DNA of 58,604 nucleotides, from the IMG/VR virus record IMGVR_UViG_3300047557_000735, positions 1 to 58,604 of that record, one strand, 5' to 3'. The position numbers were made by a program, and so were the translations under genes. The DNA comes from a virus. Its lineage: Duplodnaviria; Caudoviricetes. Positions within the stretch are counted from its first letter, which is position 1. Each line of letters starts with the position of its first letter. Positions 1 to 58,604 of this stretch are shown here, piece after piece. The notes beneath the pieces are model-generated. The model was not told where the DNA came from. It ran no database searches and worked only from the letters and a program-made list of their open reading frames with translations.

Positions 1-240
1 GGCGGTGGTGGGGGCTATCCCGGTGGTGGCGGTAATAGTAGCTCGGGTGGAGGCGGTGGTGGTGGCCCCGGACCCGGTGGACCGGGCGGTGGTCGAGGTG
101 CTGCTGGAAGTAATGGTAGCCCCATCGGTGGTGCAAACCCACGCTCTGGTGGTCCCGGAGGCGGCGCTGGCTACTACATCATTGGTAATCCGTTTGTGAC
201 ATGGGCGGCAACAGGAACGAGACAAGGGCCAGCGGGGTGA
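1..240 (+). CDS. Partial (5'-truncated) glycine-rich tail adhesin, T-even gp38-like C-terminus
   Basis: Frame 1, not in the ORF track, reads GGGGGYPGGGGNSSSGGGGGGGPGPGGPGGGRGAAGSNGSPIGGANPRSGGPGGGAGYYIIGNPFVTWAATGTRQGPAG-TGA(238-240). Polyglycine tracts followed by GGAG..I.GN...W...G recall gp38 adhesins. Confidence 0.65.
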   Translation, partial: GGGGGYPGGGGNSSSGGGGGGGPGPGGPGGGRGAAGSNGSPIGGANPRSGGPGGGAGYYIIGNPFVTWAATGTRQGPAG

Positions 241-241
241 T

Positions 242-583
242 ATGGATAAAGTAAGAATGCGAATTGTTGGATATGACGACATCAGCCACTCGCTGGTAGT
301 TTGCTTTGCATCAGACACAACCAAAAGCCAAGACCCGATGGACTACCCCACTTACGCGTTTCAGCCGCTAACCATGTGGCCTGACGTGACAGATCCTAAT
401 GAGATCAAAAAGCGTATTGCTATGGCGGGGATGCACCACGCTCAGATGCAGGAAGCCAAGGAAAACTTTATTGCTGACCAACAGCGCGTCAACGCATTCA
501 AAGGAATGGTAGGGCAAGTGCATGAGTTCACAGTCAACGAATTAACTGTTGTGGCGCACGAGACGCCATTTCAGGTGGTGTGA
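242..583 (+). CDS. Hypothetical protein (tail-associated cluster)
   Basis: 113 aa ORF starting 1 nt after the upstream stop and overlapping the next gene. Confidence 0.75.
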   Translation: MDKVRMRIVGYDDISHSLVVCFASDTTKSQDPMDYPTYAFQPLTMWPDVTDPNEIKKRIAMAGMHHAQMQEAKENFIADQQRVNAFKGMVGQVHEFTVNELTVVAHETPFQVV

Positions 584-1056
584 TGAGACGCAAACCCTAC
601 GCTGCATTTGGTCGCGTCCTGTACGCAAACTACTACGACAAGGGCGATGTGGTTGAGGTTCAGACTAACGCTTCTAGCCGGATCGTATTGTTCTTCAGTG
701 AGGGTAACTTCACGGCGCGAGATAAATACACAGGCGAAGTGCAGCTACAGTGCAACACGGGTTGGTTCTCTTACGGCGACCATCAAGACCGGCTTATGCT
801 GTGCACTGCCAATGAGCCTACAGTGTGCTGGTGTTATGACCCGGAGATCAACCAAGGGTATGTACCGCCCATTAGCGTGTTTGAAATGAAGCAGGGTCAG
901 GAGATGTTCTTGGATTCAAACACAACACTGTTCCTGTGCAAGGGCACCATGCTGGTTAACGAGCGCCAGTACATGGGTCCGTATCAGTTGGCGGTGCGTA
1001 CTAACGGCAACAAAGCTGTGGCAATAACCGATGTCAACGGACTACTGTTTAGATGA
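580..1056 (+). CDS. Hypothetical protein, possibly beta-rich cupin-like
   Basis: 158 aa ORF coupled on both sides (GTGA/ATGA overlaps). The fold is a guess. Confidence 0.7.
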   Translation: MMRRKPYAAFGRVLYANYYDKGDVVEVQTNASSRIVLFFSEGNFTARDKYTGEVQLQCNTGWFSYGDHQDRLMLCTANEPTVCWCYDPEINQGYVPPISVFEMKQGQEMFLDSNTTLFLCKGTMLVNERQYMGPYQLAVRTNGNKAVAITDVNGLLFR

Positions 1057-1583
1057 AACATGCGACGAAGCTGCCGATCAAAATTGATCTGACCCCGTTC
1101 AGGGAAGAGCTTCTTGCGCCCCATCAAAAGTATTACCGTGTTCAGAAGTACGCCCGCAACTTAGACGGCACATCCATTCCTTACACTGAGACGCTAAGGG
1201 TTTTGAATGAAGCAGAATTTGTGGCGCAGCTACCAGAAGCGTTGGTTGCTATCGAGTGGCCCAGCGTGTTCTTGCTTGAACTCCCTGCCTTGGATGCGCA
1301 AGACCCCGTGCTACCTGCACACGTAGACATCAACAAGACCTGCGGCATCAACGTCTATCTGGATACGCATGGTGAAGTAACCAAGTTTTATCGTTGGGGG
1401 CGAGATAGCCGACAGTCTGAGTATGTGGAAGAGTTCTGCGCAGACACTGGGGATGTGTGGCTGATGGATACATCGGTGCCGCACTCAGTGGATATGAAGC
1501 CAAATAAGACGCGCAGGATGCTGACGTTTTCCTTTACCAAGGCCAAGTATGCGGAGGTGCTTTCGTGCTTCGCAACCAGATAA
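1053..1583 (+). CDS. Putative 2OG-Fe(II) oxygenase / cupin-fold dioxygenase
   Basis: HxD (AHVD), then W.MDTSVPHSV (distal His), then RRMLTFSF. Confidence 0.65.
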   Translation: MKHATKLPIKIDLTPFREELLAPHQKYYRVQKYARNLDGTSIPYTETLRVLNEAEFVAQLPEALVAIEWPSVFLLELPALDAQDPVLPAHVDINKTCGINVYLDTHGEVTKFYRWGRDSRQSEYVEEFCADTGDVWLMDTSVPHSVDMKPNKTRRMLTFSFTKAKYAEVLSCFATR

Positions 1584-2125
1584 TCCGGGACATAAAGGCG
1601 GACAACGGCAGAAGACTTACGGTGTACGACAACGTATTGGATTTTGAGTTTCGTAATCGAGTGTACAACTTTGCGCAGAGTTCACTGTTTCAGATAGGTT
1701 GGGCAGATGGATGCATCGTAGAGAATAAGCAGCACAGGTTTTTGCACTCGGTGTATTCGGACGAAGACTTGGCTCGGTTGGGAATATTGGAGAAGTTGGC
1801 AGAAACGCCGGTAGCGCAAGAAGTGGTAGGGTACACGCGGACTAAATGCATACTGAACCTGTCCACCCCAGCGGATGCCAACTTTGTGCATTCGCATCCA
1901 GAAGAAAAGATTTTGCTGTACTACGTCAATCTGGAATGGAAGGACGGATGGCATGGCGAGACGCTGTTCTTTGATGAGTCGTGCAAGGACGTTGTGTACA
2001 CAAGCCCGTATACACCGGGACGCATTATTGCGTTTGATGGGAGAACGCCACACACCATTAGGCCACAGTCGTTCTTGTCGCCGTTTTACAGATTTACCTT
2101 GACGTTGCTTTACACAAAATGTTGA
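1565..2125 (+). CDS. 2OG-Fe(II) oxygenase superfamily protein
   Basis: VHSH, LLYYVN.EW...W.GETLF, PGRIIAFDG..PHTIRP, RFTL. It has HxH in place of HxD. Confidence 0.8.
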   Translation: MLRNQIIRDIKADNGRRLTVYDNVLDFEFRNRVYNFAQSSLFQIGWADGCIVENKQHRFLHSVYSDEDLARLGILEKLAETPVAQEVVGYTRTKCILNLSTPADANFVHSHPEEKILLYYVNLEWKDGWHGETLFFDESCKDVVYTSPYTPGRIIAFDGRTPHTIRPQSFLSPFYRFTLTLLYTKC

Positions 2126-2604
2126 TCGTGCTGGATGACGTTTTAAGCGAGCCGCACCGACAGGCGGTAGTGGGTTTTTTCTCCCAAAGCGACGAGGCGC
2201 GGGCGATGAAGTGGGAGCCGGGTGGGGTAGACAAGTTACATGGTAATAACGCACCGATGGCGCTTTTGTTGAAACGGGCGGCTGATTATTTTGATTTGTC
2301 CTTGATGGTTGGCAGTGAATACTGGGCGCATTACGGAACCCGACCAGACTGGCATATCGATAAAGACGAGAAGCTGTACCAGATGTCTGGCAATACGGAG
2401 TGCCCGATTTGCAGCATCGTGTATTACGCCGACGTAGATGTGGTGGGCGGTAACTTTGTAACGGAGACAGTATCTGTGCAGCCAGTAACAAACAGGATGA
2501 TTGTGTTTTCCCCCGGCTTGATGCATGGGGTAGAGAAATACACAGGCACTCGGCTGTCGGTGGCTGTTAATCCTTGGGCACGTAAACCTTTGGGGTACGT
2601 ATGA
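2119..2604 (+). CDS. 2OG-Fe(II) oxygenase superfamily protein
   Basis: WHID, SIVYY, GG.F, NRMIVF, HGV, RLSVAVN. Confidence 0.85.
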   Translation: MLIVLDDVLSEPHRQAVVGFFSQSDEARAMKWEPGGVDKLHGNNAPMALLLKRAADYFDLSLMVGSEYWAHYGTRPDWHIDKDEKLYQMSGNTECPICSIVYYADVDVVGGNFVTETVSVQPVTNRMIVFSPGLMHGVEKYTGTRLSVAVNPWARKPLGYV

Positions 2605-3200
2605 TTATTGCAATACCACCACGCATAGCTTATGGACAGGATGAGATTGCCTTCTGGGATGGGTTCCTGACAGAAGAGGAGATTAACTTTCTTCTAGCCC
2701 AGCCTGAGTGGGTGCAGCGCGAGGCAGGTTGTGTTGGCGGTGTTGGCGGTGCAGTAGTTGACCCAAGCATACGGGAGACAAGTGTTGGTTGGATAGGCCC
2801 GAAACCTGAGATGGAAGCTCTATGGGGCAAGCTCTCCCGAGTAGTGGCAGAAGTCAACCGACGCTACTTCCATTTTGATCTGACCGGGTTCCATGAGCCT
2901 ATGCAACTGGGGGTTTACACCGGGGATACAGGTGGGCATTATGGCTGGCATACGGATGCGTCTTCGCAGGATTCTGGGGTGCCGCGCAAGCTATCGATGG
3001 CGCTTCTACTGTCAGATCCGTCCGAGTTTGAGGGTGGTGAGTTTCAAGTAAAGACAACGAGTGACGAGGCCAAGACATTGGAGTCAAAGCGTGGCAGAGC
3101 GTGGTTCTTTCCGTCCTACACACTGCATCGGGTGACCCCTGTGACCAAAGGCGTTCGTCGTTCATTAGTGTTATGGGTCGGCGGCCCACCGTTTAAATAG
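2601..3200 (+). CDS. Prolyl-4-hydroxylase-like (PKHD-type) 2OG-Fe(II) oxygenase
   Basis: YGWHTD, RKLSM, EFEGGEF, FPSYTLHRVTPVTKGVRRSLVLW. Confidence 0.92.
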   Translation: MIIAIPPRIAYGQDEIAFWDGFLTEEEINFLLAQPEWVQREAGCVGGVGGAVVDPSIRETSVGWIGPKPEMEALWGKLSRVVAEVNRRYFHFDLTGFHEPMQLGVYTGDTGGHYGWHTDASSQDSGVPRKLSMALLLSDPSEFEGGEFQVKTTSDEAKTLESKRGRAWFFPSYTLHRVTPVTKGVRRSLVLWVGGPPFK

Positions 3201-3207
3201 GTTTGCT

Positions 3208-5115
3208 ATGCCACTACAGAAATTACAATTTCGCCCCGGCGTAAACCGCGAAGGCACAACGCTTGCCAACGAGGGCGGCTGGTATGACTGCGACAAGATT
3301 CGGTTCCGCTCTGGCTATCCTGAGAAGATCGGCGGCTGGGCTGCGCTGTCGTACAACACCTTCCTTGGTGTGTGCCGCTCCATGTGGAATTGGGTAACAC
3401 TTAAAAGCTATAACCTGCTGGGTGTTGGTACGAACCTGAAGTTCTATGTTGAAGACGGCGGTGACTATTACGACATCACCCCCCTGCGGGAGATAAACGG
3501 CAACACGCCCTCTGCTGGGCCGCCCGTAGTTAACGCTTCTACGATTAGCCTTACAGCCAGCGGTACAACAATGACGGTATCTGACAGTTCCGCAGATAGT
3601 TTGCAGGCTAATGATTTTGTGACCATCGCAGGTGCCGGTACGATTGGCGGCGTGAACGTTAATGGTGAGTATCAGATTGTTGAAGTTCTCACAGGCACCA
3701 CTTATACAGTGACGTTGGCTACGGCAACGACAGGATCTAACTCTGCGGCGACAATTACGATTGCCTACCAGATCAATACAGGTTTTCCTATTTACACCAT
3801 CGGTACAGGCTGGGGCACGGGACCTTGGTCTCGCGGTACTTGGGGGTCAGGCTTTACAACCGGCTTTGGTTTGCAGTTGCGCCTTTGGAGTCAGTCTAAC
3901 TTTGGTGAAGACTTGCTGTTCTCACCACGCGGTGGCGCACTATATCTGTGGCAACCGGGCAGCGGTGCTACTCCTGCGTTTGGAACACGAGGTACTTTGG
4001 TTTCTGGTCTGGATGTCCCGTCTCAGATTAACCAGATCATGGTGTCAGATACATCACGAATTGTGATTGCGTTTGGTTGTAATGACTACGGCGCTTACGG
4101 CACAACTACTCAAGACCCGCTGCTTATTCGTTGGTCTGAACAAGAGAGCTACACAAACTGGACCCCAGCGGCGACAAACCAAGCGGGCAGCTACCGCCTC
4201 TCACACGGCTCAGAAATTGTGGGCGCGATGCAGACTCGTCAAGAAATCGTTGTGTGGACGGACGCTGCTATTTACTCGATGCAGTATCTTGGACCGCCGT
4301 TTGTTTATGGCTTCACACTTCTCGCCGACAACATCTCCATCGTCTCCCCCAACGCTATGGCAACTGCTGCTGGTGTGGTGTACTGGATGGGTGTTGATAA
4401 GTTCTACATCTACTCTGGTCGCGTGGAGACGCTCCCATGCTCGGTGCGTCAGTTCATCTTCAACGACATTAACCGTGACCAAGAAGCGCAGTTTAACGCT
4501 GGCACCAACGAGGGCTACTCAGAAGTCTGGTGGAATTATTGTTCCAAGAACTCGACTGTCGTAGACCGCTACGTCATCTTTAATTATCTGGATCGGGTGT
4601 GGTACTACGGCACCCTAGACCGTACGGCTTGGCTGGACTCGCCGCTGCGTCAGTTTCCTATGGGGGCAACGGCTGGCAATATCATTGTGTACCACGAAGC
4701 GGCGGTGGACGATGGTAGTACGAACCCACCAAGCGCAATCAACGCGTACATACAGTCGTCAGACTTTGATATTGGTGACGGGCACAACTACGGATTTGTC
4801 TGGCGTATCTTGCCGGATATTACGTTTGATGGTTCTGACACCACAGGCGCGACAAGCGATAAACCATTTGTTGCTTTCACCGTACGTCCACGTCAAAACC
4901 CGGGTTCATCTTATGGTGTGGCGGCATCACCAAACGTTACCTCGGCGCAAAGCTATGCCGGGCAGACCACCTACAACGTGCAGCAGTTTACAGAGATTGT
5001 GTATAGCCGAGTGCGTGGCAGACAGATGGCGTTCAAAGTAGCGTCTAATAGTATTGGCACACAGTGGCAGTTGGGCGTACCCCGTATCGATGTTCGTCCG
5101 GACGGTAGGAACTAA
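3208..5115 (+). CDS. Tail stabilisation/nozzle protein (podovirus tail tubular B / P22 gp10-like)
   Basis: 635 aa beta-rich protein with IRWS.QE...W and VYWMG...FY.YSG.V..LPC motifs. It precedes the internal virion genes. Confidence 0.7.
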   Translation: MPLQKLQFRPGVNREGTTLANEGGWYDCDKIRFRSGYPEKIGGWAALSYNTFLGVCRSMWNWVTLKSYNLLGVGTNLKFYVEDGGDYYDITPLREINGNTPSAGPPVVNASTISLTASGTTMTVSDSSADSLQANDFVTIAGAGTIGGVNVNGEYQIVEVLTGTTYTVTLATATTGSNSAATITIAYQINTGFPIYTIGTGWGTGPWSRGTWGSGFTTGFGLQLRLWSQSNFGEDLLFSPRGGALYLWQPGSGATPAFGTRGTLVSGLDVPSQINQIMVSDTSRIVIAFGCNDYGAYGTTTQDPLLIRWSEQESYTNWTPAATNQAGSYRLSHGSEIVGAMQTRQEIVVWTDAAIYSMQYLGPPFVYGFTLLADNISIVSPNAMATAAGVVYWMGVDKFYIYSGRVETLPCSVRQFIFNDINRDQEAQFNAGTNEGYSEVWWNYCSKNSTVVDRYVIFNYLDRVWYYGTLDRTAWLDSPLRQFPMGATAGNIIVYHEAAVDDGSTNPPSAINAYIQSSDFDIGDGHNYGFVWRILPDITFDGSDTTGATSDKPFVAFTVRPRQNPGSSYGVAASPNVTSAQSYAGQTTYNVQQFTEIVYSRVRGRQMAFKVASNSIGTQWQLGVPRIDVRPDGRN

Positions 5116-5984
5116 TGACCGCATTTACTCAAGTTGTTACCACAGAGACGACCTCGCTTACGACGGTTAAGTCTCCCGCGCTGCCGTTTGCGCCAGTGCA
5201 GTACGACCGTGGGTACCACGATACGCTAAACAACATTCTGCGCCAGTACTTCAACACAATAGATGCGCTGATAAGTCAGTTGCGCGTGGGCAATCTAAAC
5301 ACGCTGGCGCTACCGCAGGGCGCGTTTTTCCAAGATGGTGTCACAACACTTTCTGCCGGTATAAACAACGCAGTCACCACTATCCCTGTCGTATCCACAA
5401 CGGGGTTTCAAAACGCGGGTGTAATACTTATTGGGTCTGAACTTATATCGTACACCGGCAAGACAGCTACTTCGTTTACCGGCTGCACTCGTGGGCAGTA
5501 TGGCTCAAGCAATGCCGCGCATTTGGCGGGTGTTTACGTAGGTGAGGCGCAAGCGGCATCAGGTTCAATTGCGCTTGTTATGACTGAGACATCCAGTAGC
5601 AATGGTGTAGCACTTGATCCAGCAGACAAGTCCAAAATTGTGTTTGATACGGCTGGGTATTACAACATTCAGTTTAGTGTCCAGCTACTGTCGTTTGATA
5701 ATGCAGTGGACAACGTGACGCTGTGGTTCAAAAAGAACGGTACCAACATCGACTACAGTGCAGGTATTGGCACCATTCCAGCAAGGATCAGTGCGACCAA
5801 ACCAGCTACGGCAATTATCTCGTGGAACATTATTATCCCAGTCAATGCCAACGACTACATCCAGCTTTATTTCGCATCGGATAGCGGCAACACTTTGGCG
5901 GTGACTTACCCGCCGGGAACTAGCCCAGCACACCCGACTTCACCGTCGGTTATCTTAACGGCAACCTTTACTTCGGCGCTGTAA
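5115..5984 (+). CDS. Virion structural protein (tail-associated)
   Basis: 289 aa with an ELISYTGKT...FTGCTRG motif typical of phage tail proteins. Confidence 0.65.
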   Translation: MTAFTQVVTTETTSLTTVKSPALPFAPVQYDRGYHDTLNNILRQYFNTIDALISQLRVGNLNTLALPQGAFFQDGVTTLSAGINNAVTTIPVVSTTGFQNAGVILIGSELISYTGKTATSFTGCTRGQYGSSNAAHLAGVYVGEAQAASGSIALVMTETSSSNGVALDPADKSKIVFDTAGYYNIQFSVQLLSFDNAVDNVTLWFKKNGTNIDYSAGIGTIPARISATKPATAIISWNIIIPVNANDYIQLYFASDSGNTLAVTYPPGTSPAHPTSPSVILTATFTSAL

Positions 5985-6044
5985 GCCTATGCTTTGCGTA
6001 CGTACGATGATAAACTTTGACAAATTTTTCAGGATGAGGTAGCG

Positions 6045-8627
6045 ATGAGCCTCCACACACTAGCCAACCACCTTCAGTCTGCTGGTCGCGGCGAGGACAA
6101 AGTACTTGTCCACATGACTCCCGGCGAAGTTAATGGGCTGCAATCCCTTGCAATGGCCCACGGCGGCTCCCTCACGATCAACCCAGAGACCGGTCTGCCT
6201 GAAGCTGGGATCTTAAAGAGTTTGCTGCCGATGATTGCTGGTTTTGCCCTTGGGCCAGCAGGGCTAGGTATGACCGCGATGCAAGCTGGTTTAACCACAG
6301 CCGCGATAGGCGCTGCTTCCACAGGCAGTCTAACAAAAGGTTTGATGGCGGGTCTCGGCGCGTACAGTGGAGCGGGATTGGGTGCTGGTTTGCAATCTAT
6401 GGCTGCTCCAGCTACCGCACCTGCCGTGCCCGGGCTGTCTCCAACAGTAGCAGCCAACCCAAGTGCGTTGGCGGGAACCAGCCCACTGGCAAAAGTGGGC
6501 GCGGAAGACATACTTACTTCGACGGATGATTTAATGGGGATTAAACCCGGATTTTACGATCCGCGTACGTCTTCTGTGTTTGTTAAAAACGCTCCAGTTG
6601 TAGCGGCTCCGCCCGCCGACGCTGCAAAATTCTTGACTACAGACGCAACAAACAAATCAGTTTTGGGCAAGCTGGGCTATACAGGTCCGGGGTCTTTGCC
6701 AACCGCAGGGACTACTCCCGTTGTAACCACAACTCCGCCTGCGGCAATAGAAACCGTGGTGCCAGAACCAGTGGCAATAAAGCCGCCAAGAGCAGATACA
6801 TATTTTGATGCAAGATATGACGCATATAGCCCTGTTAAAGACTCTGGTTTTGGGATCAGAGGTGGTGCCGCGCAAAAAGTTCCAAGCTCCATTACATCGG
6901 ATGTGTACGGCGGCGCTCCTAAATTAGAAACTTCTGCTGCACGAAACGGAGTTCGTACCATAGAAGTAGATGATTTTGTACCAAAAGAAGTTAACGTGAT
7001 GCCCAACGCTTCGGCATCTAAAGGCCCAATTGATTTGACATACGACGGTATCCCATACAAATATGGAGACGGCAGGCAGTCAATTTCTTTTGCTGAAAAC
7101 CACACATTACTGAAAGACCCGACGCGAGGTCCGGTTGATTTAACATACGATGGTATTCCCTACAAATATGGGGATGGTAGGCAGTCAATTGCTTTTGGCG
7201 AGAACCATACTCTGCTGAGAGATCCGCTTGTACCCATAGAATCGAGAACAAGCCCGGTACCAATAGAAACGCGTGTTGCTCCTAAAGAAGTATCACTTGC
7301 AAGGCCAAGACAGGAGTTGTTCCCCGGTGGGGAGTCAATAGCGTCCCCTCGGTCACTTTCCGGTCCGTTTAGAGGGCGCATGGCTGAACTAGGCCGTGGT
7401 GCAGAAGCATCATTCTCCAGCCTTGAAGGGTTAAAGGGATTGTACGCAGCATCTGAAGCTGCTGCTCCTTATGGCATGTACGCTGGTCTTGGTAGTACCG
7501 CATACACCATGTACGATGAGAAGCGGCAACAAATGGAAGATGAGGCTCGGGCAAGAGCAGAGGCCGACAGGGGGCTGATCCGTCCGTATACGTTTGATTA
7601 CGGCGGAGAAAGTGTGTCTGCCCAACCATATTACGGCAGTGCAGAGCGCACCTATTTCCGACCAACTTATACGGAGCGTCCTTCTTATAAAGCGCCGGGG
7701 CCTGAGTATGCTGCCAAGGGTGGTTTGATGGGCTTGGCTGTTGGTGGTCCTGTTGAACAGATGGCCGCGATGAATGCGGTGGGAGCAAACACAGGCTACC
7801 CGATGGCAAGTATTAACACGCCTGTTTACAGCAACCCCATGATGCAGCGTCCTGAAGCCACAAATGTAGTCGCCCCGTCAGCAGATGCAGGAGTTGGTAC
7901 TTATTCTGGCGAAATGCGTTTTGCAAGAGGTGGGGATACCGCAGAACCAGAAAGCTCTGGGTACACGTACTCTTATGATCCAAAAACAAGCCAGTTTACG
8001 CAGACGGGTGGTCCGGGAGCAATGCCATCGGACAAGGATTTAGCTAACGGTCTTGCAGCGCAAGACATGCATCGCCGTTTTGTTGAATCACAAGTTACTG
8101 GTAAGCCATACAACTCTACGCCAAGCTGGTTACAAAATACCGCAACACCCAACGGACCAGTAAGCGGTGGCGTAGCTACCCCCATGATGCAACCCGCAGC
8201 CCCGGCTCAATCGTTTATTCCAAACATCAATGTCCCTGCGTATCAGACACCAGAGCAGCAGCTTGGTCTGGGTGGGTTCTATGACTACATGAATCGTCAG
8301 ATGGGCGGTTACAAAGGATACGCAATGGGCGGTGGTGTTTCACATCTTGGTGACTATTCTGATGGTGGGCGACTATTGAAAGGACCCGGCGATGGAGTTT
8401 CGGATTCTATCCCTGCTTCTATTGGTAACAGGCAACCTGCTCGTCTTGCTGATGGTGAGTTTGTGGTACCCGCACGTATTGTGTCCGAAATCGGAAACGG
8501 TTCAACCGAAGCCGGTGCCCGCAAGCTATACGCGATGATGGACCGTGTGCAGAAAGCCAGACGCAAAACGGTAGGAAAAGATCAAGTAGCGCGTAACACG
8601 AAAGCAGAAAAACTTTTACCCGCATGA
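6045..8627 (+). CDS. Internal virion / ejection protein
   Basis: N-terminal GRGED..LVHM..GE...INPETGLPE and a hydrophobic Gly/Ala segment. C-terminal GPGDGVSDSIPA...ARLADGEFVVPA. Several AxGG motifs. Confidence 0.7.
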   Translation: MSLHTLANHLQSAGRGEDKVLVHMTPGEVNGLQSLAMAHGGSLTINPETGLPEAGILKSLLPMIAGFALGPAGLGMTAMQAGLTTAAIGAASTGSLTKGLMAGLGAYSGAGLGAGLQSMAAPATAPAVPGLSPTVAANPSALAGTSPLAKVGAEDILTSTDDLMGIKPGFYDPRTSSVFVKNAPVVAAPPADAAKFLTTDATNKSVLGKLGYTGPGSLPTAGTTPVVTTTPPAAIETVVPEPVAIKPPRADTYFDARYDAYSPVKDSGFGIRGGAAQKVPSSITSDVYGGAPKLETSAARNGVRTIEVDDFVPKEVNVMPNASASKGPIDLTYDGIPYKYGDGRQSISFAENHTLLKDPTRGPVDLTYDGIPYKYGDGRQSIAFGENHTLLRDPLVPIESRTSPVPIETRVAPKEVSLARPRQELFPGGESIASPRSLSGPFRGRMAELGRGAEASFSSLEGLKGLYAASEAAAPYGMYAGLGSTAYTMYDEKRQQMEDEARARAEADRGLIRPYTFDYGGESVSAQPYYGSAERTYFRPTYTERPSYKAPGPEYAAKGGLMGLAVGGPVEQMAAMNAVGANTGYPMASINTPVYSNPMMQRPEATNVVAPSADAGVGTYSGEMRFARGGDTAEPESSGYTYSYDPKTSQFTQTGGPGAMPSDKDLANGLAAQDMHRRFVESQVTGKPYNSTPSWLQNTATPNGPVSGGVATPMMQPAAPAQSFIPNINVPAYQTPEQQLGLGGFYDYMNRQMGGYKGYAMGGGVSHLGDYSDGGRLLKGPGDGVSDSIPASIGNRQPARLADGEFVVPARIVSEIGNGSTEAGARKLYAMMDRVQKARRKTVGKDQVARNTKAEKLLPA
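7023..7226 (+). repeat. Intragenic tandem duplication, 105-nt period (35 aa)
   Basis: GPIDLTYDGIPYKYGDGRQSISFAENHTLLKDP versus GPVDLTYDGIPYKYGDGRQSIAFGENHTLLRDP, starting at 7023 and 7128. Confidence 0.95.
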
Positions 8628-9085
8628 GTTACACATTTCATCTTGGTAAACATCGGGAATCGTTTGAAGAGCTAGAACCGTTGTACCGCCAGCATTACGA
8701 TGAAATGGTTGAGAGGCTTGCTAAGGATGGCATACCTTACTCACCATATAACCCGAGGTGGAATGAGTACTGGCGTGCAAGTGATGGTGGTTGGTTGCTA
8801 ACGTTTATCTTGAGGCACGAAGGGAAAGCTGTCGGCTGCAGTAATGTTTATCTTACAAACGACATGCACAACGGTGACTTAATTGCACAAGAAGACACCA
8901 TTTATGTTTTGCCAGAACACCGTAATGGAATAGGTAAGAAGTTTGTGCGGGTGATACTGGATGAATTAAAAGAGCGCGGCGTGAAGAGAGTATCCGTTGC
9001 TGCGTTAACAGATTTGAGGGTTGCCAAGCTCTGGAAAAGGATGGGCTTTAAAGAGGCAGCGGTTCAAATGATATATACATTTTGA
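8624..9085 (+). CDS. GNAT-family acetyltransferase
   Basis: IYVLPEHRNGIGKKF acetyl-CoA-binding motif and C-terminal LWKRMGF. It sits among the internal virion genes. Confidence 0.85.
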   Translation: MSYTFHLGKHRESFEELEPLYRQHYDEMVERLAKDGIPYSPYNPRWNEYWRASDGGWLLTFILRHEGKAVGCSNVYLTNDMHNGDLIAQEDTIYVLPEHRNGIGKKFVRVILDELKERGVKRVSVAALTDLRVAKLWKRMGFKEAAVQMIYTF

Positions 9086-9094
9086 GGTAATACT

Positions 9095-10051
9095 ATGTGC
9101 TCATCATCACAACCTTCAGCACCTGAAAAACAAACAGTTACCCAAACTTCGATACCGGATTATGCCAAGCCGTATGTCGAAAAGATGTTGGGCAAAACAG
9201 AGGCGCTGGGCAACGCTCCTTACCAAGCATATCAAGGCGAACGGATTGCCGGGTTTACCCCCATGCAGCAACAGTCGCAGCAGGCAGCGGCAAACTTGGG
9301 GCCAGCCCAACAGTTGGGTGTTGGCACACAGATGGCAGGTCTTGCCGGTCTGGGCGCGATGGGTGCAGGTCAGCAGTACGCACAACAAGCCACCAACCCT
9401 TACTCCATGCAAGCGTACATGTCGCCTTACGTAGAAAACGCACTTGCTCCCCAGATGCGAGAAGCGACAAGACAGTCCGCTATGCTAGGTCAGCAGAACC
9501 AAGCACAGGCTGTACAACAGGGTGCGTTTGGTGGCTCACGTTCAGCCATTGTAGAAGCGGAGCGTCAGCGCAATCTGCAAAACCAGCTTGGCGATATCTA
9601 CGGCAGAGGTATGCAGTCAGCCTTTGAGCAGGCCCGTCAGGCACAGCAATTTGGATCTACGTTGGGGCTGCAAGGTTATCAAACCGCAGGTCAAATGGCG
9701 GGTACGTTGGGTCAGTTGGGGCAGACACAGTTTGGTCAGCAGCAGCAAGCGCTTCAAACGCAGGCTCAGATGGGTGCGCAGCAGCAGGCACTGGAGCAAC
9801 AACGTCTAGCCCAGCAGTATTCCGACTTTGCTTCTCAGCGCCAACATCCGTATCAACAGTTGGCATTTATGTCGGACATGCTGCGTGGTTTGCCACTTGC
9901 GCAATACTCACAGACAATGTATCAACAACCAATGTCACCGCTGGGAACAATAGCAGGCGCAGGGTTGACTTATATGGGTGGACAGAAGGCTGGCTATTTT
10001 GCAGATGGCGGCGTTACCGGGCTGGCTCTGTATAACATGAGCAAGGAATAA
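9095..10051 (+). CDS. Internal virion / DNA-transfer protein
   Basis: Q/G/A-rich, with YMSPY, GAFGGSR and C-terminal FADGG. Confidence 0.7.
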   Translation: MCSSSQPSAPEKQTVTQTSIPDYAKPYVEKMLGKTEALGNAPYQAYQGERIAGFTPMQQQSQQAAANLGPAQQLGVGTQMAGLAGLGAMGAGQQYAQQATNPYSMQAYMSPYVENALAPQMREATRQSAMLGQQNQAQAVQQGAFGGSRSAIVEAERQRNLQNQLGDIYGRGMQSAFEQARQAQQFGSTLGLQGYQTAGQMAGTLGQLGQTQFGQQQQALQTQAQMGAQQQALEQQRLAQQYSDFASQRQHPYQQLAFMSDMLRGLPLAQYSQTMYQQPMSPLGTIAGAGLTYMGGQKAGYFADGGVTGLALYNMSKE

Positions 10052-10053
10052 TC

Positions 10054-12315
10054 ATGATTCGTGATATCGGCGAAATTCAGGCGCTTGCCACAAAGTACAG
10101 CAAGCCACAGTTGGCGCGTATGGCTCAGATGGGTCTGATAGATCCTACAAAGGCCGTGATGGCTGGGATGATGATTGACCGCATCACTAAGTCAAACATG
10201 CAACCACCGCAAGCCACGGTTGCTGACGAAGCTTTGATGCCTGTGCAGATGATGAATCAGCCTAAGCCTGATATGCAAGCCATGCCAGCATCGCCGATGA
10301 TGCGCCCACAAATGCCGCCCACACAAACGCCGTCCACACAGATGTCGCCTACGCAAATGCCAGTTGCCCCGGCTGGCCTCGGCGGACTGCCTGCTACGCC
10401 CCAGCCCAACGCTGGTGTGGCAGCACTGCCTTCAGGTATTACTGAGATGGCTGGTGGTGGCATCGTTGCATTTGATGATGGTGGTGAAGTACCGGGGTAT
10501 GCTGGCGCTGAAGAAAGTGTAGTGCGTGCCAAGCCCGGCTATGGTCGAAGCTTTGAGTTCTTGCCGGTTTATGTTCCACCAAAAACTTCGCCGCCTCCTG
10601 CGCCGCCTCTTGCGTCAGATGCTGGTGAAGTGTTTTCTAATATAGGCACCGCGACATACAACCTTGGCAGGTCAGTGCTTGACCCAGTATCAGACTTTTT
10701 TGCACAGCCAACGTCGCGTGGTTCAGTTCTTCGCGTAGATCCTAATACTGGAAAACCTGTTTCGTTTGGTGAGTACATGCGCTTACAAGAGGCAGAGCGT
10801 AATGCTGCTGCTTTGCCGCAAGCCAATACAATACTTTCAAACGTAGCATCTAATCAGCCGCCGCTTGCCGATCAATCAACTCAATTTGTTGCAGCTACTG
10901 CGCCAGCAGCAGACAACCGTGCAGCAACAAGAGGTGGACGGTCTCGTAACACACGCACTAATACCAGACAGACTAATCGTGCGGTAGATACTACGCAGCA
11001 GGCATCACCAAACGCAAATCAAACGACGCCAACCACTTATTGGAACGACCCAACTACCGTTGCTAAGCAGGGGGATGTTAGTGCACAGGTAGAAAAAACT
11101 GTAACTGAGCCAACAGTAACAGAGCAGCCTTCTGGTATTGCAAGCATTGTGCCTAAGCGCCCTGATCCATTAACCATCGATCCAAATCTTGGTAAGTTTA
11201 CAGTTACTCCTCTGCCAGTTCCAAAGGAAAAAGGAATTAAAGACTTTTTGCTGGAGCAGAGAGAGGCGGCGAAAGAGGCTGGCGTAAACAATGATATTTA
11301 TAAAGATCTGATGAGAGATCTTGAGGGCAAGAAAGGCAAGCTTGGTGAGCGCAAGAAGGAAGCGTTTGGCAATGCAATCATGCAGACTGGTCTTGCGCTG
11401 CTTGGCGCTCGTCGCGGTCAAGAATTTGCGGTACTTGGTGAGGCAGGTCAGAAATCCTTGCAGAATCTGGTTCTTGCAAATGAGAAGATTCGTGAGACAG
11501 AAGACAAGATTGATGACGCTCGTCGTAGTCTGTTGCTGTCAGAAAACGATTACAAGCGCACTCTATCTGACAAAGCTCTTGAAAATGTGCAGAAGCACAG
11601 GGACAAGATTGAGAATCTGGAAAACAGAAATATTGAAAATCAAAATATTGCAAACCAAGAAATTGCAAAAATACAGGTTCAAAAATTTGGCAAGCAGGTT
11701 GATCTCCGTGGTCAAGATATACAGGGATACGGCTATGATCTTTCTGCTCAAACACAACTTGGCGTGGAAAAATCTCGTCGTACTGGCGCACTGGAAGTTG
11801 CAGAAAAACAAATGCAATCTCATCTAGAAGGAATTAGAGAGCAAAGCAGGTCTCATTTAGAGGGCATTAAACTACAGGGCAATAATCAGCTAGGTCTTGC
11901 TCATTTACAAGGTTATTACCAGCTTGCCGCAGAACGACTGCGAATTGCAGGTATGAACCGTCCCGGTGAGACTGAGCGAATGATGGCTGAGCATGACCGC
12001 ATTTTAAAAACGCAGGGGCCAGAAGCGGCTGAAAACTATATTAGACTTAAGGAACGTATTTCTGGTGCAGGAAAGCCACAAAACACATTCTCATACGAAG
12101 AGGCGATGAAGATCGTTGCTGCTAAACCGTCAAATATAAATGCTAGTCCGCAGGAACTAGCAAGACAGGCAAGAGAGTTGATGGCTACAGCACAGACAAC
12201 ACAACCCCCTCCGTCTAATGCTCCAGCAGTTGGTACTATTCAAGAGTGGGATGGTAAAAAGTGGCGATTTAAGGGTGGTGCAAATACCAAAGACAACTGG
12301 GAACAAGTTAGATAA
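10054..12315 (+). CDS. Internal virion / ejection protein
   Basis: 753 aa with MAGGGIVAF, low-complexity and coiled-coil segments. It lies between ejection genes. Confidence 0.65.
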   Translation: MIRDIGEIQALATKYSKPQLARMAQMGLIDPTKAVMAGMMIDRITKSNMQPPQATVADEALMPVQMMNQPKPDMQAMPASPMMRPQMPPTQTPSTQMSPTQMPVAPAGLGGLPATPQPNAGVAALPSGITEMAGGGIVAFDDGGEVPGYAGAEESVVRAKPGYGRSFEFLPVYVPPKTSPPPAPPLASDAGEVFSNIGTATYNLGRSVLDPVSDFFAQPTSRGSVLRVDPNTGKPVSFGEYMRLQEAERNAAALPQANTILSNVASNQPPLADQSTQFVAATAPAADNRAATRGGRSRNTRTNTRQTNRAVDTTQQASPNANQTTPTTYWNDPTTVAKQGDVSAQVEKTVTEPTVTEQPSGIASIVPKRPDPLTIDPNLGKFTVTPLPVPKEKGIKDFLLEQREAAKEAGVNNDIYKDLMRDLEGKKGKLGERKKEAFGNAIMQTGLALLGARRGQEFAVLGEAGQKSLQNLVLANEKIRETEDKIDDARRSLLLSENDYKRTLSDKALENVQKHRDKIENLENRNIENQNIANQEIAKIQVQKFGKQVDLRGQDIQGYGYDLSAQTQLGVEKSRRTGALEVAEKQMQSHLEGIREQSRSHLEGIKLQGNNQLGLAHLQGYYQLAAERLRIAGMNRPGETERMMAEHDRILKTQGPEAAENYIRLKERISGAGKPQNTFSYEEAMKIVAAKPSNINASPQELARQARELMATAQTTQPPPSNAPAVGTIQEWDGKKWRFKGGANTKDNWEQVR

Positions 12316-12326
12316 CAGGAGTTAAT

Positions 12327-15300
12327 ATGGCTGCACCAGCACCATGGGAAATGGATTGGTCCAAGAAGAAGGATGAAGATCGTCCGCCTTGGGAGCGCAA
12401 TTATGGCGCACCACCAGTTCCAACAAAGGCTCCTACCGCCCCCACTACGCTGCGTGACATAGGTGTGTCGGGTGCATCCGGATTTGTTGGTGCCACGAAA
12501 GCACTGACAGATGTGTTTGGTGCGGACAATGCTGCCAGCCAAGCTTTGGGCCAAGCTTCTACCAGCCTGCAAGAGATGTACACGCCTGAGCGTCGGCGCG
12601 AGATAGAGTACTACCAAGCAAAACAGCAAGAAGCTGCCAAGCGTGGCGACATTACTGGTGAGGTTGGTGCTGCGTTTGAGGGGATCAAAGCTGCGCCATT
12701 GCAGGGCACTGTGCAGGCGATTGGCTCACTGGTTCCTAACTTGGCTACGCTGCTCATCCCCGGTGCTGGTGAGGCTCGTGCGCTTCAGCTATCACGCGGC
12801 GCTATCAATACGGCTATCGGTATCATGCAAGGTACTGGTGCTGTCAAAGGTGCTATATACGAAGGCGTCAAGCAGGAGTTGATACAGAACGGTATGGACG
12901 AAGCTTCTGCTGCTCGTAAAGCGGAAGAAGCCCAACGGTATCTGGGGAAGAATGCTGACCAGATCTTGGCTGGTGCTGTAATTGGTTACGGCGCTGGTAG
13001 GCTTGGTGCAGAACAATTCCTCACCCCCGGCTCTCGTGCTGCCACGCGCAAGTTGGCAACGATTGGCACAGAGATGGGCACAGAGGCCATACAGGGCGGG
13101 CAAGAGCAACTGGCACAGAACATAGCCCTACAACGTCAGGGATTCAACGTTCCTACATTCCAAGGTGTGGCTGGTGCTGCAACACAGGAAGGTATTCTGG
13201 GTGCGCTGGGTGCTGGTCCAGTATCGCTTATCAGTGGTCGTCCGTCGCAGAAGGATGTGCCGGGGGCTCAGCCAGTAACTGATGCACAGGTGCCTTTACT
13301 ACTTGAAGGTAAGGGTGCGTTCGTGCCGGTGGGTCTGCCGGATGGTTCTGTAGCTATGACTCGCCAAGATCTGGCTAAGTACGAAGAAGAAAAGTTTAAA
13401 CAGAAGTATGCGCCGCAAGATATCGAGGGAAGAACTACAGTAGCTGCGCCGCCAGCCACACGCGCTATGCCAACTGAGTCTGGCCTAAGCTACGGCACGG
13501 CTACACAAGAGATAGAGTTGCTCAAGCGTCAACCACGCACGCCTGAGACAGACGCTCGCATCAAAGAACTCCAGCAGTACAAGATGGAGACTTTGACGGA
13601 TCAAATTAACGCATCAAAGCTTCCAGTCAGTCCTGAGTTAAAAGCGCTTCGTGAACAAATGGAACGTGGTGATATGACCTATGAGGGTCAGCAGCGCGTT
13701 ATAGACCAGATGCTTGCGGAGTTCTACTCGAGTCGCAAGGGATTTAAGGGCATAGAAAAAGAAGGCGTACCAAAAACTGAGGAAGAGCAAGAGCTTGCCG
13801 ACCTTAATGGATATGCCAGAGATTTATCAAAGGAATACAAATCTGTTACTGCAAAGAAGCTCAACACCGAACTTAAGCGGGCGCTGGCTGGCAAGCTGTT
13901 CCCCGAAGAGGTAGTCAGCGAGATTGGCGTTGAAAGAGAATATAAGTACTTGGCTGCACCCAAGGGTGTAAGGGGCAAGTTAATTGCCGACTTGGTACAC
14001 GACGGTATTCTGGATGAGTTTCTGCCTCCCAACATGCGTGCAGAGTCAGCTGGATTTGATGGGCAAGAGTCAGAGGAGTACATCAAAGATCTGCTGAGGA
14101 CAGAGCAATTCCGTCCATATGACGCACAAGTCCAAGCTCGGATACTGGGCGACAAATTGGGTGAGATTGATGCTCGCATTAAAGAGCTAACAGAATTACC
14201 TAAGCGCATGGCTGGCTTGTCACCAGAAGAGGTGCAAGCAGAGACAGATCGCCTTGCCCGTGAAGCTGGCTATCTGGGGCAGCCACGCGGTGAAGAAGTA
14301 TTGCAGCCTATAGAAGAGCCTGCCGCACAGCCGGTGGAGGATGAGTACTACCCGGACATGGGTCAGGCAGGTCTTGAGGCTGAGACTACGCCTGCGGTGG
14401 AAGAGTTTAAGGCTGCGGATCAAGCGTTCCAGCTTTCGCTCCAGCAGTACGAGGCGTTGACCCAGCAACTCAACAGTGTCCCACAAGGTGTACCCGGGAG
14501 AGAGGCTCTGGAGCAGCAGGTGGTGGAGGCTGAGCAGGTTGCTGTAGATAACCAGCAGAACCGTCAGGCTGCGTTTAATGCACTTAATGCTCGCGAGATC
14601 CAGCAGCTTCAGATGCCTGCGATGGGTGCTGCAACTCAGGAACAGGCTGCCCCAACTTTTGGTGTCCCTGCTGCGCAACAGGCTGCTCCCGGTGCTCCTC
14701 AACAACTGGGTGTACCACAGCGTGGTACCGCACTATCTGCGGCAGAGACTGACATCATAGAAGGCCAAGCGCGGGAAGTACGTGAGCCCGGCGCACCTGC
14801 TGGTATTGATGGACGTAAGCCCGGCACTGCTGTGTCCGCCAGAGAGACCGACATCATCGAAGGTCAGGCACGCGTCATCGATGAGGAGACTATTGCTCCT
14901 GTTGTGGCGCAACTTTCAGCACCAGAACAGCAGACACTGGCAGAGCATTATGGTGAGGAGGTAAACAGTCCCGGGTTCCTAGCCAAGGTACGTGAAGATA
15001 TTGTTAACTTCACTACCAAGGGTGCCCAGTCTGTTGCCGCGGCTATCCGTAATATCATCCGCAAGTTGCAGGCAGCGATACTGTCTGCTGCTGTCATCCT
15101 AAATCCCAACTACATCGGCCCCGGCTATCAGGTAGCTATCCCGCAGAACGTCACCACGGTTGAGCAGGTGCTGGCAAAGGTGCCAGAATCTGTGCGGGCA
15201 AGGATGTCCCCCGGTGCGCAGCAAGCGTATGCCAACATCATGCCTGCAATTCAGGCGGAGCTTCAGAAGAGCAACAAGCTATTTGTCCTGACCGACAAGC

Positions 15301-18300
15301 CCAACGCTCGGGTGTTTGTATTTGACTCCAACGGACAGCCCATCCTTGATAAGAAGGTGCTGCTGGGCTTGCAGACTGGGGACTACTACAAGGGTGATAC
15401 AGAAATCAAAGCCAATCGGTTTACGCCTGCTGGCCTGTTCACCATGGGGTTGCGTGATGCAAAGCGTGGCATTACTGAGACGGGCGGGAACGAAACCAAA
15501 ACCGCTGGAGATTATGACTTCGGTAAGGTGTTTGTGCTGGAGAAGGCAGCGCCTGATGGATCGTATTCCATCACCCTGTTCCATTCTGTCTACACCAAAA
15601 TGTCGGACGCACAAGCCCGGCAGAGAGCGCTGGCTAAGGACAGCGCAGAGGACTCACGCTATTCGTTCGGCTGCATCAACGTAGACAAAGAAACGTACAA
15701 GTTCCTGCTGGATAACTATGAGCAGCAGATGGATGGCGCAAAGTTGTTTATCGTGCCTGACAATCCAGACGCAACCATGGACTTTGTCCGTGGTAAAGCT
15801 GTGACTGCCGGTGACCTTCGCCGCCAAGCTGCTCCAGAGGTAACAAAAGAAGTTACCAAGACTGTACCCGGCACACCGTCTACTACGACTCCACGTACGG
15901 AGATGGCTGCCCGCAAGGAAGAGGATCAGGAAACAAGGGAGCGCGGCAAGTACATGCAGGCTAAGCCCGGTGAGAAGGGCATGTCCAAGGCTGCTGTGGA
16001 CAAGGCTGTGGATGGCATCAAATCTACGTGGAAGAACGCGCCTGACATCGAGGTAGTCCAGTCTTTAAGCGGGCTACCGCAAGAGCTACAGGATCAGGCT
16101 AAAGAAGACAAGGTCAACCCACGCGGGGTCTACGATCCAAATACGAAGAAGGTGTGGCTGGTTGCGGACAATATTCCTAATGACGCACAGGCTGCTATCA
16201 CCCTAGCACACGAAGCACTGGGTCACTTCGGCCTGCGTGTGGTGCTGGGTGCCAACTTCAAGCCGATGATGAACCAGATCTATGAGGGCAACAAGAATGT
16301 GCGTGACCGCGCAGATGCCTACATGGAAGAAGGTGTTGACAGAGAGACGGCTGTCGAGGAAGTGCTGTCTGAGATGGCGCAGGAGGTGTATGACACCCGC
16401 GTACCAGAGAGCAAGCTGAAGCCTACTCGCACCGCTTTACAAAAGGTAATGAATGCAGTCCGTCAGTTCTTGGCTCGTCTTGGTGTGCCCATTAAGACCA
16501 TTGATGATGCTGCTGTGCTGGCCCTTATTGCCAACGCCCGTCGTTCTGTGGTTCGCGGCGAAGGTGTTGCTGGTGAGATGGCTGGTGGCAAACCTTTGTA
16601 CAGCGCCAAGGAACGTATCGAGCGTGTAGCTCAGCGTATGAGCAGCAAGCGCCCTGAGATGGAGCGTGATGCGTTTAGCGACGTTGATGAGGGATTAGTT
16701 AACCGCCTGAAGGATGTCTTCTTCCCTGAGAACAAGACCATTGTTGACCGTATCAATGGCATGCGGGATAACTTCTGGAAGAAGCTTGCTCAAGGTGTGG
16801 CTGACCAGTACCGCTCCATCAAGGACTATACGGAAGAAGGCTACATGCTAGCCCGTATGTCCAAGACTATTGACGGTGCTCTCGAAGGTCTGCTGTTTAA
16901 CGGACAGGTAGCACTGACTGACGGCGCACTAGACATCAAGCAGAACACCAAGGGACTTGTACAAGTCATGGAGCCTGTGGGTAAAGAGGTTGACCGCTTC
17001 CAGATTTGGATGGCGCTCAATCGTGATGCCCAGCTTGTACGTCAGGGAAAGATCCCGTCTGTCGATCCCAAGCTTGTAGAGCGTGCCGGTGAGTTGGCTA
17101 ACGGCAAGATTGGTGGCAAATCTCGACTGGAAGTTTATGAGCAGGTTCGTAAAGATCTGAACGCGCTCAATCGTTCGGTGCTGGATATCGCAAGAAAGCA
17201 GGGGCTGATTGATGAAGAAGCCTACCAAGTGTTTGCCAACGACATCAACTACATCCCGTTCTACAAGGCTATGGAGGATGGTGATATACAAGGTGCTGCC
17301 ACCGCTTCCGGTCTGGCGCGTCAGGAGTTTTCGAAACAACTGAAGGGTGGAGAGAAGCCATTCGCTGACCTGATGGAAAATACCCTGCGCAACTGGAGCC
17401 ACATCCTGTCTGCGTCCATGAAGAACAAAGCGGCGAACGTCACGCTTGATGCTGCTATGGATATGGGTGCTGCCTACCCGAACTTGAAGGTTGGCTTCGA
17501 GTGGCGTGATGGCAAGGTCTACTCCGCCAAGTCGGGCGAGATGGTAGGCGACGGCAAGCTGAAGGCTGAATACACCACGCAGAAGGCTGGCATGGTTAAG
17601 ACCATGATCAACGGTAAGCCTGCGTACTTCGAGGTGGTAGACCCGCTGCTGCTGGATTCTATTAGCTCTATCGGCTACATGGGTCCGAAGTCTAAGTTCC
17701 TTGATGTGGCTAAAGACTTCAAGAACCTGCTCCAGTTTGGTGTCACCCTGTCTCCAGCGTTCAAGGTACGCAACCTGTTCCGTGATTCCATCTCAGCTAT
17801 GGCGGTGTCTGACCTCAAGCTCAGCCCGGTATCCAACGTGATCCGTGGATGGAATGCATCACGGGGAGATAATCCTGCACACATCTCAGCACTGGCTGGT
17901 GGTGCGATCTTTAACTTTGGTTCCTACTATGAGGGTGACCAGAGCCGTTTGATCAAGCGTCTGCTGAAGCAGGGCGTGAACCCAGACTCGATTCTGGATA
18001 CAGATGAGAAGATCAAGAAGGGTCTTACTGCTGCGTGGCGCAAGTATCAGGAGTGGGGCAACAAGTCTGAATCTGCTAACCGTATGGCGCTGTATCAGCA
18101 GATGCGTGACCGCGGCATGTCCCACCTCGAGGCATCGTTCTACGCACGGGATCTACTGGACTTCTCCATGCAAGGATCGTGGCCTGCCTTCCGTCTGGTA
18201 GCACAGGTAGTGCCGTTCCTGAATGCCCGCGTGCAGGGTCTGTACAAGCTAGGCCGGGATGGCGTGATACCTACCAGCCGGGTGATCTACAACACGGTGA

Positions 18301-19313
18301 CAGGCAAGCCCGTAGAGTTGACTGACAAGCAAAAGGCTCAGCAGTTCGGTACGGTGACAAGCGCAGTAGTGCTGGCATCGATGGCCTTGTACTTGATGTT
18401 CAAAGATGACGATGAGTTCCAGAAGCGTGAGGCATGGGACCGGGATAATTTCTGGTGGTTCAAGCTGCCCGGCATGGATGAGGCTCTGCGTGTACCTAAG
18501 CCATTCGAGATTGGCGCATTTGGTACCATGTCGGAGCGGGTGCTCGAGCAGATCGTTGATCAGGGCGCAGAGGGCAAGCAGTTTGAAGAAAGCTTCCGTC
18601 GCATGCTGGGAGATACGTTTGCTTTGAACCCAGTGCCACAGGTATTCAAGCCGCTGCTGGATCTGTACTCCAACAAGGATAGCTTTACCGGTGCGCCTAT
18701 TGAGACGGCTGGCATGGAGCGTCTATCCAAGCAGGAGCGGGCATCTGATACCACCAGCCCGTTGGCAAAGGCACTGGGCGGCGTCTCCAATATCTTTGCA
18801 TCTGTTGCTGGGGAGAAGACGGAACTGTCGCCTGCTCAAATTGACTATGCCATCAAGGCTTACCTTGGCTGGCTGGGTGGCACCATCACAGCGTCATCGC
18901 ACTATGCGGTCATGCCGTTCTCTAAGAGCGCATACCCTGACCATAACTGGACAGAGACTATGTCGCTGGGCTTTGTGAAGTCACTGCCCGCCACGCAGAG
19001 CCGGTACGTCACGGAGTTCTACCAGAACAGTAAGCAGATCTCTCAGGCTTATGCAGACATGCGCCACTATGCAGAGCTTGGTCAAGCAGAGAAGGTGGAT
19101 GAGATTCTTGCTGAGAAGGGTAATGAGATTGCGCTTGCAAAGTCTTACGACAAGGCTGCCAAGGATATGGCTAAGGTTCGTCAGGCCATCTCGTTTATTC
19201 GTAACGATGAGAACATGTCCGGGTCTGAGAAGAAAGAAGAGATTGACCGCCTGAAACTGCTGATCGATGAGATCGCCAAGCAGATGGAGACCGTGCGCAA
19301 AGAGCTAAAGTGA
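12327..19313 (+). CDS. Large polyvalent ejection protein with L,D-transpeptidase-like, zincin-like and LPD38-like regions
   Basis: 2328 aa. H(15582)...SFGC(15672)INV; HEALGH at 16209-16226; C-terminal RDNFWWF...RVPKPFEIG. Confidence 0.8.
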   Translation: MAAPAPWEMDWSKKKDEDRPPWERNYGAPPVPTKAPTAPTTLRDIGVSGASGFVGATKALTDVFGADNAASQALGQASTSLQEMYTPERRREIEYYQAKQQEAAKRGDITGEVGAAFEGIKAAPLQGTVQAIGSLVPNLATLLIPGAGEARALQLSRGAINTAIGIMQGTGAVKGAIYEGVKQELIQNGMDEASAARKAEEAQRYLGKNADQILAGAVIGYGAGRLGAEQFLTPGSRAATRKLATIGTEMGTEAIQGGQEQLAQNIALQRQGFNVPTFQGVAGAATQEGILGALGAGPVSLISGRPSQKDVPGAQPVTDAQVPLLLEGKGAFVPVGLPDGSVAMTRQDLAKYEEEKFKQKYAPQDIEGRTTVAAPPATRAMPTESGLSYGTATQEIELLKRQPRTPETDARIKELQQYKMETLTDQINASKLPVSPELKALREQMERGDMTYEGQQRVIDQMLAEFYSSRKGFKGIEKEGVPKTEEEQELADLNGYARDLSKEYKSVTAKKLNTELKRALAGKLFPEEVVSEIGVEREYKYLAAPKGVRGKLIADLVHDGILDEFLPPNMRAESAGFDGQESEEYIKDLLRTEQFRPYDAQVQARILGDKLGEIDARIKELTELPKRMAGLSPEEVQAETDRLAREAGYLGQPRGEEVLQPIEEPAAQPVEDEYYPDMGQAGLEAETTPAVEEFKAADQAFQLSLQQYEALTQQLNSVPQGVPGREALEQQVVEAEQVAVDNQQNRQAAFNALNAREIQQLQMPAMGAATQEQAAPTFGVPAAQQAAPGAPQQLGVPQRGTALSAAETDIIEGQAREVREPGAPAGIDGRKPGTAVSARETDIIEGQARVIDEETIAPVVAQLSAPEQQTLAEHYGEEVNSPGFLAKVREDIVNFTTKGAQSVAAAIRNIIRKLQAAILSAAVILNPNYIGPGYQVAIPQNVTTVEQVLAKVPESVRARMSPGAQQAYANIMPAIQAELQKSNKLFVLTDKPNARVFVFDSNGQPILDKKVLLGLQTGDYYKGDTEIKANRFTPAGLFTMGLRDAKRGITETGGNETKTAGDYDFGKVFVLEKAAPDGSYSITLFHSVYTKMSDAQARQRALAKDSAEDSRYSFGCINVDKETYKFLLDNYEQQMDGAKLFIVPDNPDATMDFVRGKAVTAGDLRRQAAPEVTKEVTKTVPGTPSTTTPRTEMAARKEEDQETRERGKYMQAKPGEKGMSKAAVDKAVDGIKSTWKNAPDIEVVQSLSGLPQELQDQAKEDKVNPRGVYDPNTKKVWLVADNIPNDAQAAITLAHEALGHFGLRVVLGANFKPMMNQIYEGNKNVRDRADAYMEEGVDRETAVEEVLSEMAQEVYDTRVPESKLKPTRTALQKVMNAVRQFLARLGVPIKTIDDAAVLALIANARRSVVRGEGVAGEMAGGKPLYSAKERIERVAQRMSSKRPEMERDAFSDVDEGLVNRLKDVFFPENKTIVDRINGMRDNFWKKLAQGVADQYRSIKDYTEEGYMLARMSKTIDGALEGLLFNGQVALTDGALDIKQNTKGLVQVMEPVGKEVDRFQIWMALNRDAQLVRQGKIPSVDPKLVERAGELANGKIGGKSRLEVYEQVRKDLNALNRSVLDIARKQGLIDEEAYQVFANDINYIPFYKAMEDGDIQGAATASGLARQEFSKQLKGGEKPFADLMENTLRNWSHILSASMKNKAANVTLDAAMDMGAAYPNLKVGFEWRDGKVYSAKSGEMVGDGKLKAEYTTQKAGMVKTMINGKPAYFEVVDPLLLDSISSIGYMGPKSKFLDVAKDFKNLLQFGVTLSPAFKVRNLFRDSISAMAVSDLKLSPVSNVIRGWNASRGDNPAHISALAGGAIFNFGSYYEGDQSRLIKRLLKQGVNPDSILDTDEKIKKGLTAAWRKYQEWGNKSESANRMALYQQMRDRGMSHLEASFYARDLLDFSMQGSWPAFRLVAQVVPFLNARVQGLYKLGRDGVIPTSRVIYNTVTGKPVELTDKQKAQQFGTVTSAVVLASMALYLMFKDDDEFQKREAWDRDNFWWFKLPGMDEALRVPKPFEIGAFGTMSERVLEQIVDQGAEGKQFEESFRRMLGDTFALNPVPQVFKPLLDLYSNKDSFTGAPIETAGMERLSKQERASDTTSPLAKALGGVSNIFASVAGEKTELSPAQIDYAIKAYLGWLGGTITASSHYAVMPFSKSAYPDHNWTETMSLGFVKSLPATQSRYVTEFYQNSKQISQAYADMRHYAELGQAEKVDEILAEKGNEIALAKSYDKAAKDMAKVRQAISFIRNDENMSGSEKKEEIDRLKLLIDEIAKQMETVRKELK

Positions 19314-19592
19314 CTTGTGGTGTAGCTCTATGGTCATCGCCATCAGATCCCACTCGGTGAGTTTGTATCGTGTATAAAACCCCCTGCTACCTAACCCATG
19401 GTATCCGGAAGGACCGACATGGTGCTCAGGGCACAGGGGGATTACCAGCCAGTCTGACGCCTTCTGCGCCCCGCCTGCTGCGTCCCGTGGGTGATGCAGA
19501 ACGGCAGGGGTATATCCCTGATCAAGGTGGTGGCACATCACGCAACCTATACCAGCCACCTCATTCATATACTGCTTGATAGATTTACTCAA
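19305..19592 (-). CDS. Ref-like / HNH-type zinc nuclease
   Basis: GCVMC...LHH...VIPLCPEHH...GYH. Confidence 0.75.
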   Translation of the reverse strand: MSKSIKQYMNEVAGIGCVMCHHLDQGYTPAVLHHPRDAAGGAQKASDWLVIPLCPEHHVGPSGYHGLGSRGFYTRYKLTEWDLMAMTIELHHKSL

Positions 19593-19780
19593 TCAACCTC
19601 CTGCTCTTCTTTGTTGTGATAGTTATCCCAAATCTCTTGGGACACTTCGATAGTTATAAACTTATGTGAGCATACGCGGCATATACGGTTGCGGCGTACA
19701 AAGTCGAATGCTCCGCTCACATCCTGATACTTCCTGCTGTCTATTGTTTTTGTTCCGCCGTCACACTCAGGGCACCACAT
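19589..19780 (-). CDS. Stand-alone NrdR-like N-terminal zinc ribbon protein
   Basis: MWCPEC...T.TIDSR...RRNRICRVC..KFITIE matches the NrdR Zn-ribbon pattern. There is no ATP cone. Confidence 0.75.
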   Translation of the reverse strand: MWCPECDGGTKTIDSRKYQDVSGAFDFVRRNRICRVCSHKFITIEVSQEIWDNYHNKEEQEVD

Positions 19781-19797
19781 ATCTATCCTCTCGGCGT

Positions 19798-20037
19798 TTA
19801 TAGTTTATAAACCTTCTCAATCCACAGTCGTGATGAATTAGATCTCCCGGTTTTGGGGTTGTAGAGTGTACCGGTAATTGTGTCCGCGTACATGGCCTGA
19901 TCATTAACCATGATCTTTGCCATCTTCCTAGTAACTGTGGTGCCGAATGCGTGTATGTCTACATCAAACTTTGGCAAGTCTTTCATCTTGATGATGTCGT
20001 GTTCGTTGACACAGCCTGATTCAGTTCTAATCCTCAT
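19798..20037 (-). CDS. Hypothetical protein
   Basis: 79 aa in the coupled minus-strand operon; ADTITGTLYNPKTG. Confidence 0.65.
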   Translation of the reverse strand: MRIRTESGCVNEHDIIKMKDLPKFDVDIHAFGTTVTRKMAKIMVNDQAMYADTITGTLYNPKTGRSNSSRLWIEKVYKL

Positions 20038-20246
20038 AGCTTCCCTTTCATCAGTGCTCCAAAACGGGTGGGGCTACCGACAGTCATCAGCATATCTGCT
20101 GCTTCGGCTGCCTCCTCGTCAGTCATATTGTTTAGGTTGATGGTTCTACCGTCCTGTGTTTGCACGGCCTCAATCCCACCCATTAGTTCTTTGTTCTTCT
20201 CAAAGAAGTCTACGATGAACTGTCTTGATGTACGTATCTCACTCAT
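20034..20246 (-). CDS. Hypothetical protein
   Basis: 70 aa with an AAGGA RBS, overlapping the next gene. Confidence 0.65.
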   Translation of the reverse strand: MSEIRTSRQFIVDFFEKNKELMGGIEAVQTQDGRTINLNNMTDEEAAEAADMLMTVGSPTRFGALMKGKL

Positions 20247-20256
20247 ATGTTTTCCT

Positions 20257-20784
20257 TTATTTAAGTAACTCGCTCAACGGTAATGGTGCCATTTTATTTC
20301 CATTGTGCAGATTGCCATTCAATGGCGGCGATAAAAAATGAATGTAAAGAGACTCCAACTTATCCAACATTTCTTTGTCGCACGGGATATAAACGTAGGA
20401 ATCAAAAGTTTTGGTTTGTGCGTGGGTAAAAATACGACTAAAGACATTGGTTGATTGACCAACATACACAATCTTTTGTTCTAAAATAAGAAAGTAAACC
20501 CCACAAGCGGTGTGCATAGGTACAGCATGCTCAACAATCTCGTGCTCTCTCAGCAATACGCCAGAGGTTAGTTGTCTAACTGCCGCCCCAAACTTGACTT
20601 CTCTTTGCACCTCTTCCCTAAGACGCTTAAGCTCTTCCTCAAGATCTATAATTCCATGCCTTAACTTTTGAGCATGCTGTTCGTATAAAGCATCTTCAGC
20701 TTTGCGTTTGGCTATGTTTGCTTGGCGGGTGGCAACAGCTTTTGCGGCGATTGCTTTGCGCTCTTCTGGAGTTTTGTCTATCAT
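20257..20784 (-). CDS. GIY-YIG domain protein with N-terminal coiled coil
   Basis: GVYFL....IVYVGQS.N...RI..H...LE..YI....P.LN. Confidence 0.8.
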   Translation of the reverse strand: MIDKTPEERKAIAAKAVATRQANIAKRKAEDALYEQHAQKLRHGIIDLEEELKRLREEVQREVKFGAAVRQLTSGVLLREHEIVEHAVPMHTACGVYFLILEQKIVYVGQSTNVFSRIFTHAQTKTFDSYVYIPCDKEMLDKLESLYIHFLSPPLNGNLHNGNKMAPLPLSELLK

Positions 20785-21014
20785 TTCTCATCTACTTGTA
20801 TCAAGTCCACATACTTCCCATCCGCGTGAACAAACCTAACGCCAATCAACTTGTTTTCCTTGTCGTAAGAACAGCAAAACATATTGCCAGCACTCCACGG
20901 TGCTTTGGGTTGTAGGCCAACGCTAGTCATATGCTCTGGTACAAAGTAGTGCATCACCGTTTTAACTCGTGGGTGCAGAATCTTCTGGTAATCGTATAGC
21001 TTGATGTCAGGCAT
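20781..21014 (-). CDS. Hypothetical protein
   Basis: 77 aa coupled ORF. Confidence 0.6.
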   Translation of the reverse strand: MPDIKLYDYQKILHPRVKTVMHYFVPEHMTSVGLQPKAPWSAGNMFCCSYDKENKLIGVRFVHADGKYVDLIQVDEK

Positions 21015-21019
21015 GATTC

Positions 21020-21205
21020 TTAACTCCCTACTCGTTGGTCTTCTGGTAACGTTAGTTGATAATCATCCCATGCTTCTTCCAAAAGCATAGCTGCCTTCAT
21101 TAGAATATGTACCAACGCTTCGTTTCGGCCTTCGTCCAATCCTTCTGCGTAGCCACGTAGCCTGTGCGCCATTGTGTAATACTGTAATTTCCTTGCATCT
21201 ATCAT
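21020..21205 (-). CDS. Hypothetical protein
   Basis: ATG at 21205 after AAGGAG, overlapping the upstream stop. Confidence 0.6.
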   Translation of the reverse strand: MIDARKLQYYTMAHRLRGYAEGLDEGRNEALVHILMKAAMLLEEAWDDYQLTLPEDQRVGS

Positions 21206-21441
21206 GTGTTCTTCTCCTTCAACTTGGCTTCTGTCCACGCAATGAGCAGCTTCGGATCACACCACCCCTTGCGTTCTTCTTCCTCGTCTTCCATGACTTC
21301 AAGCTGCCTTACTTCCTCGTCCGTCAGCCCTACCCACGTATCGCCACGATCCCACGGCAGCGGGTGACCGGATAACTCATAAGCTTTGTGCCGCCAATTC
21401 TTGGCGCTCTCTTTGTATCGTTCGCAGTTTGGACAAGTCAT
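21202..21441 (-). CDS. Small modular protein (W.GLTDEE...EAKLKEKN module)
   Basis: N-terminal CxxC. The C-terminal module is shared with the ORFs at 23663 and 28111. Confidence 0.7.
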   Translation of the reverse strand: MTCPNCERYKESAKNWRHKAYELSGHPLPWDRGDTWVGLTDEEVRQLEVMEDEEEERKGWCDPKLLIAWTEAKLKEKNT

Positions 21442-21701
21442 GGTGCACGCCCCTCAATAAATTCCTTCACATGCCCTAGCGCATAGTCGTAGCCATCAGA
21501 AAACATAGCGTTACGTCCCTGCTCCGCGCCCATTAGTTCATTCACTGTTTCAAGTATTGCGTTGCGCTCTGCTGCTGCGACGATGGCGGCGAAGCGTTCA
21601 AGATTTTCAGGTTGCATCAAAAAAACATCCCAACAATCAGGGTTATGGTGACCCTGCGCTCCAGCCTCCCGCGCCATGCGGACAATGTCTTCGTCGTTCA
21701 T
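21438..21701 (-). CDS. Small modular protein (DI..MAREAG...LERFAA.VAAAER module)
   Basis: Module shared with ORF 34087-34308. Confidence 0.7.
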   Translation of the reverse strand: MNDEDIVRMAREAGAQGHHNPDCWDVFLMQPENLERFAAIVAAAERNAILETVNELMGAEQGRNAMFSDGYDYALGHVKEFIEGRAP

Positions 21702-21704
21702 AAC

Positions 21705-21938
21705 TTATGCCCCTTCTATCTTCGGCACATCAAATGCTTTGCCAAACGTAATCTCTGTGGCATCCAGCATCGTGTAAGAACCAAGAATGTAATCCTCTGT
21801 CTTGCCGTGGCAGTGCGCCCGAAACAGCTTGCCATCATAGTCTGGCAGGTACATGGACTCCATCTTCTCCACTGGCTTGTTGCATACCGCACAGGTAGGC
21901 AGGGCAAACGTCAAGTTATACAAAGCAATCTCGTTCAT
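21705..21938 (-). CDS. Hypothetical zinc-finger-like protein
   Basis: CAVC...HCHG. Confidence 0.6.
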   Translation of the reverse strand: MNEIALYNLTFALPTCAVCNKPVEKMESMYLPDYDGKLFRAHCHGKTEDYILGSYTMLDATEITFGKAFDVPKIEGA

Positions 21939-22117
21939 AACTTATGCCCCCGTATCTGTCTGCATCTTTGTCTGTCCGCTTCGCTAAAATCAGGGCTAAT
22001 CTCAGCCACGCCGCACATTAACTGTGGTCCCTGCGAGATAACCTTGGTTCCGTAGTACAAGGTAAACAGGGCGATGGCTATGTAGAACGCGACGGCTACG
22101 ATCTCAGGTGGTTTCAT
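21935..22117 (-). CDS. Small membrane protein
   Basis: N-terminal hydrophobic helix; CGVAEISPDF...CR. Confidence 0.6.
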   Translation of the reverse strand: MKPPEIVAVAFYIAIALFTLYYGTKVISQGPQLMCGVAEISPDFSEADRQRCRQIRGHKL

Positions 22118-22319
22118 CTCTAACTTTCATCATTGCATCTGCTACTTTGTATGACACTATTGCTATGGCTTCTAAACTGTCTTCGTGGCCTTGATCGTCA
22201 GGGTCTGTTGTCAGAATCCCCTGCATCGCCTTTGCCGCAAAGTAATCACGCAAATCCATGCCGGTGTCTTGTTGTCTACCTGCATCACTAAATGGTGCGT
22301 TTGGAAATGCTTTCATCAA
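22104..22319 (-). CDS. Conserved phage hypothetical protein (GMDLRDYFAAKAMQG family)
   Basis: Recognisable motif GM.LRDYFAAKAMQG...AY..ADAM. Confidence 0.75.
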   Translation of the reverse strand: MMKAFPNAPFSDAGRQQDTGMDLRDYFAAKAMQGILTTDPDDQGHEDSLEAIAIVSYKVADAMMKVRDETT

Positions 22320-22519
22320 ATCCTCCGTTGACAGGTAAATGCCTGAATGCCCACACGGAACGCGCCTGCAAACTTGCAGTCAGACACGATCCTATCCTCT
22401 GCATTTATGCCGCCTATGTACAGGCCGATCAGCAGCATGATCACCGCAGCAAGTGACTTCGCCCAAACAGCATTCAACCAGTCCAGAATTTTGCGCGGGC
22501 TGACAGTTTCAATAAACAT
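22316..22519 (-). CDS. Small membrane protein
   Basis: TM segment plus DCK....FRVG...F.C; GGAG RBS. Confidence 0.6.
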   Translation of the reverse strand: MFIETVSPRKILDWLNAVWAKSLAAVIMLLIGLYIGGINAEDRIVSDCKFAGAFRVGIQAFTCQRRI

Positions 22520-22536
22520 TTAATCTCCTATGTGTT

Positions 22537-22737
22537 TTACCATTTGCTATCTCGTAGTAGCTTTGCCATGTCCGGGTACCCTGCTTCCTCCAGCTTGTGG
22601 GCGCACGCCTCCCGCTCCCTGATGGCTACCAACTTGGCAAACTTATTCATCCAGTTGAGCGCCGCTACATCCGGGGCATAGACAAGATCCTCCTCATCCG
22701 CTACCTGCTGTGCCAGTTTTACAAGACTCTTACTCAA
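22537..22737 (-). CDS. Hypothetical protein
   Basis: FAKLVA..EREACA module; coupled ORF. Confidence 0.6.
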   Translation of the reverse strand: MSKSLVKLAQQVADEEDLVYAPDVAALNWMNKFAKLVAIREREACAHKLEEAGYPDMAKLLRDSKW

Positions 22738-22984
22738 ACAATGTACCTACTATAAGATTGGCTATTAAGACAATGACGCAGAAAAGCAGGTATGCCATCA
22801 CCAAGAAGCCGCCAACGCCAAGGTTCACAGGTTTACGCTTTCTCCACCGTTCACGCAGAAGTACTTGCTGCATTTCCTTTTCCTCTTCGGTAAGGGTTTT
22901 TTTTGAGGGTGGCACATAATGCACACCAATTTTTATGGGCGGCTCTTTAATAAATTTTCCGTCCTTTAACATTCCTTCCTCCAA
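22730..22984 (-). CDS. Hypothetical membrane protein
   Basis: IKIGVHYVPP and a C-terminal TM. The start may be the ATG a few codons in. Confidence 0.6.
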   Translation of the reverse strand: MEEGMLKDGKFIKEPPIKIGVHYVPPSKKTLTEEEKEMQQVLLRERWRKRKPVNLGVGGFLVMAYLLFCVIVLIANLIVGTLFE

Positions 22985-22987
22985 GAG

Positions 22988-23275
22988 TTATGGCGCTGTC
23001 ACCATTTGCTCAAGCTGGTCAATCAAAGTATCGGCAATCTTGCGCTCACCCACGCTGATGCTGGACGCATACGGGTCGCGGTGAATCACATCCATAGCAT
23101 CACGAAGTCCCTTGCGGTACCCACTCTGGAACGCATCATCACCCTCGAGGATCATGGTGATAGCGTCACGCACAATCGAGGATGCCTTACGTCCCTTGGC
23201 ATGCTCCTTCAACGCGTTGTATACCGACTCCGAAAGATGCACGGAGTAAGGTATCAATCGTTTACTTGTTTCCAT
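22988..23275 (-). CDS. Putative ribbon-helix-helix DNA-binding protein
   Basis: YSVHLSESVYNALKEHA....SSIVRDAI..IL has a CopG/Arc-like pattern. Confidence 0.55.
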   Translation of the reverse strand: METSKRLIPYSVHLSESVYNALKEHAKGRKASSIVRDAITMILEGDDAFQSGYRKGLRDAMDVIHRDPYASSISVGERKIADTLIDQLEQMVTAP

Positions 23276-23676
23276 AAATTAAACTCCTGTCGTATTGAGA
23301 TAAGTCGGTTTACTGCAATCTGGCTCTTAGGTATATCTGCCCGGCTGGGTACGCCTAGCTCATGCTTCAACCAGTCGGTGGCTTCTTCCTCTGAAGCCTC
23401 AAAGATCTGGCCTGCTTCTTTCAGGAACCGCCAGAAGGTTTTGTCCCGGCACAGCATTGCCGCAGTTCTGACTGAGTCTTTGCCGAACTCCTGCTCACGG
23501 TTCATAGGCATCTCGTCCTCGGTCAGGCGCACCATCACCACCTGATAGCGGGCACCCACGAAGTCACGCAGAAGCTCATCTGGTATCTCGTTGGGGTGGA
23601 TACACATAGTTAAGATATAGCCAGTCTTGTCTTGCTTAAGCGCAACCTTGACGGCTTCAAAGTTACTTGTCTGCAT
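23254..23676 (-). CDS. Conserved phage hypothetical protein
   Basis: 140 aa; FEAVKVALKQ.K.G..L...HP...GARY.VVMV. Confidence 0.7.
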   Translation of the reverse strand: MQTSNFEAVKVALKQDKTGYILTMCIHPNEIPDELLRDFVGARYQVVMVRLTEDEMPMNREQEFGKDSVRTAAMLCRDKTFWRFLKEAGQIFEASEEEATDWLKHELGVPSRADIPKSQIAVNRLISIRQEFNLWKQVND

Positions 23677-23935
23677 TTTTTTCCCTCAACATAGCTTCGA
23701 TGGCTTTGCCATAATCATGTTCTGGCATTCCACCCATATCGATTGACCACCACAATTCACTGCGTTCTTTGCGTGTCAGCCCTTTCCATTTGCGTTTAGG
23801 TTGCGCAAGTCGAGCGCGGAGTTCTTTTGCAATATCAATAGCGTGTTTTGCCCAGCCTTCACCAAACACCATGGCGAATTCAACAAAGCCATTCTCACCA
23901 TGTTCAATGAAGTCTTGCAGTTCTTGGTCGGTCAC
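23663..23935 (-). CDS. Small modular protein
   Basis: GTG start after GGAGG; LRARLAQP..KWKGLT...AIEAMLREKN. Confidence 0.65.
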   Translation of the reverse strand: MTDQELQDFIEHGENGFVEFAMVFGEGWAKHAIDIAKELRARLAQPKRKWKGLTRKERSELWWSIDMGGMPEHDYGKAIEAMLREKNADK

Positions 23936-24285
23936 GATATGTCCTCCACTCTTATCACCCACTCGCCGCTGCTTTTCTGCCGCCATCCATGGACTTCAAT
24001 CCTGATGCCAGCATCCCGGACGAACTGAACTGTCGGGCTATCCTGAATCTTTTTGATGCGTGTTGCCACTGCAGTGCTGGTTACCTGTACAGCCAGTACC
24101 TCTCCTTTGCGGATGGCAAGGATGTCTGCCCACCCCCAAAGATCAGCTCTTCGTTTTGTCCAAGAATTCCACCGTTCAACTATTTCGCAGTGGTACCCTT
24201 GTGCTCGCAAATACTTGAGTGACCGTTGAGTCGGCGAGGTACTAGTGCTTTTTCTGGCGGTAGGTTTCTTTTCAGTCTTCTCCAT
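23932..24285 (-). CDS. PD-(D/E)xK nuclease, Holliday-junction-resolvase/VRR-NUC-like
   Basis: SPTQRSL..LR..G...EIVERW...DLWGWADILA......AVQVT...IEVHGW. Confidence 0.7.
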   Translation of the reverse strand: MEKTEKKPTARKSTSTSPTQRSLKYLRAQGYHCEIVERWNSWTKRRADLWGWADILAIRKGEVLAVQVTSTAVATRIKKIQDSPTVQFVRDAGIRIEVHGWRQKSSGEWVIRVEDIS

Positions 24286-24827
24286 AATGTTGAGTACCCG
24301 ATGTTAAGTTTTTCGGCCCACCCAGAAATCGTCAGCGTGATTCCTTGGTAGGTAATTTGGACATTGGTTCTCTTATTGTTTTGCTGAGTTTTTATTAATA
24401 CCCATCGGCAGTTTTCCTTTGAGTAACCTTCAGCGTTATTTATACGATCAAGAGTTTTTTTGTCCGGAGCCTCTCCCATGTCTTCATAGAAGTTTTCAAA
24501 AAACTTCCATCTATCACACACTTGAATACCCCTGCCGCCATAGTTTGGATAGTCTTTGTCATTTGCTTCGTCGCACCTTTTAATCATCTTTGCCCAGATT
24601 TGGTAAGACCTAGTTGTGGAAAGACCGCCTCTTCTTTTTCGCCAACAACCGCAAGAAACAACTTCGCCAAGCGTAACGAGGGAAGAGCGATAGTTGACTT
24701 TGTTGCCACAGTCACAGTCAAACTCCCAAACTATTTTTCCTCCTTCCCTCTTTTCGGTTGGCGTTGTGGCGACCAGTCTTCCAAACCTTTGACCAGAAAT
24801 GTCTTTTGCGTTTCTATGAAATTTCAT
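24180..24827 (-). CDS. Free-standing HNH homing endonuclease
   Basis: GQRFGRL...CDCG...SCGC...W..M..RC...YGGRGI.VC.RW..F..F..DMG...TLDRINN..GY...NCRW...Q.NN.R. Confidence 0.9.
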   Translation of the reverse strand: MKFHRNAKDISGQRFGRLVATTPTEKREGGKIVWEFDCDCGNKVNYRSSLVTLGEVVSCGCWRKRRGGLSTTRSYQIWAKMIKRCDEANDKDYPNYGGRGIQVCDRWKFFENFYEDMGEAPDKKTLDRINNAEGYSKENCRWVLIKTQQNNKRTNVQITYQGITLTISGWAEKLNIGYSTLWRRLKRNLPPEKALVPRRLNGHSSICEHKGTTAK

Positions 24828-24890
24828 ATGTCTCCCTATTAAAAGTCCAATAGTAAAACATAAGTCATGACTAATGCAAATGACAAATTA

Positions 24891-25181
24891 TCAAAAAGGT
24901 ATGTCGTCATCATCAACTGGCGGCAACTCCTGTTGCTTTGGTGGTGGAGCGCTTTCCTCCGGCTTCTTGTAGGTGTTCACCTTCAGGCTAAAGAAAGGAC
25001 CGCGGCTACCTTGCTTCTCCCATCCGGACAAACGAATCTTGATGGAGTCTTCGTCTGTCTCATCCAACATCTGGCGGAGCAGACTGCGCTCAACCGAGAT
25101 GTCGCCAGTCATATCCGGTGAGTTAGGGTGTATGCGGTTCTGTGCGTAAAACAGAGCGCCACTATTCGGATACTTGTTCAT
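24891..25181 (-). CDS. Single-stranded DNA-binding protein (phage type)
   Basis: NSGALF...PD.TG...LSGW, with acidic tail DDDDIPF. Adjacent to ERF. Confidence 0.75.
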   Translation of the reverse strand: MNKYPNSGALFYAQNRIHPNSPDMTGDISVERSLLRQMLDETDEDSIKIRLSGWEKQGSRGPFFSLKVNTYKKPEESAPPPKQQELPPVDDDDIPF

Positions 25182-25878
25182 TAAACTGCTCCTTGAAATG
25201 CTTGAATGTTGCGGTCAGTTCTGTGTACGCATCTACGTCCTGTGCCTGAATGCGGTCATAGATAATCCGGTTGGTGCGGAAGATGGTCATTACATCTGCC
25301 TTAGTCTGCGCGGCCTCGAGGGCAAACACAGTCAGGTCTACTACAGTTTTGAGCCAGTCTCCCCATTCCGTATCGGGCTCCGCTGAAACTTTAAGCTGCC
25401 ACTGTGCATCCTTCCCTTCCATCTTAGGAGGTACAACAGGTGGCGCTTCAAGCTTCGGAGTAGTCGCAGGCTTTGGCGCAGGTGCCACCGCAGGTCTAGC
25501 AACAGGAGCTTTAGCGGAGTTGGCATCATCATCCTCTGGAGCAATGCCGCAAGCAGCCATCAGGCTATACCTGCGAGCGTAGGTCAAAGCACTACCGTAG
25601 CCTTGCGGATCTTGCTTGGCTGCCGGGACGAATAAAGAACCAGCGGTAAGCTGTTCTCCAGACTCGTGGATGAACACGGTCTGGATACACACACCACCGG
25701 CACGCTCTTCATTCAACTGCATCAAGTAGATGCCGTTGTTGTTTAGCCCATCAATCACCGCCTCGATGCACGCAGACAGGTCTGCATACTTGGTGCGGAA
25801 GTGTGGGTTGTTGCTGGTCTTGAGCGCAGGACCAAACTCTCGCTGCGCTTTAACCAGTGCTGCTGCTATGTTTTTCAT
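25162..25878 (-). CDS. erf: ERF-family single-strand annealing protein
   Basis: NPHF..KYADL, HESGE, DPQ.YGSALTYARRYSL.A..GIA.EDDD. Confidence 0.92.
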   Translation of the reverse strand: MKNIAAALVKAQREFGPALKTSNNPHFRTKYADLSACIEAVIDGLNNNGIYLMQLNEERAGGVCIQTVFIHESGEQLTAGSLFVPAAKQDPQGYGSALTYARRYSLMAACGIAPEDDDANSAKAPVARPAVAPAPKPATTPKLEAPPVVPPKMEGKDAQWQLKVSAEPDTEWGDWLKTVVDLTVFALEAAQTKADVMTIFRTNRIIYDRIQAQDVDAYTELTATFKHFKEQFNEQVSE

Positions 25879-26108
25879 GTAGTCACCTTTTTAGGTACGC
25901 CGGGCTTGGCGCGGGGGGTTCCATCTTTCTTGAGTCCGTACGGTGCTTCTGGAGTACGAAGTCTTAGGTTCATCTTCGCCTTGCGAGACCAACGATGACC
26001 ACGCTTAGGCGGCACGTCAGCAGCCCGCACCGCCTTGGGTGCAGACAGGCTGGCTAGTGCTTGGATAACGGCTGGTGTAGCGTTCTCGATGATGATTCGG
26101 ATTTCCAT
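25875..26108 (-). CDS. Small basic hypothetical protein
   Basis: ATG at 26108 after AAGGAGG; APYGLKKDGTPRAKPG. Confidence 0.65.
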   Translation of the reverse strand: MEIRIIIENATPAVIQALASLSAPKAVRAADVPPKRGHRWSRKAKMNLRLRTPEAPYGLKKDGTPRAKPGVPKKVTT

Positions 26109-26118
26109 TGTCCCCTCC

Positions 26119-26271
26119 TTAGTTGCAATAAGTTTGGCAGTTGTTACCGGTGCTGTCGCAGCATGTGGTGCAGTAAACAAAACGCCCGTTGTATTGATAG
26201 CTGTGTGATGTGCAGCCTGCGTATGCCATGCCAGCGGCGGCGATTGCCCAGATAGCGATGAGGTATTTCAT
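26119..26271 (-). CDS. Secreted cysteine-rich mini-protein (50 aa)
   Basis: AAGGAG RBS; signal peptide MKYLIAIWAIAAAGMAYA followed by a 32-aa region with 6 Cys. Confidence 0.75.
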   Translation of the reverse strand: MKYLIAIWAIAAAGMAYAGCTSHSYQYNGRFVYCTTCCDSTGNNCQTYCN

Positions 26272-26281
26272 GTGACTCTCC

Positions 26282-27226
26282 TTATTTAAGATTAACAAAT
26301 GGCACAGATCCATTTGCCATGGTTGCGGGAAGTTTTCCATCCCAACGTTCAATAGCTTTTAGCTGTACATATGCTGCACCGCCTTGGCTATTAATTGCTT
26401 GCGTTTCAATTTGAATTGCCTTTGCTCGTCCTTCGGCGCGGGCAACAGCCTGCTTTGCTTCTACTTCGATACGTGCTAGGTCTTGCTCTGCTTTTAGCTT
26501 GCTTTGGGTTGCAATCACTTTTGCTTCAATAGCCTTCTGGTAGTCGGCGCTAAAGGCAAAGTTAACCAGACTAATGTCATTCACACCCACGTTGTACTTG
26601 GCAAGTTTGGTAGCCAGTTCTTCGCGGATTTGCTGGGACACTACGTCACGCTTAACGATCAGGTCTTCGCTGGTATAGCGAGCAACGACCGCTTTGAATG
26701 ACTCGTTAATGCCCGGCAGGATTACCTTGTCCTCAAGGTTCAGACCGAACTCTTTGTAGATGTGTCCTACCTTAGCTCCGTCCAGACGGTAGTTAACTAC
26801 GATATCGGTATGTACCTGCTGAAGATCTTTGGTGCCTGCGCTGGCGTTGCCCAACTTGGTAGTTACCAGACGGACATCTACTTCTCGGATGTATGAAAGT
26901 GGGTTAACAAAGTGTGCGCCCTCTGTCAGCGTCTGCTGATTTACCGTACCAAACGTCACCTGAATGCCTATATGTCCCGCTGGAACTACGGTAAACGATT
27001 CAGACAATGTGTAAATTACAAAAACTACTGGTGCCGCAATAAAAAGAATGTTGTTGAACTGAGGCTTCTCAGGCAACGGATCTGGCTGCAAAGATTTGTA
27101 GGTCGCATTACGGCGCTCCACTTCGTTGCAACGTCTTTGCCAAGTTGACAGCGAGTCGTGCCGCGCATACAACAATCCCAAGGTTGGGATGGTTAAAATT
27201 AAGAACGATAAAATTATGTAGAACAT
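26282..27226 (-). CDS. SPFH/Band 7 (prohibitin-like) membrane protein
   Basis: VPAGHIGI..TFG.V, TKDLQQV, F.FS.DY.KAIEAK, AIERWDG.LP. Confidence 0.92.
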   Translation of the reverse strand: MFYIILSFLILTIPTLGLLYARHDSLSTWQRRCNEVERRNATYKSLQPDPLPEKPQFNNILFIAAPVVFVIYTLSESFTVVPAGHIGIQVTFGTVNQQTLTEGAHFVNPLSYIREVDVRLVTTKLGNASAGTKDLQQVHTDIVVNYRLDGAKVGHIYKEFGLNLEDKVILPGINESFKAVVARYTSEDLIVKRDVVSQQIREELATKLAKYNVGVNDISLVNFAFSADYQKAIEAKVIATQSKLKAEQDLARIEVEAKQAVARAEGRAKAIQIETQAINSQGGAAYVQLKAIERWDGKLPATMANGSVPFVNLK

Positions 27227-28114
27227 TTACTGCCCCCTCATTGAAATGTATCTTTGATGTTGATCGCAAAACTGGGAGACCTGACAGAACTTCTCACACC
27301 GGGTGCGCTCCCCCTCACGCACTTCGATTTCATACTCCTTCTTCTTGGCATTCAGCGTTGCCAGTTCTTCCTCTGCTCGATCCTTCTCACCAAACAAAGT
27401 CTTGGCACGTACACCGCCGATCTTCTTGACGGCGTAGACGGTAGGCTTCTCCCACATTTCCTCGGGCGTGCATGCGGGTAGCTCATCATCTACCTGCCGG
27501 TTAAACAGCGCCTCGTTGTGCAGGACTAAGCGGCTACGGATGTAATCCTCACGCTGCTCGAATGTCCAGAGAGGGATGTCTATGGTGACGATGGGTGCCT
27601 GTGGGTATGTCTCCTTGGCTTCCGCATCTCGGCGGCTCCAGTCCCGAACGATGCCCACGATCTGGATAGAGCGGACGCGCTGTCCCTTTACCTTCTCTAC
27701 CAGCCATGCGTAGCAGTTCAACTGGTTGACCCAGTCTGTCTTCTCCTGCTGTACTGACCACGCGCCGGTGACCTTATAGTCCTTGATGTCGATGCCATCG
27801 GAGTGGACTTCTTGCAGGTCGATAGCACCAGAGATCTTCCATCCCTCGAACTGGGTGAACAGGCGCTCTTCTACGATGTGGTTCTCATCCTTGCCATGCT
27901 CGAGGATGTTGTGAACGGCGGTGCCAAATAGAGACCAGACCATCTCAGATACGTCCGTCTCAAGCTCGTCGATATGCTTGTTGCGTAGCTGCACGATACG
28001 CGGTGAGTTCAGTAGTTCGGTCACGCTCAGGTTGACATCACCCTTGCTGTATTGAGGCCGCTTCACTACGTTGACAAAGGTCTGCGGGATGTTGAACTTA
28101 TTTGTAATCTTCAT
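27227..28114 (-). CDS. PD-(D/E)xK exonuclease (RecB/Cas4-like)
   Basis: GTAVH..LE, EERL, SGAID, DYK, QLN.YAWL, C..FC....C. Confidence 0.85.
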   Translation of the reverse strand: MKITNKFNIPQTFVNVVKRPQYSKGDVNLSVTELLNSPRIVQLRNKHIDELETDVSEMVWSLFGTAVHNILEHGKDENHIVEERLFTQFEGWKISGAIDLQEVHSDGIDIKDYKVTGAWSVQQEKTDWVNQLNCYAWLVEKVKGQRVRSIQIVGIVRDWSRRDAEAKETYPQAPIVTIDIPLWTFEQREDYIRSRLVLHNEALFNRQVDDELPACTPEEMWEKPTVYAVKKIGGVRAKTLFGEKDRAEEELATLNAKKKEYEIEVREGERTRCEKFCQVSQFCDQHQRYISMRGQ

Positions 28115-28566
28115 ATGTTTTTTTCCTTCAGCTTGGCTTCGATGGCTTCAGCAAACCATTTAAAACCTAACGGCAATCGTTTTGCTTCGCCGTCAGTTTG
28201 TGCTAAACAGTCAAACATTTCCTCATCCGTCAGCCCCTGCCATTCGCGCTGTGGTGGGGCGTTATAAATTGGCGGCTTAATGTAAACCGTAGCATCGTTG
28301 ACCTTATATGCAATCGGCTCCGGTTCATTGCGCTGTGGTGGGACGTTGACGGTCAAGATGCCATCCTGCTTTGCGCCGCATTTTGTGCATTCAACTTCCA
28401 TCAGGTACTTGTCTGCCACCGGCTCCGGTTCAGGCTGCGCGAGTCGGGCGCAGAGAGTTTCGATTGCTCTCATAGTCTTGCCTGTGTTTAATGATTCTAG
28501 CCATCTGTGTTCTGCCTCCAACGCATCCAGCACCTGCTGCGCTTCCTCTCTGGTCAAAGCAATCAC
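28111..28566 (-). CDS. Small modular protein with CxxC insert
   Basis: GTG after GGAGG; LTREEAQQVLDAL...ARLAQPEPEP...REWQGLTDEE...AIEAKLKEKN. Confidence 0.7.
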   Translation of the reverse strand: MIALTREEAQQVLDALEAEHRWLESLNTGKTMRAIETLCARLAQPEPEPVADKYLMEVECTKCGAKQDGILTVNVPPQRNEPEPIAYKVNDATVYIKPPIYNAPPQREWQGLTDEEMFDCLAQTDGEAKRLPLGFKWFAEAIEAKLKEKNI

Positions 28567-28802
28567 AGTTCCTCCCCATTCTGTTCTGCTGCTTTGTTCA
28601 TGTCGTGTAGTGCAAGTCGGGCGCGAAGGGTTTCGATTGTTTCCTGAGACTTTGCTACCGCTTGCTTTAAATATATAGAACGCCTGTACCACTCGCCGTG
28701 TTGATCTATGTTTTGTTGCATCTCCCAGTTTTGCGAATCTGCCGCATCAATCAACGCATCCAACACCTGTTGCGCTTCCTCGCGTGTTAATGTGATGGTC
28801 AT
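28563..28802 (-). CDS. Small modular protein
   Basis: MTITLTREEAQQVLDAL...IETLRARLA; paralogous to the adjacent ORF. Confidence 0.7.
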   Translation of the reverse strand: MTITLTREEAQQVLDALIDAADSQNWEMQQNIDQHGEWYRRSIYLKQAVAKSQETIETLRARLALHDMNKAAEQNGEEL

Positions 28803-29002
28803 TCTGCCTCCAGAGGTATGTCGCGCCATTCGCCTCCTACAAGCTCAACAGTTTGATACCCATAACCGTCAGAAAATGTCCTGTGCGGTGCCCACCATTG
28901 CTGAAGAATTTTTATTGCATGGCCTGTTGAAATACCTGTCTTTTGGTCTGTGTTCATATTTACAAAACGCTCAACAAAGCGCAGTTTATTTGTTGGTGTC
29001 AT
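28799..29002 (-). CDS. Conserved phage hypothetical protein
   Basis: MTPT.KLRFVER...ILQQWW...GEWRD.P. Confidence 0.7.
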   Translation of the reverse strand: MTPTNKLRFVERFVNMNTDQKTGISTGHAIKILQQWWAPHRTFSDGYGYQTVELVGGEWRDIPLEAE

Positions 29003-29196
29003 TGTTGTTCTCCTTGTTCTATCTCATCTAGGACATCATTAGCCCACTGAGGATCGCCGCCCATTCTTATTTTTACTAACGCAGCAATCAGCTTTGCGTT
29101 GATCTCTTGAAGCGCTTCGACTTCCATCTTCTTTTCGCAGTACGCCAGCCATAGCTGCTGTACCGAATCGTCAGTAAACTCTTTCCACTTACCCAT
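28999..29196 (-). CDS. Hypothetical protein, first gene of the leftward operon
   Basis: ATG at 29196 after GGAGG, just downstream of the leftward promoter. Confidence 0.65.
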   Translation of the reverse strand: MGKWKEFTDDSVQQLWLAYCEKKMEVEALQEINAKLIAALVKIRMGGDPQWANDVLDEIEQGEQQ

Positions 29197-29220
29197 AGCG
29201 TCCTCCCTCACAATATCTGC

Positions 29221-29249
29221 ATGCTATTACAACAGGTAGGTAGTGTCAA
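29221..29249 (-). promoter_or_regulatory. Leftward sigma70-type promoter
   Basis: Minus strand: TTGACA (29249-29244), 17 nt, TAGCAT (29226-29221). Confidence 0.75.
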
Positions 29250-29287
29250 TAGGTATATTCAAGGGGGAACAATCTGTTGCATTAAGG

Positions 29288-29311
29288 CTATCTGGTAATT
29301 CTTCCAGATAG
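29288..29311. promoter_or_regulatory. Palindromic operator, copy 1
   Basis: CTATCTGGTAATTCTTCCAGATAG, nearly identical to 39236-39259. It lies just upstream of an extended -10 TGcTATTCT (29315-29323). Confidence 0.75.
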
Positions 29312-29328
29312 GTATGCTATTCTTGGGG

Positions 29329-29397
29329 CGAGGAAAGCGGATGCTGGAGACTGCACCTCCAAAGCGGTCATTGCTTGCCAGATGTAGCGAGTACTCG
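29329..29397 (+). ncRNA. Putative structured RNA with loop-E/sarcin-ricin-like GAA/AGUA motif
   Basis: CGAG-GAAA-GC...GC-GAGTA-CTCG enclosing TGG/CCA and a GGAG/CTCC hairpin. Confidence 0.45.
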
Positions 29398-29551
29398 GTG
29401 ATTGCAACGTTGTTGTGTTCATACCCCAGCCGCAGGTGGGCAAACGGCGGCGACAGGAGTCTGGTAATCCTTTAAGCTGTAGCGTAACTGGATGATCCTG
29501 TGGACACCCCGGAGAGACGGGGAGAGTCTTCTTGCCGGTGGTGAATGCCGG

Positions 29552-29596
29552 GAGCCCCTCCGCTCTCCCCCTCCTTCGAGACGGGGGGCTTTTTTT
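29552..29596 (+). terminator. Probable intrinsic terminator
   Basis: GCCCCTCCG...CGGGGGGC followed by T7. Confidence 0.55.
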
Positions 29597-29624
29597 ACAC
29601 GCAATATGTCGTTCCTGTTATAGT
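29594..29624 (+). promoter_or_regulatory. Promoter for the tRNA/ncRNA array
   Basis: Extended -10 TGtTATAGT (29616-29624) about 10 nt before the tRNA, with TTTACA upstream. Confidence 0.6.
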
Positions 29625-29633
29625 CTCATCAGA

Positions 29634-29708
29634 TGCGGGATGGCGCAGCGGTAGCGCGGTGGGCTCATATTCCATAGGTCGTCGGTTCGATTCCGGCTCC
29701 CGCTACCA
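29634..29708 (+). tRNA. tRNA(CAU), initiator (fMet)-like, with encoded CCA
   Basis: Cloverleaf TGCGGGA-TG-GCGC-AGCGGTA-GCGC-G-GTGGG-CTCATAT-TCCAT-AGGTC-GTCGG-TTCGATT-CCGGC-TCCCGCT-ACCA. It has a 1:72 mismatch and G29-G31 as in initiators. Confidence 0.92.
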
Positions 29709-29831
29709 AGACGCATGACCATTGCTGGACGTGAAAACGTAAAGCGGACTAACCCAGAAGCGGGAAGCCCCGAGTTCTAGACACCTCGGTGGTAGCAAGA
29801 CGGGGAAATAGCAGTGGTCAGTCGTGTTGGT
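29705..29831 (+). ncRNA. Structured RNA module A1
   Basis: ACCAAGACGCATGACCATTGCT pairs with AGCAGTGGTCAGTCGTGTTGGT. Internal hairpins are ACGT-GAAA-ACGT and CCGAG/CTCGG. Confidence 0.7.
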
Positions 29832-29893
29832 GTCAGTGAATAGCTGGCAGTGGCATATCGCACACGGGCAATAGGGAATAGCTGTCACCAACA

Positions 29894-30012
29894 ACCAAGA
29901 CGCATGAGGATTGGCTTATTACTGGAAAGTCCGGACTAAAGGTAATGAGATCAGCGGAGTGTCCTTAGTGACTAGGCGGGCTCGTAAGGCCGCAGTCCTC
30001 AGTCGTGTTGGT
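29894..30012 (+). ncRNA. Structured RNA module A2 (paralogue of A1)
   Basis: ACCAAGACGCATGAGGATTG pairs with CAGTCCTCAGTCGTGTTGGT, with a compensatory CC/GG to GG/CC swap relative to A1. Confidence 0.7.
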
Positions 30013-30111
30013 GAATGCGTAGGCTGATACGCGGCGAGCCGGAGCTAATGCAGGAAACGACGGACACCAAGGCTGACCTGAATATGCCGGAGATCAGCGC
30101 CGGTCACCAAC
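30007..30111 (+). ncRNA. tRNA-shaped RNA module B2 with complementary loops
   Basis: Closing stem GTTGGTGA/TCACCAAC, arm GCGTA-GGCTGA-TACGC, arm CCGG-AGATCAGCG-CCGG. GCTGAT and ATCAGC are complementary. Confidence 0.6.
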
Positions 30112-30137
30112 CTCCACTAAAGTCCAGTAACGTCCAG

Positions 30138-30166
30138 TTGCACGGAATCTCATACTGTCTTATCAT
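30138..30166 (+). promoter_or_regulatory. Rightward sigma70-type promoter
   Basis: TTGCAC, 17 nt, TATCAT. Confidence 0.65.
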
Positions 30167-30212
30167 TCGTCCTGTCAGAGCTGGCACTCTGTCATATACG
30201 CTAATGAGTACT

Positions 30213-30350
30213 AACCCCAGTCAGTTTAGGTGGGGCATGTGTAGTTCAGTTATATCTTCCTTCTCACGAGGGGAAAATCCATTAGCGTGGATATGACTGA
30301 GTTGCCCATGCCAACGGGCCATGCCCCACCTAAGTTGTACTGGGGTTTTT
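30213..30350 (+). repeat. Long imperfect inverted repeat followed by a U-tract
   Basis: AACCCCAGT.CAG.TTTAGGTGGGGCATG ... CATGCCCCACCTAAG.TTG.TACTGGGGTTTTT. Confidence 0.85.
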
Positions 30351-30674
30351 CTTTGGGCGCTCTGACCGCACCTACCGCGATAGCAGAGAGCCTGCATGGG
30401 CTGCCGTAGAGAGTACACTGGCCGAGGATTCACCCCCCTGCGAGCCACGTAGCCTGTCAGCGAGGGACTACACAAGACGGTGGGGACAAGTGGTGAGACA
30501 ACCCTGCCATCGAGATAATCGCTGCCTCACGGGTTTGCTGGGCGCCAGTAGCAGGGCGTTGGGCAGGGAGATACCACCGCCTCTGTGCCTACGGCATGGG
30601 TAAAGGCTGGGCTATCACCCTTGGGGAACCTAGACACGGGTATGCAATAGGTAGGATGAGACCAGAACTACCTG

Positions 30675-30737
30675 TTGACACATCTATATGTAGGGATTAT
30701 GATTACTACATGTAGAGGAATCATCCACTATATGTAG
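30675..30737 (+). promoter_or_regulatory. Consensus-like promoter overlaid by three 22-bp-phased palindromic boxes
   Basis: TTGACA(30675), 17 nt, TATGAT(30698). CTAYATGTAG at 30684, 30706 and 30728. Confidence 0.8.
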
Positions 30738-30747
30738 AGGAGGTGGT

Positions 30748-31008
30748 ATGGAAAAGGAAGTGATGAGCTTGGTCAGGGAGGCCATGGAATTGTCAGACCG
30801 GCTGGAGTCAGTCTTGGATGGGGAGGATATGTTCGTTATCCTGATGGCGCTGACCAAGGTGGCAGGTGTGATGCTCGCTGAGTCGGAGGGGCTATCCCCC
30901 AATCTGGCGGATGAGCGGACTTCTGTTGCGTGGTTCAGCGTGGGTGCTGTGGCTGCGTATCGTGGGCACAAGGAGGCCATGAAGGAAGCAGCCGGGACGA
31001 TGCACTGA
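30748..31008 (+). CDS. Hypothetical protein
   Basis: Strong GGAGG RBS; first gene after the promoter. Confidence 0.7.
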   Translation: MEKEVMSLVREAMELSDRLESVLDGEDMFVILMALTKVAGVMLAESEGLSPNLADERTSVAWFSVGAVAAYRGHKEAMKEAAGTMH

Positions 31009-31430
31009 TGGACAGGCAACGGATCTATGATGCCATGCTGATCAAGGGGTTCCGGTCAGACATCACCATCGGCTACCTGTACTACTGGCTCAAGCCCTAC
31101 AACATCGCGCCTCCAGATAAGGACTTGATGCGGCAGCCGCCCATGGCTAACAAGATGTCAGTCAGGGTATTCGTCGGCACTTTCTTGAAGCCACTGGCAG
31201 ACAGGTTGTGGGACACCGATCCATCGCAGGACATGAAGACACTGGACTGGATGAAGAACATCGAGTGTCAGCAAGACAGGAAGATCGACAACGAGCGCAG
31301 GAGACTAAGGCGGCAAGTAACCCATGATCATGGGCGTATGGATATCCTTGGTCATAACCTTGAACGGCAACACACCAACAACCAGTGGCACGTTACTAAA
31401 TCAAAAATAAAACTAAGGAGAGTGAAATGA
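31008..31430 (+). CDS. Hypothetical protein
   Basis: ATG overlaps the upstream TGA (TGATG). Confidence 0.65.
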   Translation: MDRQRIYDAMLIKGFRSDITIGYLYYWLKPYNIAPPDKDLMRQPPMANKMSVRVFVGTFLKPLADRLWDTDPSQDMKTLDWMKNIECQQDRKIDNERRRLRRQVTHDHGRMDILGHNLERQHTNNQWHVTKSKIKLRRVK

Positions 31431-31630
31431 GATCGGTGGCAGAAGACTTGGCAGAGTGGTTGGAATCTCAGCCTCGGAACAAGCTTGATCTGGAAGCGGC
31501 AATCTTCATCAGGAAGATGGAGCGTGTCTACGCAGCAGCTTATGACATGGTCTATGCCCGCAACGACGTAGCCAGCAAGGCTGCATACGCGGACATGGTT
31601 GACGTTATCAAGGGAAGGAAACCAGAGTGA
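31427..31630 (+). CDS. Hypothetical protein
   Basis: AAGGAG RBS; ATGA overlap. Confidence 0.65.
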   Translation: MRSVAEDLAEWLESQPRNKLDLEAAIFIRKMERVYAAAYDMVYARNDVASKAAYADMVDVIKGRKPE

Positions 31631-31743
31631 TTGATCTCGCTACCTACTTGTTGTTGGCGGCGGGTGCGCTCATTGGAGCCGGGCTATGTTTGCTTGGCAT
31701 TGCGGGTGTGTTGTGGTTAATGATTAAACTTTCGGAGGGGTAA
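31627..31743 (+). CDS. Small membrane peptide (38 aa)
   Basis: GTGA overlap; MIDLATYLLLAAGALIGAGLCLLGIAGVLWLMIKLSEG fills the gap exactly. Confidence 0.5.
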   Translation: MIDLATYLLLAAGALIGAGLCLLGIAGVLWLMIKLSEG

Positions 31744-32565
31744 ATGAATCTCAGCTTAGACAAAATTAGAATCGATTGTGGTACGCAATCACGTACCAAG
31801 ATTGACGATCAAGTGGTTGGACAATACTGCGAGGCGATTAAAAACTCCGTTGTATTCCCAAAGGTCATCGTATTCCATGACGGCCTCCAGTACTACCTTG
31901 CCGATGGATTCCACCGCTACCTCGCAACCAAAGCGGCGGGCTCTCCCAACATCGACTGCCACATTATCAACGGCACTCTCCGTGATGCGGTGCTCTACTC
32001 CAACGGCGCGAACGGTGATCATGGTTTGCAGCGTACCAATGCAGACAAGCGCAACGTAGTTATTCGCATGCTCCAAGATATCGAATGGTCTGAGTGGTCT
32101 GACCGTGAGATAGCCAAGCACTGTCACGTTAGTCATGTGCTGGTCGCCAACATCCGCCGGGAACTGGGCATAGGCAATGACTCCATCAAGTTTGAGCGTG
32201 GCGGCAAGACCCATGTCATGAAGACCAAAGACAAGAAGCAGGACGAGCCGAAGCAAGAGGAGCCCGTTGAAGACTGGCCTTTTGAGGAAACGCCGGAACA
32301 GCAGATGGCTGAGGCTATTACCCTGCTCAAGGCTGAGAATGAGGCGCTGTCCGACAGGCTTGCCGTTGCCACGATGGACGCTGATGAGATTGAAAAGCAG
32401 ATGGCAGAGTCCACCATCAAGGATTTGCGTGCACAGATTCGTCTGCTCGAGATTGAACTTGCTGCGGTCAAGCATTCACGCGACACCTTCCAATCTGAAA
32501 ACGCCCAGCTTATGAAACAGGTGGCTATGCTTCAGAAGAAGCTCAAGAAGCTAGAAGAAAAGTGA
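31744..32565 (+). CDS. ParB/Srx N-terminal domain protein with HTH and coiled coil
   Basis: YYLADGFHRYLA, N..HGL.RT.ADKR, WSDREIAKHC.VS...V..IR. Confidence 0.8.
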   Translation: MNLSLDKIRIDCGTQSRTKIDDQVVGQYCEAIKNSVVFPKVIVFHDGLQYYLADGFHRYLATKAAGSPNIDCHIINGTLRDAVLYSNGANGDHGLQRTNADKRNVVIRMLQDIEWSEWSDREIAKHCHVSHVLVANIRRELGIGNDSIKFERGGKTHVMKTKDKKQDEPKQEEPVEDWPFEETPEQQMAEAITLLKAENEALSDRLAVATMDADEIEKQMAESTIKDLRAQIRLLEIELAAVKHSRDTFQSENAQLMKQVAMLQKKLKKLEEK

Positions 32566-32614
32566 GTTATGCCCACGCTGGCGGGCATGTGTGCCAGTAG
32601 AGTAAGGAGCGACA

Positions 32615-34090
32615 GTGTTAAGTCTTCGTGATTATCAGGAGAAGGCGCTCGCCGATCTTCGTGCAGGGTTCGCACAAGGTAAGCGGGCGCAGGTGCTAGT
32701 CAGTCCGACTGGCAGCGGTAAAACAGAGATGGCAATCGCCTTGATGGCTGCCACCAAAACCAAAGGCAACAAGGCTGCAATGCTGCTGGATCGTATCGTT
32801 CTGTGCGATCAAACCAGCAAGCGGCTGGAGCGGTACAACATCGAGCACGGCGTGATGCAGTCAGGGCACTGGCGCTATCGTCCGTACGAAAACATTCAGG
32901 TCTGCTCTGCTCAAACCCTCGAGCGCCGCGGTGCCTTCCCCGGGTTGAACCTTCTGATCGTGGATGAATGCCACGCTACGCGGGAGCAGACGGTTGAGTT
33001 CATCAAGAACAATCCCGATGTGAAGGTCGTTGGCTTGACTGCCACCCCGTTTACCAAAGGGCTCGGCAAGATCTACGACAACGTGGTCAGTCCTGTCACC
33101 ACCAAAGAACTAGTGCAGCGCCAGATGCTGGTGCCGCTGCGTGTCTTCATCGCGAAAGAGATCGACATGACCGGTGCCAAGAAGGTAGCGGGCGAGTGGT
33201 CACAACAGGAAGCCACGACTCGAGGCATGAAGATCACCGGTGACGTTGTATCCGAGTGGGTTGCCAAGACTCATGAGATATTCGGTGAACCACGCAAGAC
33301 GATTGTCTTCTCTGCTGGCGTAGACCACGGTGCTGATCTCGCCCGTAAGTTTCAGGAGCATGGCTACAACTTCATCAGCCTGAGTTACAAGGATGACGAA
33401 GAGTGGAAGAAGAAAATCATCGAAGACTTTTCCAAGCCTGACACGGAGATACAAGGTCTGATCGCCACCGATATCCTGACGAAGGGCTTCGACGTTCCCG
33501 ATGTAATGATCGGCGTATCAGCTAGGCCATTCAGCAAATCCCTGTCCTCTCACATTCAGCAGATGGGGCGCGTCATGCGTGGCTGCGAAAACAAAGAGTT
33601 TGCGCTGTGGCTGGACCACTCCGGCAACTACCTGCGGTTCCGGGAAGACTGGGATGAGGTCTATGAGGATGGCGTAAGCAAGCTTGACGAAGGCAAAGAG
33701 AAGGCAAAGAAGGAACCAACAGAGCGGGAGAAGAAAGAATCAAAGTGTCCTGCATGCCATGCGCTGTGGGTCGGTGGGTCTGATACCTGCTACAACTGCG
33801 GGCACGTTCGTGAGCGGCAGAACAAAGTAAGTGCGGTGGCTGGCAAGATGGAAGAGTTAGCAACGGCAACCATGACTCGCGAGAGCAAGCAGGAATTCTG
33901 GTCGATGATGCAGTACTACGTCCGGCATGAGGGCTGGTCCAGTGGTCGCGCTGCGAATACTTACCGGGATAAGTTTGGCGTGTGGCCTCGAGGGTTGAAC
34001 GACAATCAGGTCATGCTGCCATCGCCAGAGGTGAAGAAGTTTATCCGCAAAAAGCTGCACGCATTCTTGAAAAGGATTGGGAAGAGATGA
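32615..34090 (+). CDS. Superfamily II DEAD/DEAH-like helicase with Zn finger
   Basis: LRDYQ, PTGSGKT, VDECH, LTATP, KGFDVP, QQMGRVMR, CPAC...CYNC. Confidence 0.93.
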   Translation: MLSLRDYQEKALADLRAGFAQGKRAQVLVSPTGSGKTEMAIALMAATKTKGNKAAMLLDRIVLCDQTSKRLERYNIEHGVMQSGHWRYRPYENIQVCSAQTLERRGAFPGLNLLIVDECHATREQTVEFIKNNPDVKVVGLTATPFTKGLGKIYDNVVSPVTTKELVQRQMLVPLRVFIAKEIDMTGAKKVAGEWSQQEATTRGMKITGDVVSEWVAKTHEIFGEPRKTIVFSAGVDHGADLARKFQEHGYNFISLSYKDDEEWKKKIIEDFSKPDTEIQGLIATDILTKGFDVPDVMIGVSARPFSKSLSSHIQQMGRVMRGCENKEFALWLDHSGNYLRFREDWDEVYEDGVSKLDEGKEKAKKEPTEREKKESKCPACHALWVGGSDTCYNCGHVRERQNKVSAVAGKMEELATATMTRESKQEFWSMMQYYVRHEGWSSGRAANTYRDKFGVWPRGLNDNQVMLPSPEVKKFIRKKLHAFLKRIGKR

Positions 34091-34308
34091 CTACAGATGA
34101 CATTATCAATATGGCGCGGGAGGCTGGCTGGCCTGAATGGGACATCGTAGGTTGTGAAATAGAACTTGAACGCTTCGCCGCCCTAGTCGCAGCAGCCGAG
34201 CGTGAGGAGTGCGCGAAGGTATGTGAAGTATTGGAATACAACGGTTACGAGCGTTTGCCTAGGGATCCAGTGTCGGCTCGCCGTATCCGCGCAAGGGGGC
34301 AAGCATGA
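34087..34308 (+). CDS. Small modular protein
   Basis: MTTDDIINMAREAG...LERFAALVAAAEREECAKVC...IRARG. Confidence 0.7.
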   Translation: MTTDDIINMAREAGWPEWDIVGCEIELERFAALVAAAEREECAKVCEVLEYNGYERLPRDPVSARRIRARGQA

Positions 34309-34466
34309 AACTAAAACCAGTTGAAGGTCGCAAGTACTTTGTCCATCGGTACAAGTGGTCACACGAAGCCAAGCGTAAACAGTTTCTTCGCGCATTTAAA
34401 GAGGGCAAAGTGTTGTTGCTGCAAAGCACGAGGGATGGGTGGTTGTATCAATGGGGGCAGGTGTGA
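34305..34466 (+). CDS. Small basic hypothetical protein (53 aa)
   Basis: ATGA and TGATG overlaps at both ends; MKLKPVEGRKYF... Confidence 0.55.
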   Translation: MKLKPVEGRKYFVHRYKWSHEAKRKQFLRAFKEGKVLLLQSTRDGWLYQWGQV

Positions 34467-35296
34467 TGGACTTCTTAGATTTTGCCCGCTCTCATGGCAT
34501 CATCATCCATGACTACCCGCCTGTCGGTACATGGAAGCGGTACCCAACAGAGGATCACCCGCGCAAGCGCAACGGCGCAGTCAAGTACATGGGCACGCAT
34601 GGATTCGTACAGAACCACGCCACCGACACCATCGTTTCGATATGGAAGCATGACTCTCCCAACCAGCTAGACCAGCGGCAAATCCGTTCGTCTGTTCTCA
34701 ACGCAGAGCAGGAGATGCGTAAGCGTCAGCGCGAGGCCACGCAGAAGGCAGTCCGCATGCTGAACGATAGCGGCCTGATGACTCACCCATATCTGGCAGC
34801 AAAGGGGTTCCCGGATGAGCAGGGCAACGTCTTGCACATTGAAGGCAAGCCTGTCCTTCTCGTGCCGATGAGGGTAGCGGGCTCGCTGGTCGGTGTGCAG
34901 ATGATTGATGCAGAGGGCGGGAAAAAATTCCTGTTCGGGCAGCGTACATCAGGCGCTACCTTCACGTTCGACAACAAGGGGATGCACATACTCTGCGAAG
35001 GGTATGCGACTGCGCTCTCCGTTCGTCTGGCCTTGAAGACCATGAAGCGGCGCTACACTCTGCATGTATGTTTTTCGGCGGGCAATATGCTGAAGGTAGC
35101 GGAAAGTCTTAAGCCGGGGCTGGTCATCGCTGACAATGATGCCAGCGAGACCGGGCAAAAGACGGCGGCGCAGATAGGCTGGCCTGTATGGATCAGCGAT
35201 ACAGTGGGCGAGGATGCCAACGACTACCACCGGCGTGTGGGTCTGTTCAGGTTTACTCAAAGCCTGACTCAATCCATGCGCGGGTTGTCCGTCTGA
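34466..35296 (+). CDS. TOPRIM-domain primase
   Basis: HPYL..KG, LCEGYATALS, CFSAGN, IADND, DANDY. Confidence 0.85.
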   Translation: MDFLDFARSHGIIIHDYPPVGTWKRYPTEDHPRKRNGAVKYMGTHGFVQNHATDTIVSIWKHDSPNQLDQRQIRSSVLNAEQEMRKRQREATQKAVRMLNDSGLMTHPYLAAKGFPDEQGNVLHIEGKPVLLVPMRVAGSLVGVQMIDAEGGKKFLFGQRTSGATFTFDNKGMHILCEGYATALSVRLALKTMKRRYTLHVCFSAGNMLKVAESLKPGLVIADNDASETGQKTAAQIGWPVWISDTVGEDANDYHRRVGLFRFTQSLTQSMRGLSV

Positions 35297-35436
35297 TCTC
35301 CTTGTAATCGCTTGTATTCCTGAAAGCAGGGGCGGCAGATGGTGGCGAATCCACCGTCCGCCGTTTTCACTACGGTGTATTGGCACCGATGGCACCCGGG
35401 CGTATATAAACAGCGTTGCAGGTGTGCGTGACTCAT
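35269..35436 (-). CDS. Small CxxC...CxxC protein (55 aa)
   Basis: Starts at the repeated leader AGGAGATCAGACGAATG; GCHRC...ICRPC. Confidence 0.55.
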   Translation of the reverse strand: MSHAHLQRCLYTPGCHRCQYTVVKTADGGFATICRPCFQEYKRLQGDQTDNPRMD

Positions 35437-35451
35437 TCGTCTGATCTCCTC

Positions 35452-35640
35452 TTAATTGACAAGGGCGGTAAGTGTCCGGGCGTGCGCGACCAAATACCCG
35501 AATTGAAAATCCGTAAGGTCTTCGCGCAGGGATAACTCATAAGCTTGCAAGAATGGTAAGTTCTGTTCTTTGCAGAATTTAAAAAGCTCGGCGCTCATAA
35601 TGATGGCGATATATTCGTTCATTTCTTGGTCGGGTTTCAT
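35452..35640 (-). CDS. Hypothetical early protein
   Basis: Starts at the repeated leader; MKPDQEMNE... Confidence 0.65.
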   Translation of the reverse strand: MKPDQEMNEYIAIIMSAELFKFCKEQNLPFLQAYELSLREDLTDFQFGYLVAHARTLTALVN

Positions 35641-35653
35641 TCGTCTGATCTCC

Positions 35654-35836
35654 TCATGATTGCGCCCAAAGCATGGCATTAAAAATTGAATCGGCTAGGT
35701 TCTGGCATTCGGTTTCGATTTCGTCCGGGTCGTGGTACTCGAATGGCTCCCATGGGATTTCGCATTCATCGTCGCAGTAAAAATGCGATTCGGCGATGCC
35801 TCGAGCGCGTGCCTTTAATTCTTCGGTCGTTTTCAT
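35654..35836 (-). CDS. Small acidic early protein
   Basis: Starts at the repeated leader; very D/E-rich (YCDDECEIPWEPFEYHDPDEIETE). Confidence 0.7.
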   Translation of the reverse strand: MKTTEELKARARGIAESHFYCDDECEIPWEPFEYHDPDEIETECQNLADSIFNAMLWAQS

Positions 35837-35855
35837 TCGTCTGATCTCCTTGTGA

Positions 35856-36536
35856 TTATGCGGTGCGTGCGATGGGGATTACCCGGCGGGCTCGTTGGTC
35901 GGTTTGCTTCGCTCGGGTACCATGCGCCCGAAAACCGACGATTACTGCTCGGTCGGCGTGCTGGCAAAGTCCGCAAGTTTCGCAAGTCTTATCCTCCCGG
36001 GTCTGCGCCGGGCATACCACTATCGGGCGGCCTTCGGGCGTAGTGGTGCGCTCGGGCGTGTCCATTGGCACAATGCAAGTCAATGGCAATCCGTGGGCGG
36101 CGAGCGTGTCCGCCTCTCCGGCATCGTCCGCGGATAGGTTGACGGTAAAACCCCATGCAGTAGCATGGCGAGCCCAAAAGATGGCGCTCGCGCTCTTCTT
36201 GTGCGTGTAGGTGAATCCTTTGCGGCCTATGTTCGCCCGGACTATCTCTCCCAGTGCGTACGCGTCCACGTCTTCACCTTCGCCCGGTAAATCTCCGGCT
36301 ACATTCATGCGCCAAAGCTGTCCGACTGGTAGCGCTGCAATACTCGCGCAAGTTTCGGGCAAGTCCGAGCCCCGGTCGGGTACCTTGTTCCATGCCATGC
36401 GGGTTAAAAAATCCTCGCCGTAACAGTCGGCCTCGTAGTGCGGGCAGGTTGGCGGGCAGGTTTTGCGCTCGCTGTAGGTTACCGGGATCGCTCCGGTCTT
36501 GCGGTTGTTTGATTTGCGGATGAAGTGGATTTTCAT
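35856..36536 (-). CDS. Cys-rich phage protein, GP88-like putative Fe-S protein
   Basis: N.KTG...TCP..CP....CY, R.NVAGD, FTYTH, VNLS, CPAQ...CETCGLC, F.AHG. Confidence 0.65.
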   Translation of the reverse strand: MKIHFIRKSNNRKTGAIPVTYSERKTCPPTCPHYEADCYGEDFLTRMAWNKVPDRGSDLPETCASIAALPVGQLWRMNVAGDLPGEGEDVDAYALGEIVRANIGRKGFTYTHKKSASAIFWARHATAWGFTVNLSADDAGEADTLAAHGLPLTCIVPMDTPERTTTPEGRPIVVCPAQTREDKTCETCGLCQHADRAVIVGFRAHGTRAKQTDQRARRVIPIARTA

Positions 36537-36808
36537 GCGGTCACCTGCGGGCGGTAGGTTGCGTAATTGCGGACGCGGCTATAGTTGTGTGCGCTGTTGC
36601 GCTCCCGGATTTTCGGGTCGTGTCCATGGCGTGCCCGGTACGCATTAAAAAATGTCGCTGCGTCCATGTCTTCCTCAAGGTAGGCATAATCGCCCCGGCT
36701 GTATGAGTAGTGGCTGATCTTGTCTGCGATCTGGAATTCGGCGAGCATGCGATGCGGTACCTTGATCCATCCGTGCCCGGGATCGGAAATAAAGTCGAAA
36801 GTTTTCAT
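36533..36808 (-). CDS. Conserved phage early protein (DPGHGW family)
   Basis: F.SDPGHGW.KV...IS.YSY.....YLEED.D...F. Confidence 0.75.
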   Translation of the reverse strand: MKTFDFISDPGHGWIKVPHRMLAEFQIADKISHYSYSRGDYAYLEEDMDAATFFNAYRARHGHDPKIRERNSAHNYSRVRNYATYRPQVTA

Positions 36809-36821
36809 GGTGTCTTATCCT

Positions 36822-37022
36822 TTAAGCGGTTTTCAGGTGGTTAAAAATCTTCGGTGCCTCGGTTTGTAGTTCGATTTCATAACCCAGTGCCTGCACATCT
36901 CGCAGGGTGTTGCGGGTTAGCGTCTTCGTGCCTGCTATCCGGGCGAATAGTTCGGCGGCGGGGCACGCAGGGTAAAAAGTGTCGATGCCATAATTCGAGC
37001 GATGTTTAACGGTGATTTTCAT
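36822..37022 (-). CDS. Conserved phage hypothetical protein
   Basis: YG....YP.C..A..FA.IAGTKTLT......LGY.I. Confidence 0.7.
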   Translation of the reverse strand: MKITVKHRSNYGIDTFYPACPAAELFARIAGTKTLTRNTLRDVQALGYEIELQTEAPKIFNHLKTA

Positions 37023-37026
37023 TTTA

Positions 37027-37197
37027 TTAATCTCTCAGGTTGTGGTCTTCAACGGCGGCGATTACCGATATAAACAAGCTTGCGAGTGTCATGATTACCA
37101 TATCGACGGTGTCAATCTCTCCGGTCACTCCAAGGTAAAGACAAGCGGTTGCGAGCAAAATGCCTGCGATCACGATAATTTCAGGGATGCGGTTCAT
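37027..37197 (-). CDS. Small two-TM membrane protein (56 aa)
   Basis: AGGAACCCGACACCATG leader; two hydrophobic segments. Confidence 0.55.
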   Translation of the reverse strand: MNRIPEIIVIAGILLATACLYLGVTGEIDTVDMVIMTLASLFISVIAAVEDHNLRD

Positions 37198-37210
37198 GGT
37201 GTCGGGTTCC

Positions 37211-37423
37211 TTAAGGGTTTAAGCGGTTGGTGTCTTCGATATACAAAAGCCAGTTCATAACGTCGCCGGTGCTGATCCAGTCTCCCCGGCTTCCGTCTTG
37301 CTGGATCGGGTGAAACTTCGCCGATAGTAAGTGCGCCCGGAATTCCCGGGTGCGGTCGGCGCGTGTAGCCGCGTCGGCGTGTAGCGTCTCGATCTCGGTC
37401 TGTAGTTGGTGAATGTAGTTCAT
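37211..37423 (-). CDS. Hypothetical early protein
   Basis: MNYIHQLQ...L.S.KF...DG.R.DWI.T.DV. Confidence 0.65.
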   Translation of the reverse strand: MNYIHQLQTEIETLHADAATRADRTREFRAHLLSAKFHPIQQDGSRGDWISTGDVMNWLLYIEDTNRLNP

Positions 37424-37436
37424 GGCGGCGGCTTCG

Positions 37437-37703
37437 TTACATTCCGACCATGGCGGCACGGATTGATGATGCGCTGTAGGGTGCGCCGTCCGGGGTTGCG
37501 GTTGGCAAGCTTTGCATCATCAGGCAAGCGGCAAGGTCGCGCCCGGATTTGTGAATGCCGTATACGCGCAAGGCACCGGCGGCTGTGTATCCCTTGGCGG
37601 TGTTGATGCATTCCAGCGCATGGCGATACAGTTTTTCGTCGTTGTTTATCCATAGGCTGACATTCCAGTGATTCCAGTTTTTGTGTCCGTTGTATTTGCT
37701 CAT
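37437..37703 (-). CDS. Conserved phage early protein (YNG..NW..WNV.LWI.NDE family)
   Basis: Recognisable N-terminal motif and TPDG. Confidence 0.75.
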   Translation of the reverse strand: MSKYNGHKNWNHWNVSLWINNDEKLYRHALECINTAKGYTAAGALRVYGIHKSGRDLAACLMMQSLPTATPDGAPYSASSIRAAMVGM

Positions 37704-37753
37704 GGTGTGGTTTCCTTTGGGTTAGGTGCCCGGGATATCCCGGGCGGGTTGGG

Positions 37754-38212
37754 TTAAACAGTTTCGGCGGCGGTGGCTTTGGCGAATATCTCAGGGAAGG
37801 CATTCACTAAAATTTGCAGGTTGTGACTGTCGGCGCGTAGTGCTGCGTCTCCAATACCAGCGGCAAAGCTTCCATGTATCCCGGTGGAAAGCTCCCGGGC
37901 GGCACGCATTAGGGCATCACGCTCGGCGTGCGGATTCTCAAAAGCTTTTTCCCATCCGAGCATGAATTCATTGCATCCGAAGTCGATAACGGTTTCATCG
38001 TCTGCCAGTCCGTAAGCGGATACAAGTGCCCATCCGATAGGTTCGCCGTTAGCGTCTCGAATGTTTAACTGGGCTTCCTCTACCGATTCAATGCAATCGA
38101 TGATGGTCTTGTATTTGGTAGAGCGTTTCACTTCCCATATTTCGCCGTCGAATACCGAAACGGTGTGCCCGGCGTTCAGGGCGTAGCGGACTAGGTGCTT
38201 ATATGCTTTCAT
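37754..38212 (-). CDS. Hypothetical early protein, possibly a two-module fusion
   Basis: ATG at 38212 after GGAG. The N-part has GHTVSVFDGE; the C-part has GSFA..IG.A...AD..N...L..AFPE.F. Confidence 0.65.
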   Translation of the reverse strand: MKAYKHLVRYALNAGHTVSVFDGEIWEVKRSTKYKTIIDCIESVEEAQLNIRDANGEPIGWALVSAYGLADDETVIDFGCNEFMLGWEKAFENPHAERDALMRAARELSTGIHGSFAAGIGDAALRADSHNLQILVNAFPEIFAKATAAETV

Positions 38213-38245
38213 GGTGGTGGTCTCCGGGTTGGTTAGTGCCTGCAA

Positions 38246-38275
38246 ATTGTAAGCGGTTTCCATGTATCGATGCAA
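38246..38275 (-). promoter_or_regulatory. Leftward (early) sigma70-type promoter
   Basis: Minus strand: TTGCAT, 18 nt, TACAAT. Confidence 0.6.
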
Positions 38276-38478
38276 TAGGTGTCGTGCATGGAACATATTG
38301 CATAGATCATGCCAAGGGCAAAGGTCGCATAAATACTGGGTTTGCCCGTTTCCCCGGTGTGTCAATATGTGACAATCCTGTTCCGTTGTGTGACAGTTGT
38401 TCCATATTGGTACACTTTCCGCGTTTGTTCCGGTATGATCGGGGCGGTTAGATATAGCGAAGCGGAACAGTCCAAGAC

Positions 38479-39198
38479 ATGAAACGCAAAGAGATAAAGC
38501 AAGCATTAAAAGAGATGCCCATTGAAACTATCTTGATGGTGGGTAAGAGCGAACTCACACCTAAGCAGAGAGAGTTTGCCCGGCAGGTTGCGCTCGGTAA
38601 TAGCGGGGCGGAGAGCTATCGCAAGGCATATGACAGTAAGGGTAAACCTAAGACACAAGGGGATCAGGCTAGCAAGCTCAAGGCCGATTCCCGAATAGCC
38701 GCGGAAATAGAAGCTTATGAGTTGGCATTAGAGGCTCAGAAATATCGCTCCTCTGAATCCTTGCGGGCTCTAGTAATTCAGTCGCTCGTCTCCGTCCTGA
38801 TCGATCCAGCGGCAAAACAGAGCACAAAGGTAACCGCGGCAAAAGTTCTGGGGACGGTAACCGAAGTTGCGGCATTCACCGAGCGCAAAGAGATCACCAC
38901 GATCAGCGGCTCAGATGCCATCAAGTCGCAAATCATGGATCAGCTTAAGACGTTGATGATCGGTTCCGGCTCGCAGGATGTGACGGACGTTGATGCGGTA
39001 GACTTGCTTGCTGAATTGACAACCGACCGGGTACCCGTTGACGATGCCGCCCCTGCCGACCCCACCGCCGGGGCACCCCCCGCTGCTGGCGAGCCGGAGT
39101 CCCACGCGCTAGAACATACTATTCCACACGAACAATCCCCTCAAAATATCGAACCCACCCCCTTGTCTTCCGAAACGCAGACCCCCGGGGGGGTATAA
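38479..39198 (+). CDS. terS: Terminase small subunit (probable)
   Basis: LTPKQREFA...G....ESYRKAY HTH-like N-terminus; upstream of TerL. Confidence 0.7.
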   Translation: MKRKEIKQALKEMPIETILMVGKSELTPKQREFARQVALGNSGAESYRKAYDSKGKPKTQGDQASKLKADSRIAAEIEAYELALEAQKYRSSESLRALVIQSLVSVLIDPAAKQSTKVTAAKVLGTVTEVAAFTERKEITTISGSDAIKSQIMDQLKTLMIGSGSQDVTDVDAVDLLAELTTDRVPVDDAAPADPTAGAPPAAGEPESHALEHTIPHEQSPQNIEPTPLSSETQTPGGV

Positions 39199-39235
39199 AA
39201 AAATGAAAACCGTGACGTTAATAAACAGACAACTT

Positions 39236-39259
39236 CTATCTGGTAATATTACCAGATAG
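39236..39259. promoter_or_regulatory. Perfect 24-bp palindromic operator, copy 2
   Basis: CTATCTGGTAATATTACCAGATAG is its own reverse complement and lies directly upstream of the LexA-like gene. Confidence 0.85.
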
Positions 39260-39270
39260 GTTTTTGGGAC

Positions 39271-39570
39271 ATGGATAAGTTATTGATTAATAGGGAGATG
39301 GCACGCAAGCCTCGGGTGACGGAGGCCGAGTGTATGGAGATAAAGATGACCCCGGCGCAGAAGGAAGTGTTTTTGGTGGTGGATGAATGGTGGAAGCGGT
39401 ATGGGTTTGGGCCGTCTATACGGGATATATGTAAGTTGAGGGGTAAGGGCGGGATGGGGAATACGAGTGAGATTATTGACAGGTTGGTGAAGTTGGGTGT
39501 GTTGAAGAAGTTGAGGGGAGCGGGGCGGAGTGTGCGGCCTGTGTATATCAACTTTAGGAAGATAGATTGA
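39271..39570 (+). CDS. LexA-like winged-helix DNA-binding protein lacking the peptidase domain
   Basis: MTPAQKEVF..V.......GFGPSIRDIC...G........IIDRL...G.L......RSVR matches the LexA N-domain pattern. The exact start is uncertain. Confidence 0.8.
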   Translation: MDKLLINREMARKPRVTEAECMEIKMTPAQKEVFLVVDEWWKRYGFGPSIRDICKLRGKGGMGNTSEIIDRLVKLGVLKKLRGAGRSVRPVYINFRKID

Positions 39571-39601
39571 AAAACGACGCGGCGTCGTTTTTGGGGGTGA
39601 T

Positions 39602-39856
39602 ATGACATACGTAATGAGTCCAAGTGATCATTGGGGATATCCGGCAATGGTTCAGCAGGGGTGGCAGTGTCCTTGTTGTCGTAGGGTGTACAGCCCGTCT
39701 ACGCCTATGTGTTTTACGTGCGGCAATCATGGGGTGAAGACAGGTACGGGATATGTGGCGACTGGTAAAGCGCCAGAACAAAAATTTGAGGCAGATAGTC
39801 TTTCACCGGCGGGTATGCGCCACCGGAAGAATAGTCCTTGGGAGCCGGGGTATTAA
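39602..39856 (+). CDS. Small zinc-finger protein
   Basis: QGWQCPCC.RVYSP....C..C. Confidence 0.65.
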   Translation: MTYVMSPSDHWGYPAMVQQGWQCPCCRRVYSPSTPMCFTCGNHGVKTGTGYVATGKAPEQKFEADSLSPAGMRHRKNSPWEPGY

Positions 39857-41331
39857 TGGATCTGAGTGAACTGATATCGCAGTTACCTATGGCTGAGCAG
39901 GAGAAGCTGCTGGAGCAGGTATCGCAATATCGGGATGCGGTGAAGCGGGAGAAGGCGCAGAAGTCTTTTATGGCTTTTGTCCATGAGATGTGGCCGGGCT
40001 TTATACATGGGCGGCACCATGCCCTGATGGCTAAGAAGTTCGAGGAGATCGCTGAGGGGAAGTTAAAGCGGTTGATTATTAATATGCCGCCGCGTCATAC
40101 GAAATCGGAGTTTGCGTCCAACATGTTACCGGCGTGGTTCTTGGGGAAGTACCCGGACAAGAAGGTTATCCAGACATCTAACACGGCGGATCTGGCGGTG
40201 GGTTTTGGTCGTAAGGTCAGGAATCTGGTGGATTCGGAGCAGTATGCAAAAATTTTTCCAAATGTGGCGTTGCGGGCTGACTCCAAAGCTGCCGGTCGTT
40301 GGGCTACTAATCACAACGGTGATTACTTTGCTATCGGTGTTGGCGGTACTGTTACTGGTAAGGGTGCGGATCTACTGATCATTGATGACCCACATTCCGA
40401 ACAGGAAGCGCGGCTGGCGCAGGGTGATCCTACTGTCTTTGATAATGTGTATGAGTGGTACACCTCGGGTCCACGGCAGCGACTTCAGCCGGGCGGGGCG
40501 ATCATTATTGTGATGACGCGGTGGTCGGACAAGGATCTGACAGGCCGGGTACTGAAGTCTGACAATACAGATTGGGAGTTGATAGAGCTACCGGCGATCA
40601 TGCCGTCCGGGAATCCGCTCTGGCCTGAGTTCTGGAGCTTGACGGAACTAGAGGCGTTGAAGGAAGAACTGCCACCTTATAAGTGGAACGCCCAGTATCA
40701 GCAGAAACCGACGGGTGAAGAGGGGGCGATAGTAAAACGGGACTGGTGGAAACGGTGGGAGGGCAGCAGACCGCCCCGGTGTGAGTACGTCATCCAGTCT
40801 TGGGATACGGCCTTTACCAAAAGCCAGCGGGCTGACTATTCTGCCTGTACGACTTGGGGAGTTTTCTACAAGGATGAGGACGAGAATGATGTGAATATCA
40901 TCCTGCTGGACGCCTTTAAGGAGAAGATGGAGTTCCCGGAGTTAAAGCAAAAGGCCAAAGAGATGTATGACGAGTGGGAGCCGGACTCCTGCATTATTGA
41001 AGCGAAGGCCGCGGGTGCGCCGTTGATCCACGAATTACGGCGGATGGGGGTGTACGTTCAGGACTACACGCCAAGCCGGGGGAATGACAAGTTTGTGCGT
41101 CTGAATTCGGTTACAGATTTGTTTAGTTCGGGTAAAGTGTGGGCACCTGAGACGCGCTGGGCGGACGAAGTTATCGAGGAAATGGCTAGGTTTCCCAATG
41201 CTGAGCACGATGACTTGGTTGACTCCAGCGTACAAGCCTTGATGAGGTTTAGGCAAGGCGGGTTTTTGCGTTTGGATTCGGACGAAGAAGATGAGCCTAT
41301 GGGCTTTCGCCGCAAACGCTCTTATTACTAA
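39856..41331 (+). CDS. terL: Terminase large subunit
   Basis: INMPPRHTKS (Walker A), LLIIDDP (Walker B), QSWDTA and HDDLVD nuclease motifs. Confidence 0.95.
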   Translation: MDLSELISQLPMAEQEKLLEQVSQYRDAVKREKAQKSFMAFVHEMWPGFIHGRHHALMAKKFEEIAEGKLKRLIINMPPRHTKSEFASNMLPAWFLGKYPDKKVIQTSNTADLAVGFGRKVRNLVDSEQYAKIFPNVALRADSKAAGRWATNHNGDYFAIGVGGTVTGKGADLLIIDDPHSEQEARLAQGDPTVFDNVYEWYTSGPRQRLQPGGAIIIVMTRWSDKDLTGRVLKSDNTDWELIELPAIMPSGNPLWPEFWSLTELEALKEELPPYKWNAQYQQKPTGEEGAIVKRDWWKRWEGSRPPRCEYVIQSWDTAFTKSQRADYSACTTWGVFYKDEDENDVNIILLDAFKEKMEFPELKQKAKEMYDEWEPDSCIIEAKAAGAPLIHELRRMGVYVQDYTPSRGNDKFVRLNSVTDLFSSGKVWAPETRWADEVIEEMARFPNAEHDDLVDSSVQALMRFRQGGFLRLDSDEEDEPMGFRRKRSYY

Positions 41332-41339
41332 GGACAATC

Positions 41340-43802
41340 ATGGCGACAAATATTGATAAAGCACTCTATCAGGCACCTATCGGTCTGGACGCAATGACGG
41401 AAGAGCCAGAATTTGAGATTGAGATCGAAGATCCGGAGTCGGTGAGAATAGGAATGCCCGGCCTTGAGATTGAAATCGAGCCGGACGAAGAATCTGAAGA
41501 CGATTTTGCGGCAAATCTGGCTGAGTATATTAGTGAAGACACGCTAGAAGAGTTGGCAAATGAGTTGGTTGACGCGTATGAGGACGACAACAACTCAAGA
41601 AAAGACTGGATGCAGACTTATGTCGATGGCCTAGAGCTTCTCGGCATGAAGATAGAGGAGAGATCAGAGCCATGGGAAGGCGCATGCGGCGTTTACCACC
41701 CCATCATGGCAGAAACTCTGGTGAAGTTTCAGTCAGAAACGATCATGGAAACGTTTCCTGCATCGGGCCCAGTGAAAACACAGATCATTGGCAAGGAAAC
41801 TCCCAAAATTCGTGACGCTGCACTGCGAGTTAAGGACGATATGAACTATCGCCTTACTGTAAAGAACACAGAATACCGCCCAGAACACGAAAGAATGCTG
41901 TGGGGCTTGGGTCTTGCTGGCAATGCGTTCAAGAAAGTCTACTTTGACCCATCATTAGGTCGCGAAACTGCGATTTTTGTCCCAGCCGAGGACGTAGTTG
42001 TCCCTTACGGCGCAAGCAATCTCAAAACTTCCCCGCGTGTTACGCACATCATGCGTAAAACAGAGAACGAATACAGGAAACTGGTCGTTGCTGGGTTCTA
42101 TCGTGACGTAGATTTACCAGAACCACAAAATACGCTGGACGATGTAGAGAAAAAGATTGCGGAAAAGATGGGATTCCGCGCTACATCTGATGATCGATAC
42201 AAATTCCTCGAGATACAGGTGGATCTGGACCTCGAAGGCTACGAAGATAAGGACGATGACGGTGAAAAAACTGGAATCGCCATTCCTTATATTGTGACTA
42301 TCGACAAAGAGTCACGCAAAGTGCTGGCAATCCGTCGTAACTGGAGGCCAGATGACAAAGCCAAATTGAAGCGCCAACACTTCGTACACTATGGATACAT
42401 TCCGGGATTTGGTTTCTACTATTTTGGCCTCATTCATCTTCTTGGGGCGTTTGCTAAGTCTGGTACTTCTATTATTCGCCAGCTTGTTGATGCTGGCACC
42501 CTTAGCAATCTGCCGGGTGGTCTTAAGTCTAAGGGCATGCGCACCAAAGGAGACGACACACCGATTGCACCGGGTGAATGGAGAGACGTTGACGTTGCGT
42601 CGGGCACGATACGCGACAACATCCTGCCACTCCCGTACAAAGAACCAAGTCAGGTCCTGTTCCAACTGATGAATCAGATTGTGGAAGAAGGCAGACGCTT
42701 TGCTTCCGCAGCAGATTTAAAAGTTAGTGACATGTCTTCACAGTCCCCGGTTGGGACTACATTGGCAATTCTTGAGAGGCAGTTAAAAGTGATGAGCGCA
42801 GTACAGGCTCGCATTCACTTTGCCATGAAAGAAGAATTCCGCTTGCTCAAAGAGATCATCAAAGACTATGCACCTAGTGATTATGACTATGTGCCAGTTG
42901 ATGGTACGCCGCAAGCAAAGAGTTCGGATTACGACATGGTGGACATCATCCCTGTGTCTGATCCCAACGCGGCAACGATGTCGCAGAAGGTAGTTCAGTA
43001 TCAAGCTGTCATGCAGATGGCGTCACAAAACCCGCAAATCTATGATCAGGTAGAACTGAATCGCCAGATGTTAGAAGTACTCGGCATTAAGAATATTGGA
43101 AAACTTATTCCTACTGCCGAAGACCAAAAGCCCAAAGATCCTGTGTCCGAAAACATGGCGATCTTGAACAACAAGCCTGTTAAAGCATTCGTGTATCAAG
43201 ACCACGAAGCGCACATTCAGGTCCACATTTCTGCCGCACAAGATCCGAAGATTCAAAAAATCATCGGTCAAAATCCGCAAGCAGGTGTGATGATGGCAGC
43301 GCTGCAAGCACACATTGCAGAGCACGTTGCGTTTGAATATCGCAAACAGATTGAAGAGCAGCTTGGTATTCCTCTGCCTAAGATGGATGAGGATATGTCT
43401 GAGGATGTTGAGATTGAGATCTCACGCATGATGGCTGCTGCTGCTGGAAAACTGTTGCAAAAGGATCAAGCTGAAGCTGCGCAACAACAAGCACAGCAAG
43501 CGGCACAAGATCCTATCGTTCAAATGCAACAGCAAGAGCTTGCTATCAAAGCTGGTGAGCTTGAGGTCAAGAAGCAAAAACTTCAGATTGACGCTGCGAC
43601 AAAAGCAGATCAACTGGAGATTGAGAAGGAACGCATCGCTGCACAGAAGGAAATTGCAGGCATGCAAGTTGGAGCAAAAGCTGCCAAAGATCGACAAGAG
43701 TTCGAAGGCAAAATGGAGTTGGAGGGCATCAAGGTTGGCTCACAAATAGCCAAAGAACGTGCCATCACAGCTAGAGAGAAACCACCGACAAGAGGTGAAT
43801 GA
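41340..43802 (+). CDS. Portal protein
   Basis: 820 aa directly after TerL; GNAFKKVYFD, Q-rich C-terminal coiled coil. Confidence 0.85.
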   Translation: MATNIDKALYQAPIGLDAMTEEPEFEIEIEDPESVRIGMPGLEIEIEPDEESEDDFAANLAEYISEDTLEELANELVDAYEDDNNSRKDWMQTYVDGLELLGMKIEERSEPWEGACGVYHPIMAETLVKFQSETIMETFPASGPVKTQIIGKETPKIRDAALRVKDDMNYRLTVKNTEYRPEHERMLWGLGLAGNAFKKVYFDPSLGRETAIFVPAEDVVVPYGASNLKTSPRVTHIMRKTENEYRKLVVAGFYRDVDLPEPQNTLDDVEKKIAEKMGFRATSDDRYKFLEIQVDLDLEGYEDKDDDGEKTGIAIPYIVTIDKESRKVLAIRRNWRPDDKAKLKRQHFVHYGYIPGFGFYYFGLIHLLGAFAKSGTSIIRQLVDAGTLSNLPGGLKSKGMRTKGDDTPIAPGEWRDVDVASGTIRDNILPLPYKEPSQVLFQLMNQIVEEGRRFASAADLKVSDMSSQSPVGTTLAILERQLKVMSAVQARIHFAMKEEFRLLKEIIKDYAPSDYDYVPVDGTPQAKSSDYDMVDIIPVSDPNAATMSQKVVQYQAVMQMASQNPQIYDQVELNRQMLEVLGIKNIGKLIPTAEDQKPKDPVSENMAILNNKPVKAFVYQDHEAHIQVHISAAQDPKIQKIIGQNPQAGVMMAALQAHIAEHVAFEYRKQIEEQLGIPLPKMDEDMSEDVEIEISRMMAAAAGKLLQKDQAEAAQQQAQQAAQDPIVQMQQQELAIKAGELEVKKQKLQIDAATKADQLEIEKERIAAQKEIAGMQVGAKAAKDRQEFEGKMELEGIKVGSQIAKERAITAREKPPTRGE

Positions 43803-43993
43803 TGGACAAAACGCTTGAGGTTGTTCTTGAGCAATTGCGTGAAAAACGTCAGCAGTTAGTCGAGGCGGTAGCCACCAACTCCTGTCGAGACTTTGCTGAG
43901 TATCAAAAACTTTGCGGGGAGATTAGGGGTCTATCCCTTGCAGAGGGTTTTATTTTAGACCTCAAAAAACTTATGGAGCAATCTGATGACTGA
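43799..43993 (+). CDS. Conserved hypothetical head-region protein
   Basis: D..EY...CG.I.GL motif. Confidence 0.7.
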   Translation: MMDKTLEVVLEQLREKRQQLVEAVATNSCRDFAEYQKLCGEIRGLSLAEGFILDLKKLMEQSDD

Positions 43994-44387
43994 TATCGCC
44001 ATCGCCACAGAAAGCGGTGAAGTATCTACTCTGCCTCAATCAGCAGAGGAGAAAGCGAAGCAACTTCCAGAACCTGTTGGATACCACATCCTTGTGGCTC
44101 TACCAGAGGCGGAAGACAAATACGAAAGCGGCATTTTCAAAGCGGACGAAACGCGGAGATTTGAAGAAGTGCTGGCTACAGTATTTTTTGTAGTGAAGAT
44201 GGGACCTGATTGCTACAAGGATGAGAAAAGGTTCCCAACAGGGCCGTGGTGCAAAGAGGGTGATTTTATTCTCGCTCGCCCAAATTCTGGCACACGGTTG
44301 AAGATCCACGGACGCGAATTCCGTTTGATCAATGACGACACGGTTGAAGCGGTGGTCCAAGACCCACGCGGAATTAGCCGTGCATAA
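43986..44387 (+). CDS. GroES/Cpn10-like co-chaperonin
   Basis: P.G..ILV...E....SGI....VVKMGP..Y...K.GD.......G......G.EFRLINDD.V.AVV. Confidence 0.85.
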   Translation: MTDIAIATESGEVSTLPQSAEEKAKQLPEPVGYHILVALPEAEDKYESGIFKADETRRFEEVLATVFFVVKMGPDCYKDEKRFPTGPWCKEGDFILARPNSGTRLKIHGREFRLINDDTVEAVVQDPRGISRA

Positions 44388-44398
44388 AGGAGAAACAA

Positions 44399-45367
44399 AT
44401 GGTTAAAAAGATGGATGAAGTTGAATTTCAATTTCCTGATGAGCAGAAGGAAACGGAGTCCAAGGCTAAGCCTGTGGATGATGATATTGAGTTTGAGATT
44501 GAGGACGATACCCCGCCGGAAGATAGAGGCCGCACCCCTCTGCCAAAGGACTTGGTTGAAGATCTAGAAAAAGACGACTTGGAAGAATATTCCGAGAACG
44601 TAAAGGTCAAGCTCAAGCAGATGAAGAAGGTCTGGCACGATGAGCGCCGGGAGAAAGATCAAGCCTTGCGTGAGCGCCAAGCGGCAGAAGAGTTGGCGCA
44701 GCGAATTTACGCTGAGAACCAGAAGCTTAGATCTAGGATCACAGAGGGAGAAATATCCTTCTTGCATACCTACAAGAATGCAGCAGAGTTAGAACTTAAG
44801 TCGGCAGAGAAGGCATACAAAGACGCCTATGACATGGGCGATTCTGATGCCATTATTACTGCGCAGAAACAACTAAACGCAGCACAGTTTAAGTTGCAAA
44901 AAGCGCAAGAATATGTTCCTGCTTTACAACAGCAAGAAGATGATGTAAAAGTCGCATCAGAAAATCAAGTGCCTCGTCCTGACCAACGGGCTGTTGCGTG
45001 GCAAGAGCGCAATACATGGTTCGGTAAGGATGAGGAAATGACCAGCCTTGCACTTGGTTTGCATCAAAAGCTGGTTAATCAGTATGGGTCTAGCTACCCC
45101 AGTACTGATGAGTATTGGGCGAAAGTCGATGAGACTATGCGCCGCCGGTTCCCCGATTATTTCGAGGACCGAAGGCAGGACGAAACGCAGCCGACAAGAC
45201 AGCAGCGTACAGAAAAACCTTCTACGGTCGTGGCACCAGCGACCCGAAGCACAGCCTCCAAAAAGATTGTGCTGAAGCAGTCGGAACTGAACATTGCCAA
45301 GCGCCTCGGGTTAACACCTGAGCAATATGTCCGTGAGAAGATGAAAATGGAGGCCCAAAATGGCTGA
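44399..45367 (+). CDS. Capsid scaffolding protein (probable)
   Basis: Acidic N-terminus, coiled coil, W...N.WFG and a C-terminal AKRLGLTPEQY hook. Confidence 0.7.
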   Translation: MVKKMDEVEFQFPDEQKETESKAKPVDDDIEFEIEDDTPPEDRGRTPLPKDLVEDLEKDDLEEYSENVKVKLKQMKKVWHDERREKDQALRERQAAEELAQRIYAENQKLRSRITEGEISFLHTYKNAAELELKSAEKAYKDAYDMGDSDAIITAQKQLNAAQFKLQKAQEYVPALQQQEDDVKVASENQVPRPDQRAVAWQERNTWFGKDEEMTSLALGLHQKLVNQYGSSYPSTDEYWAKVDETMRRRFPDYFEDRRQDETQPTRQQRTEKPSTVVAPATRSTASKKIVLKQSELNIAKRLGLTPEQYVREKMKMEAQNG

Positions 45368-45806
45368 AAACAGAGCACCCCGTAATACAGAAACGCGTGA
45401 CGAGTCGGCGCGTCCTAAGCAGTGGACACCGCCAGAGCTTCTCCCTGAACCAGATAAGCAACCCGGCTTCGCGTACAGATGGATTCGCATTTCAACCTTG
45501 AACAATTCTGATCCGCGTAATCTTTCCGCAAAGCTGCGTGAGGGATGGGAGCCAGTCAAGATTGAGGAGCAGCCAAAATTCCAACTGCTAGTCGATCCGA
45601 CAAGTCGATTCAAAGACAATGTCGAGGTTGGCGGACTGTTACTTTGTAAGACCCCGAAGGAACTTGTTGATCAGCGTAATTCTTATTACCAGAATCAAGC
45701 AGAGGGCCAGATGGAGTCTGTCGATAACAGTTTGATGCGCCAAAACGATCCGCGTATGCCGCTGTTCAATGAACGAAAGTCTACAACGTCGTTTGGGAAA
45801 GGTTAA
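45360..45806 (+). CDS. Conserved head-region protein
   Basis: YRWIR...D..N.....REGWEPV...GGL.L.K.P. Confidence 0.75.
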   Translation: MAENRAPRNTETRDESARPKQWTPPELLPEPDKQPGFAYRWIRISTLNNSDPRNLSAKLREGWEPVKIEEQPKFQLLVDPTSRFKDNVEVGGLLLCKTPKELVDQRNSYYQNQAEGQMESVDNSLMRQNDPRMPLFNERKSTTSFGKG

Positions 45807-45828
45807 TTTTTAATTACTGGAGCTTAAT

Positions 45829-46527
45829 ATGGCTTATCCGACTGTATCAGCCCCCTACGGGCTAAAACCGATCAATCTGATCGGCGGTCAGGTGTTTGCG
45901 GGTCAAACCCGTGAACTCCCGATTGCAAGCGCCTACGCTACCGTTATTAATAACGGCGACGTAGTTAAGTTCAACACTACTGACGGCACCATCGAGAAAG
46001 AGACTGGCACCGCTACCATTAGTGCTAATGGTATTGTTGGCGTGTTTCTTGGTTGCAGCTATACCAACCCCTCGACAGGTCAGAAGCTGTTTGCCAACTC
46101 GTATCCGGGTGGCGTTACTGCTGACGACATTCTGGCTTATGTAGCAGATGATCCAGATCAACTGTTCAAGGTTGCTGTGACTGGCGGTTCAACTTCGACC
46201 ACCATCACCCCTATTGCTGGCACTATTCTTGGCAGCAACTTGGGTATTTCTCAGCCCGCCGCGAATACCACAATCTCTGGCAATTCCAACATCGGCGCAT
46301 ACAATGCGGCAGATAGCACTGTTGCTACGCTCCCGTTGCGTGTCGTTGGTTTGGTAGAAGAGACTACCAATTCGAGCGGCAATTACAGCGAAGTGATTGT
46401 TAAGTGGAATGCGGCTCATATCGTATCTTCCACGACTGCATCCGGAAGTCCGCTGGTCTATGTAACTACTAGTACCGTGACAGGTGGTCATTGCTACCTG
46501 AATCCGAACGGTCAGTTCAACGTATAA
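45829..46527 (+). CDS. Capsid decoration/minor capsid protein (probable)
   Basis: PYGL.P, GD.V, GVF.GC.Y, V.DDP..LF; directly before the MCP. Confidence 0.65.
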   Translation: MAYPTVSAPYGLKPINLIGGQVFAGQTRELPIASAYATVINNGDVVKFNTTDGTIEKETGTATISANGIVGVFLGCSYTNPSTGQKLFANSYPGGVTADDILAYVADDPDQLFKVAVTGGSTSTTITPIAGTILGSNLGISQPAANTTISGNSNIGAYNAADSTVATLPLRVVGLVEETTNSSGNYSEVIVKWNAAHIVSSTTASGSPLVYVTTSTVTGGHCYLNPNGQFNV

Positions 46528-46539
46528 GGGAGTTAAACC

Positions 46540-47454
46540 ATGGCTATTTCACGCGCACAACTACTGAAAGAGCTGCTCCCCGGCCTGAACGCCCTGTTCG
46601 GTATGGAGTATGCTCGTTACGGCGAAGAACACAAGGAAATCTACGAAACCGAGACTTCCGAGCGTTCCTTTGAAGAAGAAACCAAACTCTCTGGCTTTAG
46701 TGCCGCACCGGTTAAGAACGAAGGTTCTGCAATCGCGTACGACAACGGTCAGGAAGCTTGGACTGCCCGCTATAACCACGAAACCATCGCTTTGGGTTTC
46801 TCGCTGACCGAAGAGGCCATCGAAGACAACCTGTACGACAGCCTGTCTGCTCGTTACACCAAGGCTCTGGCTCGTGCTATGGCTTACACCAAGCAAGTCA
46901 AAGCAGCAAACGTCCTGAACAACGGCTTCACCAACTCCGCTCAGTATTACGGCGGCGACAACGTGCCTCTGTTCTCGGCTTCGCACCCACTCGTTTCTGG
47001 CGGCACTAACTCGAATATCCCTTCGACACCTGCTGACCTGAACGAAACCTCGCTGGAAAACGCTGTGATTCAGATCGCTGCGTGGACTGACGAACGTGGC
47101 CTGCTGATCGCTGCTCGTCCTAAGAAGCTGATCGTTCCTCCTGCTCTCCAGTTCGTTGCGACTCGTCTGCTGGAAACCGAACTCCGTGTCGGTACCAATG
47201 ACAACGATGTCAACGCGATCAAGAACAACGGTTCGATCCCAGAGGGCTATACGATCAACCACTTCCTGACCGACACGAACGCATGGTTCCTAACCACTGA
47301 CGTTCCTAACGGCATGAAGCACTTTGTTCGTACTCCTTTGCAGAACTCGATGGACGGCGACTTCGATACTGGTAACGTTCGTTACAAGGCTCGTGAGCGT
47401 TATTCCTTCGGCTGGTCAGACCCATTGGGTATGTACGGTTCGCAAGGCGCGTAA
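46540..47454 (+). CDS. Major capsid protein (HK97 fold, Mu gpT-like)
   Basis: MAISRAQLLKELLPGL, EEAIEDNLY, LIVPPAL, DFDTGN.RYKARERYSFGWSD. Confidence 0.9.
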   Translation: MAISRAQLLKELLPGLNALFGMEYARYGEEHKEIYETETSERSFEEETKLSGFSAAPVKNEGSAIAYDNGQEAWTARYNHETIALGFSLTEEAIEDNLYDSLSARYTKALARAMAYTKQVKAANVLNNGFTNSAQYYGGDNVPLFSASHPLVSGGTNSNIPSTPADLNETSLENAVIQIAAWTDERGLLIAARPKKLIVPPALQFVATRLLETELRVGTNDNDVNAIKNNGSIPEGYTINHFLTDTNAWFLTTDVPNGMKHFVRTPLQNSMDGDFDTGNVRYKARERYSFGWSDPLGMYGSQGA

Positions 47455-47457
47455 TAG

Positions 47458-47487
47458 AAAAGGGGGCTTTACTGGCCCCCTTTTTTC
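47458..47487 (+). terminator. Intrinsic (possibly bidirectional) terminator after the MCP
   Basis: AAAA-GGGGGC-TTTACTG-GCCCCC-TTTTTT. Confidence 0.9.
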
Positions 47488-47596
47488 GTATATAAAGTAC
47501 TGAATTTCCGGGGGATTTCCCGGCGCTTACGAACAGGCCCCCCGCCTGACGACATGCAGATCGTTTGCGCTTAACTCGCATGTGAGGACAACTCAA

Positions 47597-48079
47597 ATGG
47601 CACTTTCTACCACCCAAAGTATTTGGCGTTCGGGCGGCGGCGATCAGACTCGCACCGCTTACTGTGGCTCCGGCCTGATGGCTGCTACGTTTTATATTGC
47701 TGACGTAGCTGCTGCAAGCTCTACAAACGTCGTAGTTTCTTCCGCCTCTGGCGCACCCGCGCTGATTCTCCCTGCTGGCGCTCGAATCATGTCGATCACT
47801 TTTACTGGTGACGCTGCGACTGGTCAGACTGATATGGGCTTTACCCTTTACACCACTGGCACCAATACTGGCGCAGGTTTGCTGGATAATGCAAGCAACG
47901 TGGTTGGCACAATTACCCCCGGCGCGTCTGGCTCTGGCACAAGCTTGGGTCTTGTTATGTCGGCAACCGAGTTGGTGTACATCACGGCTCGCGTAGGCGG
48001 CAGCGCAGGTACTGGCAACATGTCTGGTGTGATCCAATACTTCGTAGCCGATCCGCTAGAAGGTCAACAGAACGTCTAA
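47597..48079 (+). CDS. Virion structural protein
   Basis: ATG after GAGGA; LPAGARI motif; G/T/S-rich. Confidence 0.7.
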   Translation: MALSTTQSIWRSGGGDQTRTAYCGSGLMAATFYIADVAAASSTNVVVSSASGAPALILPAGARIMSITFTGDAATGQTDMGFTLYTTGTNTGAGLLDNASNVVGTITPGASGSGTSLGLVMSATELVYITARVGGSAGTGNMSGVIQYFVADPLEGQQNV

Positions 48080-48094
48080 TAAGGAGGCATCACC

Positions 48095-48379
48095 ATGATG
48101 CAAACAGACGTTAAATCGGCGGCATGTCCGGCAGGTGCAAACACCACTGCATTTGACGGACGGACACGCGTACGAGGTATTGCTATTAGCCACGGCGCAA
48201 CCCCCGGTTCTATTACGATCAAAGACGGTGGTTCTGGCGGCGCTACGATGTTTTCGTACACAACACCAGCAGTTGCGGAAGGCATCTACATGCTATTCCC
48301 CGGCGAAGGCATATTGTGCGCTACGGACGTGTACGTTACGACTCCATCAGGAGCGACTGCGACGGTGTTCTATGGCTAA
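48095..48379 (+). CDS. Conserved virion protein
   Basis: MQTDVK, RTRVRG, PGEGIL, T.FYG. Confidence 0.75.
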   Translation: MMQTDVKSAACPAGANTTAFDGRTRVRGIAISHGATPGSITIKDGGSGGATMFSYTTPAVAEGIYMLFPGEGILCATDVYVTTPSGATATVFYG

Positions 48380-48626
48380 GACTCCGGCATGGCAGCGTAA
48401 GGAAGGCAAGAATCCCAAGGGAGGATTGAATGCTAAAGGGCGTGCTTCGTATAACGCTGCCAATCCGGGGAAGCCGGGGCTTAAAGCTCCTCAACCTGAA
48501 GGTGGGTCGCGTAGAGATTCTTTTTGTGCTCGTATGAAAGGCATGAAGAAGAAGCTTACGTCTGCCAAAACCGCGAACGATCCAAACAGTCGCATTAATA
48601 AATCTTTGAGAGCTTGGAAGTGTTAA
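48372..48626 (+). CDS. Small basic conserved phage protein
   Basis: MAKTPAWQRKEGK...GGLNAKGRASY...RRDSFCARM...SLRAWKC. Confidence 0.8.
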   Translation: MAKTPAWQRKEGKNPKGGLNAKGRASYNAANPGKPGLKAPQPEGGSRRDSFCARMKGMKKKLTSAKTANDPNSRINKSLRAWKC

Positions 48627-48628
48627 GC

Positions 48629-48868
48629 ATGGAAATGACTTATGTGTGGACCGGCGGATTAACGCTGTTTACCGGTCTTTTTGCTTACATAGCGCATGAG
48701 AAGTTCTCTGAACTGGCGCGGATTACGATCTTGTTGAACAAGACTCGTGAGGAGATAGCTCGTGATAACGTCACTAAAGCTGAAGTTGAGCGTATTACTG
48801 ACCACATCGATCAACGCTTTAACAGACTTGAGGCGAAGATTGATCAACTCATTGGGCAAAAAGGATAA
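48629..48868 (+). CDS. Small membrane-anchored coiled-coil protein
   Basis: TM helix plus ILLNKTREE.A...V.K...RLEAKID. Confidence 0.7.
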   Translation: MEMTYVWTGGLTLFTGLFAYIAHEKFSELARITILLNKTREEIARDNVTKAEVERITDHIDQRFNRLEAKIDQLIGQKG

Positions 48869-48871
48869 GTA

Positions 48872-49267
48872 ATGCCGACCGTGTCCAAAAAGCAGGAAAA
48901 GTTTATGCAGGCGGTTGCCCACAACCCTGCGTTCGCTAAAAAGGCCGGAGTGCCGCAATCTGTGGGAAAAGAGTTTACTAAATCAGGAGGCGGTATGGCA
49001 GAGTCAAAGAAAATGATGGGTAAGGAAATTGCGTTCATGAAGAAAAAGGGCGCACCCAAGTCCATGGTCAAACACGAGATGGCTGAAGCAGGTATGAAAA
49101 AAGGTGGCATGGCTAAATACGCCAAAGGCGGCATGACTGCATCAAAGATGGGCGCTGTTAAGACTGCCGCTCCTAGCCGTGATGGCGTTGCTGTTAAAGG
49201 CAAAACCAAAGGCAAGATGATTACCATGGCTGGCGGCAAAGGCATGAAAAAAGGCGGGTACTGCTGA
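48872..49267 (+). CDS. Small basic KGG-motif protein
   Basis: SKKQ..FM.AVAH.P.FAKK.G.PQSV; MKKGG, YAKGG, RDGVAVKGKTKG. Confidence 0.75.
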   Translation: MPTVSKKQEKFMQAVAHNPAFAKKAGVPQSVGKEFTKSGGGMAESKKMMGKEIAFMKKKGAPKSMVKHEMAEAGMKKGGMAKYAKGGMTASKMGAVKTAAPSRDGVAVKGKTKGKMITMAGGKGMKKGGYC

Positions 49268-49542
49268 TGATGCCCTCGCGTGGTATGGGTGCCATTAGCC
49301 CATCCAAGATGCCCGGCGGGAAGAAGAAAGCCCGTCGGGATGACACCGACTTCACGCAGTACAAAGAAGGTGGGAAGGTCAATGCTGCTGGTAACTACAC
49401 CAAGCCCGGACTACGTAAGAAGATCGTGAGCCAAGTGAAAGCCGCAGCAACTCATGGCACGGGCGCAGGACAGTGGTCAGCCCGTAAAGCGCAGTTGGTG
49501 GCGAAGAAGTACAAAGCTGCTGGCGGTGGGTACAGGGATTAA
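49267..49542 (+). CDS. Small basic KGG-motif protein
   Basis: SRGMGAI, YKEGG, NYTKP.LR, GQWSARKAQL...YK..GGGY. Confidence 0.75.
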   Translation: MMPSRGMGAISPSKMPGGKKKARRDDTDFTQYKEGGKVNAAGNYTKPGLRKKIVSQVKAAATHGTGAGQWSARKAQLVAKKYKAAGGGYRD

Positions 49543-49543
49543 A

Positions 49544-50146
49544 GTGAAGAAGCGCAAAAAATTTGACGGTGGTGGGTCAGTGATGGATATGTCAACGCAA
49601 GATATGCGTGACCCAGAGTACCGTCGTCGGTTGGAGCGCAAACAGGCATTGGAAGCATCCCCAGTAGGGCCGGAAGATTTGATTGGGTTGGGGCTGGGGA
49701 AAAGGGCATTAAGTACCGCAGAAATGGCAACGCGCCCTTATGTTAGAAACCAAGTTGTTACATCAGAGGGGTTGCGGTTAAAAAGTTCGCCAGTTCGTAT
49801 GCCAACCAGCGATAAAGATATTACGCACGCGTACAGAAATATGTCGCAAGCGGAATATGAAGCAGCAAAAAAATCTGGGTATTTTGAGAGAAACCCAAAC
49901 CCAAAGTACGGTGCGGGCGATGAGAAGTGGTGGAGTGGCGGCGATGAAGTTGGTAAGTTTGGCAGGGAATGGAAAGGTGGCGAGGGTGTTGTTACCATGC
50001 GCGTACCCAGAAGCAAAGTGCCAGAAAGTAAAGCTGTTAGATTTAAAGACGCAGAAAAAATGAACAAGGGGGGTGCTGTAAAGTCAGCATCATCTCGCGC
50101 AGACGGCATAGCCCAGCGGGGTAAGACGCGAGGTAAGATGCGATGA
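49544..50146 (+). CDS. Tagged protein with a central ADP-ribosyltransferase-like domain (tentative)
   Basis: GTG start 1 nt after the upstream stop; FDGGG; AYRNMSQAEYEAAKKSGYF...WWS; C-terminal MNKGG...ASSRADGIAQRGKTRG. Confidence 0.55.
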   Translation: MKKRKKFDGGGSVMDMSTQDMRDPEYRRRLERKQALEASPVGPEDLIGLGLGKRALSTAEMATRPYVRNQVVTSEGLRLKSSPVRMPTSDKDITHAYRNMSQAEYEAAKKSGYFERNPNPKYGAGDEKWWSGGDEVGKFGREWKGGEGVVTMRVPRSKVPESKAVRFKDAEKMNKGGAVKSASSRADGIAQRGKTRGKMR

Positions 50147-50376
50147 AAGCGCCACAGCAATCGCTGAAAGACTGGGGAGACCAGAAATGGCGAACCAAAA
50201 GCGGAAAGCCGTCGTCAAAGACCGGGGAGCGTTACCTCCCGGAAAAGGCAATCAAGGCTCTAAGCCCAGCCGAGTATGCCGCCACGACGAGGGCAAAGCG
50301 GGCAGGGAAAGCAAAAGGTAAGCAGTTCGTAGCGCAACCTAAGAGCATCGCAAAGAAAACAGCGGGGTATCGATAA
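50143..50376 (+). CDS. Small basic conserved phage protein
   Basis: QQSLKDW..QKWRTKSGKPS..TGERYLP. Confidence 0.75.
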   Translation: MKAPQQSLKDWGDQKWRTKSGKPSSKTGERYLPEKAIKALSPAEYAATTRAKRAGKAKGKQFVAQPKSIAKKTAGYR

Positions 50377-50657
50377 TGGGATTTAAAAGTTTTATGGGGA
50401 CGATTAGCCCCGTGTATGGCGCAGCTACTGGAGAGGGTACGATGGGCAGAATGCTCAATCCCGAGAAAGCGGCGGAGATTGCGCGTGAAGAACGGATGCG
50501 TCAACAAGCCGCTGCGGAACAAGCAAACGCTGATCGCCAAGCTCAGATTGCCGCGCATTATAGCGAGGGCATGAAGAAAGGCGGTAAAGTACGCACAGCC
50601 TCATCCCGTGCAGACGGTATTGCCCAACGGGGCAAGACCAAGGGAAGGATTGTGTGA
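50376..50657 (+). CDS. Small tagged protein
   Basis: C-terminal MKKGGKVRTASSRADGIAQRGKTKG. Confidence 0.75.
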   Translation: MGFKSFMGTISPVYGAATGEGTMGRMLNPEKAAEIAREERMRQQAAAEQANADRQAQIAAHYSEGMKKGGKVRTASSRADGIAQRGKTKGRIV

Positions 50658-50833
50658 TGGCTGAGAAATGGATTCAAAAGGCAATAAAGAAACCGGGGGC
50701 GTTACGCGCTCAGCTTGGCGTAAAAGAGGGCAAACCCATCCCGGCAAAGAAACTTGCTGCCGCTGCGAAAAAACCGGGAAAGATGGGTCAACGTGCAAGG
50801 CTTGCAGAAACCCTCAAAGGTTTGAAAAAGTAA
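50657..50833 (+). CDS. Small basic conserved phage protein (58 aa)
   Basis: Not in the ORF track. MAEKWIQKAIKKPGALR..LG...G..IPAKKL...RARLAETLK. Confidence 0.75.
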   Translation: MAEKWIQKAIKKPGALRAQLGVKEGKPIPAKKLAAAAKKPGKMGQRARLAETLKGLKK

Positions 50834-50841
50834 GGTAAATC

Positions 50842-51585
50842 ATGCCAGTAACTACGTCCACAACCAGCTTTAATCCCAACCTCAACGAAATTATCGAAGA
50901 GGCGTTTGAGCGTTGCGGCAAAGAGTTGCGCACTGGTTATGACTTTCGCACAGCCCGCCGCAGCCTTAACCTGCTTATTACTGAGTGGGCTAATCGGGGC
51001 ATCAACCTGTGGACAGTTGAGCAAGGTCAGATCCCACTAGTTCAAGGACAGGTAACTTATGATCTACCTAATGATACCGTTGATCTTCTTGAGCATGTTA
51101 TTCGTACTAATCCCGGACAGATTGGTAATCAAACGGATATAAACATTAACCGGATCAGCGTATCTACATACGCCACAATCCCCAACAAGATTACGCAAGG
51201 AAGACCAATTCAGGTGTGGGTAAACCGCCGCTCTGGTCAAACTACAGATTTGCTTGGAGCTACTCCGGCATATCCGCAGATTAACGTGTGGCCTTCGCCT
51301 GACCAAGGCACCTCACAAAACCCATATTACTACTTTGTTTACTGGCGTTTGCGTCGCATTGTGGACGCCGGGACGGGTGTGAATGTTGAAGATATTCCAT
51401 TCCGTTTTCAAAATGCGATGGTTGCGGGGCTTGCTTGTAAACTGGCGTTGAAGTTGCCAGATGTGTCGATTGATCGAATGAGTATTTTGAAAGCTGAGTA
51501 CGCTGAAGCTTGGGAGATGGCTGCTGGCGAAGACCGCGAAAAGGCACCAGATCGATTTGTGCCGCGCATGCTTACGTACAGGTGA
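50842..51585 (+). CDS. Head-tail connector / tail tubular A-like protein
   Basis: IEEAFERCG...ARRSLN....W.NRG.NLW, Y.TIPNK...GRP.Q, WP.PD. Confidence 0.7.
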   Translation: MPVTTSTTSFNPNLNEIIEEAFERCGKELRTGYDFRTARRSLNLLITEWANRGINLWTVEQGQIPLVQGQVTYDLPNDTVDLLEHVIRTNPGQIGNQTDININRISVSTYATIPNKITQGRPIQVWVNRRSGQTTDLLGATPAYPQINVWPSPDQGTSQNPYYYFVYWRLRRIVDAGTGVNVEDIPFRFQNAMVAGLACKLALKLPDVSIDRMSILKAEYAEAWEMAAGEDREKAPDRFVPRMLTYR

Positions 51586-51588
51586 TGT

Positions 51589-52011
51589 ATGCCAAGCAAA
51601 TATGCAAGTGGCAAACATTCGATTGCGGAGTGTGACCGCTGTGGTTTTAGGTACAAGCTAAAAGAGTTAAAGACACTTACGATCAAGACAAAAAACGTCA
51701 AGATCAAAGTGTGCCCAACCTGTTGGGAGCCAGATCAGCCGCAGTTGTCGCTGGGCCTATACCCGGTGAACGATCCGCAGGCAGTTAGGGAGCCGCGTCC
51801 TGATGTGAGTTATCGGCAGTCTGGCTACAGTGGTTTGCAGTTGGTGTTTCAGCAAAACACCTCTATAGAATCGAATGGATTTCCGGAGGGCGGTAGCCGG
51901 GTAATCCAGTGGGGTTGGGCACCGGTAGGTGGGGCAAGCGCAAATGATGCTGCGTTAACGCCAAACTACCTAACATCGGCTGGTATAGTAGGTAGTGTGA
52001 CAATTACTTAG
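51589..52011 (+). CDS. Conserved CxxC-CxxC virion-region protein
   Basis: CDRCGF.Y.L..L...VC..CW.PD.PQ...DPQA.R.PRPD. Confidence 0.75.
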   Translation: MPSKYASGKHSIAECDRCGFRYKLKELKTLTIKTKNVKIKVCPTCWEPDQPQLSLGLYPVNDPQAVREPRPDVSYRQSGYSGLQLVFQQNTSIESNGFPEGGSRVIQWGWAPVGGASANDAALTPNYLTSAGIVGSVTIT

Positions 52012-52019
52012 GAGTAATT

Positions 52020-52181
52020 ATGGACAAGATGAAACAAGTGGCTAAGGCCGAAGTTAAGGCACATGAGAAACGCATGCACAAAGGCATGGCTAAAGGCGGC
52101 GTAACTGGTGAGGCTATGAAGCGCATGGGCCGCAATATGGCTCGTGCTATGAATCAGCGCGGTGGCGGAAGGGGTCGATAA
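52020..52181 (+). CDS. Small basic KGG-motif protein (53 aa)
   Basis: Not in the ORF track. AGGAG RBS; V.AHEKRMH..MAKGGVT...MK.MGRNMAR. Confidence 0.7.
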   Translation: MDKMKQVAKAEVKAHEKRMHKGMAKGGVTGEAMKRMGRNMARAMNQRGGGRGR

Positions 52182-52438
52182 TGGCTAAATTTTCTCAAAA
52201 AGTTAAAGGCAAAGAAGTGGGACAAGCCACTGTCTATGCTGAGCCACACACTATGAGTGGTAAAAAAGTAAAGGCGCAAGTGCCGGAGCAGTCTGGCAAG
52301 GCGTACATGGATGAGATGAATATCTCGGCTGGCGGTGTTAGCAAAGGTAACTACAAGCCAACTAAAACTGATGGCATCAAAATCCGTGGTACTGGCGCAG
52401 CAACTAAGGGCACTATGGCTCGTGGTCCGATGGGTTAA
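52181..52438 (+). CDS. Small basic protein with RG.GAATKG motif
   Basis: GIKIRGTGAATKGTMARGPMG. Confidence 0.75.
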   Translation: MAKFSQKVKGKEVGQATVYAEPHTMSGKKVKAQVPEQSGKAYMDEMNISAGGVSKGNYKPTKTDGIKIRGTGAATKGTMARGPMG

Positions 52439-52440
52439 TC

Positions 52441-53172
52441 ATGACGTACACCGAACTGTTCATTGCGGTTAAGAACTACCTGCAAAACGATTTCCCCACA
52501 AATACGTGGACGGACGTAGCAGGCACAGGCACCACTACGTCTAACGGCACCGAACAGATCAATACCTTTATCAAGCAGGCTGAGGAGCGCATCTATAACA
52601 CGGTGCAAATTCCGCCCTTGCGTAAGAACGTCACAGGCTTAACGACTACTGGTAACAAATATCTCTCATGTCCGTCTGACTTTATGTCGGTGTTTTCTAT
52701 GGCGGTAATTGAAAACCCCGGTACTGCCAATGAGAATTATGAGTACCTGTTAAACAAAGATGTAAACTTTATCCGCGCATCGTATCCAAATTCAACATCT
52801 ACAGGTTTGCCGGAGTACTACGCTTTGTTCGGCCCCACCGTGGTAACCAGCGTTATAACAGACGAGTTAAGTTTTATTCTTGGTCCCACTCCTGATGCGG
52901 CCTACACCGTAGAGTTGCACTACTACGCTTACCCAGAGTCGATTACGGTCGCTGCTGATGGGCGTACATGGCTTGGTGACAATTACTCACCTGTTCTGCT
53001 GTATGGCACGATGCTTGAAGCCTATGTGTTCTTGAAGGGCGAGACCGACATGATGAACACTTACAAAGGTAAGTACGACGATGCTCTGTCTCAATTGAAT
53101 CGTCTGGGTACAGGTCTTGAGCGTGGTGATGCATACCGCGATGGTCAGGCGAAGATTAAGGTTAATCCATGA
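52441..53172 (+). CDS. Head-tail adaptor protein
   Basis: MTY.EL...V..Y, FI.QAE.RI, P.DF, G.P.YY, GPTPD..Y.VELHY. Confidence 0.75.
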   Translation: MTYTELFIAVKNYLQNDFPTNTWTDVAGTGTTTSNGTEQINTFIKQAEERIYNTVQIPPLRKNVTGLTTTGNKYLSCPSDFMSVFSMAVIENPGTANENYEYLLNKDVNFIRASYPNSTSTGLPEYYALFGPTVVTSVITDELSFILGPTPDAAYTVELHYYAYPESITVAADGRTWLGDNYSPVLLYGTMLEAYVFLKGETDMMNTYKGKYDDALSQLNRLGTGLERGDAYRDGQAKIKVNP

Positions 53173-53591
53173 TCCAGCAAGGACTGACAAACAGCTTCAA
53201 ACAAGAGATGCTCCAAGCAGGGCAGAACTTGGCAACCGACACACTGAAGATGGCGCTTTACACAGCGTTCTCTGATATTGGTCCGCTGACTACGGTTTAC
53301 ACAGCGACTAATGAAGTAACAGGCACTGGATATGTTGCAGGCGGAGTTGCGGTCACAGGCGCTACGATCAGCACTGACGTAAACACAGGCACAGTGTATG
53401 TGGACTTTAATAATGTTTCATGGCCCGGAGCCAACTTTATTGCCCGTGGTGCATTGATTTACAACGTTACTCGCAGTAATAAATCAGTAGCTGTGCTGGA
53501 CTTTGGTTCAGATAAAACTTTTAGTAGCACAAGCAACACCGTCACCATGCCAGCTAACACGGCAACGACGGCGCTAATCCGTTTTCCTTGA
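53169..53591 (+). CDS. Tail structural protein
   Basis: SFKQE.L, KMALYT, NEV.GTGY.AGG, ARGALIYN, VLDFG.DK. Confidence 0.75.
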   Translation: MIQQGLTNSFKQEMLQAGQNLATDTLKMALYTAFSDIGPLTTVYTATNEVTGTGYVAGGVAVTGATISTDVNTGTVYVDFNNVSWPGANFIARGALIYNVTRSNKSVAVLDFGSDKTFSSTSNTVTMPANTATTALIRFP

Positions 53592-53600
53592 GAGGTAGTC

Positions 53601-54179
53601 ATGAGCACAAAAGAAAAATCCAACGTAGCTGATAGCGTGGATGCTACGGTCATCACGAACAAAGGACTGCGCGAAGGTCTGGGCGCATCTGGCGTATATA
53701 CCGTGGTATGTATCGGCGCTGACGGTGTTGAGAAGTGGCGTGATGAGTTCCCCAATCTGGTGGTCAACTCTGGCTTGAAGCTGATGAATGACACCTTCTT
53801 CGCTGGCACTAGCTACACGGCAGCTTGGTTTCTGGGCTTGATTACCGGCCCCGGATCAGGCACAACATTTAATGCGGCAGACACTATGTCTTCGCACCTT
53901 GGCTGGACGGAAGATACGACTTACTCCAACGCCAACCGCCCACAAGTAACCTTTGGTTCTGCCACACTGGCGGACCCTTCGGTGATTGCAACGACCGCGA
54001 CTTCGTTCTCGATCAATGGTGCGACAACTGTGGCAGGTGCGTTTCTGACGACTGACAACACCAAGGGCGGCACAACCGGTACGCTGTTCTCAGCAAGTGA
54101 CTTTACAGGCGGCGACCGTATCTTGGCCTCTGGCGATACACTGAATGTGACGTACACCTTCACTCTGGAAGCACCGTAA
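53601..54179 (+). CDS. Tail structural protein
   Basis: KW....NLVVN.G, GTLFS..F, GDTL.VTY. Confidence 0.75.
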   Translation: MSTKEKSNVADSVDATVITNKGLREGLGASGVYTVVCIGADGVEKWRDEFPNLVVNSGLKLMNDTFFAGTSYTAAWFLGLITGPGSGTTFNAADTMSSHLGWTEDTTYSNANRPQVTFGSATLADPSVIATTATSFSINGATTVAGAFLTTDNTKGGTTGTLFSASDFTGGDRILASGDTLNVTYTFTLEAP

Positions 54180-54191
54180 TGGGAGTAGGGC

Positions 54192-54575
54192 ATGGCGCTT
54201 GTTCTTGCAGATCGCGTTAGAGAGACAACGACCACAACCGGTAACGGCACAATCACGCTGGCTGGGGCTGTCGTTGGCTTTCAGTCTTTTGCCGCTGTTG
54301 GCAACGGCAACGTCACCTATTACACCATCGCAGGTCAGGGCACTTCCGAGTGGGAAGTGGGCATCGGCACATACACATCATCGGGTACAACACTAAGCCG
54401 GGACACGGTTCTCTCCTCCAGTGCGGGGGGTACGACCAAGGTGACTTTCTCTGCGGGAACCAAGGATGTGTTTGTGGTGTATCCGTCCGAACGTGCTGTG
54501 TACTACGACGCTGCTAACGTGGCTCCGTTTGACCCTGCTGGTACAGCGGTTGCGATGGCGATTGCGCTAGGATAA
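54192..54575 (+). CDS. Tail fibre-associated protein
   Basis: DRV.ETTTTTG.G, EWEVGIGTY, FSAGTKDVF, C-terminal AMAIALG. Confidence 0.75.
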   Translation: MALVLADRVRETTTTTGNGTITLAGAVVGFQSFAAVGNGNVTYYTIAGQGTSEWEVGIGTYTSSGTTLSRDTVLSSSAGGTTKVTFSAGTKDVFVVYPSERAVYYDAANVAPFDPAGTAVAMAIALG

Positions 54576-54578
54576 ATA

Positions 54579-54905
54579 ATGGCTAATACATTTAAAAACT
54601 CCTTTGTAAAAAACGTAGGCACATCAGCGTCAACGGTTTACACCTGTCCGGCTGCAACACAAACCACACTGATTGGCTTGTCGATTGCCAATACTTCAGC
54701 TTCGCCTATTACAACGGATGCGTACATTACTTCGGGCGGCACGGATTACTACCTAATCAAGTCTGGTGTTGTGCCGGTTGGCGGCTCCTTGGTAATTGTG
54801 GGTGGTGAGCAAAAAGTGGTGTTGGAGGCGGCGGATGCGTTGAAAGTATTGACTAGTGCCGCTTCGTCGGCAGACTGCGTGGCGAGTTATCTGGAGATCA
54901 CCTGA
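54579..54905 (+). CDS. Tail fibre-associated protein
   Basis: MANTFK, YTCP, GLSIAN, K.VLE..D.L, SYLEIT. Confidence 0.75.
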   Translation: MANTFKNSFVKNVGTSASTVYTCPAATQTTLIGLSIANTSASPITTDAYITSGGTDYYLIKSGVVPVGGSLVIVGGEQKVVLEAADALKVLTSAASSADCVASYLEIT

Positions 54906-55942
54906 TGAGCTACATCGGCTCCACCCCAACGACACAGAGCTTTATTGCTGGGACGGACTCGTTCAATGGCACGGGTTCGCAGACGAACTTCACGCTCTCG
55001 CGTATCGTCAACTCGGTCAACGACATTCAAGTCGTGGTCAACAACGTGGTGCAGTATCCACCGAACTATTCAGTATCAGGCACAACGCTGACCATCTCCC
55101 CCGCGCCATCCAGCGGGACGAATAATGTGTATGTGCGGTATTTAAGTACGACACTGCAAAGCATTACAGTCCCCGCCGGTTCTACTGTTAATGGTGGGTT
55201 TGGCGTTTCTGGGGATTTTACTGTGGGCGGCAGTAGCAGTATTAACTCTACTGTTACTACTGGGTATAGGCTTGTAATTGATAACGCAGCCGCTGCTACT
55301 GGCGATTACTCGCCGTTGCTTCTTAAAGGCGGAAGTGTTTCTGAAAATGGTGGGCAGCTTGCGTTACATAATACTTACGCAGGTGTTCCAACCCCTAAAA
55401 AATGGCTTCGAATAGATAATTCGGGCAGGTTTCAGGTCATTAATAACGCGTACACCTCTGCTGTCTTTACTCTTACTGACGGGGGTGATTTATCTGTAGC
55501 TGGAACGATGTCAAACTCGTCCGGGCAAGTAATAAAAAATGTCGTTAATTCGATCCGCAGTACAGCTCCCACGCTTGTCACGTTTGGCACGTCTTTTGCC
55601 AATATAAACACTACATACTACAAGTGGGATTTGCCTTCCTCTGGCGATTATATTGTTTGGTGTACGGTACGTTCTTACCTGTGGAGCACAAATGCTTTTG
55701 GAAAAGTTCGACTGTATAACAACACCGCAGGAGCCGTTGTAACTAACTCAGACACTATGCTTATTGAGTCACAGACAGGTAATTTGCTTTTAAATTTGGG
55801 TACTACGCTACAGTGGAAATTTACGGCATCAGGTGCTACTACGCTCTATCTTCAAGGAGGAGCGACAGTTGCTGGTACGGTTGGTATTCAGTCTGACTCA
55901 AACGGCTATGATGAATTTGGTTATATAAAGGTGTCAGTATGA
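54905..55942 (+). CDS. Tail fibre protein 1
   Basis: MSYIG..P anchor and F.G.GS.T.FTL; beta-rich. Confidence 0.75.
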   Translation: MSYIGSTPTTQSFIAGTDSFNGTGSQTNFTLSRIVNSVNDIQVVVNNVVQYPPNYSVSGTTLTISPAPSSGTNNVYVRYLSTTLQSITVPAGSTVNGGFGVSGDFTVGGSSSINSTVTTGYRLVIDNAAAATGDYSPLLLKGGSVSENGGQLALHNTYAGVPTPKKWLRIDNSGRFQVINNAYTSAVFTLTDGGDLSVAGTMSNSSGQVIKNVVNSIRSTAPTLVTFGTSFANINTTYYKWDLPSSGDYIVWCTVRSYLWSTNAFGKVRLYNNTAGAVVTNSDTMLIESQTGNLLLNLGTTLQWKFTASGATTLYLQGGATVAGTVGIQSDSNGYDEFGYIKVSV

Positions 55943-56232
55943 ACCATAACGAACTATTAAGAAGAGCGATGCGGGTGCTTGCGCCCACGGCAGATTATGT
56001 TCAACGGGACGATCAAATTGAATGGAATGACCAGATTCAGGAAATGCCATCTGCTGAAGAGATAGAAGCGGAAGTGCAAAGACAAGCTGGGCTTCTGTAT
56101 CAAGACAGCCGTGCAGCAGAATACCCACCAATTGGCGACCAGCTTGATGCGTTGTGGAAGGGCGGCGCTGCCGCTGAAGAAATGTTGGCGACCGTAATGG
56201 CTGTGAAAGCCAAGTATCCGAAACCGGAGTAA
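55939..56232 (+). CDS. Tail fibre assembly/chaperone-like protein
   Basis: Y...R..EYP.I.DQLD.LW.....VKAKYPK. Confidence 0.7.
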   Translation: MNHNELLRRAMRVLAPTADYVQRDDQIEWNDQIQEMPSAEEIEAEVQRQAGLLYQDSRAAEYPPIGDQLDALWKGGAAAEEMLATVMAVKAKYPKPE

Positions 56233-56235
56233 GTA

Positions 56236-56769
56236 ATGGCAATCGACAAGATACCAAGTGTGGCACTAGATAGCGGCGTTCCGACGAGGGCGCAGTTGCC
56301 CGCTGGGTCTGTGTTGCAGGTTGTGAGTACGACTAAGACAGATACGTTTACGCACAACAACGGTCTTACGTTTACAGATGTTACTGGAGCTTCGGTAATA
56401 ATTACACCAACATCTGCAACGAGTAAAATTTTGGTGTCTTATAGTTGTTCGCTGTCTCAAAGCGCATCTTCCGGAATATATAGTTTATTAGCCCGCCTAA
56501 CAAGAAATGGCACGGTTGTTGTGCAAGGTGACGCACGGGGTTCCAGTGCACGAGCGGCTACAGCGATGCCAATAGGTAATTATAATTATTCTGCACAACA
56601 TTTTTTCCAATATCTGGACAGCCCCGCTTCTACGTCAGCATTGACATATCAGTTGCAAGTGGCGGTTGAAACAGGCTCACAAATAATTGTTGGCGGTTCT
56701 TGGCAGAGTGGACTCGGATATAACGCGTCTGTGCCAACAATAATCACAGTCATGGAGATCGCCGCATGA
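56236..56769 (+). CDS. Tail fibre tip-like protein
   Basis: G.VLQVV...K, ITPTS..SKILV, LDSPA.T...TY, I..MEIA. Confidence 0.7.
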   Translation: MAIDKIPSVALDSGVPTRAQLPAGSVLQVVSTTKTDTFTHNNGLTFTDVTGASVIITPTSATSKILVSYSCSLSQSASSGIYSLLARLTRNGTVVVQGDARGSSARAATAMPIGNYNYSAQHFFQYLDSPASTSALTYQLQVAVETGSQIIVGGSWQSGLGYNASVPTIITVMEIAA

Positions 56770-58379
56770 GTTACATCGGCGCACAACCAACCACCGGCTC
56801 ATTCCCGTTCGATCAGTTCAGCGGTAACGGATCAACTACGGCTTTCACGCTGACCTATGCGCCAGCCAGCACAAGTTCGATTATCGTTGCGGTATCAGGC
56901 GTAGTTCAGAACCCAAACACTTATAGCTGCATCGGCACAACCCTGACATTCTCAGGCGCACCGCCATCGGGTACGAACAATATTTCCGTCCTGTACTTAG
57001 GGCTTCCAGTGATTGGCGTATCGTCACCGGGCAACACGGCGTACTTCTCTTCGACTTCGTTCACAGCAACTGCAAGCCAGACTACGTTCACCCCGTCTGG
57101 ATCGTACACACCCGGCTTCATCAATGTTATCCGTAACGGCTCACAGCTTGCCCCTGCTGACTACACAGCAACGAACGGAACGACGGTGGTACTGAACAAC
57201 GCTTGCACGGCTGGCGACATCGTAGTCATCGAGGTCTATACCCTAACGTCCATATCAAACGCTTTGCCGTTGACCGGCGGCACAGTGACGGGGGCTACCA
57301 CTTTTAACAGCAACGTGACTGTGAACGGGGGCTTGGCGTCTGGTTATACAGGCATGAAGAACCGGATCATCAACGGTGGGATGGTGATAGATCAGAGGAA
57401 CGCTGGGGCGAGTATTACTGCAAATGACGATGTTTTCCCGCTAGATAGGTGGAAGTTTGCAATGACTCAAAACAGTAAAGGAACGAGTCAGCAAAGCACT
57501 ACGGCACCGTCGGGGTTTATTAATTCCTTGCTGTTTACATCATCGTCTGCGTATTCTGTTCTTGCTTCGGACACTTTTGTTATACGACAATTAATTGAGG
57601 GGCTAAATGTATTAGACCTTGCGTGGGGTACTGCATCTGCCGCAACGGTTACATTGTCGTTCTGGGTTCGTTCAAGCCTGACTGGTTCGTTTGGTGTGGT
57701 CGTATCAAATAACGCGCAGAACCGTTGCTATCCAATTTTATATACGATCAGCGCAGCAAATACATGGGAACAAAAAACCATAACAATTCCCGGTGATACC
57801 ACAGGCACTTGGTTGACTACTAACGGTCTTGGGGTGCGGGTTAATTTTGGCCTTGGTGTTGGCTCAACTTTTAGCGGAACATCAGGCGCTTGGTCATCAA
57901 GCACGTTTACTGGAGTTACAGGCGCAACCTCTGTAGTCGGAACCAACGGCGCAACCTTTTACATCACCGGAGTCCAGCTAGAGCGCGGCAGCAACGCAAC
58001 GTCGTTTGAGTTCAGAAGTTATGGGCAAGAGTTGGCGTTGTGTCAGAGGTACTACTGGGGGATTAACGGATCACAGTTGGGTGGCGCAGGTGAGACTCAA
58101 GTGGGACTGTTTACCTTCCAAGGCACAAATACAGCGTATGTTATTTTGCAAAACCCAGTTCAAATGCGGACAGGCGCAAACATTACTGTGTCGGGGAACT
58201 TACAGTGGACTCAAAGCGGAGCGCAGACGACGGTGACAAATGTGACCGGGGTTTTGTCTAACCCGTACAACAATATGCTGGGTATCAATACCATTAGCGG
58301 ATTAACGGTGGGAACCACTGGGCGTTTGTCTATCGCGGGTTCTGCAAGTGGCATAGTTCAGTTTAGTTCGGAGCTATAA
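56766..58379 (+). CDS. Tail fibre protein 2
   Basis: MSYIG anchor, KNRIING.M.IDQR, DRW, TLSFWV, TGVQLE.G..AT.FE.R....ELALCQRYY. Confidence 0.8.
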   Translation: MSYIGAQPTTGSFPFDQFSGNGSTTAFTLTYAPASTSSIIVAVSGVVQNPNTYSCIGTTLTFSGAPPSGTNNISVLYLGLPVIGVSSPGNTAYFSSTSFTATASQTTFTPSGSYTPGFINVIRNGSQLAPADYTATNGTTVVLNNACTAGDIVVIEVYTLTSISNALPLTGGTVTGATTFNSNVTVNGGLASGYTGMKNRIINGGMVIDQRNAGASITANDDVFPLDRWKFAMTQNSKGTSQQSTTAPSGFINSLLFTSSSAYSVLASDTFVIRQLIEGLNVLDLAWGTASAATVTLSFWVRSSLTGSFGVVVSNNAQNRCYPILYTISAANTWEQKTITIPGDTTGTWLTTNGLGVRVNFGLGVGSTFSGTSGAWSSSTFTGVTGATSVVGTNGATFYITGVQLERGSNATSFEFRSYGQELALCQRYYWGINGSQLGGAGETQVGLFTFQGTNTAYVILQNPVQMRTGANITVSGNLQWTQSGAQTTVTNVTGVLSNPYNNMLGINTISGLTVGTTGRLSIAGSASGIVQFSSEL

Positions 58380-58538
58380 ATGTACAGAATAGTTCAGTTA
58401 GACGGAAAACAAACTGGGGTATTGCGGCTTGAGGACAATACGTTTATCCCCGCGCATGAAGACAACCCACTGTACCAAGCCTATCTCGCATGGCTTGCCG
58501 AGGGCAACGTACCTGAACCAGCAGAGGTGACAGAATGA
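58380..58538 (+). CDS. Small tail fibre chaperone-like protein (52 aa)
   Basis: Not in the ORF track. FIP....N..YQ.YL.W.AEGN.PEPA. Confidence 0.7.
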   Translation: MYRIVQLDGKQTGVLRLEDNTFIPAHEDNPLYQAYLAWLAEGNVPEPAEVTE

Positions 58539-58604
58539 CACGCGCAGTTAATACAGCAGCCGTTGGTATTGGTGGAGTGATTCAGGTTGTAAGCGCAACT
58601 AAGA
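58535..58604 (+). CDS. Partial (3'-truncated) paralogue of 56236-56769
   Basis: ATGA overlap; MTRAVNTAAVGIGGVIQVVSATK versus GSVLQVVSTTK. Confidence 0.6.
   Translation, partial: MTRAVNTAAVGIGGVIQVVSATK

Follow-up and report, generated by a model that had tools for sequence, protein, structure and literature searches.

An initiator-like tRNA with an altered 38/39 junction in an aquatic tailed phage: possible escape from a host factor

Introduction

Why should a bacteriophage carry a tRNA of the type that starts translation, and why should this tRNA differ from cellular initiators on both sides of a bond that is known to be cut by a toxin? All protein synthesis has to begin through the initiator tRNA alone, and this molecule is the target of known toxins that cut or block it. 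VapC cleaves tRNAfMet between A38 and C39, as stated in a passage of PMC4105405 that cites Winther and Gerdes 2011, and VapC toxins are described in part of PMC7180214 as recognising both sequence and structure. According to an excerpt of PMC4611024, Cm32·A38 stacks on G31-C39 in the initiator loop. Phage tRNAs have been proposed to evade anticodon nucleases, and the same source states, in its relevant section, that phages generally avoid encoding tRNA-fMet (PMC10264068); no fMet tRNA was found in Shigella phage Sf14, as far as the excerpted account in PMC12482277 goes.

The tRNA considered here was the subject of an earlier note, made from the DNA letters alone, which described it as a nuclease-resistant replacement initiator, altered exactly at the site cut by enteric VapC toxins. 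The two published facts on which that reading drew, the VapC cut at 38/39 and the proposed evasion of anticodon nucleases by phage tRNAs, agree with the passages of PMC4105405 and PMC10264068, respectively. The questions that follow are whether the tRNA is an initiator, whether it is maintained, how unusual its 38/39 state is, and what that state may mean.

Results

The phage and its single tRNA gene

The window, i.e., the whole stretch of 58,604 bp that was analysed, corresponds to an entire IMG/VR virus record with an estimated completeness of 92%. It belongs to a tailed phage, as it encodes a large terminase, portal, capsid, SU10-type adaptor proteins and a tail fibre; the early region holds genes for an ERF recombinase, an exonuclease, an SPFH protein, a ParB-like protein, a helicase and a primase, together with many ORFs lacking a family match. 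A separate curiosity of this genome is an ORF of 2,328 aa (12327-19313, + strand), matched over its C-terminal third only and solely by PHROGs of unknown function (phrog_18222, E 9e-168). Among the 37 distinct ORFs scanned against PHROGs or Pfam, neither an integrase nor a PIN, HEPN or other RNase family was found; the idea that the tRNA serves as an integration site was rejected on the former result.

Sequencing runs holding the phage are labelled freshwater, marine, aquatic, drinking-water and wastewater metagenome, and its closest phage isolates come from a lake and from marine environments. The phage is thus aquatic, and the enteric VapC named in the earlier note is therefore not the relevant enemy. 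No RNA run is present among the listed runs that hold the phage. Megablast of the locus against 50,697 phage records returned no match; a distant search mode returned 7 records only, each matching the tRNA alone.

ARAGORN finds exactly one tRNA in the 58,604-bp window, a tRNA-Met (CAT) at 29634-29708 on the + strand, in agreement with the statement of the earlier note that it is the only one. Rfam RF00005 covers 29634-29705 at full length (1-71) with 59.6 bits against a gathering score of 29 (E 2e-10). Rfam reports nothing besides this tRNA in the whole window, and nothing else credible at E<=5 on 29200-30500. The gene and its principal parts are as follows.

29634-29708, + strand: tRNA gene, 75 nt, anticodon CAU, predicted initiator-type, CCA encoded (ARAGORN; Rfam RF00005; 74/75 identity to the relative L314)
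29634-29704, + strand: acceptor stem, with U1xU72 (29634/29704), G2:C71, C3:G70, G4-G6:C67-C69 and A7:U66
29659-29675, + strand: anticodon arm, positions 27-43, with stem 29659-29663/29671-29675 and loop 29664-29670 (read from the sequence)

The 1:72 opposition is the sole non-standard pair flagged in the cmscan alignment, and the D stem contains C11:G24. The anticodon stem is formed by G27·U43, U28:A42, G29:C41, G30:C40 and G31·U39; it encloses the loop CUCAUAU, i.e., C32 U33 C34 A35 U36 A37 U38, so that U38 is nucleotide 29670 and U39 nucleotide 29671. A73 and an encoded CCA complete the 3' end (29705-29708). All bases named in the earlier note (the arm, U38, U39, the G31:U39 wobble, U1:U72 and C11:G24) were read correctly. 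The cloverleaf has a computed energy of -26.7 kcal/mol against -26.8 for the minimum free energy (MFE) fold, which itself is not a cloverleaf; the cloverleaf is therefore accessible, though not the unique optimum. The isolated anticodon arm, with its two G·U pairs and one A-U pair, is weak (-1.2 kcal/mol).

Initiator-type identity

In a blastn search against 5,426 complete E. coli genomes, the tRNA matched a median of 4 places per genome at about 82% identity. At the E-value limit of 10, few or no other tRNA genes were matched, and elongator Met or Ile2 genes were not among the usual matches. The one top match inspected, in strain H2, lies within three tandem tRNA-Met genes between mltA and amiC, which we take to be metZWV. 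The nearest sequences among the tRNAs collected are nonetheless virus-borne initiator-like ones, L259 (65/73) and L092 (63/75), against 62/75 for the E. coli initiator copy.

Anticodon CAU and discriminator A73, the identity determinants for MetRS, are both present. For formylation, the section of PMC4611024 dealing with determinants ranks the lack of a Watson-Crick pair at 1:72 as primary and A11:U24 as secondary. The phage tRNA has the primary one, in the form of the U1xU72 mismatch, and lacks the secondary one, with C11:G24 in its place. The block 29-31:39-41 reads GC/GC/GU, with the essential G30:C40 kept; the canonical loop CUCAUAA with C32·A38 is absent, its place being taken by CUCAUAU. 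The 1:72 mismatch, G2:C71 and C3:G70, G29-31, A73 and the E. coli matches uphold the earlier assignment of the tRNA as initiator-like, and not elongator Met or Ile2, at the level of sequence features. Taken together, these features indicate that the phage probably encodes a functional initiator-type tRNA.

Conservation and distribution

The most informative relative is a metagenome contig (L314) that is syntenic with the window, has flanking segments 72-94% identical and carries the tRNA at the same place. Here 74 of 75 tRNA positions are identical, against 157 of 196 over the 200 nt upstream. For a divergence of 20%, at most one change in the tRNA would be expected with a probability of about 1e-6, and for one of 10% with 3e-3. 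The only substitution, G64>A (29696), replaces U50·G64 by U50-A64. The tRNA, as judged from this comparison, is under purifying selection. The tRNA is also present on contigs from runs of three other studies, within longer pieces that show 0-2 differences; in run X9, near-identity spans 345 nt including the first of the downstream units described below, and part of the "conservation" is therefore recent module sharing.

The wider distribution is patchy. The helicase led to 80 related loci, of which 43 (hand count) include at least 3.2 kb upstream of the helicase gene, and none of these 43 carries the window tRNA. The absence points to a sporadic acquisition, dispensable for the clade. Where the window has the tRNA, its closest relative, L002 (helicase 91%), carries another and shorter sequence. 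Two of the 43 relatives carry other tRNAs: L043 has Tyr and Leu tRNAs, and L047 a different CAU tRNA. The latter (L047, 2211-2285), which occupies the equivalent region, is itself initiator-like, with C1xA72, C11:G24, a CUCAUAC loop and no more than two G:C pairs in the G-first orientation. It was apparently acquired independently, as a CAU tRNA with a nucleotide other than A at position 38.

Organisation of the locus

The tRNA sits in the gap between the leftward and the rightward early gene blocks, flanked by the following elements.

29572-29596, + strand: terminator-like hairpin with T-run, just upstream of the promoter (sequence scan)
29616-29624, + strand: extended -10-like element (TG-n-TATAGT), putative early promoter, ending 10 nt before tRNA position 1 (read from the sequence)
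29705-30116, + strand: two direct units of about 181-189 nt 3' of the tRNA (repeats D1 and D2), strain-variable

The TTCCTG..TATA(A/G/C)T promoter block is conserved in L011, L039 and L314; a consensus promoter scanner missed the element at 29616-29624 because it has no good -35. The hairpin at 29572-29596 may insulate the tRNA transcription unit from upstream transcription on the + strand, and the tRNA would then be the first element of the rightward early transcript, given the promoter predicted here. The contigs aligned to the locus represent strain variants and hold no transcript ends.

The first downstream unit starts with the tRNA's own ACCA. Each unit contains a GTGTTGGTG...CACCAACA stem, the first of which folds with z -2.25. 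In a contig of run X4 one unit is missing (joint 29817>29999, a 181-nt skip), and in L314 the whole 29722-30117 stretch is absent, so that no downstream units remain. In the contig of run X9, an insert of 132 letters separates the -10 element from the tRNA (window 29624/29631); its upstream part differs by 5-6%, the tRNA and first unit (345 nt) by 1 letter, which makes it a mosaic with a junction at the 5' edge of the tRNA.

Further small RNAs may be encoded around this site. The segment 29243-29596 (+ strand), conserved with L002 (74%) and L314 and ending in the terminator-like hairpin before the tRNA promoter, may be one of them; within it, a TCTGGTAAT(T/C)CTT motif occurs twice, at 29291 and 29460. 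In L011 (~651-740) and L039 (~4661-4780), both without the tRNA, a structured RNA of 76-108 nt follows immediately after this early promoter. Its central helix differs between the two by compensatory changes, and it may be a clade-specific early small RNA. The corresponding region of the window has no Rfam match; a hammerhead-like reading of the L011/L039 RNA was discarded on this ground and on the misfit of the core.

How unusual the 38/39 state is

The arm was searched as a pattern (G29-31, CUCAUA, U38, U39, C40-41, two free bases, AGGUC) that fixes parts of the arm and of the variable region. With U38 and U39 together, one genome for each of 185,579 species yielded 5 stretches, of which 1 is a tRNA, located in a 13-tRNA cluster on a Halorubrum contig; no bacterial tRNA was among them. 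Mimicry of a host arm was discarded as an explanation on this result. For two of the four non-tRNA matches, the genome has a canonical arm elsewhere. The Halorubrum cluster (L089, 4124-6981), which includes a CAU tRNA with a GGG/CUCAUAU/UCC arm, U1:A72 and no encoded CCA, resembles a tRNA array of viral origin within the genome of an archaeon.

Besides the window, IMG/VR yielded 3 stretches, 2 of them tRNAs (L082 and L083, with C1xC72 and A11:U24), and metagenome contigs 13 stretches with 9 tRNAs, namely L314, three copies of the L082 type and five further distinct ones, three of which lie in tRNA arrays. Across viruses, metagenomes and Halorubrum, the U38+U39 state thus occurs in at least 8 distinct tRNAs (window/L314, L082-type, L089, L305, L307, L309, L311 and L315).

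All 102 of 102 viral stretches with U38 followed by C39 are tRNAs, 72 of them distinct, and the bacterial C1xA72 was present in only 5 of 71 parsed. Among the viral matches listed (116 arms), positions 38/39 read AC in 99, UC in 11, AU in 5 and CC in 1. Replacement of A38 among these listed matches is directional, with U in 11, C in 1 and G in 0. With the loop left free, position 38 was the most variable one in the C32/U33 class (12/96, among the matches listed). Other positions vary as well: the 95 distinct viral initiator-like tRNAs show 12 combinations at 1:72, with U1xU72 in 10 and CxA in 25, and C:G at 11:24 in 22.

On the cellular side, a sample of one bacterial phylum had the arm in 243 of 301 genomes, and 149 of 149 readable arms besides the centre's own read AACCC; U38 was absent from all 259 arms in the 300 non-centre genomes. 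The difference between 11 of 116 viral arms (among the matches listed) and 0 of 259 bacterial ones corresponds to a Fisher P of 1.8e-6, with a cellular baseline made up of this one phylum and E. coli and with viral contigs that are not phylogenetically independent. In E. coli, C39>U was seen in one copy in 1 of 5,426 complete genomes. That copy is the third tandem initiator gene of strain H2 (L303, 500-576; NZ_CP010163.1), giving G31·U39, and may be a real variant or a sequencing error.

The data support a virus-specific 38/39 state of the phage tRNA, relative to a cellular U38 baseline of one phylum and E. coli. With about 0.10 x 0.04 of ~1,000 arms, a total that is extrapolated, ~4 joint occurrences are expected and 3 viral contigs were seen, which is compatible with independent occurrence of U38 and U39. 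The claim that the tRNA is altered exactly at the cleavage site stands in part. It does differ from cellular initiators at both 38 and 39, one nucleotide on each side of the VapC cut; U38, on the other hand, is shared with L259 and the 72 distinct viral tRNAs. It was apparently inherited from a viral tRNA lineage rather than tailored. Only C39>U, a structure-keeping transition, seems to have been added on top of it, and a "tailored double change" would be an overstatement.

Discussion

Our tentative overall reading, held at somewhat short of even confidence, is that the phage encodes a functional, virus-adapted initiator tRNA whose 38/39 junction is altered to escape a host factor. Transcribed first in the early region, this tRNA would be supplied by the phage from the first minutes of infection. 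Host MetRS would charge it, and the formyltransferase would be expected to accept it because of the 1:72 mismatch, perhaps less well than a canonical initiator because C11:G24 replaces A11:U24; it would then enter the P site. G31·U39 appears compatible with initiation by analogy with known variants: according to the excerpt of PMC5389676, some bacteria naturally have a GC/GC/gu initiator, and the mutants failing to sustain E. coli do not include "3rd GU". U38 and G31·U39 would take the place of C32·A38 on G31-C39, the two layers by which the initiator loop is closed and which flank the bond cut by VapC. A host factor that reads this junction, be it a VapC-like or another anticodon stem-loop RNase of the aquatic host, might no longer recognise the phage copy, and initiation could continue through it when host tRNAfMet is cut.

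That the 38/39 state itself was selected for such escape is a narrower claim, and a more doubtful one. The case for selection is built on the virus-specific and directional occurrence of U38, on purifying selection and on the position at the start of the early transcript; given these sequence patterns, a host factor recognising the canonical junction would be the most economical explanation. A38 and C39 also belong to the initiator-specific loop conformation, and their change might therefore weaken initiation rather than protect it. In the literature searched, no effect of 38/39 changes on VapC was found, and Winther and Gerdes 2011 or Walling and Butler 2018 might contain such data.

The strongest rival, nearly as likely as the escape reading and, like it, unlikely when taken singly, is that the phage initiator simply tops up early initiation, that U38 is the single tolerated alternative at a site of weaker constraint in a short-lived viral supplement and that C39>U is a near-neutral, pair-keeping transition, the 38/39 state having no defensive meaning. 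Viral initiator-like tRNAs vary at other supposedly invariant positions, as the 12 combinations at 1:72 (CxA in 25/95) and the C:G at 11:24 in 22/95 illustrate, and this looseness is explained equally well by escape and by constraints that are relaxed or of another kind. GC/GC/gu is not listed with the initiator mutants failing to sustain E. coli in the excerpt of PMC5389676, the joint frequency of U38 and U39 fits independence (with the total of arms extrapolated), and most relatives do without the tRNA altogether. What speaks against neutrality is, above all, the distribution of U38 itself, which is found in about 10% of the viral arms listed but in 0 of 259 arms from 300 bacterial genomes, nor in the aligned E. 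coli H2 copy. Its direction is equally hard to square with drift: A>G transitions should be the commonest mutation, and the replacements counted are U in 11, C in 1 and G in 0 among the matches listed. Moreover, the present sequence of the tRNA appears to be under strong purifying selection.

A role in elongation, either as tRNA-Met or as tRNA-Ile2 after lysidine formation at C34, is improbable. It would account for C11:G24, which is an elongator-type Y11:R24 pair, and for U38 and the weak anticodon stem, which are unlike those of initiators; the ARAGORN label reads merely "Met". However, elongator tRNA-Met has a paired 1:72, needed for EF-Tu, and no G29-G31 run, and the phage tRNA has U1xU72, which disfavours EF-Tu binding, together with G29-G31 and an initiator-like acceptor stem. 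The determinants of tRNA-Ile2 for TilS and IleRS are C4:G69, C5:G68, C29:G41 and U12:A23, and all of them differ in the phage tRNA (G4:C69, G5:C68, G29:C41 and G12:C23). The E. coli search, in addition, yielded few or no tRNA genes other than those taken to be initiators.

Equally improbable is an attacker of viral origin, i.e., that the phage itself or a helper element destroys the host initiator tRNA as a means of shut-off and supplies a resistant replacement. A tRNA placed first in the early transcript and a wealth of early ORFs without family match would suit such a strategy, and degradation of the host translation machinery with replacement by phage tRNAs is discussed for other phages in a section of PMC12482277. 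The 37 distinct ORFs scanned nevertheless include no PIN, HEPN or other RNase family, and relatives without the tRNA share most of the early genes.

Least probable of all is that the tRNA is unused in translation and represents a decaying captured gene, an RNase P/Z processing signal or a recombination site: the stretch is indeed rearranged between strains (unit duplication, the 181-nt skip, the 132-nt insert, unit loss in L314), the same slot in relatives holds a different small structured RNA and the MFE fold is not a cloverleaf, but 74/75 conservation with a pair-preserving change, a full-length covariance model match at 59.6 bits, an intact CCA, A73 and anticodon, and the lack of an integrase among the 37 ORFs scanned all argue otherwise.

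Returning to escape from a host factor, it is intriguing to extend the reading from this tRNA to virus-encoded initiator tRNAs in general. They may form a class with its own signature, consisting of U38, sometimes G31·U39, and non-bacterial 1:72 pairs, all essentially absent from cellular initiators, that serves as counter-defence against widespread and largely uncharted targeting of the tRNAfMet junction by VapC-like PIN or other RNases in environmental bacteria. The tRNA of the window, altered to either side of the scissile bond and heading the early transcript, would then be a dedicated counter-defence initiator. On the sequence patterns at hand this broader proposition is speculative, and we regard it as less likely than escape in the single case.

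Whichever reading holds, the part most worth pursuing is the occurrence of U38 in about one in ten virus-borne initiator-like tRNAs (among the matches listed), a state absent from the cellular samples searched. Viral contigs carry many initiator-like tRNAs, at variance with the general avoidance stated in the passage of PMC10264068, and in the present phage a U38/U39 double variant appears to be kept under purifying selection at the head of an early transcript. If the variant is nuclease-resistant, the arms race over tRNAs extends to translation initiation, and the sequence at the junction provides an easy marker by which tRNAfMet-directed defences can be found; a neutral variant would still help to map which "invariant" initiator positions can change in nature.

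Comparison with known systems

With bacterial tRNAfMet (E. coli metZWV/metY) the phage tRNA shares CAU, A73, the unpaired 1:72, G2:C71, C3:G70, G4-G6:C67-C69, G29-G31 and the AGGUC variable region. It departs from it in having U1xU72 instead of C1xA72, C11:G24 instead of A11:U24, U38 instead of A38 and G31·U39 instead of G31:C39, as well as a D loop two bases shorter. The GC/GC/gu initiators of some mycoplasmas and alpha-proteobacteria, and the "3rd GU" variant of E. coli, resemble it in a third pair that is G·U with the purine:pyrimidine order kept, whereas the phage tRNA is phage-borne and additionally has U38; the former apparently keep A38, judging from the excerpt of PMC5389676.

Phage initiator tRNAs with an altered anticodon stem-loop were not found described in the literature, and supplements such as that of PMC10264068 may list some. 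The closest functional parallel is provided by phage tRNAs that escape tRNA-cutting defences, as proposed or shown in passages of PMC10264068 and PMC11555353, which are phage-borne copies of host tRNA species with an anticodon stem-loop that differs from the host type beside a known cleavage site, as that of the present tRNA differs from cellular initiators. Those tRNAs are elongators, as far as these passages go, whereas the tRNA of the window is of initiator type and a candidate for such escape. Its closest structural parallels are the two virus-borne tRNAs from IMG/VR. L092 shares the whole acceptor stem including U1xU72 and differs in its canonical A38/C39 and A11:U24, whereas L259 shares U1xU72, C11:G24 and U38 with the tRNA of the window and differs from it in C39.
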